Shown here: one piece after another, positions 1 to 64,000 of the stretch | How positions within the stretch are numbered: the stretch's first letter is position 1 | How the letters are laid out: the number at the start of each line of letters is the position of its first letter | NCBI GenBank assembly: GCA_049852185.1 | Contig: CP187540.1 | From: Methanocaldococcus sp. 28A | GTDB taxonomy: Archaea; AGJL01; Methanococci; Methanococcales; Methanocaldococcaceae | Length of the DNA: 64,000 nucleotides | Reading direction: 5' to 3' (one strand) | Program-made: the position numbers and the translations under genes | Notes under the pieces: generated by a model | Databases searched by the model: none | What the model saw: the letters and a program-made list of their open reading frames with translations, nothing else | Told to the model about the DNA's origin: nothing

Positions 1-361
1 ATTTATTTTGAGCTTCAGCGTGTTCATTATCTACAACAAAAATTATTGGAATGTTTAGACCAAAAGCAACTCTTGGTAATTCAACAGAGTGTTTAGCTAT
101 AGCCACCTTTGGTTTTGCATTTGATATTAACTCAGCTAAGCCAATAACTCTCTCAGCATAAAAAATTAATTTATCTTTTAGTGTTTTTCCATGCTTTCCA
201 ATGCATTTTCCAACAAAATTGTAAATTTCTATTAATTTAGCCAAATTTTTTGAATCTCTAAAAGTTAATAAATACTCAATCCCTTCCTTTTCAAATTTTT
301 TTATTAGTTGGCAAAAATAATGCACATGGGGGGCGTTTGTTAAATCAATCCATACATCCAA
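1..361 (-). CDS. DUF354 family protein (partial, runs off window start)
   Basis: Manual translation from TTG at 361 behind GAGGTGA RBS: MDVWIDLTNAPHVHYF...KHGKTLKDKL...VVDNEHAEAQN. Confidence 0.85.
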   Translation of the reverse strand, partial: MDVWIDLTNAPHVHYFCQLIKKFEKEGIEYLLTFRDSKNLAKLIEIYNFVGKCIGKHGKTLKDKLIFYAERVIGLAELISNAKPKVAIAKHSVELPRVAFGLNIPIIFVVDNEHAEAQNK

Positions 362-375
362 AACAATCACCTCTT

Positions 376-1569
376 TTAAAATAAATACACATCTACAAGC
401 TCTCCTTTTTCATAACCTTCAACATTCTCTGGAATTAAGATATAACCGTCACTCTTTGTTAATGAGGAAATAACACCGCTGCCTGTTATTCTTATTGGCT
501 CTACTTCTTTATCTACCTTAACTCTAACAAAATCTACTCTGCCAAGTTCAGAAGCTATATTTCTCTTTAAGGGCATGGTTATTTTCTTTCTATTTACAAA
601 AAATCTTTGAACAAATAACTCAAATTGAACCGCTGATGCTACTGGATAACCAGACAGCATAAAGATAAGTTTATCATTAACTTTTCCTAATCCAAAAGGT
701 TTTCCTGGCCTTATATTTACTCCATGTAATATAACATCTCCCATTTCTTTAACTGTTTCAATTGTAATATCTCTTTCACTTACAGAAGTACCTCCAGTGA
801 TTAACAAGATATCATTTTCATTTAGAGCTTTTTTAATGGCTTTTTTTACCTTTTCTTTATTATCTTCAACAGCATCATAAATTTTTGCTTCAAACCCAAG
901 ATTTTTTACTAAACCATATAGCATATATGAATTAGAATTTATAATTTTCCCTTTTAGTTTGTTAATATCTTTTTTAATATCTCTAATTTCATCTAAACTA
1001 ACGAGCTCATCTCCTGTTGCAATTATTCCAAAACTTAAATCATAAACCTTAATTTTTTTAATTCCTAAAGATGCAAGCATATTTAAATGATAAGGATTAA
1101 TTACATCTCCTTTTTTTAAAACAACATCTCCTTTTTTAACATCTTCTCCAATTCTTGAAACATTTTCATTTGGATGAACACCTTTATAAACCTCAACAAA
1201 GTCATCAACTTCATTGCAAAATTCTTTCATAACGACAGCATCTGCATTTTTTGGCAATTCATCTCCAGTAAATATTTTCTTAGCCTCTCCTGAAAATATC
1301 TCATCCCCATCAACGAGATTTAATATTATTGGGTTTGTTTCAGATGCTCCAAAGGTGTCTTCAGCTATAACAGCATATCCATCCATCGCAGCTTTATTAA
1401 AATATGGCAAATCTATTGGAGCTGTTATATTTTCAGCAGATATTTTGTTTAACGCTTCAATAATGTCAATTTCTTTAATTTTTTTATTTTTGTTTAAATA
1501 ATTTAATAATTGCCCAAAAACAGTTTTTTCAGCATTTTTTAATGGCATTAATTTTCTTATTAGTTTCAT
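376..1569 (-). CDS. moeA: Molybdopterin molybdotransferase MoeA
   Basis: AAMDGYAV, TGDEL, ITGGTS and RPGKP motifs. Confidence 0.95.
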   Translation of the reverse strand: MKLIRKLMPLKNAEKTVFGQLLNYLNKNKKIKEIDIIEALNKISAENITAPIDLPYFNKAAMDGYAVIAEDTFGASETNPIILNLVDGDEIFSGEAKKIFTGDELPKNADAVVMKEFCNEVDDFVEVYKGVHPNENVSRIGEDVKKGDVVLKKGDVINPYHLNMLASLGIKKIKVYDLSFGIIATGDELVSLDEIRDIKKDINKLKGKIINSNSYMLYGLVKNLGFEAKIYDAVEDNKEKVKKAIKKALNENDILLITGGTSVSERDITIETVKEMGDVILHGVNIRPGKPFGLGKVNDKLIFMLSGYPVASAVQFELFVQRFFVNRKKITMPLKRNIASELGRVDFVRVKVDKEVEPIRITGSGVISSLTKSDGYILIPENVEGYEKGELVDVYLF

Positions 1570-1666
1570 ATTTTCACCAATAGATGGTATTTTTAAAGAA
1601 ATTATATAAAGTTTGAAATATAAAAAATTAAATTATAGGAAAATAAGTTAGTAGATGGTGATTTAA

Positions 1667-3178
1667 ATGTTATTCTTAAAGGTAAGAATTTTAGATATAG
1701 ATTTGGAAAACTTAGTTTTAATTAACTCTGAAGATTTAAAAAATTCCCAATATTTCCCTCAAGATAGAGTAGTTGTTGAATTTAAAGGAAAAGAGGTTAT
1801 TGGAGTTTTGTATTCATCAATCACATTAATAAATAGGGGGGAAATTGGACTACCTCAAAAGTTGGTTAAAGATTTAGGTGTTAAAGAAGGAGATACAGTT
1901 ACAATAAAACATGCTGAAAAGCCAAAATCTCTCCCATATATAAGAAAAAAGATGGAGGGAAATAAATTAAAAAAAGAAGAAATTTTTGCAATAATTGATG
2001 AGATGGTTGAAGGAAAATTAACAAACATTGAAATCTCTGCCTTTGTTACCTCCTTATACATAAATGGAATGGACATGGATGAAATTGAAGCAATGACCAT
2101 TAGAATGGCTGAAACTGGAGATATGGTTAATTGGGAAGGGCAGATATTTGATGTGCATTCAATTGGAGGAGTTCCTGGAAACAAATATGCTTTATTAGTT
2201 GTGCCAATTGTTGCTTCTGCTGGATTAAAAATTCCAAAAACTTCATCAAGGGCAATAACTTCAGCAGCAGGAACAGCAGATGTTGTTGAGGTTTTAACGA
2301 GAGTAGATTTAACAGTTGAAGAAATAAAAAGAGTTGTTAAAGAAACTAATGGCTGTATGGTATGGGGAGGGGCTTTAGATTTAGCTCCTGCAGATGATAT
2401 AACAATAAACGTTGAAAGACCTCTTGGTATAGACCCTGAACCTCTATTATTATCAAGTGTCATGGCAAAAAAATTAGCTATGGGTGTTAATAAACTATTG
2501 ATTGACATTCCAACAGGTTATGGAGCAAAGGTTAAATCTATAAAAGAAGCTTCAAGATTAGCAAGGAATTTTATTGAACTGAGTGATAGATTAAGAATAG
2601 CTACTGAGTGTGCTATCACCTATGGAGGACAGCCAATTGGTAGAGCTATTGGTCCTGCTTTGGAAGCAAAAGAGGCATTATTAGCTTTAGAAGATTACAA
2701 TCAAGCTCCAACAAGTTTAGTAGAAAAATCTATATCACTTGCAGGAATCTTATTAGAGATGGGAGGAGTAGCTCCTTCTGGAGAAGGGAAGTATTTAGCT
2801 GAAGATTTATTAGCAAAAGGAAAGGCACATGACAAATTTATGGAGATTATTGTAGCTCAAGGAGGGAAAGAGATAAGCTCTGATGAAGTAGATGTTGGAA
2901 AATATTTTGCTGATATACATTCTCCAATAGATGGGTATGTTACAAGAATATCAAATGCTGGAATTACAAAAATTGCTAAAGAAGCAGGAGCTCCAAATGA
3001 TAAAAAAGCTGGAATTTATTTGAATGTAAAAGTCGGAAATAAAGTTGAAAGAGGTGATGTTTTATATACAATATATTCAAGTTCAGAGGAGAGATTAAAA
3101 TCTGCTGTAAAATTGGCAAGAATATTATATCCTGTAAAAGTTGAAGGTATGTTACTTCAAAAAATTTCAAGATTTTAA
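1667..3178 (+). CDS. AMP phosphorylase (thymidine phosphorylase family)
   Basis: DVHSIGGVPGNK, PKTSSRAITSAAGTAD motifs; 503 aa with N-terminal extension. Confidence 0.95.
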   Translation: MLFLKVRILDIDLENLVLINSEDLKNSQYFPQDRVVVEFKGKEVIGVLYSSITLINRGEIGLPQKLVKDLGVKEGDTVTIKHAEKPKSLPYIRKKMEGNKLKKEEIFAIIDEMVEGKLTNIEISAFVTSLYINGMDMDEIEAMTIRMAETGDMVNWEGQIFDVHSIGGVPGNKYALLVVPIVASAGLKIPKTSSRAITSAAGTADVVEVLTRVDLTVEEIKRVVKETNGCMVWGGALDLAPADDITINVERPLGIDPEPLLLSSVMAKKLAMGVNKLLIDIPTGYGAKVKSIKEASRLARNFIELSDRLRIATECAITYGGQPIGRAIGPALEAKEALLALEDYNQAPTSLVEKSISLAGILLEMGGVAPSGEGKYLAEDLLAKGKAHDKFMEIIVAQGGKEISSDEVDVGKYFADIHSPIDGYVTRISNAGITKIAKEAGAPNDKKAGIYLNVKVGNKVERGDVLYTIYSSSEERLKSAVKLARILYPVKVEGMLLQKISRF

Positions 3179-3185
3179 GTTTTAA

Positions 3186-3710
3186 GTGAATGTTAATTTT
3201 GGGGCATCTGACAATCTTCTAAGCAGTATGTTAGATTCAAGTTCTGATATAAAAGATGAAACACTCACACCAAAAGATGATGGTGGATATGTAGATAATA
3301 ATAGTAATATCTTATCTGACCCAGAAACTTGGCTTTTAATTAATTCAAAGACAGGGAACCCATATATTCAAAAATCTATAAAATATGCTTTTGTTAGTAT
3401 TACATTAGCTTTAATAATTACTGACAGTGTGAATTAACGAAAAGAATCTTAAAAGCAAAAAACAGAAATAGGATGAGGTTAAATAGTTTTTAAAAAAAGG
3501 TGATACCTGTATGTTAGCAGCATTTAATGATATACTGGTTGATTCTATAAATAGTTTGAGGATATGTTCTTAGTATGGGGTAGTGAGGACATTAACGCCG
3601 ATAAAGACGATTAAAGGGATATCTATTGCTTGTATAATCACTTATCTAACCTTTCCAATATTTTATATGACGATAGATACAAATTTATGGCAATAGTTGA
3701 TTCAATGTGA
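3186..3710 (+). pseudogene. Possible degraded gene remnants of unknown family
   Basis: 83-aa ORF without RBS, plus a GGTGA RBS and ATG at 3510 whose frame breaks after 20 codons. Confidence 0.3.
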
Positions 3711-3931
3711 GTAATTATCTAACTTCAAAAAGTAATATCGGTTTTGTTAAATTTGTAGCGATTATTCACAATTGTATAAAATATTTAAGCAATATTCTAT
3801 AAAATTCTATAAAGTAATTAAATAATTAAAAAGTGTAGTAGTGTTGTAAAGAACTAAATAAAAAAAGGACTATCATAATTCACCATCAGTAAAATAAAAC
3901 CAAAATTTATTGATTACTTTAAGGTGAGATA

Positions 3932-4690
3932 ATGATGATTGATGCCCATACACATTTAGATGTTAGGAGTTTTGAGGATTTAGAGAAAATGGCATTATGT
4001 GGAATTGAAACAATTATAACCTGTGCTCATGACCCATATAAAATGAGCTCTCCTGAAGTCTATTTAGACCATTGGGATAGATTGATTAATTTAGAAGTAA
4101 AAAGAGGAAAAATGGCTGGTGTTAATGTTAAAGTAGCTGTAGGAGTTCATCCTATGGGATATCCAAAGAATTGGATGCCTTTAATAAAAAAACTTCCTGA
4201 ATTTTTAGAGAATGAGAATGTCGTTGCTATTGGAGAGACCGGATTACATTATTTAACAGAGGATGAGAAAAACCTTTTAAGAGAGCAGTTGATTTTGGCA
4301 AAAGATTACAACATGCCTATAATTATTCACACACCAGAGAAAAATAAAAAAGAGGCGTTAATTGAAATTTTAAAGATTTTAGATGAAGTTAAAATAAAGG
4401 ATGATTTGGTTATGATTGACCACATAAACAAAGAAACTGTAGATTTTATAGATAAGGATGTTTATGTTGGTTTAACCGTCCAACCATCAATGAAAATAAG
4501 CCATGAAGAAGCGGCAGAGATAATAAAGAATTATGATAAAAAATTTATTTTAAGCAGTGATTTGGGAAGTTTAAAAGCCGATATCTACGCTTTACCAAGA
4601 ACTAAGCTATATATGAAAAAAATTGGTGTTAAAGAAGAGAAGATAATTGATTCAACTTACAAGAACGCAAAGAAATTTTATAGATTGTAA
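3932..4690 (+). CDS. TatD-related metal-dependent hydrolase
   Basis: IDAHTH, GVHP, AIGETGL, IIHTP motifs. Confidence 0.9.
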   Translation: MMIDAHTHLDVRSFEDLEKMALCGIETIITCAHDPYKMSSPEVYLDHWDRLINLEVKRGKMAGVNVKVAVGVHPMGYPKNWMPLIKKLPEFLENENVVAIGETGLHYLTEDEKNLLREQLILAKDYNMPIIIHTPEKNKKEALIEILKILDEVKIKDDLVMIDHINKETVDFIDKDVYVGLTVQPSMKISHEEAAEIIKNYDKKFILSSDLGSLKADIYALPRTKLYMKKIGVKEEKIIDSTYKNAKKFYRL

Positions 4691-4733
4691 ATACTATTAA
4701 TTCATAATATTTTAAATATTTAGGTGAATTGAT

Positions 4734-5471
4734 ATGAAAGCTATATTTATTTACCACAAAGGAAACAAAAGAATGGAAAAATTCTATAAAAATCTATTAA
4801 ATGAGCCAAATTTTTGTAGAATTTGTGATGACTGCTATAACTGTAGAGGGACTTGGAGCTTCAAAAATAATGTAAAAAATATTATCATTGATGAAGTTTA
4901 TGAAGAATTTATAGACAACCCTTACGATTATCTTCCAGAGCTCCCAGAAGGAGATGTTTGTATAGCTCAATTGCATGAAGATTTGTTGTATGAGCTTCCT
5001 TTATTATTAAAAGAGAAAAATTACAAAGCTTTAATTGTTCCTTCTGAAACTCCACAAGATTTGTCTCCAGCATTAAGAAGAGATTTAAGTAGAGTCTGTA
5101 AAGAGTATAATATAGAATTCGAAAACCCGAAACCATTCTGTTCATTAGAGAAAAAAGAAGATACTGAGTTCATAAACAAATTTATTGACTATTTCAAAAT
5201 AGGAAAACCAAAATTGGAGATAGAAGTTGAAAATAATGTTATTAAAGATGTTAAAGTTAAAATCTCTGCCCCATGTGGAGAGACATACTACATAGCTAAA
5301 AGATTGAAAGGAAAATCTATAAACGATTTGAGAGAAGAGATTGCAAATGCCCATCATAATTATCCATGTTTAGCAAGTATGGAGATGGATAAAGAGTTAA
5401 GAGACACTATTTTGCATAAAGCTGGATATATTGCAATTGAAAGCGTTGAAAAAGCTATAAAAAATAAATAA
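4734..5471 (+). CDS. DUF166 family protein (MJ0757-like)
   Basis: PKPFCSL, SAPCG, HHNYPCLASM motifs. Confidence 0.8.
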   Translation: MKAIFIYHKGNKRMEKFYKNLLNEPNFCRICDDCYNCRGTWSFKNNVKNIIIDEVYEEFIDNPYDYLPELPEGDVCIAQLHEDLLYELPLLLKEKNYKALIVPSETPQDLSPALRRDLSRVCKEYNIEFENPKPFCSLEKKEDTEFINKFIDYFKIGKPKLEIEVENNVIKDVKVKISAPCGETYYIAKRLKGKSINDLREEIANAHHNYPCLASMEMDKELRDTILHKAGYIAIESVEKAIKNK

Positions 5472-5558
5472 ATTTTTATTTTTATATTTATTTTTATAAT
5501 TGTGTATAAGTTTTCCACAACTTAGTAAATTTTATATACTTTGTTTTATTATTATATA

Positions 5559-5596
5559 TGTAGTAAAAAAGATATATATACTACAACAATACTACA
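5559..5596. promoter_or_regulatory. Candidate operator TGTAGTA-N13-TACTACA plus an extra TACTACA
   Basis: Inverted repeat 5559-5565/5579-5585 and third half-site 5590-5596, between TATA-like TTTATATA (5531-5538) and the RBS. Confidence 0.35.
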
Positions 5597-5605
5597 GGTG
5601 AAAGA

Positions 5606-6019
5606 ATGAAGAAACTATTATTAGCAATATTGGGAATTACATTAATGGGAGTAGTTTTTGCCTTTCCACCATGGATGAACATGCAAACTACTGAAAATAT
5701 AGATATAAATCCAGAAGACATTTTAAAAACTGCAAATATAGTTAATTATACAACACCATTTGGCTACAACATTTCCCACTTAGAAATAGATGGACAGATA
5801 GTTGGAGTTTTATGGAAAGATGTTGATTTGAGCAAATTAGAGATTGGAGAACCATTTAATACACCATTTGGTGAGAAGTATCCTTTATACTATGATGGAG
5901 AGTTAGTTGGATTTGTATTTACCAACTATCCAAGTTACTATTATGGGCATGGAATGATGAGAAGATACGGATACCATAACTGTCCTTGTGGATGTTATTG
6001 TGGATGTTGTGGACAATAA
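5606..6019 (+). CDS. Secreted hypothetical protein with Cys-rich C-terminal tail
   Basis: Signal peptide; internal TPFG...DG..VG repeat; tail GHGMMRRYGYHNCPCGCYCGCCGQ. Confidence 0.8.
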   Translation: MKKLLLAILGITLMGVVFAFPPWMNMQTTENIDINPEDILKTANIVNYTTPFGYNISHLEIDGQIVGVLWKDVDLSKLEIGEPFNTPFGEKYPLYYDGELVGFVFTNYPSYYYGHGMMRRYGYHNCPCGCYCGCCGQ

Positions 6020-6198
6020 TAAAAGTGATATGAAAATATAAATAATAATGGTAAATCAAATATCTTTCATTTCTTTTTATTATTGAAACTCTATGAAAAA
6101 CAGTTATCTATTCCTTTTGGAGTTAAATGAATATTAGCAAAAATCAAACGTTAAATTTAAATAATTGTAATATAATATATTACTTTAGAGGTGATAAC

Positions 6199-7719
6199 AT
6201 GTGGAAAAAATTAATATTACTATTGCTAATTGCAATTCCAATGGTTTCTGCAACAGATGTGATTTTAGTAAGTGACAATTGTGCAGACCAATGTACAGCT
6301 TTAGAGGTAGCAAAGGCGTTAAATGCAACAGTAATAACAACCGAGTGGGGGATTTACAACGAAAGCTTAGTTAATGAAATATTAGCTTTAAAACCTGATA
6401 AAGTAATAATTATTGGAGGTCCTTTAGCAGTAGCTGAAAATTATACAACTGCATTAGAAAATGCAGGATTAACTGTTGAGAGAATTGGTGGACAAACAAG
6501 GTATGAAACTAATGCAAACGTTACATTAAGATTCCAAAATCAATTCAGATATGCTTATGGATCTAACATAACCGCATATGTATGTCACGGATTTGATGAT
6601 ATAGCATTAAATGAAACAATGGAAAGAATAAGAAATGGAACAGGTTTAGTTTTATTAACTAATGGCGTAAATTTAACTGTTGAACCCGAAAGGTTACAAT
6701 TAAGAATAAACAAAATAGAAGTTATTGAAAACCCAATTTGTCCATTCTGTAACTACTCAGCGTTAGTTATGAAATTACAAAGAAAAGGTTTAAATGTTGA
6801 AATTCAGAAAATTCCAGAAGACAGAGTTAAATTAATGTTGCAAAATAGAATAAAAATAATGGAAAAAAGAATCTATATGTTAAAAAGAATGGGAATCAAT
6901 GTTAGCGACTTAGAAGAAAAATTGAAAGAAGTTGAAGAATTAATGAACCAAAATAGATACCAAGATGCATATAGAATAATGATTCAATTGAATGGAGAAC
7001 AGATGGCTATGGTTAAATTGCACTTACATCCAATGGGACATGGAAAAGAAAATGCAATGGGGAGAAATGCACCTCATGTCTATAATCAAAATGTCAATAC
7101 CTCACAAATGGGGATGAGAAAAGGAAGGATAGTAGGAGATAATGGTAATATAAATGTTAGTCTAATGTATAAAGATATTAATGCTTTACCAAAACAGCCA
7201 ATAAGTGAAGAAGAAAAAGAAGGATTAATTGAGATGAGAGAAGAAGAAAAATTAGCAAGGGATGTTTACTTAACCTTATATCACAAGTGGGGACTACAAA
7301 TATTCAAAAATATTGCTGAAAGTGAGCAAACTCATATGGATTCAATTAAATATCTCTTAGATAGATACAATATTACAGACCCTGTTAAAAGTGAAGAAGT
7401 TGGTAAATTCTCAAATCCAAAATTTGAGGAGCTTTATAATAAGTTAGTTGAGCAGGGTAGCAAATCTGTTGTTGATGCGTTAAAAGTTGGAGCTACTATT
7501 GAGGATATGGATATTGCTGATTTAGAATATTGGATAAACAAAACAGATAATGAAGATATAAAATTTGTTTATGAAAACTTAATGAAAGGTTCAAGAAACC
7601 ATATGAGGGCTTTTGTTAGTATGTTAGAAAGATATGGGGCAAATTACACTCCTCAATATATAAGTAAGGAAGAATATGAGCAAATAATAAGCAGTTCAAT
7701 AGAGAGAGGAAATAGGTGA
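6199..7719 (+). CDS. Secreted cell-wall-binding-repeat-2 protein fused to a DUF2202 ferritin-like domain
   Basis: Start reset to ATG 6199 after GAGGTGA; signal peptide; [11 protein letters not shown] motif; C-terminal [21 protein letters not shown] motifs. Confidence 0.85.
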
Positions 7720-8315
7720 AGAGTATGAGAAAATTATTTACTATTTTTTTACTTTTATCTTTTTTAACTTTATCTTTTGCATGGGATGATTGTCCTTTTG
7801 GAATAGTAAATGACCCCTATCCTGGAAAATGTGGAAGGTATATTGATACAAATCATGATGGTATTTGCGACCATAGTGAGCCTGCACCAACATCTTTAGA
7901 TAACTCAAATAATATTAATAGCAACATAAATAACACAAATATAGAATTAACTGAGAAGTTAATTGATGAATATGTCAATATATCTGGGAAAGAATTAAAA
8001 TTATACACCATAAAAGAAATTTGCGATAAATATGGGATAAATCCAAATTGTTTAAAAGAAAAATTAAAAATTAATGTCTCTGACGATACAACATTTGATG
8101 AGATAAAAAAGATCTATGGAATTTCACCAAGTGTTGTTAAAAAAGCAATTGTTGAGTGTATGATTGAAGAAGGGAAAATTAAAATAAATGTTACCCAAAA
8201 CATATCAAATAATAATTTAAAAACAAATGAAGAATATAAGAATGAGTCAATTATTGATAAAATAATATCCTTCCTATTCTCAACAATAAATTTAAGAGAC
8301 CTATTATTTAGGTGA
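7716..8315 (+). CDS. Secreted protein with CPFG..PYPGxCxRYxDxNxDGICD motif
   Basis: Signal peptide followed by a three-Cys motif; translationally coupled to the upstream gene. Confidence 0.75.
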
Positions 8316-8321
8316 ATATAA

Positions 8322-9038
8322 ATGGATAAAATACAGAAATTAAGAAAAATTTCCCAAATATTCTTTTTTGTTTATTTTGTTTTCTTAACTAGTTTTTGTT
8401 TATGCTTCTTTGGAATTATTGAGAAATTTATTTTAAAAGGAACTGTTGGGCAGTTAATTGTTAAGTTAATTGTTATTATTGCTTTAACTTTAATATTTGG
8501 AAGAATATTTTGTGGCTGGATGTGTCCATTGGGTTTTTTATTTGAATTATCTTACAAGTTGAGAGTAAAGTTGTTTAAAACAAAAAAACTACCTACAGTT
8601 AATGAAAACATCCACAATAAATTAATTTATCTAAGATATGTAGTGTTAATTGTTTCTCTAATTTTAACATATTATCTTTCAACTTATGCATTTTGTAAAG
8701 TATGTCCAATTGGATTCTTAACAAATCTTTATGGAACAGTTATATCTTTTATAATACTAATTATTTTCTTAATTATTTCTTTCTTTATTCCTATGGCATT
8801 TTGTAGATACTTTTGCCCATTAGGTGCATTTTTATCAATATTTTCTATAAAGCCAATATTTCAACTAAAAACAAATAATAACTGTGTTAAATGTAAGTTA
8901 TGCGAGTTCAAATGCCCTATGCAAATAAAAATAACTGAAAATCTTGACCAGAAGGAGTGTATGAGGTGTTTTGAATGTAAAAGTGCTTGTAAAAAAGGAG
9001 GTTTATCATTTTCGCACATCTTCAAAAAGAAAGATTAA
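8322..9038 (+). CDS. NapH/MauN-type membrane 4Fe-4S protein
   Basis: FGRIFCGWMCPLG and FCRYFCPLGA motifs, two CxxCxxCxxxC motifs, TM segments. Confidence 0.9.
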   Translation: MDKIQKLRKISQIFFFVYFVFLTSFCLCFFGIIEKFILKGTVGQLIVKLIVIIALTLIFGRIFCGWMCPLGFLFELSYKLRVKLFKTKKLPTVNENIHNKLIYLRYVVLIVSLILTYYLSTYAFCKVCPIGFLTNLYGTVISFIILIIFLIISFFIPMAFCRYFCPLGAFLSIFSIKPIFQLKTNNNCVKCKLCEFKCPMQIKITENLDQKECMRCFECKSACKKGGLSFSHIFKKKD

Positions 9039-9054
9039 TAAAAATCTTTTTATT

Positions 9055-9525
9055 TTTATAGACTCTGGAGAGTTAAAAGATAGAGCTGATTATAGTTTTG
9101 TGCAAAATAATATAAACTTTTATAAGGACACTAACTCCTTATTTTATTTAAGATAGTTTTGCACACAACGGATAATGAGATAAAACTCTCTAATAAAGAA
9201 AAAAAGTTAATTTATTCTTATATTGGAGGAAAACCAAAACTTATTGTAAAGTGATGAACAAATTAGATACTAAAAATTTAATGAATATTTTAGAATATAT
9301 ACTTAAAGATGAAACCTCTAAATTAAAAAAGTTGTTGGTTAGAATAAAGAGTTATAAATTTGAAAGTATTAATTATGAAAAAATTATTGAAGCATTAAAA
9401 TTATTTAAAGATGATTATGTAATTAATGAATATCTAAATTAAAATAATATACTATTCTTAAATCCAATTGAAGGAATTTTAAAGCCACAATTATTTTTAA
9501 TTTAGAATGCTATAAAAAAGTGCTA
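9055..9525 (+). pseudogene. C-terminal remnant of an archaeal ATPase (Methanococcales paralog family), interrupted by a family-1 MITE
   Basis: ELKDRADY | MITE | LIYSYIGGKPKLI...IIEALKLFKD...* NNILFLNPIEGILKPQ...*NAIKK with in-frame stops. Confidence 0.7.
9091..9169. mobile_element. Family-1 MITE-like palindromic repeat (short form)
   Basis: TATAGTTTTGTGCAAAA...TTTTGCACACAAC. Confidence 0.85.
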
Positions 9526-9570
9526 TAAGACATTGGTTATGAATAACAAAAATAGCATAGAGGGATAATA

Positions 9571-9780
9571 ATGAAGATAGAAATAAATGAAAATTTCTGT
9601 AAAGGATGTGATATATGTATTGTAGTATGCCCAAGAGGGGTATTTGAAAAATCAAAAAAGTTGAATAAAAAAGGTATATATCCTCCAATCCCAGTAAATG
9701 CTGAAAAATGCACAAAATGCAATCTCTGTATATTACAATGTCCAGACCAGGCAATCTCAATAGAACTTACGCAGGAATAA
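9571..9780 (+). CDS. 2x[4Fe-4S] ferredoxin (KorD-like)
   Basis: CKGCDICIVVCP and CTKCNLCILQCPD motifs. Confidence 0.9.
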   Translation: MKIEINENFCKGCDICIVVCPRGVFEKSKKLNKKGIYPPIPVNAEKCTKCNLCILQCPDQAISIELTQE

Positions 9781-9855
9781 ATTTTTTAATTAAATATAGA
9801 GACCTAATGGTGTCAAAGCTCCTTATTAATAATATAAAGCTGCGAAAGTCCTATT
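9759..9855. mobile_element. Family-2 MITE-like palindromic repeat
   Basis: AATAGAACTTACGCAG...CTGCGAAAGTCCTATT; overlaps the ferredoxin 3' end. Confidence 0.8.
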
Positions 9856-9909
9856 AAACTAAAAACTACATTTGTTAGACATTTATAAAGTATTTGAAGA
9901 GATGAGAGG

Positions 9910-10716
9910 ATGATTCAAATAACGGTAATTCAGATAGATAATTACGGACCTTGGACAGTTACTCCAAATCCACGAAGAGAGAGTGATTTACAAGCTCTGC
10001 AGAGCAGATTATATGCTGATTTAAATCTCATGTTTGGAGCTCATAAGGGATTAGTGTTCTATACAAGATTTGATAATTTAATAGCTATAACAAATGGTAT
10101 TGATTTAATTACACACAAAAGAATTCAAGAGAGCATAAGAAACAGATATCCATTTACAGTTAGTATGGCTATTGCTTCAGCAGAAACACCTTATGAAGCT
10201 CAAAAACTTGCTACAAAAACACTACAGGAGCATGGAAGTGCTCAAGATGAAAATAGAAAAGAGGTTTTAGATGTAGCCAATGAGTTGGTTGTTGATGGTT
10301 ATGTCCAAATTGCCCACATTGATATAAACAACATTACGGGAACGTTTACAGATATTGTAAGTGCCTATGACACCTATATAAATGTAAATAAGGTTAAATT
10401 AGTATTGATGGAGGAGCTTTTAAAACATAACGCTTTGTTGTTTTTCATAGGAGGAGATAACTTCATGGCTCCATCAAATGGAATGAGTGAGGAAGATTTC
10501 TTAGATATTTTCAACAGAATCAATAAAAATTATAATATAGAGTTGAAAGCAGGAATTGGGATAGGGAGAACTGCAGAAGATGCCTCAAACTTGGCTGATG
10601 AGGGATTAGAGAAAATTAGAAAAAAGATAGTTAATAAAAATGTATGCACTTTAAAGCAAGATAATGTATTAGAGCAAAATATAACAACTGGAAGATTATG
10701 TGGATTACAAAGGTGA
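9910..10716 (+). CDS. gch3: GTP cyclohydrolase III (IIa)
   Basis: QIDNYGPWT...RRESDLQ, RFDN, GGDNF motifs. Confidence 0.92.
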
Positions 10717-10724
10717 TTATAGAG

Positions 10725-11495
10725 ATGAACAAAAAAATAGAAAGATTAAAGGAGTTGAATAAAAAAATTGTCTTAGCTCCTATGGCAGGCATTACTGATG
10801 GAGATTTCTGTAAAAAATTTATTGATTTGTTTGCCATTGTTACTATTGGTGGCTACAACTTAGATACTGCAACATATAAAGCAAGTAAAGACATAGAGAA
10901 AAGAGGAAGAAAAGAATTTTCTATAAATTTGAGAGAATTTAATAATTATATAATTGAACAAATAAAAAAAGCAAGAGAAACCAATGCTTTAGTTTCAGTT
11001 AATGTTAGATTTGTTGATATAGATGAAGCTTATGATAAATTATTAACTATTTCTAAATATGCCGATATTATAGAACTTAACTGCCATTGTAGGCAGAAGG
11101 AAATAACTTCATTGGGCATTGGACAAGAGTTAATGGGAAATAAAAAGCTCTTAGAAGAATTTTTAAATAGAATGAAAGAGTTAAATAAACCAATTTTTTT
11201 AAAGATAAGATTAAATTACATCCCACTAAAAGAGCTAATGAATAATTTAAACTATGTGAGGGATTATTTTGATGGATTGCATGTTGATTGTTTTTATCCA
11301 GGAAAACCTTATGCAGATATAGATTCATTAAAAATCTTAGCAGAAGCTTTTAGTGATAAAATAATAATTGGAAATAACTCAATTGATTCCATAGAAAAAG
11401 CTAAAGAAATGTTAAAATACTCTGATTTTGTGTCTGTTGCAAGAGCTGTTTTGAAAGGTAATGTTGAGTGGATAAAAGAGTTAAATAAAGAATAA
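10725..11495 (+). CDS. Dihydrouridine-synthase-like TIM barrel (MJ0144 family)
   Basis: LAPMAGITD, ELNCHCRQ, IGNNSI motifs; start placed at ATG 10725 after GGTGA. Confidence 0.85.
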   Translation: MNKKIERLKELNKKIVLAPMAGITDGDFCKKFIDLFAIVTIGGYNLDTATYKASKDIEKRGRKEFSINLREFNNYIIEQIKKARETNALVSVNVRFVDIDEAYDKLLTISKYADIIELNCHCRQKEITSLGIGQELMGNKKLLEEFLNRMKELNKPIFLKIRLNYIPLKELMNNLNYVRDYFDGLHVDCFYPGKPYADIDSLKILAEAFSDKIIIGNNSIDSIEKAKEMLKYSDFVSVARAVLKGNVEWIKELNKE

Positions 11496-11521
11496 TATTT
11501 AATTAGGAATAAAATGTCTTG

Positions 11522-12703
11522 TTAATTTTTGTTTTTATTGCCAAGTTTTTTAAACTCTTCTGCTAAATACTCAAAAACCTCTTTATCTTCCACATTCTCA
11601 AATATTTTTATTATATCGTAAATTATCCTTTTACACAAAGCTTTTGAAAAATCTTCTAAAACTTCCTCAATTGGCTTATTTTTATTCTTTAATATTTTTT
11701 TCGCTTTTTCTAATTCTTTCTTTCTAACATTCTCAATATACTGCCCAAGTTCTTTTATTGCTGTTTCAAATTTCATTTTATTAAGAAGCTCTTTTAATTG
11801 CTCCAATTCCTCACAAATAATCCTCTCAACCTTAGGAATCTCCTCTTTCCTTTTCTTTAAATTCTCTTCAGCAACCAACTTCAAATCATCGATAGTGAAT
11901 AAAAAAACATCTGGCAGTTCTCTAATATCGTCGGTTGTATCTCTTGGATTTGCTATATCTATAATAACTGTCTTTCCAGCGTCTTTTAATCTCTCCTTAT
12001 TTAAAATCGGATGTGGAGCACCTGTAGCTGAGATAACTATATCTGCATACCTCAAAGCTTCTTCTAATTTGTCAAACTTTATGGCAATTCCACCAAGTTC
12101 TTTAGCTAATTTTTCAGCTTTTTCATAAGTTCTATTTGCTACTATAATAGCTTTAATGTTTTTTTCCTTCAACGCTTTTATAACTAAATTTGCCATCTCT
12201 CCAGCTCCAATTAATAAGACATTTTTCCCTTCTAATCCAAAAATCTTCTCTGCTAATTCAACTGCCGCACTACCTATTGAAACTCCTCCTTCATTTATCT
12301 TTGTCTCTAATCTCGCTCTCTGTCCAGTATGTATTGCCTTTAAAATAATTTTTTCCAATTTCTTAGAAATTTTTCCTTTCTCTTTTGCTTTTAGATAGGC
12401 ATTTTTCAACTGCCCAAGTATTTGGTCTTCCCCAACAATCATTGACTCTAAACCACATGCTACTCTAAAAAGATGTTCAATAGCCTCATCTCCATATAGA
12501 ATATCAAATTTATCTAAATCTATGTAGTTGATGTTTTTAATCTCCTCTAAATTATTTGCATCAAATATAATCTCTACCCTATTGCATGTTTGTAATAATA
12601 CTGCATTATCAAACATCTCATAAAATTTTTCTTCATCCATTCTAAGCTTTTCTAATTCAGAGACATTGTATTTTTTATAATCAGCTTTTAATATTATTAT
12701 CAT
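11522..12703 (-). CDS. hemA: Glutamyl-tRNA reductase
   Basis: TCNRVE, GLESMIVGEDQILGQ, GAGEM motifs. Confidence 0.97.
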   Translation of the reverse strand: MIIILKADYKKYNVSELEKLRMDEEKFYEMFDNAVLLQTCNRVEIIFDANNLEEIKNINYIDLDKFDILYGDEAIEHLFRVACGLESMIVGEDQILGQLKNAYLKAKEKGKISKKLEKIILKAIHTGQRARLETKINEGGVSIGSAAVELAEKIFGLEGKNVLLIGAGEMANLVIKALKEKNIKAIIVANRTYEKAEKLAKELGGIAIKFDKLEEALRYADIVISATGAPHPILNKERLKDAGKTVIIDIANPRDTTDDIRELPDVFLFTIDDLKLVAEENLKKRKEEIPKVERIICEELEQLKELLNKMKFETAIKELGQYIENVRKKELEKAKKILKNKNKPIEEVLEDFSKALCKRIIYDIIKIFENVEDKEVFEYLAEEFKKLGNKNKN

Positions 12704-13310
12704 TTTCCCACTTCTCTATTAATCTTTTTAGTTCTTCTCTAAATTTTTCATTTTCAAAAATCTTTTTTAATATTTTTTTTCTATCTTTCTGTTTTGGATA
12801 ATTTTCTTTTAAAAATTCTCTCATATATGCTATCATATTTATGTCAGTTGATTTTAGATAGTTTTCTACAAAAATTCTTATATGCTTAGCTATTAAAGGG
12901 CTTTTTCCTTTTGTGTATATGCTAAATATTACTTCATCAACCTCGGTATAGGCAGGGATAATAAAATTAATCTCTTTTTCATTTGTTGAAGAATTTACAA
13001 ACTTATTTAAATCCCTTGATAATTTAACGATTCTTTTATTAATTTCCTCATTGATAGCTGCTACTATAAAATCATACTTCATTATAATATTTTTTAGCTC
13101 TTCATCACTCAATTGGTTAATATCAGTTTTAATTAGATTTAGGTTTTTGTTATTTTCTTTTAATTTTTTTATCTCATCATCAAATTCTTTAGAATAGATA
13201 TCAACAATTCCACCATTTTTTAATATTTTCTTAGCCCTTCTCTTTCCTACATTACCACAACCAAATATTGCCACTTTTTTTCCATCAAAAGATAACAAAA
13301 CAGGAAGCAA
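12681..13310 (-). CDS. Precorrin-2 dehydrogenase / sirohydrochlorin ferrochelatase
   Basis: GCGNVGKRR Rossmann motif, TKGKSP; coupled to hemA. Confidence 0.88.
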   Translation of the reverse strand: MLPVLLSFDGKKVAIFGCGNVGKRRAKKILKNGGIVDIYSKEFDDEIKKLKENNKNLNLIKTDINQLSDEELKNIIMKYDFIVAAINEEINKRIVKLSRDLNKFVNSSTNEKEINFIIPAYTEVDEVIFSIYTKGKSPLIAKHIRIFVENYLKSTDINMIAYMREFLKENYPKQKDRKKILKKIFENEKFREELKRLIEKWENDNNIKS

Positions 13311-13311
13311 A

Positions 13312-14814
13312 TTAATCCCCCCATAATCTTCCTTCTAAATACTTTTCATAAGCTTTAGTTATTTTAACTTTCTTTATTTTTCCAATAAATTTAGCTCCAT
13401 CTTTAACAACAACCATCAATCCACTATTTAGTAGATAGCCAATAGCATCTCTTTTATTTTTAAAGTGTTTCTCTGATACTATAACCTTTAAAGTTTTTCC
13501 AATATATTTTTTCTTTATCTCTAAATTTATTTTATTGGCTGTTTCTCTAATTAGTAAAGAATATTTTGTAATATTTGGTTTAAAATTTTGAAATGCAGAC
13601 ATGGGTAGAGGTCTAAATTTATAGACAGTTATTTTATCAATATAATTTTTAATTTTATGCATAAATGCAACAGTATTTTTTACAGTTTTTTCATTTTCTC
13701 CTGGTAATCCATATATAAAATAAACTTGAGCCTTTAAATTATATTTTTTTGCTATTTTAACGGCTTTTAAAATGTCATTTGGAGTTGTTGGTCTTCCCAA
13801 TAATCTGCAATGCTCTTTATCACCACTCTCACAGCCAATGTATATTGGGGTTTTTAGATATTTACTAAATATCTCTGCCACTTTTTCATTAAATAAATTA
13901 GCCTTTATATTCTCGATTAATATATTTGCATTATATTTATCGGCTAAATCTTTGCAATTTGATAATAAAGATTCAATTGCTTCATAATTTGGTTCTGGGA
14001 AGTAAGGATTTATCAATCTATTTCCTCTTTTATAATCTAAAAAATCTGGAGCTGAAAGAACTATTCTTCTAACACCTTCTTCCAATAATTCCTCAACTTC
14101 TTTTAGTATATCTTCTTCATCCCTACTTCTTGCATATCCAAATACTGAAGGAACAGAGCAGAAACCACATCCAGGATTTATGTTTAGAGGGCATTTTAAT
14201 GTTCCATTTTCACATAAGTTACATTTTTTGTTAGTGCATAATAATAAAGGTCTTTTAAAATTACTACAACCTCTAACAACTTCAACATAAACTCTTGCAG
14301 AGAAGTAATTTTTATAATCTTTAATTTCAGTTGATGGAGTTATTAATTTTAAATCAGTTAAAATTTCTCTTAGAGGGTTTATTTTTAATTTATCCTCGTT
14401 GTAATCCCAATATGTTGTTCCTTTAACATCTTCAGCATCAAAATCCTTTTTTATTAATTCTCTTATTGTTAACTCTCCCTCTCCAACTATGCTTATATCT
14501 GCCTCTATTTTTTGTAAAAGATATAAATCATTAGCTATAGGACCTCCAACAATTATTTTACTATTACTTTTTAATCTAATTCTTTCAACTAACTTTTTAA
14601 CACATTTAAAGTCAGAAGTCATTGCACTAACAAAAATTAGGTCATATTTTTTAGTATCTTTAATATCCAAATCCTCTACTGGATATATTTTTGCTTCAAT
14701 TCCTTCATTTTGCAAAATACCTTTAACTGTTCTTGGTCCAGCTCCAATAACGTCTCTTGCTAAAGTTCTTTTCCCATCACCAGATGCTAAGCAATCAATA
14801 ATTAATGCTTTCAT
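13312..14814 (-). CDS. B12-binding radical SAM protein with TRAM-like C-terminus
   Basis: IVGGP, EVVRGC...GCGFCSVP, GCESG, YGLPGE motifs. Confidence 0.85.
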   Translation of the reverse strand: MKALIIDCLASGDGKRTLARDVIGAGPRTVKGILQNEGIEAKIYPVEDLDIKDTKKYDLIFVSAMTSDFKCVKKLVERIRLKSNSKIIVGGPIANDLYLLQKIEADISIVGEGELTIRELIKKDFDAEDVKGTTYWDYNEDKLKINPLREILTDLKLITPSTEIKDYKNYFSARVYVEVVRGCSNFKRPLLLCTNKKCNLCENGTLKCPLNINPGCGFCSVPSVFGYARSRDEEDILKEVEELLEEGVRRIVLSAPDFLDYKRGNRLINPYFPEPNYEAIESLLSNCKDLADKYNANILIENIKANLFNEKVAEIFSKYLKTPIYIGCESGDKEHCRLLGRPTTPNDILKAVKIAKKYNLKAQVYFIYGLPGENEKTVKNTVAFMHKIKNYIDKITVYKFRPLPMSAFQNFKPNITKYSLLIRETANKINLEIKKKYIGKTLKVIVSEKHFKNKRDAIGYLLNSGLMVVVKDGAKFIGKIKKVKITKAYEKYLEGRLWGD

Positions 14815-14842
14815 TTTCTCACACATAACTTTAATAATAAAA

Positions 14843-14956
14843 TATAGTTGTGTGCAAAAGTTTTTTAATTAAAATAAGGAATTAGTGAATGCCTTCCTTA
14901 AAGAAGGCATTCAAATTGTCCTTATAAAAGTTTATTTTATTTTGCACACAACTATA
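14843..14956. mobile_element. Family-1 MITE (long form with internal hairpin)
   Basis: 17-bp TIR TATAGTTGTGTGCAAAA; internal GAATGCCTTC-CTTAAA-GAAGGCATTC. Confidence 0.9.
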
Positions 14957-14992
14957 ATCAAAAATTAAATAAGTAGAGTAAATGTTAGGTGA

Positions 14993-15712
<720 letters not shown>

Positions 15713-15715
15713 TTT

Positions 15716-15994
15716 TTATTTTATTCTTATTCCAAAAGCAAATAAAAACATCCATATAATCATTAATATTAATATCAATATAGAAAGCATCATTAAACCT
15801 GGAGAATTTCCAAATACTATTGGTATTGGACCTATCATTATAATTCCAGAGTATTCTACATTACTTTCTTCAGTTTTTTCTGTTTTTACTTTTTTATAAT
15901 CTTCCTGAGAGCTTGGCAAAATCATTCCTAAAGTTATTATAAAAAATCCAATAAACATTAAAATAATCCCTAAAAATATTAATGTTGGCTTCAT
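15716..15994 (-). CDS. DUF131/TIGR00304 membrane protein
   Basis: GIIMIGPIPIVFG motif; two TM segments. Confidence 0.85.
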   Translation of the reverse strand: MKPTLIFLGIILMFIGFFIITLGMILPSSQEDYKKVKTEKTEESNVEYSGIIMIGPIPIVFGNSPGLMMLSILILILMIIWMFLFAFGIRIK

Positions 15995-16033
15995 AATCAT
16001 CCCTTTTTTAAAATATAATTTATAGAATTTTAA

Positions 16034-17530
<1,497 letters not shown>

Positions 17531-17756
17531 TTAGTAACCTTTTTTACTATATTTTAGAAGAGGAGTATTTATTATTTATAATTTATTTGAGATTTTAATA
17601 TTAATTTTGAATACTTAAATAAACCATAATGCTATCAGTCATACTAAGATTATATTAGGAATAAATTAGGATGTAGAAGTCATAAAAATAATAACTGAAA
17701 TATACACTTAAGTTAAAAAAAAGCAAGTTTTATTTCTCATAACAGTTTTTAGCATT

Positions 17757-17869
17757 TAAGTTGAAGTGCAAAATGAGATAAACTTTTATAAGGACAATTT
17801 GAATATATTTTTTTATAAGGCATTCTTTAATACCTTATTTTAATTAAAAAACTTTTGCACACAACTATA
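17757..17869. mobile_element. Family-1 MITE (long form, reversed, degenerate)
   Basis: TAAGTTGAAGTGCAAAA...TTTTGCACACAACTATA. Confidence 0.8.
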
Positions 17870-17962
17870 TTTAGTATTGCATGTAATAGATAAATTTATA
17901 TGCCTTTTTTCATTATTATTTATTGGTCATTACTTTTATTATTTTTACTCAAATGAGGGAAA

Positions 17963-18847
17963 ATGGGTGATATTATGGTAGAATGTGATGGAAAGTGTGA
18001 ATCATGCCAATTAAAAAATACCTGTCCAGACACAAAAAAGCTCATAGCCCAGCAAGATGCAAAAATTAGAGAGAATATGTCAAAAATAAAACATAAAATA
18101 GTTATTTTGAGTGGTAAAGGAGGTGTGGGTAAATCAACAGTAACAGTTAATTTAGCAGCAGCCCTAAATTTAATGGGTAAGAAGGTAGGAGTTTTAGATG
18201 CTGATATTCACGGCCCTAACATCCCAAAGATGCTTGGAGTTGAGAATGTTCAACCAATGGTAGGTCCTGCAGGAATATTTCCAGTAACTACAAAAGAAGG
18301 AATAAAAACTATGTCAATTGGATATTTACTTCCAGATGATAAGACACCTGTTATCTGGAGAGGTCCAAAGGTTAGTGGGGCTATTAGACAGTTTTTAGCA
18401 GATGTTGCTTGGGGAGAACTTGATTATTTGTTGATAGACACTCCTCCAGGAACTGGGGATGAGCAATTAACAATTATGCAATCAATTCCTGATATTGATG
18501 GGGCTATAATAGTTACAACACCTGAAGAAGTTTCTTTATTAGATGTTAAGAAATCAATTACAATGGCTAAGATGTTAAATATTCCAATTATTGGAATCAT
18601 TGAAAACATGAGTGGGTTTGTTTGTCCACATTGTAATAAAGTTGTAGATATATTTGGTAGAGGAGGAGGAGAAAAAGCTGCTAAAGAGTTCGGCATTGAG
18701 TTTTTAGGAAGAATTCCTTTAGATATTAAAGCAAGAGAAGCGAGTGATAAAGGTATTCCAATGGTTTTACTTGACTGTAAAGCAAGTGAAGAGTTTAAAA
18801 AGATTGTTAAAAGAATTGTTGAAAAAGTTGAAGGTAAAAAAGATTAA
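17963..18847 (+). CDS. Mrp/NBP35 Fe-S cluster carrier ATPase
   Basis: SGKGGVGKS, DTPPGTGDE, ENMSGFVCPHC motifs; true start probably MVEC. Confidence 0.95.
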   Translation: MGDIMVECDGKCESCQLKNTCPDTKKLIAQQDAKIRENMSKIKHKIVILSGKGGVGKSTVTVNLAAALNLMGKKVGVLDADIHGPNIPKMLGVENVQPMVGPAGIFPVTTKEGIKTMSIGYLLPDDKTPVIWRGPKVSGAIRQFLADVAWGELDYLLIDTPPGTGDEQLTIMQSIPDIDGAIIVTTPEEVSLLDVKKSITMAKMLNIPIIGIIENMSGFVCPHCNKVVDIFGRGGGEKAAKEFGIEFLGRIPLDIKAREASDKGIPMVLLDCKASEEFKKIVKRIVEKVEGKKD

Positions 18848-18858
18848 TCTTTAATTTT

Positions 18859-19527
18859 TTATTTAATATGATTCAAACATTCTGGAAAATACTTTTTAAT
18901 ATAATCCCTATCCCTATCTATGTAGATATGCATGCTAACAGAATGATGCACATATTCCTTTAATTGAGTATTTGTTTTTTCAGCTACAAACTCTCCTAAA
19001 GTTATTAATCCTAAAGCATTTGCTACAAAAGCTAATAAGGCATCATTACTCCTAAAAACTACAGTCATGTAAAGATTATTTTCCCTAATCAAAAATTCTA
19101 TAAATTGCAAACAAGGCACAGAACCTCTTTCATCTTTACTAACTTCAATATCTATCTTTGGGTTCCATGTTATTGCTATGGCTCTTCTACTATTCTTTTG
19201 TTGATTTAATTTTTCAATGATATACTCTATTTGATTAATTTTTTCATCAGCATAAGGATATTTAAAAAGCCTCTCATGGTAATCGTAACTGAAAGTATTC
19301 TTTGAGCCATAAAGCAAATTCTTAGTATATTCCTCAACAGCCATTTTTCCAAGAGGATATTTATCTGGAACTTTTTTTAATTTTGGATTAGTAATTTGTA
19401 TGACAGTATTCCTAATCTCTTTAGTTCTCTCTCCAAACTCTGTCTCAACTATATCTCCTTCTTTTAAAATCTTTGCGATTAACTCGTCAAATGCTGAAGC
19501 TACAGAAGGTTTTCTTATACATAACAT
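18859..19527 (-). CDS. thyA: Archaeal thymidylate synthase
   Basis: SRRA, VPCL, FRSND, SMHIY motifs. Confidence 0.88.
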   Translation of the reverse strand: MLCIRKPSVASAFDELIAKILKEGDIVETEFGERTKEIRNTVIQITNPKLKKVPDKYPLGKMAVEEYTKNLLYGSKNTFSYDYHERLFKYPYADEKINQIEYIIEKLNQQKNSRRAIAITWNPKIDIEVSKDERGSVPCLQFIEFLIRENNLYMTVVFRSNDALLAFVANALGLITLGEFVAEKTNTQLKEYVHHSVSMHIYIDRDRDYIKKYFPECLNHIK

Positions 19528-19556
19528 ATTATCTCTCCAAAATTTTAATTTATCAT

Positions 19557-19643
19557 TATAGTTGTGTGCAAAACTATCTTAAATAAAATAAGGAATTAGT
19601 AATTGTCCTTATAAAAGTTTATTTTATTTTGCACACAACTATA
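19557..19643. mobile_element. Family-1 MITE (short form, 87 bp)
   Basis: Perfect 17-bp TIRs; no internal hairpin. Confidence 0.9.
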
Positions 19644-19724
19644 AAAACCAAAAGTTATAATTTAAATAAAACAAATCCATAAATAATTTTTTTATTCTGA
19701 GGGAATTAATTATTAAAATAAACC

Positions 19725-20429
19725 TTAGATATCCTCTATTTCAGTTATTATATAATTCCCTTCTTTTCCTTCAAATCCTCTAACTAAGAATGTCTTTCCA
19801 TTCAATTTAAAGCAGATTTCTCTTATTGTATCCTCTATTCCATATTCTTCAAGCATGTCTAAAATTCCTGGCATAAATTGCTCTAATGTTGCTGGTGGAA
19901 TATAGCATCTTTTTGAAGAAGTTCCAAAGTGTATTTTTCCAAACACCTTAATTTTTACATCTACATCTTCTGGGTCTATCTCTCCACAGTTTCTACAAAT
20001 ATAAACTAATCCTCTTGGTTTAATCTTTGTCTCTACAATTCCCCTACATATTTTGCAGTAGTAATTTACAAATATTGTAGATTGAGAAACTTCCAATATA
20101 GCTGGCACCTTTACATCTAAAACTTCTCCTCTATTGTATAGTTGCTCTTTAGGGATTTCTGGAATTTCTCTTGGGTATTTTACACCTTTAATAACTTTTT
20201 CAATTATTCTAACGCTCTTTTCTTCTGTTATTCTACCAAATATCTCATAACACTTTCCCTTTTCTAAGGGAATTGTTGTTATAAAATTCGCTACTCCATC
20301 TTTATCAACCATTGTCCCAATGTAAAATACAGCTCCTTCTTCACTCTCTTTCTTTCTAATATCTAAAATCTTAACTTTCGTCAAAATTTGTGAATTTGGT
20401 AATAGGGAAGATATCTTTCCTAATACCAT
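19725..20429 (-). CDS. OB-fold plus Zn-ribbon protein (RPA large-subunit-like)
   Basis: OB-like N-terminus; YYCKICRG...YICRNCG; FGKIHFGTSS resembles RPA DBD-C. Confidence 0.55.
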   Translation of the reverse strand: MVLGKISSLLPNSQILTKVKILDIRKKESEEGAVFYIGTMVDKDGVANFITTIPLEKGKCYEIFGRITEEKSVRIIEKVIKGVKYPREIPEIPKEQLYNRGEVLDVKVPAILEVSQSTIFVNYYCKICRGIVETKIKPRGLVYICRNCGEIDPEDVDVKIKVFGKIHFGTSSKRCYIPPATLEQFMPGILDMLEEYGIEDTIREICFKLNGKTFLVRGFEGKEGNYIITEIEDI

Positions 20430-20468
20430 AAATATCACCTAATAAAAATTGATAAATTAATTGCTTAG

Positions 20469-20558
20469 TATAGTTGTGTGCAAAACTATCTTAAATAAAA
20501 TAAGGAATTATTAATTGTCATTATAATACAAGTTTATTTTATTTTGCACTCAACTATA
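20469..20558. mobile_element. Family-1 MITE (short form); supplies the stop codon of the adjacent gene
   Basis: TIRs; CTA at 20554-20556 is the TAG stop of ORF 20554-21270. Confidence 0.9.
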
Positions 20559-21270
20559 TATCTTCCTCTTCATCATCATATTCTTTTTCTTCTTCAATCA
20601 ATTCTGGAGAAACTCTTGGCAAAACTACTTCATCTATAAACTTTTTATGGACAATGTATTCCTTAGGTTGGACAATTACAGGCATGTCGTTTAATGTTAG
20701 AGATATTGCCTTTTTTATTTCTCCTTCTTCAGTTCTAAATTCAACAGCTCCAAATCTTACAAATCCTCTAATAAACATTCCAGTAAATACTTCTGGATTT
20801 GCTTTAATTCCAAATAACCTTAATCTTCCCCATCCATATCCATCAAATACTCTAAATATTGTATAATCTTTACCTGTTGAAGTTTTTCTATGTTGAAGTC
20901 CTACAACAATCCCTACAATGATTCCCCTTTGAATAGGGACACCATTAATATCAATATATGTAATTCTTTCATCATCTTCGTCAATTCTTTTTAAATATTT
21001 AGCTTTACATAAGGACAATGGAATTGGAACTGCAGTTCTCATTTCTTGTCCTTTCACAACTTTTAAATCATCTAAATTTCCAATGAATCTTACATCCTTT
21101 TTTGGATATGGCTCGTATCTTCCTAATATACTTTCATAATCATCAGCTCTAATTTGTAAGTAAGTTTCTTCTAACTCTTCAACACCCTCATCAGTATAGA
21201 TAGTTGAGTATCTTACAATCTCTACCTTATCATCCTCGATTTTTATCCCATATTTAACCATCATCATCAC
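20554..21270 (-). CDS. OB-fold protein (RPA32/RPA-associated-like)
   Basis: NGVPIQRGIIVGIV...FRVFDGYG...FIRGFVR; acidic tail. Confidence 0.55.
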   Translation of the reverse strand: MMMMVKYGIKIEDDKVEIVRYSTIYTDEGVEELEETYLQIRADDYESILGRYEPYPKKDVRFIGNLDDLKVVKGQEMRTAVPIPLSLCKAKYLKRIDEDDERITYIDINGVPIQRGIIVGIVVGLQHRKTSTGKDYTIFRVFDGYGWGRLRLFGIKANPEVFTGMFIRGFVRFGAVEFRTEEGEIKKAISLTLNDMPVIVQPKEYIVHKKFIDEVVLPRVSPELIEEEKEYDDEEEDI

Positions 21271-21455
21271 CTAATAATAATTGATACTAATCATTAATAA
21301 TCATTTATGTAATTATGTTATCATCTGAATTTCTATATATACTCACATATATACTTTTCGGTTAAATAAGGATATTCTATCCAAAAAGAGAAATTCCAGT
21401 AGATTTAGCAAAAAATAACCCATATGTATCTAAATTCTAACAACAAATATTCAAA

Positions 21456-21484
21456 CTGCGAAAGTCCTATTAAAAATAGGACTT
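21456..21484. repeat. Family-2 single end plus palindrome AAGTCCTATT-AA-AATAGGACTT
   Basis: CTGCGAAAGTCCTATT, immediately downstream of the last eha gene. Confidence 0.6.
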
Positions 21485-21485
21485 A

Positions 21486-22250
21486 TCATTTCTTTTCCCA
21501 CATCTTTATAGCATTAACAGGACATACTTCTACACATCTTCCGCATAGTATACATACATTTTTATTAATATTAACTTTATCTCCATCTTGTTCAATTGCA
21601 CTAACTGGACATACTTCAACACAAACCAAACATCCAACGCATAAATCTCTATTAACTTCAATATCTTTTGTTTTTATCACATCTCCAATTTCACTTTCAA
21701 CCTTTATACATTTTTTTGGACATACTTCTGCACAAGCCCCACAACCCATACATAAGTCTAAATTAACATCAATACTCTTCCTTATAACTACTTTTATAGC
21801 ATTTGTTGGACAATACCTGGCACAAATTCCACATTTTATACATTTATCCTTATCAAGCTCATAGTTTTTTAACCTAATCTTTCTATGTGGTATAGTTTTT
21901 TCTTTTATTGTATAATGAACTTCATTACTTTTAATCTCTGCTTCTCCTTTTATAACATATATTGCTCCAACAGGGCATGTTTGAGCACAAATTTCACATT
22001 TTACACACTTATCATGTATTATCTTTACTGGTTTCTTAATTTTTGCCTTTTCAATGGCTTCTACAGGACATTCTTTATAGCAGAGATTACATCTAACGCA
22101 TTTAGTTTCATTAACATACAACAATTTATAATTTATAGGAGTTATCTTTTGAGCTACTTCACTAATATACTTTTTATCCCCATCTATCTTCGATAATATT
22201 TCATCTAATGACTTTTTTATCTCAATCAATGTAATCACCTTGAATATCAC
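21486..22250 (-). CDS. ehaR: Eha-associated polyferredoxin
   Basis: Six CxxCxxCxxxCP motifs; operon position; start uncertain. Confidence 0.75.
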   Translation of the reverse strand: MIFKVITLIEIKKSLDEILSKIDGDKKYISEVAQKITPINYKLLYVNETKCVRCNLCYKECPVEAIEKAKIKKPVKIIHDKCVKCEICAQTCPVGAIYVIKGEAEIKSNEVHYTIKEKTIPHRKIRLKNYELDKDKCIKCGICARYCPTNAIKVVIRKSIDVNLDLCMGCGACAEVCPKKCIKVESEIGDVIKTKDIEVNRDLCVGCLVCVEVCPVSAIEQDGDKVNINKNVCILCGRCVEVCPVNAIKMWEKK

Positions 22251-22284
22251 AAAAATTTATATTATCTATATTATTGTCTTTATA

Positions 22285-22776
22285 TTATCTTAGTATTATT
22301 GCATCTAAAGGACATAGCTCTTCACATCTTCCACATAGTTCACATTTATGTATATCAATTCTAATCTTATTTCCATATTCTTCAATGGCATTAAATGGAC
22401 AGTTTTTTAAACAAACTAAGCAAGATGCACATTTTTCACTTATATATTCAATAAATTCATACTTATCTACTTCAATTATCTTTGCATCCTCATTAATCTC
22501 ACATCTTAACCTCAATATTAAGATAGCGTTTGTTGGGCAAACTTCTTTACACTTTCCACAAAATACACATTTCTCTTTATCTATTGTTATAAATAAGCCA
22601 CTCCCATCATATGATATTGCATTAACTGGGCAAACTTCAATACATTTTCCACAATTAATACATTTATCTTCCTTAACAATAATTTCTCTTTTATTTAAAA
22701 TGATATTGAATTTAGGGAATATTTGGATGTTTTTATTGTCTAAATTGAAATGTTTAGCTATTATTTCCTTTATCAT
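22285..22776 (-). CDS. ehaQ: Eha-associated polyferredoxin
   Basis: Four 4Fe-4S motifs; operon position. Confidence 0.75.
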   Translation of the reverse strand: MIKEIIAKHFNLDNKNIQIFPKFNIILNKREIIVKEDKCINCGKCIEVCPVNAISYDGSGLFITIDKEKCVFCGKCKEVCPTNAILILRLRCEINEDAKIIEVDKYEFIEYISEKCASCLVCLKNCPFNAIEEYGNKIRIDIHKCELCGRCEELCPLDAIILR

Positions 22777-23971
22777 ACAACTCCCTCTTCATTTCCTTTA
22801 TTCTTCTGTTTTCTTCATAAACTCTTCTTTTTAATTCTTCCTTCAACTTTTTGAGGGATAACTTCTCAATCTCTTCCTTAACTCTTCCATACTTCTCTGT
22901 GTATAGTATTAAATCTGATTCTATGATTTTAATTATCTTATCTTCTATTATTCTGACTTTAATAGCTTCTTTTGCCTCTTCAGGTTTAACAACCTTTATA
23001 GCTCCAACAGGACACTCTCTTTCACATACTCCACAACTAACACACAATTCTGGCACAATATATGGGAGTTTTGTTTCTCTGCTAATGTTAATTGCATTAA
23101 CTCCACACACTTTCTGACAAATTCTACATCCTATACATAAATCTTCATCAATAACGTAGCAAATGTCTCTCTTCTTAGGAATAACTGGAACATAAACTCT
23201 TATAGCAGTTGTTGGGCAAACTTCTATACAAAGACCACATTTTACACACTTAACAACTTTTTTCTCATTTAAATCAATCTCCCCTACACATACATCTTTA
23301 CAAGCTCCACAAGTTATACACAAACTTTTAACTATATGAGGGATATCTTCAATAACATTCTCCTCTAATTCCAATTTTCCAGCTATTTTTTTGTTTTTAA
23401 TTTCAAAAGCTTTGTCTATTTTTTCTTTTAAGGTTTTTTCATCAACTACAACTATGGCATTTTCTATTGGGCAAGCTTTAACACACTCCTTACATGAGAT
23501 ACATGAGGCTATATCTATTACATACTTCCCTTCTTTACGCTCAATTACATTAACTGGACAAGCTCTTTCACAATTTCCACATCTGACACATACTTCTTCA
23601 TCAATTATAAGATTATTATATTTGGGAATATTAAAAAATAATCCTTCTGTCTCAACTCTATGCTTATCTATTTCTAAAACTCCTGTAGGGCAGGTTTCAA
23701 TACAGTTAGCACAAGCAATACAGGAACCATCGTCAATCATTGGAAGTTTTTTATTATACTCCTTACTATATACCATTTCAATTGCAAAAGCAGGACAACT
23801 CCCTTTACAAGCTTCACAGCTTATACATTTTTCAGGAAATTTAATAATTGGAGGGATTTTTCTATACCTTTCTGGTGGAATATAAGAACTTTTGTCTGAT
23901 TTTGAATCAATAAATCTCTTAATCCATTTTTTCCTTGCAAATTCATAAAGATACCAAAGAGCAGATGCCAT
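22754..23971 (-). CDS. ehaP: Eha polyferredoxin
   Basis: MASALWYLYEF N-terminus; multiple 4Fe-4S motifs; follows the large subunit. Confidence 0.85.
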   Translation of the reverse strand: MASALWYLYEFARKKWIKRFIDSKSDKSSYIPPERYRKIPPIIKFPEKCISCEACKGSCPAFAIEMVYSKEYNKKLPMIDDGSCIACANCIETCPTGVLEIDKHRVETEGLFFNIPKYNNLIIDEEVCVRCGNCERACPVNVIERKEGKYVIDIASCISCKECVKACPIENAIVVVDEKTLKEKIDKAFEIKNKKIAGKLELEENVIEDIPHIVKSLCITCGACKDVCVGEIDLNEKKVVKCVKCGLCIEVCPTTAIRVYVPVIPKKRDICYVIDEDLCIGCRICQKVCGVNAINISRETKLPYIVPELCVSCGVCERECPVGAIKVVKPEEAKEAIKVRIIEDKIIKIIESDLILYTEKYGRVKEEIEKLSLKKLKEELKRRVYEENRRIKEMKRELYDKGNNS

Positions 23972-23987
23972 AACAATCACCTAATAT

Positions 23988-24103
23988 TATAGTTGTGTGC
24001 AAAACTATCTTATAATAAAATAAGGAATTAGTGAATGCCTTCCTTAAAGAAAGGCATTCAAATTATCCTTATAAAAGTTTATTTCATTTTGCACACAACT
24101 ATA
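23988..24103. mobile_element. Family-1 MITE (long form) overlapping the ehaO 3' end
   Basis: TIRs plus internal hairpin; ehaO stop (24079) lies inside it. Confidence 0.9.
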
Positions 24104-25227
24104 AATCCAAATTTTAATGGAATTTCCTTGCCATCTTTTATAGCAACAATACTTCTCTCTGTACATGAAATACAGGGGTCGATACTTGCATAAGCCGATA
24201 AAGCATCAGCTACTGTTGGGCAGGTTTTCAGCATATATTTATAAGCTTCCAAGTTCATTACTGTTGGAGTTCTAATCATTATTCTTTTTATTATCCCTCC
24301 ATCTGTAACCTCTATTCTATATGTTACCTCCCCTCTATGTGCTTCATTTCTCCACTCTCCTTCTCCTCCTTTAATGTCTGCTTTAACTCTTATATCTCCT
24401 GAACATTCCTCATAGAGTTCTAAAGCTTTTCTAATTAGCCTAATACTTTCAATAATCTCTTCATGTCTTACCATCATTCTTGCAAAATTATCTCCTTCTT
24501 CCCTCCACACTGGTTTAAAATTTAACTCTTGATATGTTGGATGTCTCAATCTCCAATCACTCTCTGGGAGTCCAGAACCTCTACATACAGGACCTACTGC
24601 CCTTGTTCTCATAATTTCGTGATAAGGTAATATACCAATTCCTTTACTTCTCAAAGCGATTAATGGTCCAGTTTCAAATACTTCAATAATATTTTTTATT
24701 TCATCTTCAAAGATATCAAGTTTTTTGTAAATTTCGTCAATCATCTCTCTATTTATATCTCTTCTAACTCCTCCAATGACATTATAACCCATATTAACTC
24801 TATTTCCACTTATCATTTCTAATAAATCCATAATTATTTCTCTAACATTCAAAAGCCACATACCAAGTGTTTCATGTTCAATAGAAAAATTATATACTGC
24901 AGAAGCTATTAAATGACTATGTATTCTTTCTAACTCACAAGTTATTACTCTCAAATATCTCGCTTTGTCTGGAACCTCTATATTTGATATATGCTCAATA
25001 CATTCAGCAAATGTCATTGTATGAATGTAAGAACAGATTCCACAAACTCTTTCAGCTAAATGTATACATTTATGACAGTGTTTTCCTTCCATAATTTTTT
25101 CTATACCTCTATGCACATAACCCATCTCAATTTCAACATCAACAGGTTTTTCTCCATCTAAAACAAGTTTAATTCTCAATGGCTCTTTTAATATTGGATG
25201 AATTGGTCCTATAGGAATTGTTGCCAT
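24079..25227 (-). CDS. ehaO: Eha [NiFe]-hydrogenase large subunit
   Basis: ERVCGICS and DPCISCTER motifs (group 4 hydrogenase). Confidence 0.95.
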
Positions 25228-25246
25228 AATAATCACATTTATTAAT

Positions 25247-25690
25247 TTATAAAGCTTTTTTTAGTTTTTTTTCTCTCATTGCTATGGCTTTAGGAGCTAC
25301 TTTTAATATTGCTTCAATAATCTCAGAAGGTCTTGGAGGACAGCCTGGAATTTTTGCATCTACTGGAATTATTTTGTGAACCCCTCCAACAACATGTCCT
25401 TCTTTAAAAATTCCTCCACTTAAAGCACATGCCCCTACAGCAACGACAACTTTAGGTTCTGGTGTCTTTTCATAAATTTCTTTTAGCTTTTCAGCCCATT
25501 GTAAAGTTACAGGCCCTGTAATAAGCAGAACATCAGCCTCTCTTGGGTTGTTATGGACATAAATCCCATACTGCTCTATATCATATCTTGGAGCTAAGCA
25601 AGAGACAATTTCAATATCACATCCATTACAACCCCCAGTGTTAACAATACATACATGTATTGACCTTTTTCTAATTAGTTCTTTTATCAT
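25247..25690 (-). CDS. ehaN: Eha hydrogenase small subunit
   Basis: [21 protein letters not shown] motifs. Confidence 0.95.
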
Positions 25691-25692
25691 GA

Positions 25693-26106
25693 TTATTCCT
25701 CCTTCAACAATTTAATAATCATCTCTCTTCCCTCTTCCAAAGCTTCCTTATATGGTTTTTTATACAACAAATGGCTCTCAACAACCTTTTTTCTAATTAA
25801 ATCAGCCTCTTCCTTTTTTATTAATCCAAAGAAATCACTAAGCCAACACAACCCTAAATCAATATCTACCTTCCTACCCAAACAACCCATCTTTGCTTGT
25901 TCTGCATAGGCATGAAGCTCATAACAAGAAGCAAAATCCAATTTTTTGGCAAATATTTCAATAACTTCATCAACATCAATTTTTAATGCCTTAGCTATTG
26001 GAATAAATACATCATCCATTAAAAATCTATTATCTTTAAGAACGTTTATTTTTTGTTTTAGAGCATTTTCAACATATTTTTTGTCAGTATCTACAATATC
26101 AGTCAT
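25693..26106 (-). CDS. ehaM: Eha subunit M
   Basis: [15 protein letters not shown]; operon position. Confidence 0.85.
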
Positions 26107-26109
26107 AAG

Positions 26110-26394
26110 TTACCACCTCAAAATATGGAGCAATAAAGCTATAATCAATCCAACAATAAACTCAATCCTTCCATATCCTGGCCTCATTCCTAAAGGAAAT
26201 CCAATTAATAAGCATCCAAGCATATACAATGGAGAATTTACTAAAATTCCACCAAGTATTGATAAAGCTAAGGCAATTTTATCAATATTTTTTTCCACAT
26301 AAGGGGAGGAATATTTTCTATAACTGTATTCCAATCCAATAAAATTTCCAACAATAAACAAAATTATTGCTAAATTTAACTCAAATAATCCCAT
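26110..26394 (-). CDS. ehaL: Eha membrane subunit L
   Basis: GLEYSYRKY and GMRPGYGR motifs. Confidence 0.85.
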
Positions 26395-26402
26395 AATTCC
26401 AC

Positions 26403-26648
26403 CTATGCAGGAATATATAGCTTATATAATGTATATGAAAATATAGCTAAAACCACTAACATAAAGATAATTTCAAGAGTTTCCATTTTATGAGCCATTT
26501 TTTTGTTTGTAATTGAAATAGTCAATATTAAGATTAATCCAAATATCAAAACTACTGAAATAACATTAAATTGCATTAATGTTACAAGTATTCCATAAAT
26601 CAATGCAATAATACAAGCAATTGCAAATAAATAGACATAATTTTTCAT
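26403..26648 (-). CDS. ehaK: Eha membrane subunit K
   Basis: Small 3-TM protein; operon position. Confidence 0.75.
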
Positions 26649-26678
26649 TTTTATCCCCCTGCTATTACTGTATAGAAC

Positions 26679-26753
26679 CCATAAAGAAGCGTCGCCCCTT
26701 TATTGAGATACTCTCCACCCTGGGGTATACCAATAGGGGCGAAGCCCCTATGG
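26679..26753. mobile_element. Family-3 GC-rich palindromic element (two inverted ends) flanked by duplicated ehaJ-ehaK junction
   Basis: CCATAAAG..GCCCCTTTATTGAGATAC / GGGGTATACCAATAGGGGCGAAGCCCCTATGG; 26-bp perfect direct repeat 26635-26660 = 26759-26784. Confidence 0.8.
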
Positions 26754-26774
26754 ATACAACATAATTTTTCATTT

Positions 26775-27653
26775 TTATCCCCCTATTAGTAATCTATATA
26801 ATACATCACACAATACGAGCCCTGCAATTGTCATTTGAAGCATAACTGAGTGGTGAGGTGCTAATAAAGGAGTTAATCCATTAACAAATGCCAAAATTAC
26901 TGTCATTATTATCATTGCTGTCAATGTCAATATAGGGCTGTTTATTACTGAAGGTCCAATAAATACAGCTATAAACAGCCAAAGCAATACAAAGTAAGCT
27001 ATTGCATCAGCAATATAAATTATAGAGCCCAACAAACCATAATGTTCTGTCATATATCCACTAACAATATCTTTACCCTTAACAATTCCAAATGGACTGT
27101 TAGGAGACTTTGAAACAAGCAATATAAAGAATGCAAATGCACAAATTGGCATTTTAAACAATAAACTTCCGTTTATTTCTTGAAATTTTAATATATCTGA
27201 AATTAAAACTGAGTGTGTAGTTAAATAGATAGCAGCAACAACAGCAAATAATGGAACTTCTGCAGCTGCTGAGAAGACACTTCTAACTCCACCAAGTTTT
27301 CCATAAGGAGAACCAGAAGACAAACCACAACCATGCTCAACAATCTTTTGCAATACATAGATTCCAATTATTATGAGTAAAGAGGACTTGAAATCAATAG
27401 CTATAATTAACGCTGCCAACCATATAGCTACATCCAATAAAGCAACAAATATATAGAGTGGATTTCCAGCAGTTATTGGGAAAGTTACTTCTTTTACATA
27501 GAATTTTAGAGTATGTAATAAATATTGGATGATTGGAGGGCCAGGTCTGCCTTGAATTCTTGCCATTATCTTTCTATGTAATCCAAGTAATAGAGAACCT
27601 ACAAGAAATGCGTGAATTGTTAAGTTTATTGTATTAATTATTGATGTATCCAT
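26775..27653 (-). CDS. ehaJ: Eha subunit J (NuoH-like)
   Basis: RKIMARIQGRPGPP and SGYMTEH motifs. Confidence 0.92.
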   Translation of the reverse strand: MDTSIINTINLTIHAFLVGSLLLGLHRKIMARIQGRPGPPIIQYLLHTLKFYVKEVTFPITAGNPLYIFVALLDVAIWLAALIIAIDFKSSLLIIIGIYVLQKIVEHGCGLSSGSPYGKLGGVRSVFSAAAEVPLFAVVAAIYLTTHSVLISDILKFQEINGSLLFKMPICAFAFFILLVSKSPNSPFGIVKGKDIVSGYMTEHYGLLGSIIYIADAIAYFVLLWLFIAVFIGPSVINSPILTLTAMIIMTVILAFVNGLTPLLAPHHSVMLQMTIAGLVLCDVLYRLLIGG

Positions 27654-27673
27654 AAAACCACCCAAATTTTTAT

Positions 27674-27874
27674 TTAGTATCCTCTAAATGGCAATTTTCC
27701 AATATCTTTTCTTCTTGTTTTTGGAATTACAAATGCTCCAATTCCATACAACAAAGTAGGAACTGCAATAACATACAATATATAGCATATCAACCCACTA
27801 AACAAGATAATTCCAATAACACACAACAAACCTACAATTAATGAATACAGTCCAAATTTTCTCTCTTCATCCAT
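27674..27874 (-). CDS. ehaI: Eha subunit I
   Basis: Two TM segments; GKLPFRGY C-terminus; operon position. Confidence 0.8.
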   Translation of the reverse strand: MDEERKFGLYSLIVGLLCVIGIILFSGLICYILYVIAVPTLLYGIGAFVIPKTRRKDIGKLPFRGY

Positions 27875-27883
27875 ATTTTCACC

Positions 27884-28540
27884 TTAAATTGTCAATAAAA
27901 TCTCAACGGTTCTAACAATCAATAATAGTGAGGAAAGGTGTATCATCAATATGTATGGTGAGCCAGGAGCTCTAAACATCTCCGCCTTAGCAGCATAGAA
28001 AGGAGCTATTCCAGTTTCTCCAGCCATTCCTGCTGCAAAAATAATTTTTTCAAATAATAAAGATGCAGAAGTTTTTGGTAATTCAAATAGTGATAATGTT
28101 CCAGTTTTAGCTAATATTAATCCAGCAGAGCCAAACAATGGAAGAGTTGATATCATTGCTATAAGCCCATATTGATAGCTTGCATTTAAAACCCATTCCT
28201 TTTTTACAGCAGAAACTATTCCAATATTTGCAATTCCAACTAATGTTAAGAATAAAGCATAATCAAACAAATCATAAGTAAGCATGGCTCCAGCAGTGGC
28301 TATTCCACAAACTATAGCCATCATTCTCCTAATTTTTAATTCTTTTAGTGTAACAACTTCTAATTTATCTTCAACTTTAAATTTTTGAGCTTCTAATTGC
28401 TTTTCAGGTTTTGTCAAATATACAATGATTGTGAATATCACTGCAGTAATAAATCCAATAATTGAAAACTCTGAAAACCCAAATACAATATCTCCAAAAG
28501 GGACTATCCCCATTAGAAATCCAGATATTGTTTCAATCAT
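27884..28540 (-). CDS. ehaH: Eha subunit H (antiporter-like)
   Basis: [20 protein letters not shown] motif. Confidence 0.88.
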
Positions 28541-29226
28541 TTTACTTCACCTATATACCCAATAAGCCCTAATTTTGAACCTACTTTTATAACCAAACCT
28601 AAACCTGCCATTAATAGAAATAAAAGCCACTTATCTGGAAATAGAAAGAACCCTAAAAATCCTATAACCCATAAAGCCCATGCGATTCCTGATAGCCCAG
28701 ATATTCCTTCCCACATAGTCATTAACTCTTTTGAAATATTTAGTCCAAGAACTCTTTGAGATAATGCATAAAACAACAATCCAGTAGCTATAACTGCTCC
28801 TCCTGTAAATCCGCTCAATATAGCACCATAAATAATTAAAACTATTGATAAAAACTTAGGTGAAGTTTTTAAAACCTCCATTTGAACATTATATTTTAAT
28901 TCTCCAGTATGTAGTGGAAGCTTAAATTCTTCAAACAATCTATAACTTCTTGACTTAGGTCTTTTTGATTTTAGATATTTTCTTGTTATTAAAACCTCTG
29001 AAACAGCCATAAGTTCAGCTAAACTAACAACTAATCCAGGGAGAATTAATGCCTCAGCTAAATCCGTATCAACTCCTGCTATAATTATGAGCATAGCACA
29101 TTCAATAATATCAGTCAATATTAAAGCATGTAAATCATCTTTTTGAAATCCAATAGCCAATAACGATAAAATTCCAATGGCAAACCCAACTAATATAGTT
29201 GAATGATAGAAATAAGTTATATCCAT
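28537..29226 (-). CDS. ehaG: Eha subunit G
   Basis: [13 protein letters not shown] and GFTGGAV motifs. Confidence 0.85.
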
Positions 29227-29235
29227 GTTTCTCAC

Positions 29236-29697
29236 CTAATCCTTGTTGAAGAACATCCAACTGAATATCATGAAAGAGATTAGCAAGATAGAGCTTTCAA
29301 GCACGGTATCCATACCTCTTGTGTAGTAGAGAATTTCGTCCAATATTCCCCCAGGTGTTGAAACTATCGTTGTACCAAAGTAGTAGGTTTTATCTTTAAT
29401 CCACTCAGCTATTGGTGTTAAATAAGCAGTAATTTTCCCAAGATTTGGAGAATATTGGGGATATTGAGCTTTTAATATTGCTGGCTCTTTTAGAGGAATT
29501 CCTCCTCTATCATAAGGAGCTAATGGTGTTTTTAATGTCTGAGAGTGAGGAATTGGTTTAGGATAGAGTTGATTAGGATTTAAATAATGAGGCATTAATA
29601 ATCCAAATATAAAGACCAAAGCTAAGAATACAGAGAATATTCTTGGAACAATCTCAGGTTTTGATAGGTAGTTCCATATTTTCCCCAATTGTTTCAT
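29236..29697 (-). CDS. ehaF: Eha subunit F
   Basis: PYDRGG and [17 protein letters not shown] motifs. Confidence 0.85.
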
Positions 29698-29709
29698 TCT
29701 TTCCCTCTA

Positions 29710-29970
29710 TTATTCATTTTCTTCAAATCCTGCATTTAATATCACAACTCTAACCAAAATCAAACTTAAAATTGCATTAACTGCAATAAATGTCATTAAT
29801 GCCAAAGTTTCGTCATATGCTAAGAATATTAAAGAGACCCCTATTGTTGGCACTTCAACATTCAGCATTCTAATAAATGGATTATCAACTTTTGGCCCAA
29901 TAACGGCCCCAAGAGTCCCAATAATCAGTAATGTATATCCAATATAGAGAAGATATTCTACAAGTTCCAT
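29710..29970 (-). CDS. ehaE: Eha subunit E
   Basis: RMLNVEVP; operon position; start after GGGGGAGG RBS. Confidence 0.8.
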   Translation of the reverse strand: MELVEYLLYIGYTLLIIGTLGAVIGPKVDNPFIRMLNVEVPTIGVSLIFLAYDETLALMTFIAVNAILSLILVRVVILNAGFEENE

Positions 29971-29993
29971 AAACCTCCCCCAAACATCTTTCA

Positions 29994-30272
29994 TTATTTA
30001 GGCAATATTGGAAGATTTCTCCCATATTTTTTCTTTTTCTTTATAGTTGTTACATATTTTAGATATCCAAGCAATAAGATTATAGTGCAAATTGGTTCAC
30101 AGATTGAAGAGATTATGGCTATATCCAAGTAATAACTTGATACAATTAAACCAAGCATCCCAATTTCCAATAACGCAAACATAATAATTTTGTTTATTGG
30201 ATTTGTATGCAAGATAACTCCAATTCCTCCTAATATACAACATATTCCTGATATTAATAGTAGAATCTCCAA
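29994..30272 (-). CDS. ehaD: Eha subunit D
   Basis: YLDIA..EP membrane protein; operon position. Confidence 0.8.
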   Translation of the reverse strand: MEILLLISGICCILGGIGVILHTNPINKIIMFALLEIGMLGLIVSSYYLDIAIISSICEPICTIILLLGYLKYVTTIKKKKKYGRNLPILPK

Positions 30273-30280
30273 AATTTCAC

Positions 30281-30526
30281 CTATTCAATATGTTTTGTCT
30301 GTTCTATTGTATAAGCGATTGCATTAGATGACAACGTCGAGCATATAAAGTAAATTATAGCTACAATTCCCCCCATTGGACTATTGACATATAAAGCAAT
30401 CAATGCAGAGATACAAAAGCTTAAACAGCAAAGATACAGCAATTTCCTTGCCCTACTTCTCTCTAAGAATATCCTTACTATCATTAACAATGCAATAAAT
30501 CCAATAATTATTTCAACTATATCCAT
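30281..30526 (-). CDS. ehaC: Eha subunit C
   Basis: RARKLLYL...STLSSNAIAYT. Confidence 0.8.
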   Translation of the reverse strand: MDIVEIIIGFIALLMIVRIFLERSRARKLLYLCCLSFCISALIALYVNSPMGGIVAIIYFICSTLSSNAIAYTIEQTKHIE

Positions 30527-31020
30527 CATTCCCCTCTATTCATCTTTTTAGCTATCTTTCCAAGCAATATTGAAGCCCATTTATGTTCAAATCCTTGTAT
30601 TGTGAATATTGCCAAAACCATTCCTGCGATGAAATACTTTGCCTCAATTATTGGATTTAAGATGTAGATGATGAAAGTTATTGTTAAAGCTCCAATGGTT
30701 CCAGCATAACCAGGGTCTGCACATAAACGATTGCCAATCCAAACTAATAAAGCCGCTATTAGCCCACCTTCAACTCCCATTAAATAGCTCATTATTGAAG
30801 CTAACAATGTCCCTGCTGAAGCGTCTGGAGAGCAAACAATATTTCCCATAAAATAGCCACCATGAATATTTCCACCAATGTCTCTAATTTTCTCCCCTAT
30901 TGTCTTAGCACCTAAAACACCTGGCTTTTCTGGCAATCCAAAATATGTATCAATGAGAACAAAGTTAAGCCAACATATAATTCCTGCTACAATAACTTTT
31001 ATAATCTCAAAAGCTTCCAT
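30526..31020 (-). CDS. ehaB: Eha subunit B
   Basis: [29 protein letters not shown] motifs. Confidence 0.85.
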
Positions 31021-31286
31021 TATGGCTCACCAAACAACTTATCTGCATATTTTGATAACAAAGCTCCAAATATGCCAGCAAGGATTGCTAAGCTTATATA
31101 ATCTCCAAATAGATTTCTAAATATTGCCTCAATGCCTAAAGCCAATATTGGTGTTGGAAACATAATAGATGTCTCAAAGCTAAACCTTATTGGCTTTTCT
31201 TTTGGAAGTAACGGAAGTTTTAAGATTAAAGCAACGATAATTGATGTTATTAAAGCTATTAAATATAAAATAATTATGTTTATCAC
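31020..31286 (-). CDS. ehaA: Eha subunit A
   Basis: [15 protein letters not shown] motif. Confidence 0.8.
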
Positions 31287-31290
31287 CTTC

Positions 31291-31929
31291 TCACCAACAA
31301 TGAATTATAATACAATCTTTATTTGTTGAATAAATTGGTGGAACCTCATCTTTTGGGAATACTTGAATAATAACTTTTTTACCTGTTTTTTTCATAAATT
31401 TTTTTTCTAATCTTCTAACATCTGAACAATCTAATAATATCTCAACATATTTATTATCAAGATGTTTTCCTATAACTCTTATCTTCCCTCTTGATAATTC
31501 TATACTTTCAATATTCATTACTTCCAATCTATTTTTCATCTCATTTAGCAGATTTTCTTTACTTATTATTAATACGGGATAACTTTCAATTGTTCTCAAG
31601 TATTTCCTATCACCTTTTTCAATAATCTCAGAAACAAAATCGGCGAAGGAGTCCTCAAATTTTAATAAAGATAGAGTATCTAAAAGTTCAATTATTGGGT
31701 CTTCAACATTGTTTAATGAGAAGCATTTTAATAAACCAAGAGTTATTGCAGTTGCTATGAGTTTAGTAGCCTGTCTTTTACCTTTCTCTAACATACTAAG
31801 ATGTGATTGGCTAATCCCACTTTCCTTAGCTAATTTTGATTGAGTAATTTTTAATTTTTCTCTAAACGCTTGAATGTATTGTGGATTTAGCAATATTGCT
31901 CTTTCAATAATTTCTAATTTTTTATACAT
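31291..31929 (-). CDS. XRE/Cro-type HTH regulator heading the eha operon
   Basis: [25 protein letters not shown]. Confidence 0.88.
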
Positions 31930-32116
31930 GCTCTCACGGAATAGTTAATTCAACAAGTATATGTAGGAAAGTATATTCCGATATTTTTCATAATCAATCA
32001 TTATATTATCGCTATGGAATAATTTTATCCCATGAGAAATATATAAAAGTTACCCAAAAAAAAGAAGACGAAAAGTTTAAATATTAGATTGATTAAAAGT
32101 TCCCTTAGGTGATAAA

Positions 32117-32698
32117 ATGGAAAATATACAAAGATTGGACTGTCCAGTATGTGGTGGAAAAGGAACTTTTGTAATAACTTCTCATCAAATAGACATTCCT
32201 TACTTTGGCCCTGTATTGGAAACAACAATGATTTGTGAGAAATGTAATTTTAGAAGAAGTGATGTATTCCCATTAGAGGTTAGAGAGCCAAAAAAGTATA
32301 TGTTAAAAATTAAAAGTGAAAGAGATTTAAATAAGAGAGTTGTTAGAAGTTCTTCTGCTTATATACAAATTCCTGAGCTTGGTGTAGAGATTAAACCTGG
32401 GCCATTAGCTGAAGGATTTGTTAGCAATGTTGAAGGAGTTTTAAATAGAGTTGATAATATATTACAAACTTTAATTAGATGGGCTGAGACAGAAGAGCAA
32501 AAAAAGAAAGCTGAAGAGCTTAGGGAAAGGATAAAAAAATTAAAAGAAGGTAAAGATGAGGCAACTTTAATATTGATAGACCCATTAGGGCATAGTGCTA
32601 TTATTGGAGATGGTGTTGAAGAAGAGATATTGAGCGAAGAAGAAGTTGAAAAATTAAAAGAAGGTATTGTAATCATGGACTTAGATAAGAAAAAATAG
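32117..32698 (+). CDS. ZPR1 zinc-finger family protein
   Basis: CPVCG...IPYFG...CEKC; SNVEGVL; DPLGHS. Confidence 0.93.
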   Translation: MENIQRLDCPVCGGKGTFVITSHQIDIPYFGPVLETTMICEKCNFRRSDVFPLEVREPKKYMLKIKSERDLNKRVVRSSSAYIQIPELGVEIKPGPLAEGFVSNVEGVLNRVDNILQTLIRWAETEEQKKKAEELRERIKKLKEGKDEATLILIDPLGHSAIIGDGVEEEILSEEEVEKLKEGIVIMDLDKKK

Positions 32699-32699
32699 C

Positions 32700-32755
32700 G
32701 GCTCAGTTCGGGTAAGTATCATCACAGTTCAGCTAACCCTCTTTTCATCATTGCC
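32700..32755 (-). ncRNA. C/D-box 2'-O-methylation guide sRNA
   Basis: GGC-A-AUGAUGA-(12 nt)-CUGA-ACU-GUGAUGA-(12 nt)-CUGA-GCC; guides complementary to conserved 23S rRNA sequences UAACCCUCUU and UCGGGUAAGU. Confidence 0.92.
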
Positions 32756-32854
32756 ATATTTACATATTGTTTTTTAAAGTTTTTAATAGTTTTCACAGTT
32801 TATATATTCATTATATTTTCATTATATTAAATATTTATTCTTGCAAAGTTATAT

Positions 32855-32965
32855 TATAGTTGTGTGCAAAAATAAACTTTATAATGGACAATTTAAATGC
32901 TTTCCTTTTGAAAAGATATTCATTAATATCATTATTAATTATAAATACTTTTATATACACTTATA
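32855..32965. mobile_element. Family-1 MITE (reversed, right half degenerate)
   Basis: Intact left TIR; decayed hairpin and right TIR. Confidence 0.7.
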
Positions 32966-33050
32966 ACATCTTTGTAAGTAAAAAGGTTTTTATTCTATTA
33001 CTCTAAATTATTATGTATAAAAGTATTAAGAAAGCAAAAATGGTGAAACC

Positions 33051-33488
33051 TTGTACAAAAAAATAGTCATTCCAACTGACGGCTCAGAAGTTTCATTAGA
33101 AGCTGCAAAGCATGCAGTTAATATAGCTAAAGAATTTGATGCTGAGGTTTACGCAATATATGTTGTTGATGTCTCTCCATTTGTTGGGCTACCTGCAGAA
33201 GGAAGCTGGGAATTGATAAGTGAATTACTAAAAGAGGAGGGGCATGAGGCTTTAAAAAAGGTTAAAAAATTAGCCGAAGAGTTTGGTGTAGAAGTTCATA
33301 CAGAAATGCTGGAGGGTGTTCCTGCAAAAGAAATCGTTGAATTTGCTGAAAAGAAAAAAGCAGATTTAATTGTTATTGGAACTACAGGAAAAACTGGATT
33401 GGAGAGAATATTACTTGGTAGTGTTGCTGAAAGAGTTATTAAAAATTCTCACTGTCCGGTTTTAGTTGTCAAAAAGCCAAAAAAATAA
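33051..33488 (+). CDS. Universal stress protein
   Basis: KKIVIPTDGS and LLGSVAERV...CPVLVV motifs. Confidence 0.95.
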   Translation: MYKKIVIPTDGSEVSLEAAKHAVNIAKEFDAEVYAIYVVDVSPFVGLPAEGSWELISELLKEEGHEALKKVKKLAEEFGVEVHTEMLEGVPAKEIVEFAEKKKADLIVIGTTGKTGLERILLGSVAERVIKNSHCPVLVVKKPKK

Positions 33489-33490
33489 AC

Positions 33491-34666
33491 TTATAATAAA
33501 TCTTTGAAGTATTTTAAAAGGATGGGTTTTTTAGTTATTATTATTTTAACAAATTTTTTTAAATCTATACCCTCTAAACTCTCTCCTAAAGCTTCTGCTA
33601 AAGCATCCAACTCCTCATCACTCATTTTCTCTAAGATTTTTCTATATTTTAAATGATTCATTAAATACTCATAATGCTTTTCTTTCCATCTTCTTTCATA
33701 TTCTTTTAATGTTTTTTCAGTCCAGTCATTTGCTTTTATTGCTTTACTTGCCACTTCTCCAGCAATTAATCCACAATCCATAGCCAAATAAATTCCTCCA
33801 CCAGTTAATGGGCTTATTTGCCCAGCAGCATCTCCAACAACTAAAAGACCATCAGTATAGGTTTTTTCTATAGGGCCAGAAACTGGAGCTCCTCCAACTT
33901 TAAATTCTATTGGTGTTGCATTTTTTAATCTATCTTTAGCTAAGCCATTTTCTATAAATTCTTCTAAATAATCAATTGCCTTCTTTTTCTTATCTCTAAC
34001 TCCTAAGCCAACATTTGCCGTATCTCCTTTAGGGAATATCCAAACATAACCTCCTGGAGCAACTTCATTCCCAAAATAGAATTCCATCATATTTTTATCC
34101 AACAATTCAACATTTGTCATTTCATATTCTACACAGGAACAAACTTCTAATGGTTTTTTCTTTGCTTTTAGTCCTGCATATTCAGCAATATTGCTTTCTA
34201 CACCATCGGCAGCTATAACCACTTTAGTTTTTATAACATACTCTTCCCCTAAGAACTCAACTATAACATTCCAATAATCCCCTTCCCTTTCTAAACCAAC
34301 AACCATTGATTTTACTGCCACTTTAGCTCCAGCTTTAGCTGCTCTTATCGCTAAATATTTATCAAAAATCTTTCTTTCAACTATATATCCTTGAGCTTTA
34401 TCTTGAGTTATTGTAATCTTTTTTCCAGATGGAGAGAAGAGAATTCCTCCTCTAATTGTATTTCTAACAAACTCTGGTTCTGGTTTTAATCCAAATTCCT
34501 CTATTGATGGAATTGCCTCAGCACACCTAACTGGTTCTCCAATCTCCTGAGATTTCTCAATTAATAGTGTTTTGGCTCCATTCTTTGCTGATGCATAACT
34601 TGCCATGCTTCCTCCTGGTCCAGCTCCAACAACCACTACATCATATACATCATTTAACTCTCTCAT
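33491..34666 (-). CDS. Geranylgeranyl reductase family (DGGGPL reductase)
   Basis: [35 protein letters not shown] motifs. Confidence 0.92.
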
Positions 34667-34836
34667 TATTCTCCCTCTAATGCATTTAATGGGCATACTA
34701 TTGTGCATAATTTACAATTATTACATTTTTTTTCATCAATAACTATAATATATTCCATTAAATTAATTGCTAAGTTTTCACAAACTCCAACACATGCTCC
34801 ACAATAACCACATTTTTTATGATTTATTTTTACCAT
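34666..34836 (-). CDS. Ferredoxin coupled to the reductase gene
   Basis: [11 protein letters not shown] and [12 protein letters not shown] motifs. Confidence 0.9.
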
Positions 34837-34991
34837 AATTTCCCTCAATTTCTGCTATTGGTTAAATTATAACTTATAAGAACTATAAAATATAGGTTGT
34901 TATTGTTTATTATCACATTGACTATAAAACCTTTATGTTACAAATTTAAGTAGTTTAAGTTGTTTTTAGTAAAAATTAAATTAAAATTAAC

Positions 34992-36017
34992 TTAGATTAG
35001 ATACTCTTTAATAATATTTTTAACATTTTCGACCATTGATTTGATTTTATTATTATAAATATCTACGCCATCTCCTACACTATCTAACACATTTTCAGCA
35101 TTAACATAACCTTCAAAAAATGCTGGTGGAGCATACTTTAAACCTATTCCATAACCTCCTTCCAAAACTGATACAACACCATATCTGCTTAGCTTAGCCC
35201 CTACAAACCTATAAAAAGTTTCAGTTAAGCCCATGCTTGCTAAACCATCATTCATAAAAGCATCAAAACCAGCTGAAACTAAAACAATACTTGGCTTAAA
35301 ATAATCCAATATTGGTTCAACAATTTCATTCCATGCAAATATATAATCAAAATCTGTTGAATGTGCTGAGAAAGGAAGATTTATTTTAGTTCCCTCTGCT
35401 TCTTTGCCACCAATATCAAACACATCTCCTGTTCCAGGATAGATACCATTTTGATGAAAGTCGATATGTATAACATTCTTATCATTCCAAAAAATTTCTT
35501 GAGTTCCATTTCCATGATGTACATCAAAATCAATTATTATAACTTTTTTCATATACTTTTTAGCCAATTCTGCTGCTCCTGCTATATTATTAAAGATGCA
35601 AAAACCATTTGACATTGCTCCTAAAGCCTTACCAGAGATACCTGCATGATGTCCAGGAGGCCTTGTTAGAGCAAAGTATAAATCTTTATATTCTATAGCT
35701 AATTTTATAGCTTCTTTTGCTAACTTAAAGGCAGATAATGAAGCGTATAAAGTTCCTTTAGAGATGTAAGTATCAGAGTCATAATAGTTAAATAAATCGT
35801 TACAAAGCTTTACTATTGAATCCACATACTCTTTACTATGAATTTCTAAAATTTCATCAATAGAAGATTTTCCTTCAATTAAAATGATATCTTCAAATCC
35901 TTTTAATTTTAAACTATTTAAAATAATCTCAACTCTCTTTGGATTTTCAACATGGTAAAATTTTGGTTTGTGGTTTAAAACCTCTGGATTGTATAAAATT
36001 TTTGGCATTATAGACAC
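34992..36017 (-). CDS. Histone deacetylase family protein
   Basis: RPPGHHA, GFCIFNN, DFDVHHGNGT, LEGGY motifs. Confidence 0.93.
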   Translation of the reverse strand: MSIMPKILYNPEVLNHKPKFYHVENPKRVEIILNSLKLKGFEDIILIEGKSSIDEILEIHSKEYVDSIVKLCNDLFNYYDSDTYISKGTLYASLSAFKLAKEAIKLAIEYKDLYFALTRPPGHHAGISGKALGAMSNGFCIFNNIAGAAELAKKYMKKVIIIDFDVHHGNGTQEIFWNDKNVIHIDFHQNGIYPGTGDVFDIGGKEAEGTKINLPFSAHSTDFDYIFAWNEIVEPILDYFKPSIVLVSAGFDAFMNDGLASMGLTETFYRFVGAKLSRYGVVSVLEGGYGIGLKYAPPAFFEGYVNAENVLDSVGDGVDIYNNKIKSMVENVKNIIKEYLI

Positions 36018-36056
36018 CTAAAATAGCTGATTTAATATATTTTACAAAAAAAGAAT

Positions 36057-36110
36057 TTATAATTTTCCAGCAAATTCATAACCTTTATTAAATGCTAATA
36101 AATTTTTCTC
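36057..36110 (-). repeat. Displaced, synonymously diverged copy of the korC 3' end
   Basis: 46/54 identical to 36445-36498; encodes EKNLLAFNKGYEFAGKL*. Confidence 0.9.
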
Positions 36111-36113
36111 CAT

Positions 36114-36440
36114 CCATAGGGCAGTTTCCTTAAATAGAACATACAAATCTATACTTTACACCATCCAAAAATTTTAAATAATACTTTTAACAATACTTTT
36201 AACGATATATTATAGCGTGGCAGTCCCGATATGTGGGGGAAACTAAGCCCGAATGGGACTGCTATTAAGATGAAGATGTGGGGAGTTTCCGTTCCCCCCG
36301 ATTGCCAGCCGATGAAGTTGGGAGGCTGGAAGGTTATCCGCTACGATTCGTTCGATATGTTCCATTTGTAGCGGAGAACCAGAACGGAAACCCTATTGGG
36401 ATACCCCGATGCATTGCCTCGCTTCGCTCGGCAATGCCTC
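36114..36440 (+). mobile_element. Family-3 element with about 270 bp cargo inside its terminal hairpin
   Basis: CCATAGGG(36114)...CCCTATTGGGATACCCCGATGCATTGCCTCGCTTCGCTCGGCAATGCCTC; same frame as the cargo-free copy at 38972. Confidence 0.75.
36219..36393 (+). ncRNA. HgcC-like structured RNA (candidate TnpB omegaRNA scaffold)
   Basis: GC-rich island; stems GGCAGTCCC/GGGACTGCT, GTTTCCGTTC/GAACGGAAAC, CCAGCC/GGCTGG, TCCGCTAC/GTAGCGGA; frame 36270-36371 reads KMWGVSVPPDCQPMKLGG, resembling archaeal TnpB C-termini as recalled. Confidence 0.65.
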
Positions 36441-36444
36441 TTTT

Positions 36445-36987
36445 TTATAATTTCTCTGCGAATTCGTAGCCTTTATTAAATGCTAATAAATTCTTTTCTT
36501 CAGTTCCCTTTGGAACGCTATCTAAAATTGCTTTTTCCATACTCTCTTTTGAGACAATATTTGTTAATTTAGTTAAAGCTCCTAACATAACTATATTTGC
36601 AACAATAGGCAATTTTATTTCTTCTGATGCAATTCTTGTAAATGGAATTTTATACATTGTTATATTAACATTAGGCATTTCTTCTGTAGAAACTAAATCC
36701 TCATCAACTAATATAATTCCTCCCTCTTTAATATCATCCTTATATTTATCATAAGCCTGCTGTGATAAACAAACCAAGATATCTGGCTTTATGACTTTTG
36801 GGAAATCTATTGGCTCATCACTAATAACAACCTCTGATTTACTTGCTCCTCCTCTTGCCTCAGGTCCATAAGATTGTGTTTGAACAGCCTCTTTTTTGTC
36901 ATATAAAGCTGCTGCTCTTCCCAAGATAACCCCAGCTAAAATAATCCCTTGCCCACCAAAACCAGATAATCTTATTTCTTTTCTCAT
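36445..36987 (-). CDS. korC: 2-oxoglutarate:ferredoxin oxidoreductase gamma subunit
   Basis: SGFGGQG, SYGPEARGG, NIVMLG motifs. Confidence 0.92.
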   Translation of the reverse strand: MRKEIRLSGFGGQGIILAGVILGRAAALYDKKEAVQTQSYGPEARGGASKSEVVISDEPIDFPKVIKPDILVCLSQQAYDKYKDDIKEGGIILVDEDLVSTEEMPNVNITMYKIPFTRIASEEIKLPIVANIVMLGALTKLTNIVSKESMEKAILDSVPKGTEEKNLLAFNKGYEFAEKL

Positions 36988-37053
36988 TTTAGCTCTCCTC
37001 TTTTAATTTTTGAAATTTTATAAATAATGGTAATGTTAAAAAATATTTATTTT

Positions 37054-37863
37054 TTATTCTTTCATTTTCTCAATTAACTTATGCAATTCATCAACAAACT
37101 CTGGTTTCTCTATATCTAAAAACTCTCCAACAACTATTTTTCCTTCTAATTCTTTATCAATTAAATTTTTTGCTTTATTTAAATGAATAGAGTTTTCTTT
37201 TAAGAATTTAATCATATCAGCTGGTTTTCTTGAGATGTTGAATCTTCCATAGTATGTTGGGCATTGAGAAACAACTTCAATAAACGCAAAGCCCTTCTTT
37301 TGAATACCTTTTTTAATTGATTTAACAAGCTGAATTGGATGAGCTGTTGTCCATCTTGCTACATAAGTAGCTCCTGCTGCTATTGCCAAATTAACTAAAT
37401 CCATAGTATTTTCTATACAACCATAAGGAGCTGTTGTAGCCTTTTTACCATAAGGTGTTGTTGGTGAAACCTGTCCTCCAGTCATTCCATAGATATTGTT
37501 GTTTATACAGATGACAGTTAAATCTATATTCCTTCTACATCCATGGATAAAGTGATTCCCTCCTATAGCCGCTAAATCTCCATCCCCAGTAAATACAACA
37601 ACATGTTTGTCTGGTCTTGCTATCTTAATTCCAGTTGCAAATGCTATCGGTCTTCCATGGGTTGTGTGTAAAGAATCACAATATAAATAACCTGGAATTC
37701 TTGAAGAACATCCAATTCCTGAAACTGCAATATAATCTTCTGGCTTTATGTTTAGCTCCTCAATTGCCTTTAAAAAGCAATTTATAACAATTCCATTTCC
37801 ACATCCAGAACAAAAAATGTGTGGCAACCTATCTTTCCTCATGTATTTTAATGCAGGATGCAA
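37054..37863 (-). CDS. korB: 2-oxoglutarate:ferredoxin oxidoreductase beta subunit
   Basis: CSGCG, SGIGCS, GDGD, YGMTGGQ motifs. Confidence 0.93.
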   Translation of the reverse strand: MHPALKYMRKDRLPHIFCSGCGNGIVINCFLKAIEELNIKPEDYIAVSGIGCSSRIPGYLYCDSLHTTHGRPIAFATGIKIARPDKHVVVFTGDGDLAAIGGNHFIHGCRRNIDLTVICINNNIYGMTGGQVSPTTPYGKKATTAPYGCIENTMDLVNLAIAAGATYVARWTTAHPIQLVKSIKKGIQKKGFAFIEVVSQCPTYYGRFNISRKPADMIKFLKENSIHLNKAKNLIDKELEGKIVVGEFLDIEKPEFVDELHKLIEKMKE

Positions 37864-37929
37864 ACTACCACCTCAAAAAATTTCTAATCAACTTCTAGTA
37901 AATCTTCCAAAGGATGTTGTAAAAGCCTC

Positions 37930-37977
37930 TTAGATTTTTCTCATAATAACTGCATGACTAAGCTCAAATATTACTCC
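37930..37977 (-). repeat. Displaced copy of the 3' end of ORF 38105-38884
   Basis: 27-bp perfect match 37939-37965 = 38111-38137; encodes GVIFELSHAVIMRKI*. Confidence 0.9.
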
Positions 37978-38110
37978 CAACCTTTTAGTAAAAGGTTGAT
38001 CAAAACGGATGCATTTACCTCTTTTAGAGGCAAATGCCTCTTATATTATAGTGGGGATGAAAGATGTGAAACCCGCTCGGGGTATAGCAATAGGGGCTTT
38101 GTCCCTATGC
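37978..38110. mobile_element. Family-3 composite palindromic element
   Basis: Hairpins AACCTTTT-AGT-AAAAGGTT and GCATTTACCTC..GAGGCAAATGC; end GGGGTATAGCAATAGGGGCTTTGTCCCTATGC supplies the host gene's Ala-TAG. Confidence 0.75.
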
Positions 38111-38884
38111 TCTCATAATAACTGCATGACTAAGCTCGAACATCGCTCCAGACAGCTCATTACCAATATCTTGAATATCAGATAAGCTTAGTTCAATCTC
38201 GTCTATTTGAACTGATATAGCTACTGGTAAATATTTATATGCTATTTCAAAGAGTTCAAAAGGTTTTGTAAGTAAATCAACGGCAATTAAGCCATTGAAA
38301 CTTTTATCTTCATTGAAATTTTGAGTTATAATCTTATTAATAATAATCTCATCTCTTTCTAAAGATGTTAGAAGATGTTTAATAACTTCTTCTTCATTTT
38401 TTCCAATTCCTTCAAACACAGCTTTAACTCTTATAAAACCTTCTTCTTCAAAATCAACTATTTCCTCTTCATCATATTTACCTTTTTTATATTTCTCTAT
38501 ATCAATATCTTTTTTCTTTTTAACATATACGTTAAATCCAATCTTATAAGTATCAACAAATGATTTAAATACACTTATAACTAAAGCTAAAACCTCGTTT
38601 ATTTCATTAGCCTTAAGTTTTAATTTTTTTGGTTTTATAACTTCAATATCAGCCCCATATTTTAAACAGAAGTTTATATAATCCTTGAAGTTATTAAAAT
38701 TTATCTCAAATTCTCCAATTTTTGTATAAAACTTTAAATTTCCATCTTCTTCTATATCTTCATCCACATATCTAAGTTTAGCATTATATTTTTCTTTCAA
38801 TTCATTAGCTAAGTTTTCAAATTCTTTTTCAACAATTTCTTTATAATTTCCTTTAACTTCTTCTAATGCATGTATTTTTATCAT
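38105..38884 (-). CDS. Conserved hypothetical protein (MJ0538-like)
   Basis: 259-aa ORF with GGTGG RBS and normal codon usage. Confidence 0.8.
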   Translation of the reverse strand: MIKIHALEEVKGNYKEIVEKEFENLANELKEKYNAKLRYVDEDIEEDGNLKFYTKIGEFEINFNNFKDYINFCLKYGADIEVIKPKKLKLKANEINEVLALVISVFKSFVDTYKIGFNVYVKKKKDIDIEKYKKGKYDEEEIVDFEEEGFIRVKAVFEGIGKNEEEVIKHLLTSLERDEIIINKIITQNFNEDKSFNGLIAVDLLTKPFELFEIAYKYLPVAISVQIDEIELSLSDIQDIGNELSGAMFELSHAVIMRA

Positions 38885-38947
38885 CTTACCACCAAAAAAG
38901 TAAAAATTATTAATAAAACTTAATTTATTATTATAATATTCTTATAA

Positions 38948-38971
38948 TTATAACAAAATCTTTCCCCAGAG
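38948..38971 (-). repeat. Displaced synonymous copy of a lysS near-3' segment
   Basis: 21/24 identical to 39063-39086; all 3 changes are third-position synonymous (LGKDFVI). Confidence 0.8.
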
Positions 38972-39034
38972 CCATAGGGCTCCGCTCTATTGGATACTCG
39001 GAGATGCACTACCTCGCTTCGCTCGGTAGTGCCT
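38972..39034 (+). mobile_element. Family-3 element (cargo-free)
   Basis: CCATAGGGCTCCGCTCTATTGGATACTCGGAGATGCACTACCTCGCTTCGCTCGGTAGTGCC. Confidence 0.8.
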
Positions 39035-39039
39035 TTTAA

Positions 39040-40632
39040 TTATTTAAATAATGAATATCTTCTTATAACAAAATCCTTTCCAAGAGTTGCTAAGAAAGCA
39101 CCTAACTTTGGACCGTATTTTTTACCCAATAATATCATATACGATGCTTGAAATGCATCTCTTGGATTTAAGCCAAGGTCCTTTGCAGTTTGATAAATCA
39201 ACTCATGCAAGTTTAATGCATCAAACTCAACTGTTTTTAATTTTTCAGCGAAGTATTTAATCCACTCTTTTTGTTTATCCTTCAATTTTTCATATATTTC
39301 TTTTGCTTCATTTTCATCAATTATAACTAACTTCTCTCCATATTTTAAAGCCCAGTTTCTTGCCATTAATAATCTGTCTTTCAATTTTTGCAAGCTGAAA
39401 TCATCAATATTATCTATGTTATAGTTGTTTCTTCTTAATATCTCAAATACTCTTTCCATATCTACATCGTTTTTTTCTTCATTATAAGTTAGCTGGGCAA
39501 TTATTGAGCAGAATCTATAATGAATAACAAAAGGCTTACTTTCAGGAATTTTTGGTGTAGATAATTCATAAATTCTTATTTTTTCCTTTTCTTCTTCACT
39601 TAATTCATCTTTATCTTTATTATTAAAGTAGAATTCCTCTAATCTATCATATTCATCCACTAAGTCAGGAATTTTCTTTAAATCAAAGTCTATATGCTTA
39701 GTTGGCTTACTTCTCAATAATAAAAATCTTAAAATTTCTGGATGAGCGATATGTGTCCAATCTTTTACAGCAAACACAACACCTTTTGAAGAACTCATTG
39801 GAATTGCTTTATCTCCAACTTTTAATTGAATCCACTCATAAACAACCTTTTTTGGAGGTATATAGCTATAGATTTCTTTTGCAATTAAAACTCCAGTATC
39901 ATAAGAGCCCCCAGCAGCTGCATGGTCTTTACCCATTGGCTCAATAGTTACATTAAATATACTCCACCTTGCAGGCCAATCTACTCTCCATGGAAGCTTA
40001 GCTCTCCCTTTATATGGTTTTACCTCTCCAGAGTATCCACATGCCTCACATCTATAAGTTACTTCCTCCTTCTCACTATCATATTTTACAACCTTTGTCT
40101 TTAACTTTCCACATTTTTCACAAACTATATTTATTGGCCACCAATCATCTGGTAATGGTGAAGCCCTAAATTTATTTAAAATTTCCATGATTTTTTCTCT
40201 ATTCTCTAAAGCAATCTTTATCTTTTCATCATAAAGTCCTTTTTTGTAGTTTTCATCAGCTCTATATGTTGTTAGCTCTACTCCTAAATCATCTAAACTC
40301 TCTAAATATGGGTTTAAAAAGTGTTCAGCATAGCTTTTACAACAACCTTCTGGACATGGAATCTCACTTAATGGCATTCCTATATACTGCTCAAACTCTT
40401 TTGGTAAAAATGGATAGAGCTTTCTTAATGGGTCGTAAGTGTCTGCTATAAAGATTAACTCTGCCTCAACACCTTTATTTATCAAACCTTTATAGATTGC
40501 ATCTGCTGTCAATGTTTCTCTTGCATTTCCTACGTGGATATGTCCTGAAGGAGTTATTCCACTCGCAACGATATATTTATCTGCCTTTCTCTCCTCAATC
40601 AGTTTTTCGGCAATTACATCAGCCCAATGCAT
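39040..40632 (-). CDS. lysS: Class I lysyl-tRNA synthetase
   Basis: [33 protein letters not shown] motifs. Confidence 0.97.
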
Positions 40633-40805
40633 AATTTCCCTCAAAATTTTTGTTTCTTCTTATATTATTTAGAATATAAAATCAAAAAATTTAAATTCTT
40701 TTAAATTGGCGATAATTTGCTAAAATAATAACTACTAAAAATAGTATAAATAACTTAGTTTTGAATAAAAAAAGCTATATTAAATTAATCATCCAAGGTT
40801 TTTTA

Positions 40806-40901
40806 AATAGGACTTTCGCAGCTTTATATTAATTTGGAATTTAGACACAATAAATGTGTCAATGTTCAATAAAAAATGTTTATTCCTGCAAAAGTCCTAT
40901 T
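40806..40901. mobile_element. Family-2 MITE-like repeat
   Basis: AATAGGACTTTCGCAG...CTGCAAAAGTCCTATT. Confidence 0.85.
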
Positions 40902-40920
40902 ATAGTTATAAATTCACTAA

Positions 40921-41181
40921 TTAATAAAACCTTAACACAATTCTCTTATCTTCTCTGGTGTGAGCCAACTCTAACAAATCATCTAATATCTTTTCAATCT
41001 CGACCTCTATAATACCATACTTGTCATGAACTAATCTTATCAACCCCTCATTGTAGTGCATTAGTTTTCCTTCAACATGAACTCTTCCAAAATATATTTC
41101 AATATACTCCCCACTATCTACATTTTCAAGATATTCCATAACTTCTTTTGGATTTTTTATATCAATTATTTCTTCAATCAT
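40921..41181 (-). CDS. DUF2097 family protein
   Basis: YIEIYFGRVHVEG motif. Confidence 0.75.
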   Translation of the reverse strand: MIEEIIDIKNPKEVMEYLENVDSGEYIEIYFGRVHVEGKLMHYNEGLIRLVHDKYGIIEVEIEKILDDLLELAHTREDKRIVLRFY

Positions 41182-41230
41182 AGTAAATAACCTCCATTTT
41201 TGTTATTAATTATAATAATTTTATTATTAT

Positions 41231-41797
<567 letters not shown>

Positions 41798-41823
41798 CTA
41801 TAAAAACAAAAATTTAAGAAGAT

Positions 41824-44118
41824 TTATTCCTTCTCGAGGTATGAATTTCTTATGTAGTTCAATATTACTTTCTGCTCAGTTCTTGCCACTACTCTTCTTA
41901 TTGTTTCTACAGCATCAATGTTTGCTGACACACTATCTATTCCCCACTCAACCAACTTCTCAACTATGTGTGGTCTGCTTCCTGCTTGCCCACAAATTGA
42001 TGTTTTTATACCATGTTTTTTGCAAGTTTTAATTACATGCTCAACCAATTTTAACACTGCTGGGTGGTCTTCTTTGTAATACTTTGAAACCAATTCGTTG
42101 TTTCTATCTATTGCTATTGTGTATTGAGTTAAATCATTAGTTCCTAAGCTAACAAAGTTTATTCCTTCTTTTATAAAGTCTTCAATGATTAACGCTGCAG
42201 CAGGAGTTTCAACCATAATACCAAATGGAATATCCTTTCCTAACTCTAAACCAATTTCTCTTGCAATTTCTTTAACCTTTCTAACTTCATCTGGATGGGT
42301 TACAAGAGGAACCATTATTTCTATATTTTTGTATCCTTCTTCTCTTAATCTTTTAATTGCCTTTAACTCACATTTTAAGATATCAACTTCATCTAAACCT
42401 CTCCTAATTCCTCTCCAACCTAACATTGGGTTGTGTTCTATTGGCTCATTTTCTCCTCCTTCTAATCCCCTAAATTCATCTGTTGGAGCATCTAATGTTC
42501 TATAAGTTACAGGTCTTGGATAGAAGGCATCTGCTACCTTTCTAATTCCTTCCATTAACGCCTCTATTAATGCCTCTTCTCCCTCTTCTTCTAAAATTTT
42601 CCTTGGATGTTTGCCCAATCCTAATATCATGTGCTCTGCTCTCAATAAACCAACTCCATCAGCCCCTGTCGCTGCAGCTCTTTCAGCCACTTCTGGCATA
42701 CTGACATTAACTTTAACCTCTGTAGCTGTAATAATTGGAGCTTGCTGCTGTATAACAACCTCTGGCTTTTTCTCTTCAATTTTTTTAATCTCTCCTTCAT
42801 ATACAATTCCTTTCTCTCCATCAACTGTAACAACCATACCATCTTTTAAAATCTCTGTTGCCTTTTTTGTTCCTACAACACAGGGTGTTCCGAGCTCTCT
42901 TGAAACAATTGCCGCGTGACAGGTCAATCCTCCCTCATCTGTTATTATAGCCGCTGCTTTTTTCATTGCTGGAACCATATCAGGAGTAGTCATTTGTGTA
43001 ACTAAGATATCTCCTTCTTTAACTTTGTCTATCTCGCTAACGTCTTTAATTATTTTAACAGTTCCAGTGGCAATGCCTGGAGAAGCTCCAATACCCTTTA
43101 ATAATATTTTTGCTTCAATTTCCTCTTCTTTTACTTTTTTCTCTTTTTTACCTTTCTTCAATGTGGTTATAGGTCTTGCTTGAAGCATGTAGAATTTACC
43201 TTTTTCATAAGCCCATTCAACATCCATAGGTTTTCCATAGTGTTTTTCTATATTTATCCCAACTTTTGCAAGTTCTTTAATCTCATCATCCGTTAAAACT
43301 TGCTTTTCCTTCATATCATCAGGAACTTCTACAACTTTTGTCTCTCCCCTCTCATCTTTAACAAACATTGTCTCCTTTCTTGCTATATGTTTATCAACAA
43401 TCTCTAATGTTTTTTTATTAACTATATATGTGTCTGGAGAAACAGAACCGCTAACAACTCCCTCTCCTAATCCCCAAGCAGCTTCAATAACTAACTCATC
43501 ATAATTTTCAGTTATGGGATTAACTGTAAACATAACCCCTGCCTTTTCAGCATTAACCAACTTCTGAACAACAGCTGCTAAGGCAACTTTAAAGTGGTCA
43601 AATCCTTTTTCTTCCCTATAGAAAATAGCCCTTGGAGTAAATAAAGATGAGAAACATTTTTGAACATATTTAACTACATTTTCAGCTCCTTTAACATTTA
43701 AATAGGTATCCTGCTGTCCAGCAAAACTTGCTTCAGGCAAATCTTCAGCAGTTGCAGAACTTCTAACAGCTACTGTTACTTCCTCTTCATTACACATCTC
43801 TGATAATTTGTTATATGCCTCAATGATAGCCAATCTCAAATCTTCTGGCATCTCTGCCTCTTCAATTAATTTTCTAATTTTTTTTGAAGCCTCTATTAAA
43901 GCATCTGTATCGTTAATATCCAAACCGCTTAAAATTTCTTTTATTTTATCCATTAGACCAGTATCTTTTATAAAATATCTATAAGCATCGGCAGTAACAA
44001 CAAATGCAGGTGGAACTGGCAATCCAGCGTTCCACATCTCACCTAATGAAGCTCCTTTACCTCCAGCAATATTAACATCTTTATTTGATAATTCATCCAA
44101 CCATGCAATCAGTTTCAT
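41824..44118 (-). CDS. ppsA: Phosphoenolpyruvate synthase (no intein)
   Basis: GGKGASL, VRSSATAED, GGLTCHAAIVSRE, GTNDLTQ motifs; 764 aa uninterrupted. Confidence 0.97.
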   Translation of the reverse strand: MKLIAWLDELSNKDVNIAGGKGASLGEMWNAGLPVPPAFVVTADAYRYFIKDTGLMDKIKEILSGLDINDTDALIEASKKIRKLIEEAEMPEDLRLAIIEAYNKLSEMCNEEEVTVAVRSSATAEDLPEASFAGQQDTYLNVKGAENVVKYVQKCFSSLFTPRAIFYREEKGFDHFKVALAAVVQKLVNAEKAGVMFTVNPITENYDELVIEAAWGLGEGVVSGSVSPDTYIVNKKTLEIVDKHIARKETMFVKDERGETKVVEVPDDMKEKQVLTDDEIKELAKVGINIEKHYGKPMDVEWAYEKGKFYMLQARPITTLKKGKKEKKVKEEEIEAKILLKGIGASPGIATGTVKIIKDVSEIDKVKEGDILVTQMTTPDMVPAMKKAAAIITDEGGLTCHAAIVSRELGTPCVVGTKKATEILKDGMVVTVDGEKGIVYEGEIKKIEEKKPEVVIQQQAPIITATEVKVNVSMPEVAERAAATGADGVGLLRAEHMILGLGKHPRKILEEEGEEALIEALMEGIRKVADAFYPRPVTYRTLDAPTDEFRGLEGGENEPIEHNPMLGWRGIRRGLDEVDILKCELKAIKRLREEGYKNIEIMVPLVTHPDEVRKVKEIAREIGLELGKDIPFGIMVETPAAALIIEDFIKEGINFVSLGTNDLTQYTIAIDRNNELVSKYYKEDHPAVLKLVEHVIKTCKKHGIKTSICGQAGSRPHIVEKLVEWGIDSVSANIDAVETIRRVVARTEQKVILNYIRNSYLEKE

Positions 44119-44246
44119 TGTTATCCCCTTTTATGTTTTAGACAATTATTAATAGTATATTGAAGATTATATAAACTTTTATGTTTACATAGATTTAAAT
44201 ATATGGATAAATTTGTTAATGATAAAATAGCAATAGAGCTTGAAGA

Positions 44247-44299
44247 TATAGTTTTGTGCAAAAGGATTTAAAACTTAGTTTATTTTGTACAAAACTATA
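44247..44299. mobile_element. Family-1 minimal derivative (53 bp)
   Basis: TATAGTTTTGTGCAAAA...TTTTGTACAAAACTATA. Confidence 0.75.
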
Positions 44300-44333
44300 A
44301 TTATTTAAAAATAGAAAAAATGAATTAAGGTTT

Positions 44334-44858
44334 TTACTGCTTAATTAATTCTTTTCCTTGCTCAATGACTATTCTACATGGAATAGGCAGTTTCATTGCT
44401 GCTCTTCTTAAAGCCTCTTTAGCATCTTGGAATTTGTCAGGGTTAACCCATACTGTTAAGATTGCTTGTCCTTCTTTAACTCTCGCTGCTGTTCCAATTG
44501 GTTTTCCAAATGCTAATCTCATACCATCTGAAATTCTATCTGCCCCAGCTCCTGTAGCCATTTTGTGCTCTCTCAATATTTGGTGTGGATAAACTCTAAT
44601 TTGGAATTTATATCCTAATCTTCCGCATTTTTTTGTTAAATATTTGTTTGCAGCAACTCTTGCAGCTTCTAATGCATTGTGTCTTATTTGAATTGGTTTT
44701 GTAGCAACTAAATTAACTTTAACTGGGAATTCAGCTGATAAGTTGCCCATAATGTAGTGAACTACTTTTGGTTGTGGAACTCCTTTAACATACTCTTTTC
44801 TTGTGTATGGTGGCTTATCAACATCCCTATAGCATCTGTTTGGTCTTAAAGAAGCCAT
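44334..44858 (-). CDS. rpl10e: 50S ribosomal protein uL16 (L10e)
   Basis: [12 protein letters not shown] and [16 protein letters not shown] motifs. Confidence 0.97.
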
Positions 44859-44990
44859 TATCATCACCTATTTTTTGTATCTGTTTCGTATAGATAAAGA
44901 TAAGATTTTAGTGTTTGTAGTTCCTAATATATATAAAATTTATCATTCTTGCATATTCCTAACTTACTATTTAAAGCTTACTGTTATTTT

Positions 44991-45085
44991 TATAGAACTT
45001 TTGCAGGGATATAATAATTTCGTATGAAAAATTAATGTTAATAGAGCATCTAAATTCAGAGAATATACAAACTGCAAAAGTTTTA
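44991..45085. mobile_element. Family-2 repeat (degenerate)
   Basis: TATAGAACTTTTGCAGGG...CATCTAAATTC...ACTGCAAAAGTTTTA. Confidence 0.7.
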
Positions 45086-45090
45086 CATTA

Positions 45091-45780
45091 TTACTCTAAA
45101 AAAATGAACTTTATAATCTGCTTAGCAACTTCTAAGATTTTCTTTGTAGTTATGTAAGAAATTGCCTCATCATGATACTCAACACTCACATATTCTTCAA
45201 CAATCTTAGCTCCTTTTTTTGCTAATTGCAAAGCAATAAAATGTTCTACTGCATAACCTTCTCCAAATTTTATATCTTTCAAGAACTCTGCCTTTATTAT
45301 CCTAAATCCACACTGAACATCTCTAAAGAAATAAAACCTTTTTGAATATACAAACACAGCCAACGATGTTAAAATTGAAGCAAGGAAATTAGAAACTTGC
45401 CTATGCAATGGAATATGCTTATATTTTCTAACACCAAAAACAGCATCTGCATTAGTGTCTTTTAATTTTTTTAATAATTTTGGAATGTCCATAGGCTTAT
45501 GCTGATAATCTCCATCAATATATACAATATATTTGTATTTATCTAAAGACAAAGCAAATCTTGTTCCTTTTTCTATTGCTTTTGCTTTACCTTGATTTTT
45601 TTCATTTTTTATTAAATAAACATTAATCTTAGAATTTTTTGCAAATTCTTCAACTACTTTTGAAGTGTTATCTTTAGAGCCATCATCAACTACTACAGCA
45701 TCAACACTCAACTTTTCCAAATCTCTTAAAACCTTTAAAATATTTCTCTCTTCATTGAATGCTGGAATTATCGCAATCAT
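45091..45780 (-). CDS. Glycosyltransferase family 2
   Basis: IIPAFNE, VDDGSKD, DGDYQH, DVQCGFR motifs. Confidence 0.93.
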   Translation of the reverse strand: MIAIIPAFNEERNILKVLRDLEKLSVDAVVVDDGSKDNTSKVVEEFAKNSKINVYLIKNEKNQGKAKAIEKGTRFALSLDKYKYIVYIDGDYQHKPMDIPKLLKKLKDTNADAVFGVRKYKHIPLHRQVSNFLASILTSLAVFVYSKRFYFFRDVQCGFRIIKAEFLKDIKFGEGYAVEHFIALQLAKKGAKIVEEYVSVEYHDEAISYITTKKILEVAKQIIKFIFLE

Positions 45781-45804
45781 AAGCTATCACAATAAGAGTC
45801 TATG

Positions 45805-45872
45805 TATAGAACTTTTGTAGGGAATAAACATTAAAAGGCTCTTCAGGCATCTAAATTTTCAAAAGTCCTATA
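45805..45872. mobile_element. Family-2 repeat (internally deleted)
   Basis: TATAGAACTTTTGTAGGGAATA...CATCTAAATTTTCAAAAGTCCTATA. Confidence 0.65.
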
Positions 45873-45943
45873 TAGTAAATTTAAAGTTAAAAACCATAAA
45901 AAAGTAACGTAAATTAAAAAATTTTGCTAAAATAGAATAATAT

Positions 45944-46681
45944 TTAGAGTTTAATTAAATACATTGCAATAAATCCAAATATTACCCCTAAAATTAATCC
46001 AAAAATCCCATAAATTAACCAACTACCATTATTTGTAGATTGTACATTTTCTGTTGATGTTTCATTATTGGTATAGTTTGTTGTATATAATTTTGATGAC
46101 CCATTATTTATTGTTTGAGTTGAATTTTTTATATTATTGTTAGATATATTTGTTTTATTTGAGCTAATATTAATATTTTTTATTGATATATTGGATACAA
46201 TTTTTTTATTTATTATATTATTTTTGGAAATATTTCCAGAAATATTTTTTAGAATTGTTATATTATAATTTATTTCTTCTGATATATTTTCAATTACATT
46301 TTTAGATGTAATCTTAAACAGTGGTAATATTGTAATATTGAATAAAAACTTTCTTTTTACTGTTATCCCATTTACAAAATATTCCATCTGAATTTTAATT
46401 GTATGGTTTCCAGATTTTATAGCTTTACCTTCAAAGATATGCAATATTTTAGCATCTTCAACAACTCCCGCATAGTATAATGTTGAGTTATTAAATTCTA
46501 CAGCATCTGAAGAAACCGTAACATTAAAATCTTCAACAGTATATGGTGCTCTCCATTGAAATATAACATACACGGAATTATTGACTAGACATTTTTCTGG
46601 AGTTATTAAAATTTCTGGATTTGAAGCATAAATTGGTAAAATAAAAAATAATAATAAGAGAGAGATGATAATCTTTTTCAT
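45944..46681 (-). CDS. Membrane-anchored surface protein with Asn-rich stalk
   Basis: Signal peptide, beta-rich domain, many N-x-S/T sequons, C-terminal TM segment. Confidence 0.8.
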
Positions 46682-46682
46682 C

Positions 46683-46862
46683 TTACCCCCCAATTTTCAA
46701 TTTTCTTAACCTTTCATTTAGTTTATCAACCTCCTCTTTTGTTAATCTTGTAGCTTTTTTAACTTCTTCTAATTCTTTTTGGAGAGTCATTACTTTAATA
46801 CCAAGTATTACGTTTAGAGCTAAGCTAATACCTACAATAATGTATAATATTATTATATCCAT
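46683..46862 (-). CDS. Small TM plus coiled-coil protein (59 aa, absent from ORF track)
   Basis: [59 protein letters not shown]; GGAGGAG RBS; fills the gap after minD. Confidence 0.8.
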
Positions 46863-46864
46863 AT

Positions 46865-47647
46865 TTATCTCCTCCCAAACAACCCCTTAATAAATTTAGA
46901 TATAAATGACTCTTTCTGTTTCTTAAGTTGTGCTTCATACTTAACACCACATAACTTAGCTGCAATTTCCATAATTGCTTGAGCGGCTGGAGAATCTGGA
47001 TACATGATAACAAGAGGAGTTCCAAATGCAGCTGCTTTTCTAACGTGAGGGTCTTCTGGAACAACACCTATAACAGGAACTTCTAATATGGTTTCTATTG
47101 CTTTAACTCCCAACTCTGTACTTTCATTAGAAACTCTATTGACAATAGCTCCAATAATCTCAGTACCTAATCTTTTTGTTAGAGCTATAATTTTTAGTGC
47201 ATCAGATATTGAAGAAATTTCTGGATTTACAACAACAATTAAACCATCTGCTGATGATATTGCTATCAATGTCTCTTTTCCAATACCTGCAGGACAGTCA
47301 ATAATTAAAATATCTACTAAATCATGTATTGCTTTTAAAACTTCTTCAAGTTTTTCTGGCTTAGCCCTTCTAAATTTTTCCAATGAAACTCCAGCAGGTA
47401 TAACTAAAACTCCTTCTGGCCCTTCATAGATTGCATCTTTTATATCTGCTTTGCCGGCCAATACATCATTCAAAGTTATTGGCTTTCCTTCTAACCCCAT
47501 AATAAGTTCTAAGTTTGCCATTGCTATGTCAGCATCTAAAACAGCTACTTTTTTTCCAAATTTTGCCAATGCTACAGCAAGATTTGCAGATATTGTTGTC
47601 TTTCCAGTCCCCCCTTTTCCAGAAGCTATTGCGATAGCTATTGCCAT
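46865..47647 (-). CDS. minD: MinD/ParA family ATPase
   Basis: SGKGGTGKTT and IDCPAG motifs; amphipathic C-terminus FISKFIKGLFG. Confidence 0.92.
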   Translation of the reverse strand: MAIAIAIASGKGGTGKTTISANLAVALAKFGKKVAVLDADIAMANLELIMGLEGKPITLNDVLAGKADIKDAIYEGPEGVLVIPAGVSLEKFRRAKPEKLEEVLKAIHDLVDILIIDCPAGIGKETLIAISSADGLIVVVNPEISSISDALKIIALTKRLGTEIIGAIVNRVSNESTELGVKAIETILEVPVIGVVPEDPHVRKAAAFGTPLVIMYPDSPAAQAIMEIAAKLCGVKYEAQLKKQKESFISKFIKGLFGRR

Positions 47648-47725
47648 TAATGTCACCTTCAAAATATTTCCTCAAACAATTAATATGAATGGTAGGTAAT
47701 ATATAAAGATTTAGGTTTTTCTTCG

Positions 47726-48607
47726 TTATTTATGGCAAATTATATATTTAGTAATTACTCTCTCGTTTGTCCCTTTTATTTTCATATCTCCATTTTCAAT
47801 AACTACAATATCTCCATCTTTAAAGTTGCCTTCTATCTCCACAACCTTAAATATCTTTGGATTTGGGTCAATTTTATCAATAGCTATGTATTCGTCATAT
47901 AGATGAAGTTTTTTGTCTTTAATAATTCCAATTTCTCCATTTTTTACAATTTTATTAACTATAGTCATAACTTTTCCAAAATTAATAAGCTGTTTTTTTA
48001 AATTTTCTCTATATTTAAATAGGTTCTCAATATCTTTTTTAACTACCTCCTCAAAATTTTTCTCATATTTATTTACTTTGTAGATATCATACTCCTTACT
48101 TAGACTTGGATTCCATTTTAATTTTTCAAAAATATTCCTTATTGTAATTTCTATTTGTTCTAAAGGCATCATTGGGAATAATTTTGCAGTATTTTTTAAT
48201 TCTTCTTCAGCTTTCTTTTTTAAAAATCTATTTCCAAGAACTATAAGTCCAAAACCTTCCTTTATTGTTTGATTAGTAACCATGTCGTTTAGAATTTCCA
48301 CAATAGCACATTTTCCTTTTGTTGCATAAACTCTCCTTCTCTTTGCATCAATACCTAAGCTTCTAACTTCTCCAACTACTACCGAATCAGATATTTTTCT
48401 AACCTTTTCTCTACTGTCCTCAATTATAATCTTAATATTTAATTTTTCAGCTAATTTATAAAGCTCCTCTTCTGATTTTATTTCTCCATTATATAATTTT
48501 TCTTCTAAAATTTTTCTATTTTCTTCCTTACCTCTAAAAAACATCTGCCTTCTATCTCCTCCTATTACTGCTCCATTTTTACCATAATAGCAAATAATTA
48601 AGCTCAT
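47726..48607 (-). CDS. DUF2121 connectase (proteasome-beta-like protein ligase, MJ0548-like)
   Basis: N-terminal Ser: [21 protein letters not shown]; EEKLYNGEI. Confidence 0.85.
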
Positions 48608-48726
48608 TCTATTTCACCTTAAACAATTATAAAACAATTATAAATAAGTATTATTAATATAGTTAATCTTATATATTAGTTATTAAATAGTAATATTTAT
48701 AGGTTCAAAAATAAATGGGGGGTATC

Positions 48727-49152
48727 ATGACAGAGATGGATAGGATTAGCATTTCCTTACCTTCAAAACTCTTAAAAGAGTTTGATGAAATAATTGCTGA
48801 AAGGGGATATGCAAGTAGAAGTGAAGCAATAAGAGATGCTATTAGGGATTATATAATAAAACACAAGTGGATACACAGCTTAGAAGGAGAAAGAGCAGGG
48901 AGTATAAGCGTAATCTACAATCATCACGCATCAGACGTTATGGAAAAGATTACTGAGATTCAGCATAATTATACAGATATTATTGTTGCTACTTTGCATT
49001 TACACTTAGACCACGACCACTGCTTAGAAACGATATTAGTTAAAGGGGATGCTAAGAAAATTAGAGAATTAACAGATAAATTAACAGCTTTAAAAGGAGT
49101 TAAACAAGTGAGATTAAGTGTTATGGTTCCAGGAGGTCATATTCCAGAATAA
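48727..49152 (+). CDS. nikR: Nickel-responsive regulator NikR
   Basis: RISISL, SRSEAIRDAIR, LHLHLDHDHCLE motifs. Confidence 0.96.
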   Translation: MTEMDRISISLPSKLLKEFDEIIAERGYASRSEAIRDAIRDYIIKHKWIHSLEGERAGSISVIYNHHASDVMEKITEIQHNYTDIIVATLHLHLDHDHCLETILVKGDAKKIRELTDKLTALKGVKQVRLSVMVPGGHIPE

Positions 49153-49216
49153 TTTTATTATTTTTTTATTTTATTACTGGAGTGATATTTGAATTATTTC
49201 AAGATGGGAATATAAA

Positions 49217-49460
49217 TTGAAAGAGGAATTAAAGGATTTCAATTTTGATGATAAGATTGAAGTAATCTCAAATCTAATTAATAAACAACTAACTGCAAAA
49301 AATTTATTACAAATAACAAATTTAGGCCAAACTAAACTGTATCAAATCTAAACAAATTAGAAAATGAAGGAATTATAAAATTTATAGGTGGAAAGCTAAA
49401 ATTATATTATATCGACAATATACAATATAAAAGAAAGTTTACAAAAAACTCATGAAAGGA
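49217..49460 (+). pseudogene. TrmB-like HTH regulator remnant
   Basis: LTAKNLLQITNLGQTKLYQI*, frameshift, then NKLENEGIIKFIGGKLKLYYI. Confidence 0.55.
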
Positions 49461-49515
49461 TAGAACATGAAAATATGGTTAAAAATATTAAAAGAGAAAA
49501 ATTATTGAGAATGCT

Positions 49516-49908
49516 CTAAAACAATCTCTTATTTACATAGGAAAATAAACTCTCTATATCTCTAATTCCACTATTTGTGTAAATAAATATTTCTTGCCTG
49601 ATTTTTGTATTCACTTTAATTCCTCTATGTCTAAACTCTTCTACTATTGCCTTAGCTAACATCCTGCCTCTTCTATCAAAGTCAGTTAGTAAAATAACCT
49701 CTTTAATCCCTTTTCTTACGAGTTCATCAGCTATTAAATAAACTGGTATCTTAGCTATTATAATAAAAGTTCCTTCAACACCTAATTTTTCTAAGCTTTC
49801 AACATCTCTTTTACCTTCAACAATAATTGGTTTCTCTTCTGCTTCAATTTTTAATTCTTCAATAACTTCTAACAATTTTTCAAAATATTCATCCCTCCTC
49901 ATATTCAT
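49516..49908 (-). CDS. Small TOPRIM-domain protein (UPF0292)
   Basis: IIVEGKRD and ILLTDFDRRG motifs. Confidence 0.9.
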   Translation of the reverse strand: MNMRRDEYFEKLLEVIEELKIEAEEKPIIVEGKRDVESLEKLGVEGTFIIIAKIPVYLIADELVRKGIKEVILLTDFDRRGRMLAKAIVEEFRHRGIKVNTKIRQEIFIYTNSGIRDIESLFSYVNKRLF

Positions 49909-49941
49909 CTTCCAAAAATTTTTATTATTTATTTTTAAAAA

Positions 49942-52026
49942 TTATAGCTTACCAACAATAGGCTCTAAAATAGATTTTTGCTCTTCTTTACAAATATTTT
50001 TCAAAATCTTCTTTATTAATTTTTTATCCTCTTCCTCTGCAGAACTATACATTGAAGCAAGTAAATACATATAATCCTCTAAAAGCTCAGGCTTTCTTTC
50101 ACTAACTTTGAGCGTTATCTTTAAGCAAGTTCTCCTTTTATCAGTATTTAATAAATCTCTAATATTATGTATGCTATTCGGATATTTAAATATAGCGTTT
50201 GCAATAACCTCTATCATTATTTTTTCTTCTCCCCTATAAGTTCCAATTTCGTTAATTAGTATTGGAATAACAAGCTTATTAGGATACTCTTTAAAAAACT
50301 CTAAAGCCATTAACCTTAATTTTTTTGTTTCATATATCATTTCAGCAATTTTTGGAATTAGTAAGTTTATTATTTCTTCATCTAAAAGATTTTCACTAAT
50401 AAATTTTTTAACTGCGTTGATAAAAGCTAATTTTGAATAATAACCAACAGCCATATTCATAATTTCTCCAATTTTATCTACTCTATTTAAAGAAGCATAG
50501 ATTATGATTTTGTTTGCATATAACAAATCAGTATCTTCTATAAATATATTTTCAATGACTTCTAAGATTTCTTTAGCTAAATCATCGTTTATTTTATTTT
50601 TATTATTACTTACAATTCCTGCTAAATGAACTATAAGTTCCCCATGTCTTCTAACATCCTCTAAAAACTCATGTATATTTATTAAATCTAAATTTTTAGC
50701 TCCTATTAACTCTATCGTTTTATAAAATTCATAACCGAGTTTTTCAGAAATTCTTAAACTACTATAGTGTATATCATATTTTAAACAAATCTCAGCAGTA
50801 ATTTCTTCTATTAATCTCATAGCTACTCTACACTTTCTTATTTCCTCTTCCATCATTAACATATGTCTAAATCCGCCCATATACTTCTCTTCATCTAATT
50901 TATAAATTAGCTCTTTTAATCTTTTATGCTCATTAATTAAAAACATTAAATATTCTCTCTTAGCAAATTCCTTTAATATTCTTAGAGATGAAATCTTTAA
51001 ACTCAAATTCATTTTTTTTGCGTACATCAACGCTTTATTTTCAATATAGTCTCTTAAATCATCATTATTTTGCGCTATTTTTTTAAGTTCTCTTATTGCA
51101 GATGTTTTTGCTTTTCCATATCCATAATTTAAAAATTTAAATAATAAATCAACTTTATTTTTTGAATCACTCTTTAAAGATATTAATTTAACACCAATAA
51201 ACTGATTTTCTTCATCTCCAGTATATAAAAACGCTCTTAAAAACTCTTTATCATAAAAATTAGAAGGGATTTTAATATTTTCTCTTAAAATTATATTTAA
51301 AGCAGTTTTTCCATGTGATTGTAATAGAGATTTTATATCTTCATTTGACAATTTTATTTGAATATTTAATTTCTCAAATAATTGTTTAAATTTTTTGTAT
51401 AGTTTTTTGCTTTCATCTCCTAACAAAGTTAGATTTAAACAACGCTTTAAGATATCTTTTTGTTTATCATCTAAGGAATCAACTATACTTAACAATATAT
51501 CTAAGACAAGCTCTTTCTCATACTTTTTTTGAGAATATAACTTATTAGCCAGGATTTTTAATATCTCGTCTGAATTATAATTATTATAATTTTTTAATAA
51601 AACATTTATTCCTTCATTTATATCTTTAGTTTTTGTATATTCAAGAATTGCCCTAAAAAATACATTATCATATTCCATATATTTTATAAATAGGTAAAGA
51701 ATCTTTTCATCCAAATGTTTTTTTGTAATTTCAATTATTGCCTCTTCAACATTCTCTTTATTACTTATCTTTTTTAATATTTCTTCAGCTTTTTTAGATA
51801 TAGATTTTTTTTCATTTAGAGCTGAGATTATATAAAATAAATATCTTTCAATAAGTTTGTTATTTAACCTTTTTAAAACTAATAAGGCCCTCCTAATATC
51901 ATCTTTTTCGTTGCTAATAAATAATTCATCTAAAAAACTTAAAATATCAGGATTATTATTAATTAACTTAGATAATTTGTCATACTTACCTTCTCTTAAA
52001 TATCCTAAAAACTCCTCCTTTTTCAT
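49942..52026 (-). CDS. HEAT/ARM-repeat-like hypothetical protein
   Basis: 694-aa helical Leu/Ile-rich ORF with repeated RxxAL.xL patterns. Confidence 0.7.
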   Translation of the reverse strand: MKKEEFLGYLREGKYDKLSKLINNNPDILSFLDELFISNEKDDIRRALLVLKRLNNKLIERYLFYIISALNEKKSISKKAEEILKKISNKENVEEAIIEITKKHLDEKILYLFIKYMEYDNVFFRAILEYTKTKDINEGINVLLKNYNNYNSDEILKILANKLYSQKKYEKELVLDILLSIVDSLDDKQKDILKRCLNLTLLGDESKKLYKKFKQLFEKLNIQIKLSNEDIKSLLQSHGKTALNIILRENIKIPSNFYDKEFLRAFLYTGDEENQFIGVKLISLKSDSKNKVDLLFKFLNYGYGKAKTSAIRELKKIAQNNDDLRDYIENKALMYAKKMNLSLKISSLRILKEFAKREYLMFLINEHKRLKELIYKLDEEKYMGGFRHMLMMEEEIRKCRVAMRLIEEITAEICLKYDIHYSSLRISEKLGYEFYKTIELIGAKNLDLINIHEFLEDVRRHGELIVHLAGIVSNNKNKINDDLAKEILEVIENIFIEDTDLLYANKIIIYASLNRVDKIGEIMNMAVGYYSKLAFINAVKKFISENLLDEEIINLLIPKIAEMIYETKKLRLMALEFFKEYPNKLVIPILINEIGTYRGEEKIMIEVIANAIFKYPNSIHNIRDLLNTDKRRTCLKITLKVSERKPELLEDYMYLLASMYSSAEEEDKKLIKKILKNICKEEQKSILEPIVGKL

Positions 52027-52095
52027 GTTATCACAAAATATTTTTTATTAATTATTTATTTAACTATAAAATAAAAAAACTTTTCTGGTGAAATT

Positions 52096-54111
52096 ATGAA
52101 GAGTGAAATGACTAATGTTGATGTATGTTGTGTCGTAAATGAATTACAGAACTTGGTTAATGGTAGGTTGGATAAGGCGTTTTTAATTGATAATGAGCAG
52201 AATAGAGAGTTGATATTAAAAATCCATATTCCCGAAGGTGGGAGTAGGGAGCTTGTTATAAGCATTGGTAAATACAAATATACAACTTTAACAAATTATG
52301 AAAGAGAAAAGCCAAAACTTCCACCATCTTTTGCCATGCTATTAAGAAAATATTTAAAGAATGCCAAATTAATCAAAATTGAGCAAGTAAATTTTGATAG
52401 AATAATTATAATGTATTTTGAAACAAAAGAGGGAATTTATAAATTAGTTGCTGAGCTATTTGGTGAAGGGAATGTTATATTTTTGAATAGTGAAGATACA
52501 ATTATTGCTCCGCTTAGAGTGGAGAGATGGAGCACAAGAAATATAGTTCCTAAGGAAAAGTATAAGTTCCCTCCACAAAAGCCATTAAATCCATATAATT
52601 TAGATTTTTCTATAGCTTATGAGGTATTTAAAGATTATTTCTTAAATAATAAAGGTGTAGAATGTGTTAGATTAGTATCAAGAGTTTTTGGTATTGGAGG
52701 GCTTTATGCTGAAGAGATTTGTGAAAGGGCTGGAATAGATAAGAAAAAGAAAGATTTAAATGAAGAAGAGATTAAAACGTTGTTTGAAACATCTAAAAAT
52801 CTATTTAATGAAATATTTAACAATAGAAAGCCACAAATTGTTTTAAAAGATAACGAATACTTTGATGTTGTGCCTATTGATTTAAAAAAATATCAAGATT
52901 TAGAGAAAAAGTATTATAATAGTTTTTTAGAAGCGGTTGATGACTACTTTGCCAAATTTTTAACAAACGTTGTAGTTAAAAAAGAAAAATCAAAATTAGA
53001 GAGAGAAATTGAAAAGCAGGAAAACATATTAAAAAGGCAGTTAGAAACTTTGAAGAAGTATAAAGAAGATGCAGAGAAAAACCAAATTAAAGGGGATTTA
53101 ATTTATGCCAACTATCAAATTGTTGAAGAGCTATTAAATGCTATAAAGCAGGCAAGAGAAAAAATGGATTGGGCAAAAATTAAAAAAATAATTAGAGATA
53201 ATAAAGAGCATCCAATCTTAGGATTGATTGAAAATATAAATGAGAATGTTGGGGAAATAATTATTAGATTAAAAGCAGAGGTTGATGATAATGTTATAGA
53301 GGAGAGAGTTTCTTTGGATATAAGGAAAAATGCCTTTGAAAATGCTGAAAGCTATTATGAAAAAGCTAAGAAGCTTAGAGGCAAAATTGAAGGAATAGAA
53401 AATGCTATAAAATTAACCAAGAAGAAAATAGAAGAGCTTAAAAAGAAAGGAGAAAAAGAGTTAAAAGAAAAAGAAGCTATACAGATGAAGAAAAAAGTAA
53501 AGAAAGAGAGAAAATGGTATGAGAAGTTTAAATGGACTGTTATCAATGGATTTTTAGTAATTGCAGGAAAAGATGCAATAACAAACGAGATTATTATTAA
53601 AAAATACACTGACAAAGATGATATTGTATTCCACGCAAATATTCAAGGAGCTCCATTCACAGTCATAAAAACAAATGGTAGAGAGGTTGATGAAGAAACG
53701 TTAGAGGAGGTTGCTAAATTTTCTGTTTCCCATTCAAGGGCTTGGAAGCTTGGATATGGGGCTATAGACACTTACTGGGTTAAACCTGAACAGATATCAA
53801 AAACAGCTGAAAGTGGGGAATATTTAAAAAGAGGGGCGTTCGTAATTAGAGGAGAGAGACATTATTATAGGAACACACCATTAGAGTTGGGTATTGGAAT
53901 TATTGAATATGATGGCTCATTAAAAATTACAACAGCTCCACCAAAAACTTTACAAAAGAGCTTTATTAAGTGGGTTCTATTAAAACCTGGTAATAAAGAG
54001 AAAGGAAAAGTAGTTAAAGAACTTAAAGAGATATTTAAGGATTATGATGTTGATGATGAAGACATTTTAAGAGTTCTTCCTCCAGGAGGATGTGAGATAG
54101 TTAAAAAATAA
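52096..54111 (+). CDS. rqcH: Ribosome quality-control protein Rqc2/RqcH (NEMF family)
   Basis: FAMLLRKYL, NFDRI, WYEKFKW, GKDAITNE, GEYLKRGAF motifs. Confidence 0.93.
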   Translation: MKSEMTNVDVCCVVNELQNLVNGRLDKAFLIDNEQNRELILKIHIPEGGSRELVISIGKYKYTTLTNYEREKPKLPPSFAMLLRKYLKNAKLIKIEQVNFDRIIIMYFETKEGIYKLVAELFGEGNVIFLNSEDTIIAPLRVERWSTRNIVPKEKYKFPPQKPLNPYNLDFSIAYEVFKDYFLNNKGVECVRLVSRVFGIGGLYAEEICERAGIDKKKKDLNEEEIKTLFETSKNLFNEIFNNRKPQIVLKDNEYFDVVPIDLKKYQDLEKKYYNSFLEAVDDYFAKFLTNVVVKKEKSKLEREIEKQENILKRQLETLKKYKEDAEKNQIKGDLIYANYQIVEELLNAIKQAREKMDWAKIKKIIRDNKEHPILGLIENINENVGEIIIRLKAEVDDNVIEERVSLDIRKNAFENAESYYEKAKKLRGKIEGIENAIKLTKKKIEELKKKGEKELKEKEAIQMKKKVKKERKWYEKFKWTVINGFLVIAGKDAITNEIIIKKYTDKDDIVFHANIQGAPFTVIKTNGREVDEETLEEVAKFSVSHSRAWKLGYGAIDTYWVKPEQISKTAESGEYLKRGAFVIRGERHYYRNTPLELGIGIIEYDGSLKITTAPPKTLQKSFIKWVLLKPGNKEKGKVVKELKEIFKDYDVDDEDILRVLPPGGCEIVKK

Positions 54112-54210
54112 CTATAATTACATTTAAAAGTAGTTATCGGTTTCGTTTTTAGTAGGTCTTTAATATATAAATATAATAGTAAAGGACATGCAGAATATAA
54201 AAATTGGAGG

Positions 54211-55231
54211 GAGGTTGTCGAAAAATTGAATTAGGAAGAGTATGAAGTATTATGTATTAATACTGATAATCTCATTAATATTAATATATTATGTACTATT
54301 GCAGCAGCGATAGTGCTGTTTCGTCTAATATTTAGCAATCTATCGTTTAATTTTAGACGGTTTTTAGTTTCCAGCCCACCAAAAATGGATTCCACGACTC
54401 CACGGTATCTATATAAATTTTGATTAAACATACCTTTGATTCGTTTTCTAACCTTATTGGTTTTATAATCCCATTTAAACTCTTTAGTTTTAACTATGGG
54501 GGAGATGTTGTGATTTAGTGAGTATTCGAACAGTTCACAGCAATCGTATCCACTATCAGCCAATAGATATTCAATATCTAAAAAATCGATTTGTTTAAGC
54601 ATTTCTAATAAGTTTGCACTATCGGAACTATAATTAGTGCCCCAACGGGCAGCAACTACTGGAATATAGCCATAGTTAGGATAATAGCATGCTAAAATAT
54701 GCAATTTACCAAACACTCGTCGTTTAGTCCGTTTTCCTCGATAAATACATTCACTATATAATCTATTTATGGAAACACCCGCGGAGTCAGCGATATATAT
54801 TTTATTGGTGGGCTGTTTCAGTAAATTGTCTATAATTACATACGTAAAGGTAAGTAAGGCTGACAAAGAGGTATAATCTATTCGTTTGAATGCTTTACTG
54901 GTAGGATATTCGATATGGTCTCTAAGTCTCTCAAACTAAGTGTGTAGATATGTTTTAATATTTGAACAGCCATATATTCATTATGGGATATAGCTAGAGC
55001 TCGACCTACCCTTCGTCTTTCTATCGAGGGGCGATTTAACTTATTTATAATACGTAAAATAAATATATATGTCTCCACTATGTCGTATTTCTTATATCTA
55101 AGGTCGTAAGCTTTCCAATAATCCTTCCGCTTCTTGAAACTTTTCTTTTTCTCTCTTGTTTTCTTATTTTCTTCCCGCTTCATATTTCGTATTATCTACT
55201 ATCAGTTAGTTTAATATTTTTCGACAACCTC
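54211..55231 (-). mobile_element. IS5/IS4-superfamily DDE insertion sequence, 1021 bp
   Basis: 15-bp TIRs GAGGTTGTCGAAAAA (54211-54225) / TTTTTCGACAACCTC (55217-55231); no clear TSD. Confidence 0.9.
54231..55183 (-). pseudogene. Frameshifted DDE transposase
   Basis: IADSAG, LADSGYD, YRYRGVVESIFG motifs; frame changes near 54900 (LETIS | SKAFKRIDY). Confidence 0.85.
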
Positions 55232-55583
55232 AAAGATTGTGCAAACTCTTTATAAATAAAACGCACAACCATAAAGAAAAATAAGTACAATAAGAAGAGA
55301 TTTTATATAAAATAACTCTTATCAAATTTTAAAACATACAAAATAAAAACAAACATCTAAAATCCCTAAAAAATAAAAATTTTCCATTGGAAAAATCAGT
55401 ATTACTTTTTATCAATTTTCTAATACCAAATTCCAATAAGTAGTATATAAAAGCAAGAAAGTAAAATTAAAAAATCTAATTTGCATATTAAAAATTCTAA
55501 TAAAATCTAAAGAAGCATAACTTATTTATATTTTAATTATATCAATTTGTCATTAACAATAATGATAGATTATTGGTGGCATT

Positions 55584-56030
55584 ATGATTAAAAAAATGGC
55601 AAGAAAAAAATGCATTCATGTTATGCTTGTTTATACTGGTGGATGTAATGCATGTGATATTGAGGTTGTTAATGCTATCTTTTCTCCATTTTATGATGCC
55701 GAGCAGTATAATGTTTTTTTAACATTTAATCCAAGAGAGGCGGATATTTTAGTTGTTACTGGATGTGTTACTAAAGTTGTTGCTGAATCTTTAAGAAAGA
55801 TTTATGAAAAGATTCCAGAGCCAAAAGCCGTTGTTGCTGTTGGAGCATGTGCGTTAATGGGAGGTGTTTATAAAAACATAGGTGGAGACTTAGGAACTTC
55901 AGATTTTATAGCAGGACCAGTTGAAAATATAATCCCAGTAGATGTTAAAGTGCCTGGCTGTGCTCCAAGACCTGAAGATATTATAGCTGGGATAGTTAAA
56001 GCTCTACCTAAAGTTATTGAAGGTAGATAA
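55584..56030 (+). CDS. ehbM: Ehb hydrogenase small subunit
   Basis: [24 protein letters not shown] motifs. Confidence 0.88.
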
Positions 56031-56061
56031 ATAACGTTAAAATCTTTCTGAGGGATATGTT

Positions 56062-57030
56062 ATGATTGACAAAATAATTTCAATAATTGGCATTCCAGCA
56101 TTAGCTTTTGCTATCTCCACATACATTCCAGGAATTCAGAGAAAAATAGAGGCAAGAATACAACAAAGAATAGGACCAAGTATATTAGCCCCTGGATTTT
56201 GGGCATTGTTTAAGTTTTTATTTAAAGAAACAAAAACGCCAGATGCAAACTTACCAAAATTATATAATTTGTTGCCTCTCCTTTCTATAGCTGTTTTATG
56301 GGCTATATTGGCTATAACATCAATCACATCTTTTTATATTTTATCTAATGTAATTGGTATTGTTGGTCTGCTAAAATTAGAAGAGATGATGTATATAATT
56401 TTAGGTTCTTTGGCATTTTCAATTATGGGTTGGAGAATGCCTTATATAGATGAGTGTAAAGGAACTAATTTTTTAGGAACTTTAAAGCTTTCATTGGAGC
56501 AGTTGGGAGCTATAAGAAGTTTTAAAATGATAACAATTGGTTCATTTCCATTTTATTTGGCAATTTTTCTTCCATTTGTTCAAAAGCAGAGTATATTCTT
56601 AAAAGATATTGTTGGAGAGCCATTTTTATTCTCATTAGCTGGAATATTTGGAGCTATATGCTATTTCATTGGCTATGTTATAATGATTAAAGAATATCCA
56701 TTTTCAATAACTCACACAAAGGCGGATGTTATTGAAGGACCTACAATGGAGTTGATGGCTAAGTATAGAGCTTTATATTTAGCAAGTAAAGAGCTTTTAT
56801 TAATTACTTTGGGTAGTTTATTTGCAACCTTATATTTGGGAATAGCTCCTGACATAAATAATCCGATAACAATCATTGAAAACTTTGCTATAGCTGTAAT
56901 ATTTCCAATATTAGCCACATTTGTTAGGGCATTCTCTCCAGTGCTTTTATTTAAACAAATATATCCTATCTCATTTGTAGCAACACTAATTGGAGTTGTT
57001 GGATTTATCTTTGCTTTGCTTGGGTGGTAA
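56062..57030 (+). CDS. ehbO: Ehb NuoH-like membrane subunit
   Basis: RKIEARIQQRIGP and KADVIEGP motifs. Confidence 0.85.
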   Translation: MIDKIISIIGIPALAFAISTYIPGIQRKIEARIQQRIGPSILAPGFWALFKFLFKETKTPDANLPKLYNLLPLLSIAVLWAILAITSITSFYILSNVIGIVGLLKLEEMMYIILGSLAFSIMGWRMPYIDECKGTNFLGTLKLSLEQLGAIRSFKMITIGSFPFYLAIFLPFVQKQSIFLKDIVGEPFLFSLAGIFGAICYFIGYVIMIKEYPFSITHTKADVIEGPTMELMAKYRALYLASKELLLITLGSLFATLYLGIAPDINNPITIIENFAIAVIFPILATFVRAFSPVLLFKQIYPISFVATLIGVVGFIFALLGW

Positions 57031-57888
57031 ATACTCCTCTTTCATCTTAACAACTACTACTGGTGTATGCTCTAACTTTTCTAAAATTTCTTCAGTTATT
57101 ATATAGGAGTTATATTTTTCTAAAACTTCATTAATGTTTTTTATTGTTTTATGAACCCTATCACAGATAAAAGCTATTCTAACAAGCTGACCTATTGTAT
57201 ATTTTTTATAAATTTCATTTCCAGCTATTGCTAATGGTGTGCATCCAGCAAACCCCCCAATCTTTAAAACATCAGCCAACCTCCCAAGAATAAAACCAAA
57301 AACACCAATTCCGCTTATTATTCCATCTATTGCATAGGGAAGAGCAGTAACATAAAAATTTAAAACTTTATATGTGGCATCAGTGTCTGCAACCATAACA
57401 ACTATATCAACACCCAATTCCTTTTTTATCTCTTTATATAATATTTCAGCCCATTTTTTTGGATTTTTTGGTAAAGGGCAGGCATAAGTTCCAGGAACGT
57501 TTGTTAAATCTATACCTCCCTCAGCATAAGGTTTTAAAGCATATCTTAACCCAACAGTTTCTATAATTGTTTGTTTATGCCTTAAAGTTTCTTCTTTTGG
57601 CATATTTCTTAAATTTTTTATTTTATCTTCTTTAATTTTAAATAATTTTCCAAGTACATAGCCCCAAAGATATTTTGACCAATAGTAACAAAAATAAGCT
57701 AAAACTCCAGATTTAAATTTGCTTTCATCAACAAAATTTCCCTCAGCAGTTGAAACCATCTTTTCACTTAATACAACAAAATCACCATCCTCTAATTTAA
57801 TTCCACTATTTTTTAATGCCTCTATAACAATTGGAATAAAATTTTCCCCTTTTTTTATATATTTTGTTCTAATAGGATAAGCTCTCAT
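56986..57888 (-). CDS. F420-0:gamma-glutamyl ligase-like protein (CofE paralog)
   Basis: VLSEKMVSTAEG, GGIDLTNVPG, VADTD, TPVVVV motifs. Confidence 0.8.
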   Translation of the reverse strand: MRAYPIRTKYIKKGENFIPIVIEALKNSGIKLEDGDFVVLSEKMVSTAEGNFVDESKFKSGVLAYFCYYWSKYLWGYVLGKLFKIKEDKIKNLRNMPKEETLRHKQTIIETVGLRYALKPYAEGGIDLTNVPGTYACPLPKNPKKWAEILYKEIKKELGVDIVVMVADTDATYKVLNFYVTALPYAIDGIISGIGVFGFILGRLADVLKIGGFAGCTPLAIAGNEIYKKYTIGQLVRIAFICDRVHKTIKNINEVLEKYNSYIITEEILEKLEHTPVVVVKMKEEYLPPKQSKDKSNNSN

Positions 57889-57993
57889 GTTACCACTTTT
57901 ATCAATGTATAAATACCACGTAATGAATATTAATAATGAAATATTAAATATAATTGTAATAAAAAATATAAAATATAAAAATTAGGTGAAAGC

Positions 57994-58722
57994 ATGAAAA
58001 GATTAAAGACTGGAATTCCTGGAATGGATGATATATTACATGGAGGAATTCCTGAAAGAAACGTTGTTCTATTATCTGGAGGTCCTGGAACTGGAAAATC
58101 TATATTCTGCCAGCAATTTTTATACAAAGGGACTGTAGAATACAATGAACCAAGTGTTTTAGTAGCTTTAGAAGAACATCCAGTTCAAATTAGAGAGAAT
58201 ATGAAACAATTTGGATGGGATGTTAGAAAGTTAGAGGAAGAAGGAAAATTTGCCATAGTTGATGCCTTCACTTATGGAATTGGTAGTGCTGCAAAAAGAG
58301 AGAAGTATGTTGTAAATGACCCAAATGATGAGAGGGAATTAATAGATGTTTTAAAAACTGCAATAAATGACATTGGAGCTAAAAGAATAGGGATTGATTC
58401 AGTAACAACATTATATATAAACAAGCCAATGATGGCAAGGAAAACAGTATTTTTATTAAAGAGGGTTATCTCTGGCTTAGGATGCACTGCCATCTTTACA
58501 TCTCAAATATCTGTTGGAGAGAGAGGATTTGGAGGGCCAGGAGTTGAGCATGCAGTAGATGGGATTATAAGATTAGATTTAGATGAAATTAATGGAGAGT
58601 TAAAGAGAAGCTTAATTGTGTGGAAGATGAGAGGAACAAGCCATTCATTGAAGAGGCATCCATTTGATATAACTGATGAAGGAATCATTGTATATTCAGA
58701 TAAAGTGTTAAAGCTTAGATAA
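57994..58722 (+). CDS. KaiC-domain RecA-superfamily ATPase
   Basis: [25 protein letters not shown] motifs. Confidence 0.93.
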
Positions 58723-58735
58723 AATTTTTGATAAT

Positions 58736-58847
58736 TATAGTTGTGTGCAAAATGAAATAAACTTTAAAAAGGATAATTTGAAAGCCTTCCTTAAAGAAGG
58801 CATTCATTAATACCTTATTTTATTTAAGATAGTTTTGCACACAACTA
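58736..58847. mobile_element. Family-1 MITE (long form, reversed)
   Basis: TIRs plus internal hairpin. Confidence 0.9.
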
Positions 58848-58929
58848 ATAAACACTATGTAGTAAATTATTAAAATAAGGAATAATAAAAATAATTAACA
58901 TAGGATAAAAATAAAAATATGTGTGGGGG

Positions 58930-59427
58930 ATGAGTATGATACCATTAGTTCCTACATCAAAGACAGAAATAGACAAATTAGAGCATATCTTAATCTTAGG
59001 AACATTATTCAGACCAGAAATATTAGAGTTAATAAAAGACCCTGTTGAGAAAGTTACATGGGTAGATTCATTGGCTATTGCAGCAGGAGCGTTGGCAAGA
59101 GAAAAAGCTGGATATACAATAAGAGAAATTGCCGATGAATTGGGAAGAACTGAACAAACAATTAGAAAGCACTTAAAAGGAGAAACAAAAGCAGGAAAGC
59201 TCGTTATAGAAACATATGAGATGATAAAGAAAGGAGAATTAAATATTGAAGAGGTAGAAAAATTCTTAGAAGCTGTTGTTAGAAAAGAAGACTTAGAGAA
59301 AAAGTTGGCTGATATTAAGAAGTTAGAGGAAGAAATTGAAAAACTTAAGAAAGAAAACGAACAATTAGCTAACAAGTTAGAAAAAGTTAAAGAGAAATTA
59401 AAAGAATTATTAAGTGATTTAGAATAA
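58930..59427 (+). CDS. HTH plus coiled-coil regulator (COG1318-like, KaiC-associated)
   Basis: TWVDSLAIAAGALAREKAG and IADELGRTEQTIRKHL motifs. Confidence 0.85.
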   Translation: MSMIPLVPTSKTEIDKLEHILILGTLFRPEILELIKDPVEKVTWVDSLAIAAGALAREKAGYTIREIADELGRTEQTIRKHLKGETKAGKLVIETYEMIKKGELNIEEVEKFLEAVVRKEDLEKKLADIKKLEEEIEKLKKENEQLANKLEKVKEKLKELLSDLE

Positions 59428-59489
59428 TAGATAAACTTTCTATTTTATCTTCATTTTGTCATTTTTATATATTTTTTTTGGTGGTTAAA

Positions 59490-59783
59490 ATGAGAAAGGT
59501 CGTGGCTGAGGTCTCTATAATTCCCTTAGGAAAAGGAGCAAGCGTTTCAAAATATGTTAAAAAAGCAATTGATGTTTTTAAAAAATACAACTTAAAAGTT
59601 GAGACAAATGCTATGGGAACTGTATTGGAAGGAGATTTAGATGAAATTCTAAAAGCTTTTAAAGAAGCTCACTCAACAGTTTTAAATGATGTTGATAGAG
59701 TTGTAAGTCAATTAAAAATTGATGAAAGGAAAGATAAAGAAAATACAATTGAAAGAAAATTAAAGGCAATTGGAGAGCTATAA
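59490..59783 (+). CDS. MTH1187/thiamine-binding family protein
   Basis: SVSKYV, AMGTVLEG, KIDERKDK motifs. Confidence 0.9.
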   Translation: MRKVVAEVSIIPLGKGASVSKYVKKAIDVFKKYNLKVETNAMGTVLEGDLDEILKAFKEAHSTVLNDVDRVVSQLKIDERKDKENTIERKLKAIGEL

Positions 59784-59802
59784 ATATGTATTTGGTGTTT
59801 AT

Positions 59803-61347
59803 ATGATTTTGGGTATTTGTGATGGACATAATGCAAGCTCCTCATTAGTGGATAAAGATAAAATTTTATTTGCAATGAGTGAAGAAAGATTTACAAGAAA
59901 GAAAAATCAAAGAGGTTTTCCAGAAAACTCAGTAAATTATATTTTAAGTAGAGTTAAAGCTGATAAAATTGATTATATTTCTATTGGTGGAGTTTTTAGA
60001 AGAGGAGAAAGAATAAAAAAAATGAAAGAATTTCAAAGCAAGATAAATAAAAAATTTCTCTATTTTTATCATCATATAGCTCATTCATATTTATTTAAGT
60101 TGTCAGAATTTAAAGAAGCTTTAGTTATTTCAATAGATGGAGGAGGGGATGGATTATCTTTTTTAGCATCTATAGCAAACAAAAATAATTTAGAGATTAT
60201 AGCTCAAAGTGATTTAATTGACTCTGTTGGAGATTTTTATGCATCAATAACCGAACTTTTAGGTTTTAAACCTATGGAAGATGAAGGTAAAGTTATGTCT
60301 CTCTCATCTTATGATGGTAAAGAGGATATAACATTAACAACCATTGACTATATAAAAGAATTAAAATCATTTAAAAACTATCTTGGAGTTATTGGTTATG
60401 AAGCTACCAAAGCATTAAAAAAATTATTAATTAAGAATAAAAACCAATTAACTTTTGAAGATAAAGTTAAGATATCAAAATTTGCTCAAAGAACTTTAGA
60501 GGATGTTGTTTTAAAGGCAATTAATGATTTAGCTTATGAATATAACATAAATAACGTTGTATTTGTTGGTGGAGTGGCTCAAAATGTTAAGTTGAACTCA
60601 AAAATTGCTGAAAAATATAATTTATTTGTTCCACCTTTTATGGGGGATGAAGGCCTTTGCTTAGGAGCAAGTTTGGCGGATAAAAGAATAGATAGAATAA
60701 ATATAAACAATACATACTTTGGATATGAAATAGAGAATGAAAAAGCTGAAAAAATTTTAGAAGAACTAAAAAACAAACTTAATGGCTATAAAATAAATTT
60801 TATAGAGGAGGATGAAATTCCAGAAGTCGTTGGAAATCTAATCTTAGAGAATAAAATTGTTTGTCTATCAAGAGGAAAAATGGAGTTTGGTCCGAGAGCT
60901 TTAGGGAATAGGAGTGTTATAGCATTACCAACAAAAGAAAATAAAGAAAAAATAAATAAAAAGTTAAAAAGAAGTTGGTTTATGCCATTTGCTCCAACAA
61001 TACTATATGAGTTTGTAGATGAGTATTTAATAAATCCAAGATACTCTCCATTTATGACTCAAATATTTAAGGTTAAAGAAGAAAAAATAAAAGAAATAGA
61101 GGGAGTTATCCATGTAGATAAGACAACAAGACCACAAACATTAAAAAGAGAAGCTAATGAAACATATTATGATATAATAAAATATATTTATGATTCTATA
61201 GGTATTCCTGTAGTTTTAAATACTTCTTTTAATTTACATGGCGAGCCAATAGTTTGTGATGAAAAAGATACTATAAAAAGCTTTTTAAAGGCAGATTTTG
61301 ATGCTTTGTTATTAGGAAATTATTTAATAACTAATGAATTTTTTTAA
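59803..61347 (+). CDS. CmcH/NodU-family carbamoyltransferase
   Basis: EERFTR, HHIAH, MEFGPRALGNRS, LNTSFNLHGEPIV motifs. Confidence 0.92.
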   Translation: MILGICDGHNASSSLVDKDKILFAMSEERFTRKKNQRGFPENSVNYILSRVKADKIDYISIGGVFRRGERIKKMKEFQSKINKKFLYFYHHIAHSYLFKLSEFKEALVISIDGGGDGLSFLASIANKNNLEIIAQSDLIDSVGDFYASITELLGFKPMEDEGKVMSLSSYDGKEDITLTTIDYIKELKSFKNYLGVIGYEATKALKKLLIKNKNQLTFEDKVKISKFAQRTLEDVVLKAINDLAYEYNINNVVFVGGVAQNVKLNSKIAEKYNLFVPPFMGDEGLCLGASLADKRIDRININNTYFGYEIENEKAEKILEELKNKLNGYKINFIEEDEIPEVVGNLILENKIVCLSRGKMEFGPRALGNRSVIALPTKENKEKINKKLKRSWFMPFAPTILYEFVDEYLINPRYSPFMTQIFKVKEEKIKEIEGVIHVDKTTRPQTLKREANETYYDIIKYIYDSIGIPVVLNTSFNLHGEPIVCDEKDTIKSFLKADFDALLLGNYLITNEFF

Positions 61348-61392
61348 TAATCTAAGAGGCATTGCAATTCATCCATTTTGATTAGCCTTTTC

Positions 61393-61923
61393 TTAAAAGG
61401 TTGTAGTTAAGTAATCAAAATATTCCTCCATCCAATTTACAATCCCCTTTCTTTCTTTTTTATTTTTTATTGCTTCAATAATCTCATTAACTATACTATC
61501 TATGCTTCTATTTGTTGTATCTATCTCATAAACTCTACCTTTACTCTCACATAAACAGACGTCCAATATCTCTGCCTGAACATTCTCTAAAACCTTCTTT
61601 GGCTTATAACCTCTCTTTTCTAACCGTTCTTTAATAATTTCAGGATTGCATCTAAGCACTATTACATAATCAGGATTTAAAAGATGAGATACATGACCAT
61701 CTAATATAATATTCTTTTCTTTTTCCTCAATCTCATCAATGAATTTTTCCAATTTCTCAAAATCAATAACATAAGAGTCCATATCCTCATCTTTTTCAGT
61801 ATATAGTTTATATTTTTTTACAACTTCTGTAATATCAATAACTTTTATTCCCAATTTGTCCCCTAAAACTTTTGAAACTGTAGTCTTCCCAACTCCTGGA
61901 GTTCCAGTAATAGCTATTCTCAT
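61393..61923 (-). CDS. AK6/Fap7-type adenylate kinase
   Basis: ITGTPGVGKTT, DGH, ENVQAEIL motifs. Confidence 0.92.
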   Translation of the reverse strand: MRIAITGTPGVGKTTVSKVLGDKLGIKVIDITEVVKKYKLYTEKDEDMDSYVIDFEKLEKFIDEIEEKEKNIILDGHVSHLLNPDYVIVLRCNPEIIKERLEKRGYKPKKVLENVQAEILDVCLCESKGRVYEIDTTNRSIDSIVNEIIEAIKNKKERKGIVNWMEEYFDYLTTTF

Positions 61924-61941
61924 TTAACCACCAAAATAAAA

Positions 61942-62028
61942 TATAGTTGTGTGCAAAACTATCTTAAATAAAATAAGGAATTATTAATTGTCATTATACA
62001 AGTTTATTTTATTTTGCACACAACTATA
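61942..62028. mobile_element. Family-1 MITE (short form)
   Basis: Perfect TIRs; near-identical to the 20469 copy. Confidence 0.9.
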
Positions 62029-62033
62029 AAGAA

Positions 62034-62516
62034 TTACACACTTTCAGCATCATCAGTAATCTTTGAAATATATTTATCCAATATTACCTCATCTTTATAA
62101 GCTAACAACACATTTTCAGCAACAAATCCCAATTTATAATTTAAAACATTCATATAATCCCTAAACTCATTAAGTTCTTTTAAAATAGATTCAAATGGCA
62201 CCTCCTCAAAATTTACTATCACAACATCGTATTCTGAAACTCTATCTTTTATATTTTCAAAGTCCAAAGGATGTTTAATCCTAACAACATACAATTTTGG
62301 TAGAATTTTTTCTACTTTAATTACTTCTTTTATTTCTTTTACTTCTTCTTTAGATTCTTTAGGTTCTAAAACTTCTGGCTCAACTTCTGTCTCATTCTCT
62401 AAGATATAGGAAGGTTTTTCTTCTCCAATAACTATATATTCTTCATCAGGAACTTCAACAGGTTTTGGTATGTCCTTATTTCCTCTAATTTTCTTTATAA
62501 TTTTTTTAATAACCAT
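62034..62516 (-). CDS. SepF-like protein
   Basis: Amphipathic N-terminus, acidic linker, C-terminal DVVIVNF domain. Confidence 0.55.
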   Translation of the reverse strand: MVIKKIIKKIRGNKDIPKPVEVPDEEYIVIGEEKPSYILENETEVEPEVLEPKESKEEVKEIKEVIKVEKILPKLYVVRIKHPLDFENIKDRVSEYDVVIVNFEEVPFESILKELNEFRDYMNVLNYKLGFVAENVLLAYKDEVILDKYISKITDDAESV

Positions 62517-62574
62517 GACTTTTCCCTCTTTAAATTTTAAAAAGTTATTTTATACTACATTATATAAATTTAAC

Positions 62575-64000
62575 TTATTCAACAGTAACACTCTTGGCTA
62601 AACCTCTTGGCTTATCTACGTCTCTCCCAAGTTCAACAGCTTTATAATAAGCCAATAACTGGAAAGCTGGAGCATAAACAATTGGAGAAATCTCCTCAAT
62701 AACTTCTGGAACTAATATATTTTCAGCTCCCTCTATTTCAATTGGAGTTATTGCTATTACCTTTCCCCCTCTTGCTCTAACCTCCTCTATATTTGATAGT
62801 ATTGAATTAAATACAGGAGAATCTCTTGGAGGAACTATTGCTACAGTATCCATGTTTTCATCAATTAATGATATAGTCCCATGCTTTAACATGCCTCCAC
62901 TCATTCCCTCTGCATGTAAATAAGTTATTTCTTTAAATTTTAACGCTCCTTCCATAGCACTTGCAATATTTATCCCTTTAGAGATGAATATGTAGTTATT
63001 TACCTTTAAATTATTGGCTATATTCCTAATAATATCTCTTTCATCTAAAACTTGTTTTATATAGTCTGGAATCTTCTCAATCTCTTTTTCATACTTGCTC
63101 ATATCTCTGCCTAAAAGCTTTCCATACTCAATAAACAATCTGTAGAGTATCATTAACTGTGAGGTATATGTTTTAGTTGCACAAACTGCTATCTCTATTC
63201 CTGCCCCCATCATTATAGTTATATCTGTCTCTCTTGTAGCTGTACTCCCTAAAACATTAACTATAACTGCAGTTTTAGCTTTTTTACTTTTAGCAAATCT
63301 CAAAGCTTTTAATGTATCATAAGTTTCTCCACTTTGTGTAATACCAATAACTAATGTTTTTTCATCAACAACCCCTTTATTTAAAAATTCAGAGGCATCA
63401 CATGCAATAACTAACTTCCCAAGCTTTGCAAATAAGTATTCTGCAACCATTGCTGCATGTAAAGAAGTTCCCATAGCTACAAGATAAATCCTATCATAAT
63501 CTTTAATGCATTCAGCCAATTTTTTAATTTCTTCAGCTGATATCTTGGCAGAGACCTTTAAAACCTCTGGTTGTTCCATAATTTCTTTTAGCATGAAGTG
63601 AGGATATCCCATCTTTTCAGCTGAAGTAATATCCCAATTAATTTCAATTATTTTTCTTTCTACAACATTTCCATTGTTTTCTATAACAACATCATAGCCG
63701 TTATCTTTCTTTTTAATTATAACAATATCTCCATCCTCTAAAGGAATTGCTTTATTTGTGTAATCTAAGAATGCAGTTACATCACTTCCCAAAAAGTAGC
63801 AGTTATTTCCAACTCCTAAAATTAGAGGACTTTCATTTCTTGCTCCAATTAATAGGTTTGGAAAGTTTTTATTTATTATTGCCAATGCATAAGTTCCTTT
63901 TAGTTTTTTAATTGCATTTTTAACGGCTTTTATGTAATTTTCTTCATTAATTTCTTCAAATTTCTTTAATTCTTCTTCAATTAAATGTGGAATAACTTCA
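62575..64000 (-). CDS. glmS: Glutamine--fructose-6-phosphate aminotransferase (partial, 5' end beyond window)
   Basis: QSGET, ATKTY, EGALKFKE, DKPRGLAKSVTVE motifs. Confidence 0.97.
   Translation of the reverse strand, partial: EVIPHLIEEELKKFEEINEENYIKAVKNAIKKLKGTYALAIINKNFPNLLIGARNESPLILGVGNNCYFLGSDVTAFLDYTNKAIPLEDGDIVIIKKKDNGYDVVIENNGNVVERKIIEINWDITSAEKMGYPHFMLKEIMEQPEVLKVSAKISAEEIKKLAECIKDYDRIYLVAMGTSLHAAMVAEYLFAKLGKLVIACDASEFLNKGVVDEKTLVIGITQSGETYDTLKALRFAKSKKAKTAVIVNVLGSTATRETDITIMMGAGIEIAVCATKTYTSQLMILYRLFIEYGKLLGRDMSKYEKEIEKIPDYIKQVLDERDIIRNIANNLKVNNYIFISKGINIASAMEGALKFKEITYLHAEGMSGGMLKHGTISLIDENMDTVAIVPPRDSPVFNSILSNIEEVRARGGKVIAITPIEIEGAENILVPEVIEEISPIVYAPAFQLLAYYKAVELGRDVDKPRGLAKSVTVE

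Follow-up and report, generated by a model that had tools for sequence, protein, structure and literature searches.

The question raised by this locus is why four short GC-rich elements each stand between two copies of the same gene end. In the window (the whole stretch of 64,000 nucleotides of Methanocaldococcus sp. 28A DNA that was analysed), an original prediction had placed four such elements at positions 26635-39086, each at or just past the stop of a minus-strand gene and each with a second copy of that gene's 3' end beyond it. We found all four elements and, at every one, a second copy of 24-55 bp (Table 1); we refer to the copy attached to the gene as the functional copy and to the other as the displaced copy. 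For comparison we used 17 genomes of the genus, among which G000 is the window's genome (two contigs) and G014 its closest relative.

Table 1. Elements and flanking gene-end copies in the window.
Feature	Position	Strand	Description
Element 1, displaced copy	26635..26677	-	diverged copy of last EhaJ-type codons plus RBS/start of downstream 81-aa gene
Element 1	26678..26758	+	two B-type hairpins, inverted orientation
Element 1, functional copy	26759..26801	-	3' end of NuoH-like/EhaJ-type gene 26775-27665
Element 2, displaced copy	36056..36110	-	korC-like 3' end including stop
Element 2	36114..36443	-	canonical A+B unit, hairpin-B loop interrupted by nested insert
Element 2, functional copy	36444..36498	-	3' end of korC-like gene 36445-36987
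Element 3, displaced copy	37939..37977	-	3' end of 259-aa ORF
Element 3	37978..38110	+	composite, three hairpin modules, B hairpin at end
Element 3, functional copy	38111..38149	-	end of 259-aa ORF beside element 3
Element 4, displaced copy	38948..38971	-	lysS end
Element 4	38972..39038	-	canonical A+B unit, sense orientation of lysS; E 5.5e-17 (nhmmer)
Element 4, functional lysS 3' end	39040..39086	-	repeat 39063-39086; native tail plus stop 39040-39062

Element 1 lies past the stop (26775-26777) of its NuoH-like/EhaJ-type gene and folds as DNA at -16.8 kcal/mol (z -4.1). It is absent from G014, G001, G002 and G007, and G005 carries a homologous composite at the same junctions. The repeat of 43 bp comprises 26 perfect positions followed by 17 with six mismatches: the 26 nucleotides of the displaced copy that are far from the element equal the other copy, and all six mismatches fall in the 17 nucleotides that adjoin the element. 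The functional copy differs at one site from the single copy in G014. Element 2 begins one base past the stop of the korC-like gene, which encodes 2-oxoacid:ferredoxin oxidoreductase gamma (NCBIfam match above cut-off). Its nested insert, at about 36130-36385, is a repeat of ~260-270 bp from another family, of which other copies were found, and G013 has the same element at korC without the insert. The element 2 repeat spans 55 bp with eight mismatches, and one state specific to the displaced copy also occurs in G013 and G005.

Element 3 (fold z -5.0) is flanked by a 39-bp repeat with four mismatches, at all four of which the functional copy has the G014 allele. The 259-aa ORF at this site has no NCBIfam match; its present stop, TAG (38105-38107), is supplied by the element terminus, and its native last two codons and stop stand at 37930-37938, after the displaced copy. 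Element 4, past the stop of an archaeal lysS, has a 24-bp repeat with three mismatches. The native lysS tail matches the genus consensus, and a scrambled former tail lies beyond the displaced copy at about 38925-38947. The site is empty in G014, G001, G005, G007, G012, G013 and G016, and G010 and G008 also have no element there; none of the sampled genomes holds an allele matching the displaced lysS copy. The displaced copy ends 0-3 nucleotides from a CCATAG-type terminus at three of the four elements, the same count as predicted, and at element 3 the terminus abuts the functional copy. The prediction that mismatches between copies are mostly synonymous held at korC (seven synonymous and one non-synonymous, with seven of eight at third positions) and at lysS (3/3 synonymous). 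It did not hold at ehaJ, where the codon pairs GTT/GTA, CTA/TTA and TAC/TAT were absent and an ungapped alignment gave no synonymous and six non-synonymous differences.

The four elements belong to a family of GC-rich hairpin repeats that is modular, non-coding and restricted to the genus. Its canonical unit, of ~66 nucleotides, consists of hairpin A, with a covarying stem, and hairpin B, of conserved sequence and ending in CCCTATGG; both loops fit the mini-hairpin motif GCGNAGC/GCGNNAGC. Across 34 units, pairing holds in 94.5% of cells and 10 pairs have changed on both sides, a result equalled by none of 500 shuffles. The unit has unlike ends and no terminal inverted repeat, and composites with a B hairpin at both ends make up 6 of 63. 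Inserts measure 50-333 bp and have no long ORFs. A search of the window's genome with nhmmer identified 23 element clusters. Eleven genomes of the genus have 15-48 occurrences each of the hairpin-B pattern, the remaining six have 0-5, and 23 genomes of other genera have 0-1 each (reversed control, 0-2 per strand); the octamer alone was not enriched (31 matches vs 22.6 expected). Among Rfam covariance models only sR3 reached its gathering score in the window, and at E up to 1 nothing relevant was found in 36000-39200.

Nor are the flanking duplications peculiar to the window. A direct repeat of the target, 19-59 bp long (median 31.5), flanks 62 of 107 hairpin clusters (58%) in five genomes, a repeat being called at the score reached by 1% of random positions; within the window's genome, where 300 random positions served as controls, 12 of the 23 clusters score at or above the 99th percentile. 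That frequency, the occurrence of the same structures at orthologous sites in independent assemblies and the two-contig state of the window's genome make assembly artefact or chance similarity hardly credible. The repeats, 63 loci in all, overlap a long ORF's end in 55 cases and a tRNA 3' end in 4; they also flank gene 5' ends (18 loci) and non-coding targets. With orthologous repeats removed there are at least 53 distinct targets, loci of related genomes being not fully independent. Relatives have single-copy empty sites for elements 1, 2 and 4 and for loci 650401, 778669 and 1494779. The last is a lineage-specific insertion, absent from G014, G012 and G002, with a perfect 43/43 repeat both copies of which carry two states missing in G014; it is a duplication made in place. 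Thus, insertion is accompanied by direct duplication of 19-59 bp of target that is single-copy at the empty sites of relatives, and surviving insertions sit at gene boundaries, so that the gene stays whole through one copy while the other is displaced.

The insert has one exact end and one ragged end. Of 55 hairpin-B termini, 30 abut the repeat with no gap; such a terminus lies within 5 nucleotides of the repeat at one end in 43 of the 63 loci and at both in 6. The other end of the insert is ragged, with filler between hairpin A and the repeat that does not derive from the native downstream sequence. In 36 of 45 gene-end configurations the B terminus adjoins the displaced copy. The exact terminus, its position and the ragged opposite end all favor the original prediction, according to which the element and a donor gene end form one mobile unit. 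That unit would enter by homologous recombination inside the gene and be joined illegitimately, at its terminus, a few tens of bp inside the recipient gene, so displacing the recipient's own end, with a Y1/HUH (RAYT-like) enzyme or an RNA-guided nuclease as driver. A synonymous bias symmetric between the copies (below) and TnpB genes in 11 of the 17 genomes count in its favor as well. Y1 transposase (PF01797), on the other hand, is found in only 3 of 17 genomes (one gene broken) and is absent from G001 and G005, which have 48 and 36 hairpins. One guide RNA cannot account for more than 60 different targets, and neither the non-native filler nor the repeats at 5' ends, tRNA ends and non-coding targets fit the model.

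The model further predicts that the displaced copy is the resident allele. Instead, a hand count over elements 1-4 and locus 650401 shows G014 siding with the functional copy at ~17 of the sites that distinguish the two copies and with the displaced copy at 6-7; at elements 1, 3 and 4 it is the displaced copy that deviates most from the single G014 copy. Judged by the closest relative, it is usually the displaced copy that looks foreign. The gene sequence that adjoins the functional copy on its inner side is 94-98% identical to G014, so that no long donor tract is present. Finally, private changes lean to the element-adjacent end in each copy (Mann-Whitney p=9e-5), not in the functional copy alone. 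With foreign states on both sides of the element, a foreign-looking displaced copy and a perfect 43-bp repeat, we regard arrival with a donor 3' end as unlikely. Three or four of 20 divergence hot spots between G000 and G014 fall in junction flanks.

Pooled over loci, the two copies differ at 171 sites, of which 107 (63%) are synonymous and 64 non-synonymous; the differences are distributed 39/25/107 over codon positions 1/2/3, not evenly. Many of the synonymous changes are first-position changes in Leu or Arg codons. Random change predicts a synonymous share of 27%. A purely vertical history, in which an identical duplication is followed by purifying selection on the gene-attached copy and neutral decay of the displaced one, predicts at most about 42%, far from that observed (p=8e-8; with orthologous repeats removed, 91 synonymous vs 51 non-synonymous, p=1.4e-7). 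Private changes of the displaced copy are synonymous in 38 of 62 cases (61% vs 27% expected, p=1.4e-8) and those of the functional copy in 25 of 39, and the functional copy holds 42% of polarised changes vs 21% expected (p=5e-7). To yield these values by vertical descent, the displaced copy would have to mutate ~six times more slowly than the gene's synonymous sites. Decay has certainly occurred in places, as in the ehaJ copy, the scrambled lysS tail, a 1-nucleotide insertion at locus 648744 and tRNA ends with T-loop changes, and repeats at six loci are perfect, but as the sole explanation vertical history is disfavoured and, we believe, very unlikely. The earlier argument was therefore borne out: the mismatches are not accounted for by an ordinary target duplication that decays neutrally. 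Since the synonymous bias is similar in both copies, both look like functional alleles of different lineages, and their descent from such alleles is supported.

A symmetric bias might also arise if the displaced copy were itself kept by selection, for example because it becomes the gene end upon loss of the element by crossover, or through translation coupling or regulation. The korC end of G014, which is chimera-like and uses the distal part of the displaced copy, is in keeping with this idea, as are the copies at element 1 and at G005 L107:5718, which carry the RBS and start of the next gene. However, a stop codon closes the functional copy, reading frames do not stay open across the elements into the displaced copy, and at locus 650401 the frame of the displaced 5' copy ends at the TAG within the terminus. 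Selection for future excision, moreover, cannot act in a lineage that retains the element, and the element-adjacent part would be lost on excision, yet differences in the first quarter of the displaced copy are 60% synonymous. Selective maintenance is thus quite unlikely.

Comparison among genomes points to exchange and loss. The korC insertion is common to G000, G013 and G005, and that at locus 648744 is present in nine genomes, whose displaced copies share the 1-nucleotide insertion; both appear to be old shared insertions. The single korC copy of G014 equals the functional copy upstream and the displaced copy downstream, and it looks like a chimera left by crossover between copies. At locus 648744 the copy-element-copy segment differs between G011 and G014 at about 7 of 150 positions (hand count), and their flanks are 85-91% identical to G000; transfer of the segment is possible. 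Copies within a genome sometimes seem homogenised (locus 776420, korC), implying a complex history.

The explanation that we favor, and to which we give a slightly better than even chance, is that the target was duplicated at insertion and that homologous recombination between lineages then gained, lost or exchanged the locus with short flanks. The insertions would be old polymorphisms moving among diverged lineages by homologous recombination or by break repair from an occupied allele, and loss would result from crossover between the two copies or from an empty allele taking the place of the occupied one. Short stretches of flank would travel with the element, and either copy could be overwritten by another lineage's functional allele; as a result the copies would differ as alleles do, mostly synonymously, and foreign states would adjoin the element on both sides. 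As for the primary insertion, an exact 3' end, a ragged 5' end and duplications of varying length are suggestive of copying-in at staggered breaks rather than of a classical transposase. The pattern as a whole suggests an unusual insertion mode coupled with frequent interspecies recombination.

Several observations weigh against the favored explanation. Loss of the element from the reference genome through crossover between copies would likewise produce private changes on both sides, a pattern that fortuitous lengthening of the repeat ends could reinforce. The B terminus beside the displaced copy in 36 of 45 cases is not what a symmetric duplication would lead one to expect; orientation-dependent selection, the only available appeal, may be responsible. 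In addition, non-synonymous changes make up 37% of the differences, decay is plain in some of the displaced copies, and no recombination tract was traced to a donor among the sampled genomes. A bolder reading, which we consider rather unlikely, is that of a new archaeal mobile element without a transposase of its own. A single-stranded intermediate, ending exactly at a very stable 3' hairpin, would be copied into breaks staggered by 19-59 nucleotides at gene boundaries (target-primed or replication-linked). The occupied allele would home between species with short co-conversion tracts, and displaced gene ends would be fossils of foreign alleles, spliceable back into the gene on excision.

A repeat family that has probably been known for twenty years appears to insert with unusually long target duplications, variable in length, and with one exact end, in a manner that fits no standard prokaryotic transposition mechanism and with which no matching enzyme co-occurs. 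The displaced gene ends are short non-functional sequences that keep the synonymous signature of other lineages' alleles, and they make recombination among Methanocaldococcus species at vents directly accessible to study. Proteins are affected as well: elements provide stop codons and novel C-terminal tails (element 3, loci 648744 and 776420), crossover loss between copies can leave chimeric gene ends, as apparently at korC in G014, and extra start or end copies can mislead gene callers.

How does the family compare with known systems? Judged by description, not sequence, it is probably that of the published MJRE repeats. MJRE1-3 are reportedly short palindromic GC-rich repeats, mostly extragenic and in some cases read as coding. 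They come from the same genus and are, like the hairpin family, multicopy, palindromic and mostly extragenic, with some coding instances; here, three gene tails are partly element-encoded. PMC2229807 and PMC2996958 cite MJRE1-3 of Methanocaldococcus jannaschii (Suyama, Lathe & Bork 2005, FEBS Lett). As far as our searches reach, the literature holds no description in print of the long variable duplications and allele-like divergence.

REP/BIME elements, mobilised by RAYT (Y1/HUH), and IS200/IS605-derived palindrome elements are accompanied by a Y1 gene and do not duplicate their target on insertion. They resemble our family as GC-rich imperfect palindromes that cluster after gene 3' ends in mosaic arrays of both orientations; the 19-59 bp repeats at 58% of clusters, and a Y1 gene in just 3 of 17 genomes, set the present family apart. 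In MITEs, of which Correia, RUP and the Sulfolobus SM elements are classical prokaryotic examples, the target duplication is short and of fixed length. They too are small, non-coding and multicopy, with target duplication and presence/absence polymorphism, whereas here the duplication varies threefold in length and the insert is ragged at one end. A review (PMC10969869) ascribes to MITEs terminal inverted repeats that match an IS; the canonical hairpin unit has unlike ends, although composites may bear a B hairpin at both. Integrase-type islands, which use one fixed target and restore the 3' end of that tRNA or protein gene, likewise leave a partial displaced copy of the target 3' end beyond the insert, and tRNA 3' ends are among the targets of our family too; our elements have no integrase and no cargo, and occupy dozens of unrelated targets including 5' ends. 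Non-LTR retroposons and SINEs, which insert by target-primed synthesis, may offer a likeness of mechanism alone, in the variable-length duplication, exact 3' end and ragged 5' end with filler; here there is no A-tail, and reverse transcriptase (PF00078) gave no match in G000 (99.9% complete), the one genome searched. Finally, intron and intein homing also spreads to the same site in other lineages with short donor tracts beside the element. Our elements encode no endonuclease and their occupied allele carries a duplication; passive recombination would suffice for their spread.

All four hairpin elements that had been predicted in the window were found in place, each at the 3' end of a minus-strand gene, and beyond every one of them lies a second copy of that gene end, the repeats being 24-55 bp long (see the table). 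We refer to the repeat attached to the gene as the functional copy and to that beyond the element as the displaced copy. The original prediction also held that the mismatches between the copies are mostly synonymous. This was borne out for the korC-like gene (seven synonymous, one non-synonymous) and for lysS (three of three synonymous), but not for the ehaJ-type gene, whose six differences are all non-synonymous and in which the codon pairs cited as evidence are absent. The ORF at element 3 takes its stop codon from the element's own terminus. Elsewhere in the same genome (G000), a ferredoxin-like gene enters hairpin A of an element by about seven to nine codons, and the A end of another element provides a stop. 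Octamer enrichment within the window was not significant.

Elements and other features located in the window, in its genome (G000, contig C1) and in related genomes
Feature	Position	Strand	Host gene or description	Flanking repeat
Element 1	window 26678-26758	host gene minus	NuoH-like membrane subunit, consistent with EhaJ (profile matches below cut-off)	43 bp (26 perfect + 17); 6 mismatches, all within the 17
Element 2	window 36114-36443	host gene minus	2-oxoacid:ferredoxin oxidoreductase gamma subunit, korC-like (match above cut-off)	55 bp; 8 mismatches
Element 3	window 37978-38110	host gene minus	Unnamed 259-aa ORF	39 bp; 4 mismatches
Element 4	window 38972-39038	host gene minus	Archaeal lysS	24 bp; 3 mismatches
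Stop of 259-aa ORF	window 38105-38110		TAG in terminus of element 3
Nested repeat in element 2	window 36130-36385		About 260-270 bp, in loop of hairpin B
Further copies of nested repeat	near G000:C1:1425500, 216172, 1360567, 162223
C/D box sRNA sR3	window 32701-32755	minus	Rfam RF01133, 52 bits, over its gathering score
Ferredoxin-like gene end	G000:C1:648743-648773		Coding sequence running into hairpin A
Stop of another gene	G000:C1:776482-776488		TAA at A end of element
IS200/IS605-type unit	G000:C1:829441-831249		The only such unit in G000; Y1 transposase next to two adjacent TnpB matches
korC 3' end in G014	L031 ~10067-10131		Single copy
Insertion in G014 lacking hairpin B	L031:1540-1760 (window ~27646-27669)		Two other hairpin modules	~46 bp, gene start
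CRISPR-array-like stretch in G005	L033 ~11800-12200		~30 nt repeated unit with unique spacers, between korC's neighbour and element

The canonical unit of the family is about 66 nt long and consists of two hairpins, A and B, with a short spacer (alignment A1). Hairpin A exhibits strong covariation; the sequence of hairpin B is conserved, with CCCTATGG as its terminus. Over 34 units, 94.5% of the cells were paired and 10 pairs had changed on both sides, whereas none of 500 shuffles did as well and slid controls were 18-48% paired. Folding as single-stranded DNA gave z-scores of -3 to -5. Because G-U pairs are scarce and units are present in both orientations, the hairpin structure may matter as DNA. 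The loops of both hairpins mostly conform to GCGNAGC or GCGNNAGC, a mini-hairpin DNA motif that the abstract of a 2026 review (PMC13037366) terms extraordinarily stable. This match is a hint that, at the temperatures of growth, the structure may act in the form of single-stranded DNA. Composites in which units are linked to other hairpin modules also occur. Matches to the hairpin-B pattern number 15-48 in each of 11 genomes of the genus and 0-5 in each of the remaining six, as compared to 0-1 per genome in 23 genomes from four other genera of the order and 0-2 per strand in a reversed control. An Rfam scan of the elements matched no family. The family is very likely the MJRE repeats of Suyama et al. 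(2005).

The hairpin B of element 2 holds a repeat of a different family, with an AT-rich head and a GC-rich body. Several other genomes of the genus contain copies of this repeat as well, but in G013, where the same element is present, the nested insert is missing. No copy of this repeat is adjacent to a TnpB gene, and it had no match in the Rfam scan.

Flanking duplications are a property of the family rather than of the window, contrary to the possibility that most copies lack them. In G000, 12 of 23 clusters are flanked by a direct repeat scoring no lower than the 99th percentile of 300 random-position controls. We then applied the same score to every hairpin-B site in G005 (22 of 22 regions), G001 (25 of 25) and the closest relative, G014 (8 of 8), as well as to 5 of 19 regions of G007; with G000 included, 62 of 107 clusters passed. 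Adding four G000 pairs missed by the pattern gave 66 pairs, with repeats of 19-59 bp (median 31.5) and inserts of 50-333 bp, and removing three passing repeats that were element-internal modules left 63 loci. At 55 of these the repeat overlaps an ORF end, for ORFs of 100 codons or more (3' ends at 44 loci and 5' starts at 18, with some loci in both groups), and at four of the other eight it is a tRNA 3' end that is duplicated. In these four cases (L101, L110, L113 and L145, from G005 and G001), the elements directly follow tRNA-Leu, tRNA-Ile, tRNA-Gly and tRNA-Ala genes, and the duplication spans the T-arm to CCA plus a few extra bases; one tRNA copy has T-loop changes in L101 and L145, and L110 and L113 have mismatches too. 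Empty sites with a single repeat copy were found in relatives for elements 1, 2 and 4 and for three other G000 loci (650401, 778669 and 1494779). Meanwhile, G000 is empty where G014 carries an insertion that lacks hairpin B but is flanked by a repeat some 46 bp long, and long duplications are thus not bound to hairpin B. Since the structures recur in independent assemblies, they are not artefacts. Literature searches of main texts other than Suyama et al. (2005), among them searches on the MJRE names, on Methanocaldococcus MITEs and on repeats with target duplication, found nothing on long duplications or allele-like divergence of these repeats.

An example of a fresh insertion is locus 1494779, at which the repeat in G000 is perfect (43 of 43) and G014, G012 and G002 are empty. 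Insertion can therefore make an identical duplication. Both copies have two states in common that are absent from G014, which is 94-97% identical to G000. In G001 and G007 that gene end is occupied too, by another composite that lies 10 nt off and whose repeat has diverged, and so one gene end has been struck twice. Other insertions are old. The korC site is occupied in G000, G013 and G005, whose displaced copies share a state found in no functional allele, and at locus 648744 nine genomes have an element, with a 1-nt insertion common to their displaced copies. Module content at the same junction varies among genomes.

To compare the copies at the codon level, we restricted scoring to the parts of the repeats for which the gene-attached copy is coding sequence, taking ORFs that extend at least 100 codons and, where two conflicted, the longest (62 configurations, 549 codons). 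The copies differ at 171 sites, unevenly spread over codon positions 1, 2 and 3 (39, 25 and 107), and 107 differences are synonymous and 64 non-synonymous, with many first-position synonymous Leu or Arg changes among them. This synonymous share, 63%, compares with 27% for random change with the observed transition bias and at most 42% for a selected copy paired with a neutrally decaying one (p=8e-8). With one representative for each of 53 orthologous clusters, the counts were 91 synonymous versus 51 (p=1.4e-7), and synonymous differences were in the majority at 27 loci, non-synonymous at nine, with five ties. The G000 ortholog allowed changes to be polarised at 37 of 51 non-G000 loci (gene configuration, BLAST hit and at least 80% coverage). 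Private changes were synonymous in 38 of 62 cases in the displaced copy (p=1.4e-8 versus 27%) and in 25 of 39 in the functional copy, and the functional copy held 42% of polarised changes versus 21% expected. Because the synonymous bias is alike in each, both copies behave as functional alleles of different lineages, as had been proposed, and not as a gene and its neutrally decaying relic. Neither gene conversion between the copies alone nor faster mutation in the gene can yield the bias of the displaced copy, and we rejected both. The results demonstrate that target duplication accompanies insertion that insertions survive at gene boundaries and persist for long, and that the two copies diverge in the manner of alleles.

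Which copy is the foreign one? The original prediction was that the element imports a donor's 3' end, making the functional copy foreign, along with a stretch of donor sequence further into the gene, and the displaced copy resident. We consider this unlikely. Rather than presenting the resident allele, the displaced copy is mostly the deviant one: judged against single copies in G014, its departures lie beside the element at locus 650401 as well as in elements 1, 3 and 4 (at korC both copies depart there), and a hand count of sites at which the copies differ has G014 siding with the functional copy about 17 times and with the displaced copy six or seven times. Instead of a donor tract, gene sequence inward of the functional copy shows 94-98% identity to G014. 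Moreover, the filler next to hairpin A is not native downstream sequence. The private changes of each copy lean to its own element-adjacent end (Mann-Whitney p=9e-5), a skew that is also expected if the reference lost its element and to which chance extension of repeat ends may add. Junction flanks, although they account for <2% of the alignment between G000 and G014, contain three or four of the 20 hot spots of local divergence. The entire G011 segment at locus 648744 is far nearer to G000 and G014 than its flanks are. Finally, the single korC 3' end of G014 corresponds upstream to the functional copy of G000 and downstream to the displaced copy, and looks like a chimera of the kind expected from crossing over between the two copies.

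We propose that diverged lineages would swap occupied and empty alleles by homologous recombination or break repair, with short flanks carried along with the element. Either copy could thereby be overwritten by another lineage's functional allele, and a crossover between the two copies would remove the element. Such recombination would account for the synonymous bias of both copies, two-sided patches, perfect fresh repeats and mosaic empty sites; a literature search on recombination within Methanocaldococcus populations gave nothing usable. A caveat is that related genomes do not supply independent samples. What recombination leaves unexplained is the position of the B terminus, which in 36 of 45 configurations adjoins the displaced copy. 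Elements are in sense orientation in the 3' cases and antisense in the 5' cases, and a possible source of the placement is orientation-dependent tolerance, for example through a putative terminator-like effect. As for the inserts themselves, the hairpin-B end is exact and the opposite end ragged.

No candidate enzyme fits the elements well. The suggested co-occurrence with Y1 (HUH) transposases did not hold up: a Y1 gene is found in 3 of 17 genomes, one of them broken, and is missing from the two most element-rich complete genomes, and we rejected it as the mobiliser. TnpB occurs in 11 of 17 genomes. It is lacking in four distant species with few elements and also in two element-rich incomplete genomes, and occurs in two element-poor ones, a pattern that tracks phylogeny and is thus confounded. 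G000 has eight TnpB matches in all, those outside the IS200/IS605-type unit being scattered. Cas1-type integration was considered for its long duplications, and there are two Cas1 genes, but the spread of 19-59 bp argues against it, as an integrase with a ruler should produce duplications of a single length. A diversity-generating retroelement, considered for the repeated gene 3' end, was rejected as well: no reverse transcriptase domain was found in G000, the repeats are short and their differences show no adenine specificity.

As repeats, the elements are very likely already known. They resemble MITEs in target duplication and presence/absence polymorphism but differ in the variable length of the duplication and in a canonical unit without terminal inverted repeats. 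They look like REP/BIME arrays but have no co-occurring Y1 gene. In having a precise 3' end, a ragged 5' end and a duplication of variable length, they recall target-primed insertion, here without a reverse transcriptase domain in G000. And although they have neither an integrase nor a fixed target, they share with integrase islands the displacement of gene ends.

Follow-up and report, generated by a model that had tools for sequence, protein, structure and literature searches.

IS607 elements carry a GG core dinucleotide at their ends and in their target (PMC6188088; bioRxiv 10.1101/2023.11.20.567912), and the preferred (T)GGG target is described as also being the TnpB TAM in one system tested (bioRxiv 10.1101/2023.11.20.567912). 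The IS607-related MITEs of Staphylothermus marinus are reported to resemble the sequence that precedes IS607-family transposase ORFs, and some of them are described as truncated and some as lying inside other features (PMC2678158). PATE-like elements of the IS200/IS605 family, as presented by Meers et al. 2023 (PMC10055086), share with the cassette described here an architecture of left end (LE), omegaRNA scaffold and right end (RE) that encodes no protein. Protein-less mini elements with an omegaRNA are already known, and the cassette is clearly a well-resolved further example.

The window analyzed here is a stretch of 64,000 nucleotides from the genome G000 (1.56 Mb, 30% GC, order Methanococcales), referred to below as the host genome. 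The initial annotation had described a cassette that lacks tnpB but brings its own promoter-like stretch and a guide-RNA scaffold for TnpB. This is supported; the stretch contains the TATA-like box TTTTAAATA, and the scaffold matches a covariance model built for it (R1). No tnpB is present in the window, as had been noted; the 8 PF07282 matches in the genome are all located past 350 kb.

Location and boundaries of the cassette

According to the profile annotation, the cassette lies between two minus-strand genes. The features of the locus are as follows.

34992-36017, minus strand: histone-deacetylase-family gene (PF00850)
36114..36121, plus strand: left arm of hairpin 1 of the family-3 repeat, CCATAGGG (repeat consensus CCATAGGG-loop-CCCTATTGG)
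36122..36171, plus strand: LE of the probable mini IS607-type element, CAGTTTCCTTAAATAGAACATAC..., recognized by homology to the LE before tnpB or tnpA_S
36172..36180, plus strand: archaeal TATA-like box TTTTAAATA; full elements have the same box in their LE, ahead of tnpA_S
36180..36203, plus strand: tandem duplication, 2x AATACTTTTAAC (12 bp; units 36180-36191 and 36192-36203)
36214..36387, plus strand: predicted omegaRNA scaffold with four stems, 174 nt (covariance model R1, RNAalifold)
36380..36387, plus strand: right-end terminus CAGAACGG, found unchanged at 23 of 30 loci, with GG as the last two bases at 28
36388..36407, plus strand: predicted guide AAACCCTATTGGGATACCCC, host DNA comprising the loop and the right arm of hairpin 1
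36391..36446, plus strand: remaining family-3 repeat with right arm CCCTATTGG (36391-36399), hairpin 2 and T6 run
36411-36437, plus strand: hairpin 2, consisting of GCATTGCC (36411-36418), loop TCGCTTCGCTC (36419-36429) and GGCAATGC (36430-36437)
36441-36446, plus strand: T6 run, possible end of a plus-strand transcript (putative terminator)
36445-36987, minus strand: POR-family gamma subunit gene (PF01558, E 7e-41)
38972..39035, plus strand: paralogous family-3 repeat without insertion (sequence comparison)

Read directly, 269 bp separate CCATAGGG (36114-36121) from CCCTATTGG (36391-36399), in agreement with the insert of about 270 bp between the repeat arms that had been described before. 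The cassette itself (36122-36387) comprises 266 bp and lies in the loop of hairpin 1. The GC content is 0.49-0.53 across 36200-36400, compared to about 0.25 in the flanks.

The family-3 repeat is a two-hairpin unit of about 65 nt with the order CCATAGGG-loop-CCCTATTGG..GCATTGCC-TCGCTTCGCTC-GGCAATGC. Its hairpin 2 was found in about 11 copies, between which stem changes are compensated. The repeat at 38972, which the initial annotation had used as the empty copy, turned out to be a paralogue that has diverged (79% in the 3' half) and not an allelic empty site.

At the orthologous locus of G013, the repeat is located at the same place without the cassette and its hairpin 1 reads CCCATAGGAGG-AAA-CCTCCTATTGGG, which corroborates the nesting in the hairpin loop of a repeat. 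Since the loop AAA in G013 equals the AAA following the window cassette, the insertion point can be placed between ...GGG and AAACCC. An unfilled repeat is present at the orthologous locus of G005, too, and neither repeat nor cassette was found there in G014 (flanking gene 96% identical), G001 and G007. In total, one of the 13 genus genomes compared carries the cassette at this locus. The filled and empty sites demonstrate that the element is mobile.

Judged from the sequence, the final (A)GGG of the left arm of hairpin 1 is predicted to be the target or TAM-like motif and to supply the left junction with its crossover dinucleotide GG, and the terminal GG of the right end would be the second core dinucleotide. 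At the window copy, the flanking bases are not duplicated (no TSD), and the same holds for the other LE-bearing copies. Of the terminal inverted repeats and the TSD of fixed length that define a strict MITE, only a weak end complementarity, GTTTCC / GGAAAC, was seen, which is partly host DNA, and the copy does not qualify as one.

Promoter and RNA scaffold

The AT-rich, promoter-like stretch with a tandem repeat that had been noted upstream of the RNA resolves into the TATA-like box and the two units of AATACTTTTAAC. The box probably stems from the promoter that served the transposase in the parent element, and the RNA is predicted to be transcribed from it. The duplication is private to the window copy, all other copies having a single unit. 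Due to these additional 12 bp, the TATA box is located 12 nt farther from stem 1 (36 nt in the window copy, 24-27 nt in the other mini copies), and for this reason the RNA 5' end of the window copy may differ from that of the other copies.

The following stems were obtained with both RNAalifold and the single-sequence fold.

36217-36228/36254-36265, plus strand: stem 1
36280-36285/36294-36299, plus strand: stem 2
36305-36310/36324-36329, plus strand: stem 3
36332-36344/36368-36380, plus strand: stem 4

A MAFFT alignment of 14 tnpB-less copies was analyzed with RNAalifold, resulting in four stems with compensatory changes in 7 of 31 pairs; these are the stems of the GC-rich four-stem RNA that had been proposed from the window alone. 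The single-sequence fold of the window copy has a z of -4.1, and none of 200 shuffles was equally stable. In the alignment of 31 matches from tnpB-attached relatives, 95.3% of the cells are paired, a value somewhat inflated by the fitting of this alignment to the R1 model, and compensatory changes occur in 21 of the 31 pairs. None of 500 shuffles reached the observed values, and slid controls paired in 35-53%. The window copy obtained 209.9 bits with R1, the top score of all matches.

A comparison with G038 revealed that the CPICGG and SPNG codons of the TnpB zinc ribbon correspond to stem 1 of the window RNA. The stems 3 and 4 of G007 differ from those of the window by compensatory changes. 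Furthermore, a pseudoknot of CCGTT (36289-36293) with AACGG (36383-36387) is plausible and may form, the invariant right end precluding covariation. The peptide frame reported within the RNA, ...KMWGVSVPPDCQPMKLGG..., is present in the ORF 36231..36371. This ORF is a relic of the TnpB C-terminus and aligns with residues 366-402 of the TnpB from G038 at 62% identity (E 5.9e-8).

The assignment of the RNA to HgcC was checked against Rfam and did not hold, as HgcC (RF00062) yielded no match in 35900-36700 even at E<=10. In the whole genome, seven weak HgcC matches were detected, none at element copies, and the best of them reached 24.8 bits against a gathering score of 50 bits. All Rfam matches at the locus at E<=10 are at chance level (U4atac, GA-cis, blv_FSE, TMV_UPD), and at the gathering score only sR3 was found in the whole window.

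Parent element

In G038, the same LE and the same RNA and RE (80-88% identity) frame a TnpB of 404 aa (PF07282, E 1.2e-21), whose best solved relatives are Cas12f/TnpB structures (E 1e-14). A TnpB 85% identical to that of G038, with the same LE and RE, is encoded in G007, which belongs to the genus of the window. In both genomes the scaffold overlaps the tnpB 3' end. The LE of the window is homologous to the LE ahead of the full-length tnpB in G038 (L030:312-360) and G007, and also to the LE ahead of tnpA_S in IS607 relatives.

By scanning species-representative genomes, 25 loci with 57-64% identical TnpBs were identified in Thermococcus, Archaeoglobales, Desulfurococcaceae, Bathyarchaeia and others. 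In 21 of these loci a serine-recombinase tnpA ends at the tnpB start; it is of nearly full length in 18, fragmented in 2 and reduced to a remnant in 1. A full-length R1 match is located at the tnpB 3' end in 19 of the 25 loci (E 1e-30 to 6e-13). The left ends of the full IS607 relatives start with GGG followed by C(T/A)G..., a TTTAAATA box precedes tnpA, and the right ends finish in ...GAACGG in 17 of 19 cases.

The Methanococcales copies share an LE that starts, after GG, with C[ACT]GTTTCCTTAAATAGAAC..., the TATA-like box and a scaffold of about 170 nt ending in ...CAGAACGG. GG precedes the LE at 14 of 15 Methanococcales junctions (GGG at 11), and GGG was read by eye before the LE in all 19 full IS607 relatives. 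Together with the right ends, which finish in GG at 28 of 30 loci, these left junctions match the printed IS607 signature.

Because of the serine-recombinase tnpA upstream, the same ends and the RNA at the tnpB 3' end, the window cassette is assigned to the IS607 family. It encodes neither tnpA nor tnpB and is therefore non-autonomous. Very probably, it is a miniature derivative of an IS607 element that lost tnpA and almost all of tnpB by internal deletion, and the omegaRNA would now be situated directly behind the old transposase promoter.

Inside Methanococcales, no full element combining tnpA_S with this exact RNA was found, the elements of G038 and G007 being tnpB-only. One mini copy of G024 (L051) contains a fused, weakly similar TnpA_S-like remnant (tblastn E 3-7), too faint a match to count as evidence. 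The IS607 elements of G039, considered as possible parents or mobilizers of the five mini copies in that genome, have another TnpB and other ends.

Predicted guide and protein partners

The boundary between scaffold and guide at 36387/36388 is confirmed by the divergence of all copies immediately after ...CAGAACGG; beyond the right end, the sequence differs at every locus from the base after CGG. The 20-nt guide predicted for the window copy has a single perfect match in the genome, which is its own site. The nearest other sites have three mismatches and comprise two family-3 copies and one chance site. In the two family-3 copies, two or all three of the mismatches fall on guide positions 1-3, beside the would-be TAM. 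In the whole genome, no near-matching repeat copy is preceded by GG. The idea that the RNA could direct a TnpB to the dispersed repeats is thus not supported, with the own site as the only perfect match, at least three mismatches in the nearest repeats and GG in front of none. At the occupied site, the right end ACGG would differ from the predicted NGGG TAM at one base.

A TnpB supplied in trans, as suggested in the initial annotation, finds no support in this genome, which contains no cognate; its best TnpB is 36% identical to the cognate. The alignment with the tnpB 3' ends of the genome, proposed as a check, was carried out with R1 and revealed no tnpB-attached relative at any of the eight tnpB loci. 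With the filters switched off, the best score was 8.6 bits (E 0.35 in 19 kb, not significant), at a broken paralogue near 737 kb. Likewise, no serine recombinase was detected in the host genome by PF00239, apart from an N-terminal remnant of 24 aa. The genome has one Y1 tnpA, which is unrelated.

One of the resident, non-cognate TnpBs, for example the intact 442-aa frame at about 448849-450177, might nevertheless load the RNA and use it to find the vacant site or related repeats. This frame is open, its right end also finishes in ...AAACGG, and a CCGTTC loop and a GATGAA motif were recognized by eye in both its 3' region and the window RNA. No other member of the family scores as high or is as little decayed as the window copy, and Meers et al. 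(PMC10055086) point out that omegaRNAs encoded by PATEs depend on use in trans. Against this stand the low identity to the cognate mentioned above, an R1 score of only 3.0 bits (E 8.7, filters off, not significant) at the 3' end of the frame, and a guide for which the genome offers no second target. Use of the RNA by a resident TnpB is consequently considered highly improbable.

As far as the miniature IS607 derivative is concerned, the lack of both a cognate TnpB and a serine recombinase in the host genome makes it most likely that the window copy is idle, i.e., a well-preserved relic. Activity would require the arrival of a matching element in the cell.

Copies and distribution

The cassette had been called an orphan in the sense of a single copy. 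Using BLAST and the covariance model, six full-length copies were identified in the host genome, at 36214, 216176 (minus), 162236, 1425599, 1360603 and 1036436 (minus, decayed), so that it belongs to a multi-copy mobile-element family. In addition, there are three fragments, and two left ends stand alone, at 1022.7 kb and 763.4 kb. The copies of the host genome are decaying, with deletions of 7-10 nt, truncations and one copy scoring 91 bits. The copies at 1425.5k and 162k are followed on the right by other repeats, which obscure their boundaries, and the hairpin upstream of the copy at 216k is unique in the genome, which leaves no paralogous empty site.

Across Methanococcales, R1 detected 53 matches in 13 of 40 genomes, belonging to 3 of 5 genera. 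In the closest relative, G014, neither R1 nor BLAST found a copy of the RNA. Mini copies of different genera have different deletion junctions and the same stems, and the different junctions indicate that the guide-only form arose more than once. The copies of G024 retain an additional ...VNPAHTSS... coding sequence.

A cognate TnpB at E<=1e-40 is encoded only in G038 and G007, with a pseudogene in G005. Eleven of the 13 RNA-bearing genomes, several of which are fragmented assemblies, are thus without a cognate TnpB at this threshold, which fits uneasily with a purely TnpB-dependent role of the RNA. Among the 30 loci inspected, a full tnpB is present at two and absent from the other 28, so that the guide-only minis outnumber their nuclease.

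These numbers would be accounted for if the scaffold had been co-opted as a TnpB-independent small RNA with a regulatory or structural role, since it could then persist without the nuclease. The conservation of the same stems across genera despite different deletion junctions and the compensatory changes among the tnpB-less copies point in the same direction, and Gomes-Filho et al. (PMC4615843) report that an RNA derived from a PATE affects growth in Halobacterium. However, the copies of the host genome are decaying, the closest relative has none, and the 3' 'guide' differs at each locus, so that there is no common target. Moreover, such persistence is also expected of neutral relics or of elements served by a transient, plasmid-borne or virus-borne TnpB. 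Co-option is therefore regarded as decidedly improbable.

Membership in the HgcC RNAs, or in the PATEs of the IS200/IS605 family, whose parent elements are mobilized by a Y1 HUH transposase and have a 4-5-nt TAM at the LE as well as subterminal hairpins, is extremely improbable. HgcC-type RNAs are indeed tied to IS1341-type tnpB ends (PMC4615843), one Y1 tnpA is present in the genome and a weak HgcC-like match is found at 829 kb, immediately 3' of a tnpB of the IS605 type, but the HgcC matches all lie elsewhere and below the gathering score, none of the 25 related full elements carries a Y1 transposase as opposed to 21 of 25 with a serine recombinase, and the GG/GGG junctions fit IS607.

Copies flanked by direct repeats

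Some LE-less copies are bounded on both sides by the opening 9-19 nt of their own target, present as a direct repeat. At one locus of G011 (L112), the empty site TGGGGAATAAAAGTTTATG is found in 9 of 12 genus genomes, and the filled site reads TGGGG-AATAAAAGT-AAAA-[promoter..RNA..CAGAACGG]-AATAAAAGTTTATG, with a repeat of 9 nt. The 216 kb copy of the host genome has a flanking repeat of 19 nt with one mismatch, and a 5' fragment at 166 kb and a 3' fragment at 463 kb likely belong together as a third copy of this kind, split in two, with a repeat of 16 nt. At 242.5 kb of the host genome, both repeats are present and the element is absent.

Such copies might be scars that arose when TnpB cut the vacated site and the subsequent gap repair from an element-bearing chromosome was interrupted. 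In a linked reading, the minis might be guide-only parasites under selection for the RNA, either as hyperparasites of TnpB or as co-opted sRNAs. The two readings together are speculative and considered rather unlikely. If true, the scars would be fossil evidence of an RNA-guided homing cycle in a hyperthermophilic archaeon.

Proposed mechanism

For the miniature IS607 derivative, the following course is conceivable. A serine transposase supplied in trans would insert the element at (G)GG. The top of the GC-rich hairpin repeat offers GGG in a genome of 30% GC, and the concentration of GGG in such repeats would explain the nesting. The TATA box would then start a transcript of about 230-240 nt, containing the scaffold followed by the 3' flank AAACCCTATTGGG... 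and extending to the T-run at 36441-36446. A cognate TnpB might load this RNA and recognize an NGGG TAM.

Guided by this RNA, the TnpB would cut no site other than the vacated one, in which (A)GGG is followed by AAACCCTATTGGGATACCCC. Once the vacated allele is cut, the element would be more readily copied back, as the TnpB homing model envisages. Transcription, TnpB loading, the NGGG TAM and the cleavage of the vacated site are predicted here by analogy with described TnpB systems.

Comparison with known systems

This analysis gives a GC-rich 'mystery RNA' of Methanococcales a defined origin, namely as omegaRNA of TnpBs from an IS607 clade with a wide distribution in vent archaea. It also provides the boundaries of the element, a prediction of (N)GGG as the TAM and a covariance model for further use, and the copies illustrate that guide-only derivatives can far outnumber the nuclease. 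For genome annotation, this is a warning that GC-rich islands of this kind are transposon relics and not new RNA genes. The thermophilic pairs of TnpB and omegaRNA in G007 and G038 are of possible interest to tool builders, similar systems having been described already. Among the titles and abstracts searched, no paper on this Methanococcales family was found; older reviews may mention it.

The RNA of the cassette resembles the HgcC RNAs/sotRNAs (RF00062), which in the account of Gomes-Filho et al. 2015 (PMC4615843) are likewise GC-rich, derived from tnpB 3' ends and found in AT-rich archaea. In contrast to the resemblance in kind, there is no covariance-model similarity, and the cassette RNA represents a different omegaRNA family belonging to a different TnpB clade. 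The S. marinus MITEs of about 260 nt (Anderson et al. 2009, PMC2678158) are IS607-related and occur, as here, in multiple copies in an archaeal hyperthermophile. The MITE paper predates the omegaRNA and gives inverted repeats, and the likeness is drawn here from its description only.

With the IS607 IStron and its CboTnpB (Zedaveinyte et al. 2023, bioRxiv 10.1101/2023.11.20.567912), the cassette shares the GG core at both junctions, a GGG-type target that is predicted to double as the TAM ((T)GGG in the IStron), and an omegaRNA that ends at the RE, with the guide located beyond it. As described there, the CboTnpB system is bacterial, contains a group I intron and was tested with full elements, whereas TAM and cleavage are predictions in the archaeal case.

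The PATE-like elements (PMC10055086) are, as far as described there, similar to the cassette in that the guide lies beyond the RE and that both TnpB and transposase are needed in trans. Unlike them, the cassette has an IS607-type parent with GG junctions instead of a Y1/IS605 parent. It also differs from them in residing in a hyperthermophilic methanogen, in having its RNA behind the former tnpA promoter and in its occurrence in a genome with no cognate TnpB.

Copies of the mini element in 28A and related genomes

The mini element is the 266-bp tnpB-less IS607-type derivative that forms the cassette. Mini copies without a left end are flanked by direct repeats of their own target, 9 and 19 nt in length; the loci compared were L112 (genome G011), L111 (G006) and, on the contig of Methanocaldococcus sp. 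28A, 242.5, 216.2–216.4, 166.2 and 463.9 kb. A likely third copy of this kind is divided over two places in the 28A genome, 166 kb and 463 kb, and has a 16-nt target repeat. At 242.5 kb, both direct repeats are kept without the element, whereas 9 of 12 genus genomes carry a single-copy empty site. These direct repeats could be scars of DNA-break repair.

In the compared Methanococcales genome G039, five near-identical mini copies are present (L028, L041, L048 and two more). The four IS607 elements of this genome belong to another TnpB/omegaRNA type, and a TnpB cognate to the mini copies was not found in G039.

At 1022.7 kb of the 28A contig (L023), a left end of the mini element stands alone and adjoins the right end of a remnant of the resident, non-cognate tnpB type found at 448.9 kb; this right end reads ..GGGAAACGG. 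A serine transposase remnant comprising the N-terminal 24 aa (1012424–1012495), 75% identical to its counterpart in G007, lies 10 kb from the solo left end.

Relatives contain a conserved GC-rich RNA-like element of ~150 nt with a T-run at its end (L083–L089), directly after the gene that is interrupted at 1425.5 kb in 28A. In 28A, its place is taken by a mini element and by a further, reversely oriented remnant of a TnpB tail.

Further features of the window

32701–32755, minus strand: C/D-box sRNA sR3 (Rfam RF01133, 52.2 bits, E 3.9e-10)
near 14928, 19615, 24075 and 62000: short repeat ..AAGTTTATTTTATTTTGCACACAACTATAA

The short repeat forms a separate, very abundant family with about 100 sites genome-wide, and a palindromic partner is often found beside it.

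Surroundings and origin of the family-3 repeat

The family-3 repeat and its cassette are located between the two copies of a ~55-bp direct duplication (window 36060–36113 and 36445–36500), which repeats the 3′-terminal part of the POR gamma-subunit gene. The same arrangement around a family-3 repeat was found in G013 and a shorter version of the duplication in G005; at the compared locus, both duplication and repeat are absent from G014, G001 and G007. Such long target duplications may be created by, or travel with, family-3 repeats. Alternatively, the repeats may be lost through recombination between the flanking long duplications.

Read on the minus strand, the loop of hairpin 2 of the family-3 repeat (window 36411–36437) is GAGCGAAGCGA. 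This loop recurs, unchanged or almost so, in a hairpin within the 3′ coding end/omegaRNA region of a second family of IS607-type TnpB:

G039, L078:3100–3140: hairpin with loop GAGCGAAGCGA
28A contig, about 632.4 kb: hairpin with loop GAACGAAGCGA

The family-3 host repeat may itself have arisen from another TnpB element, as a PATE-like relic.
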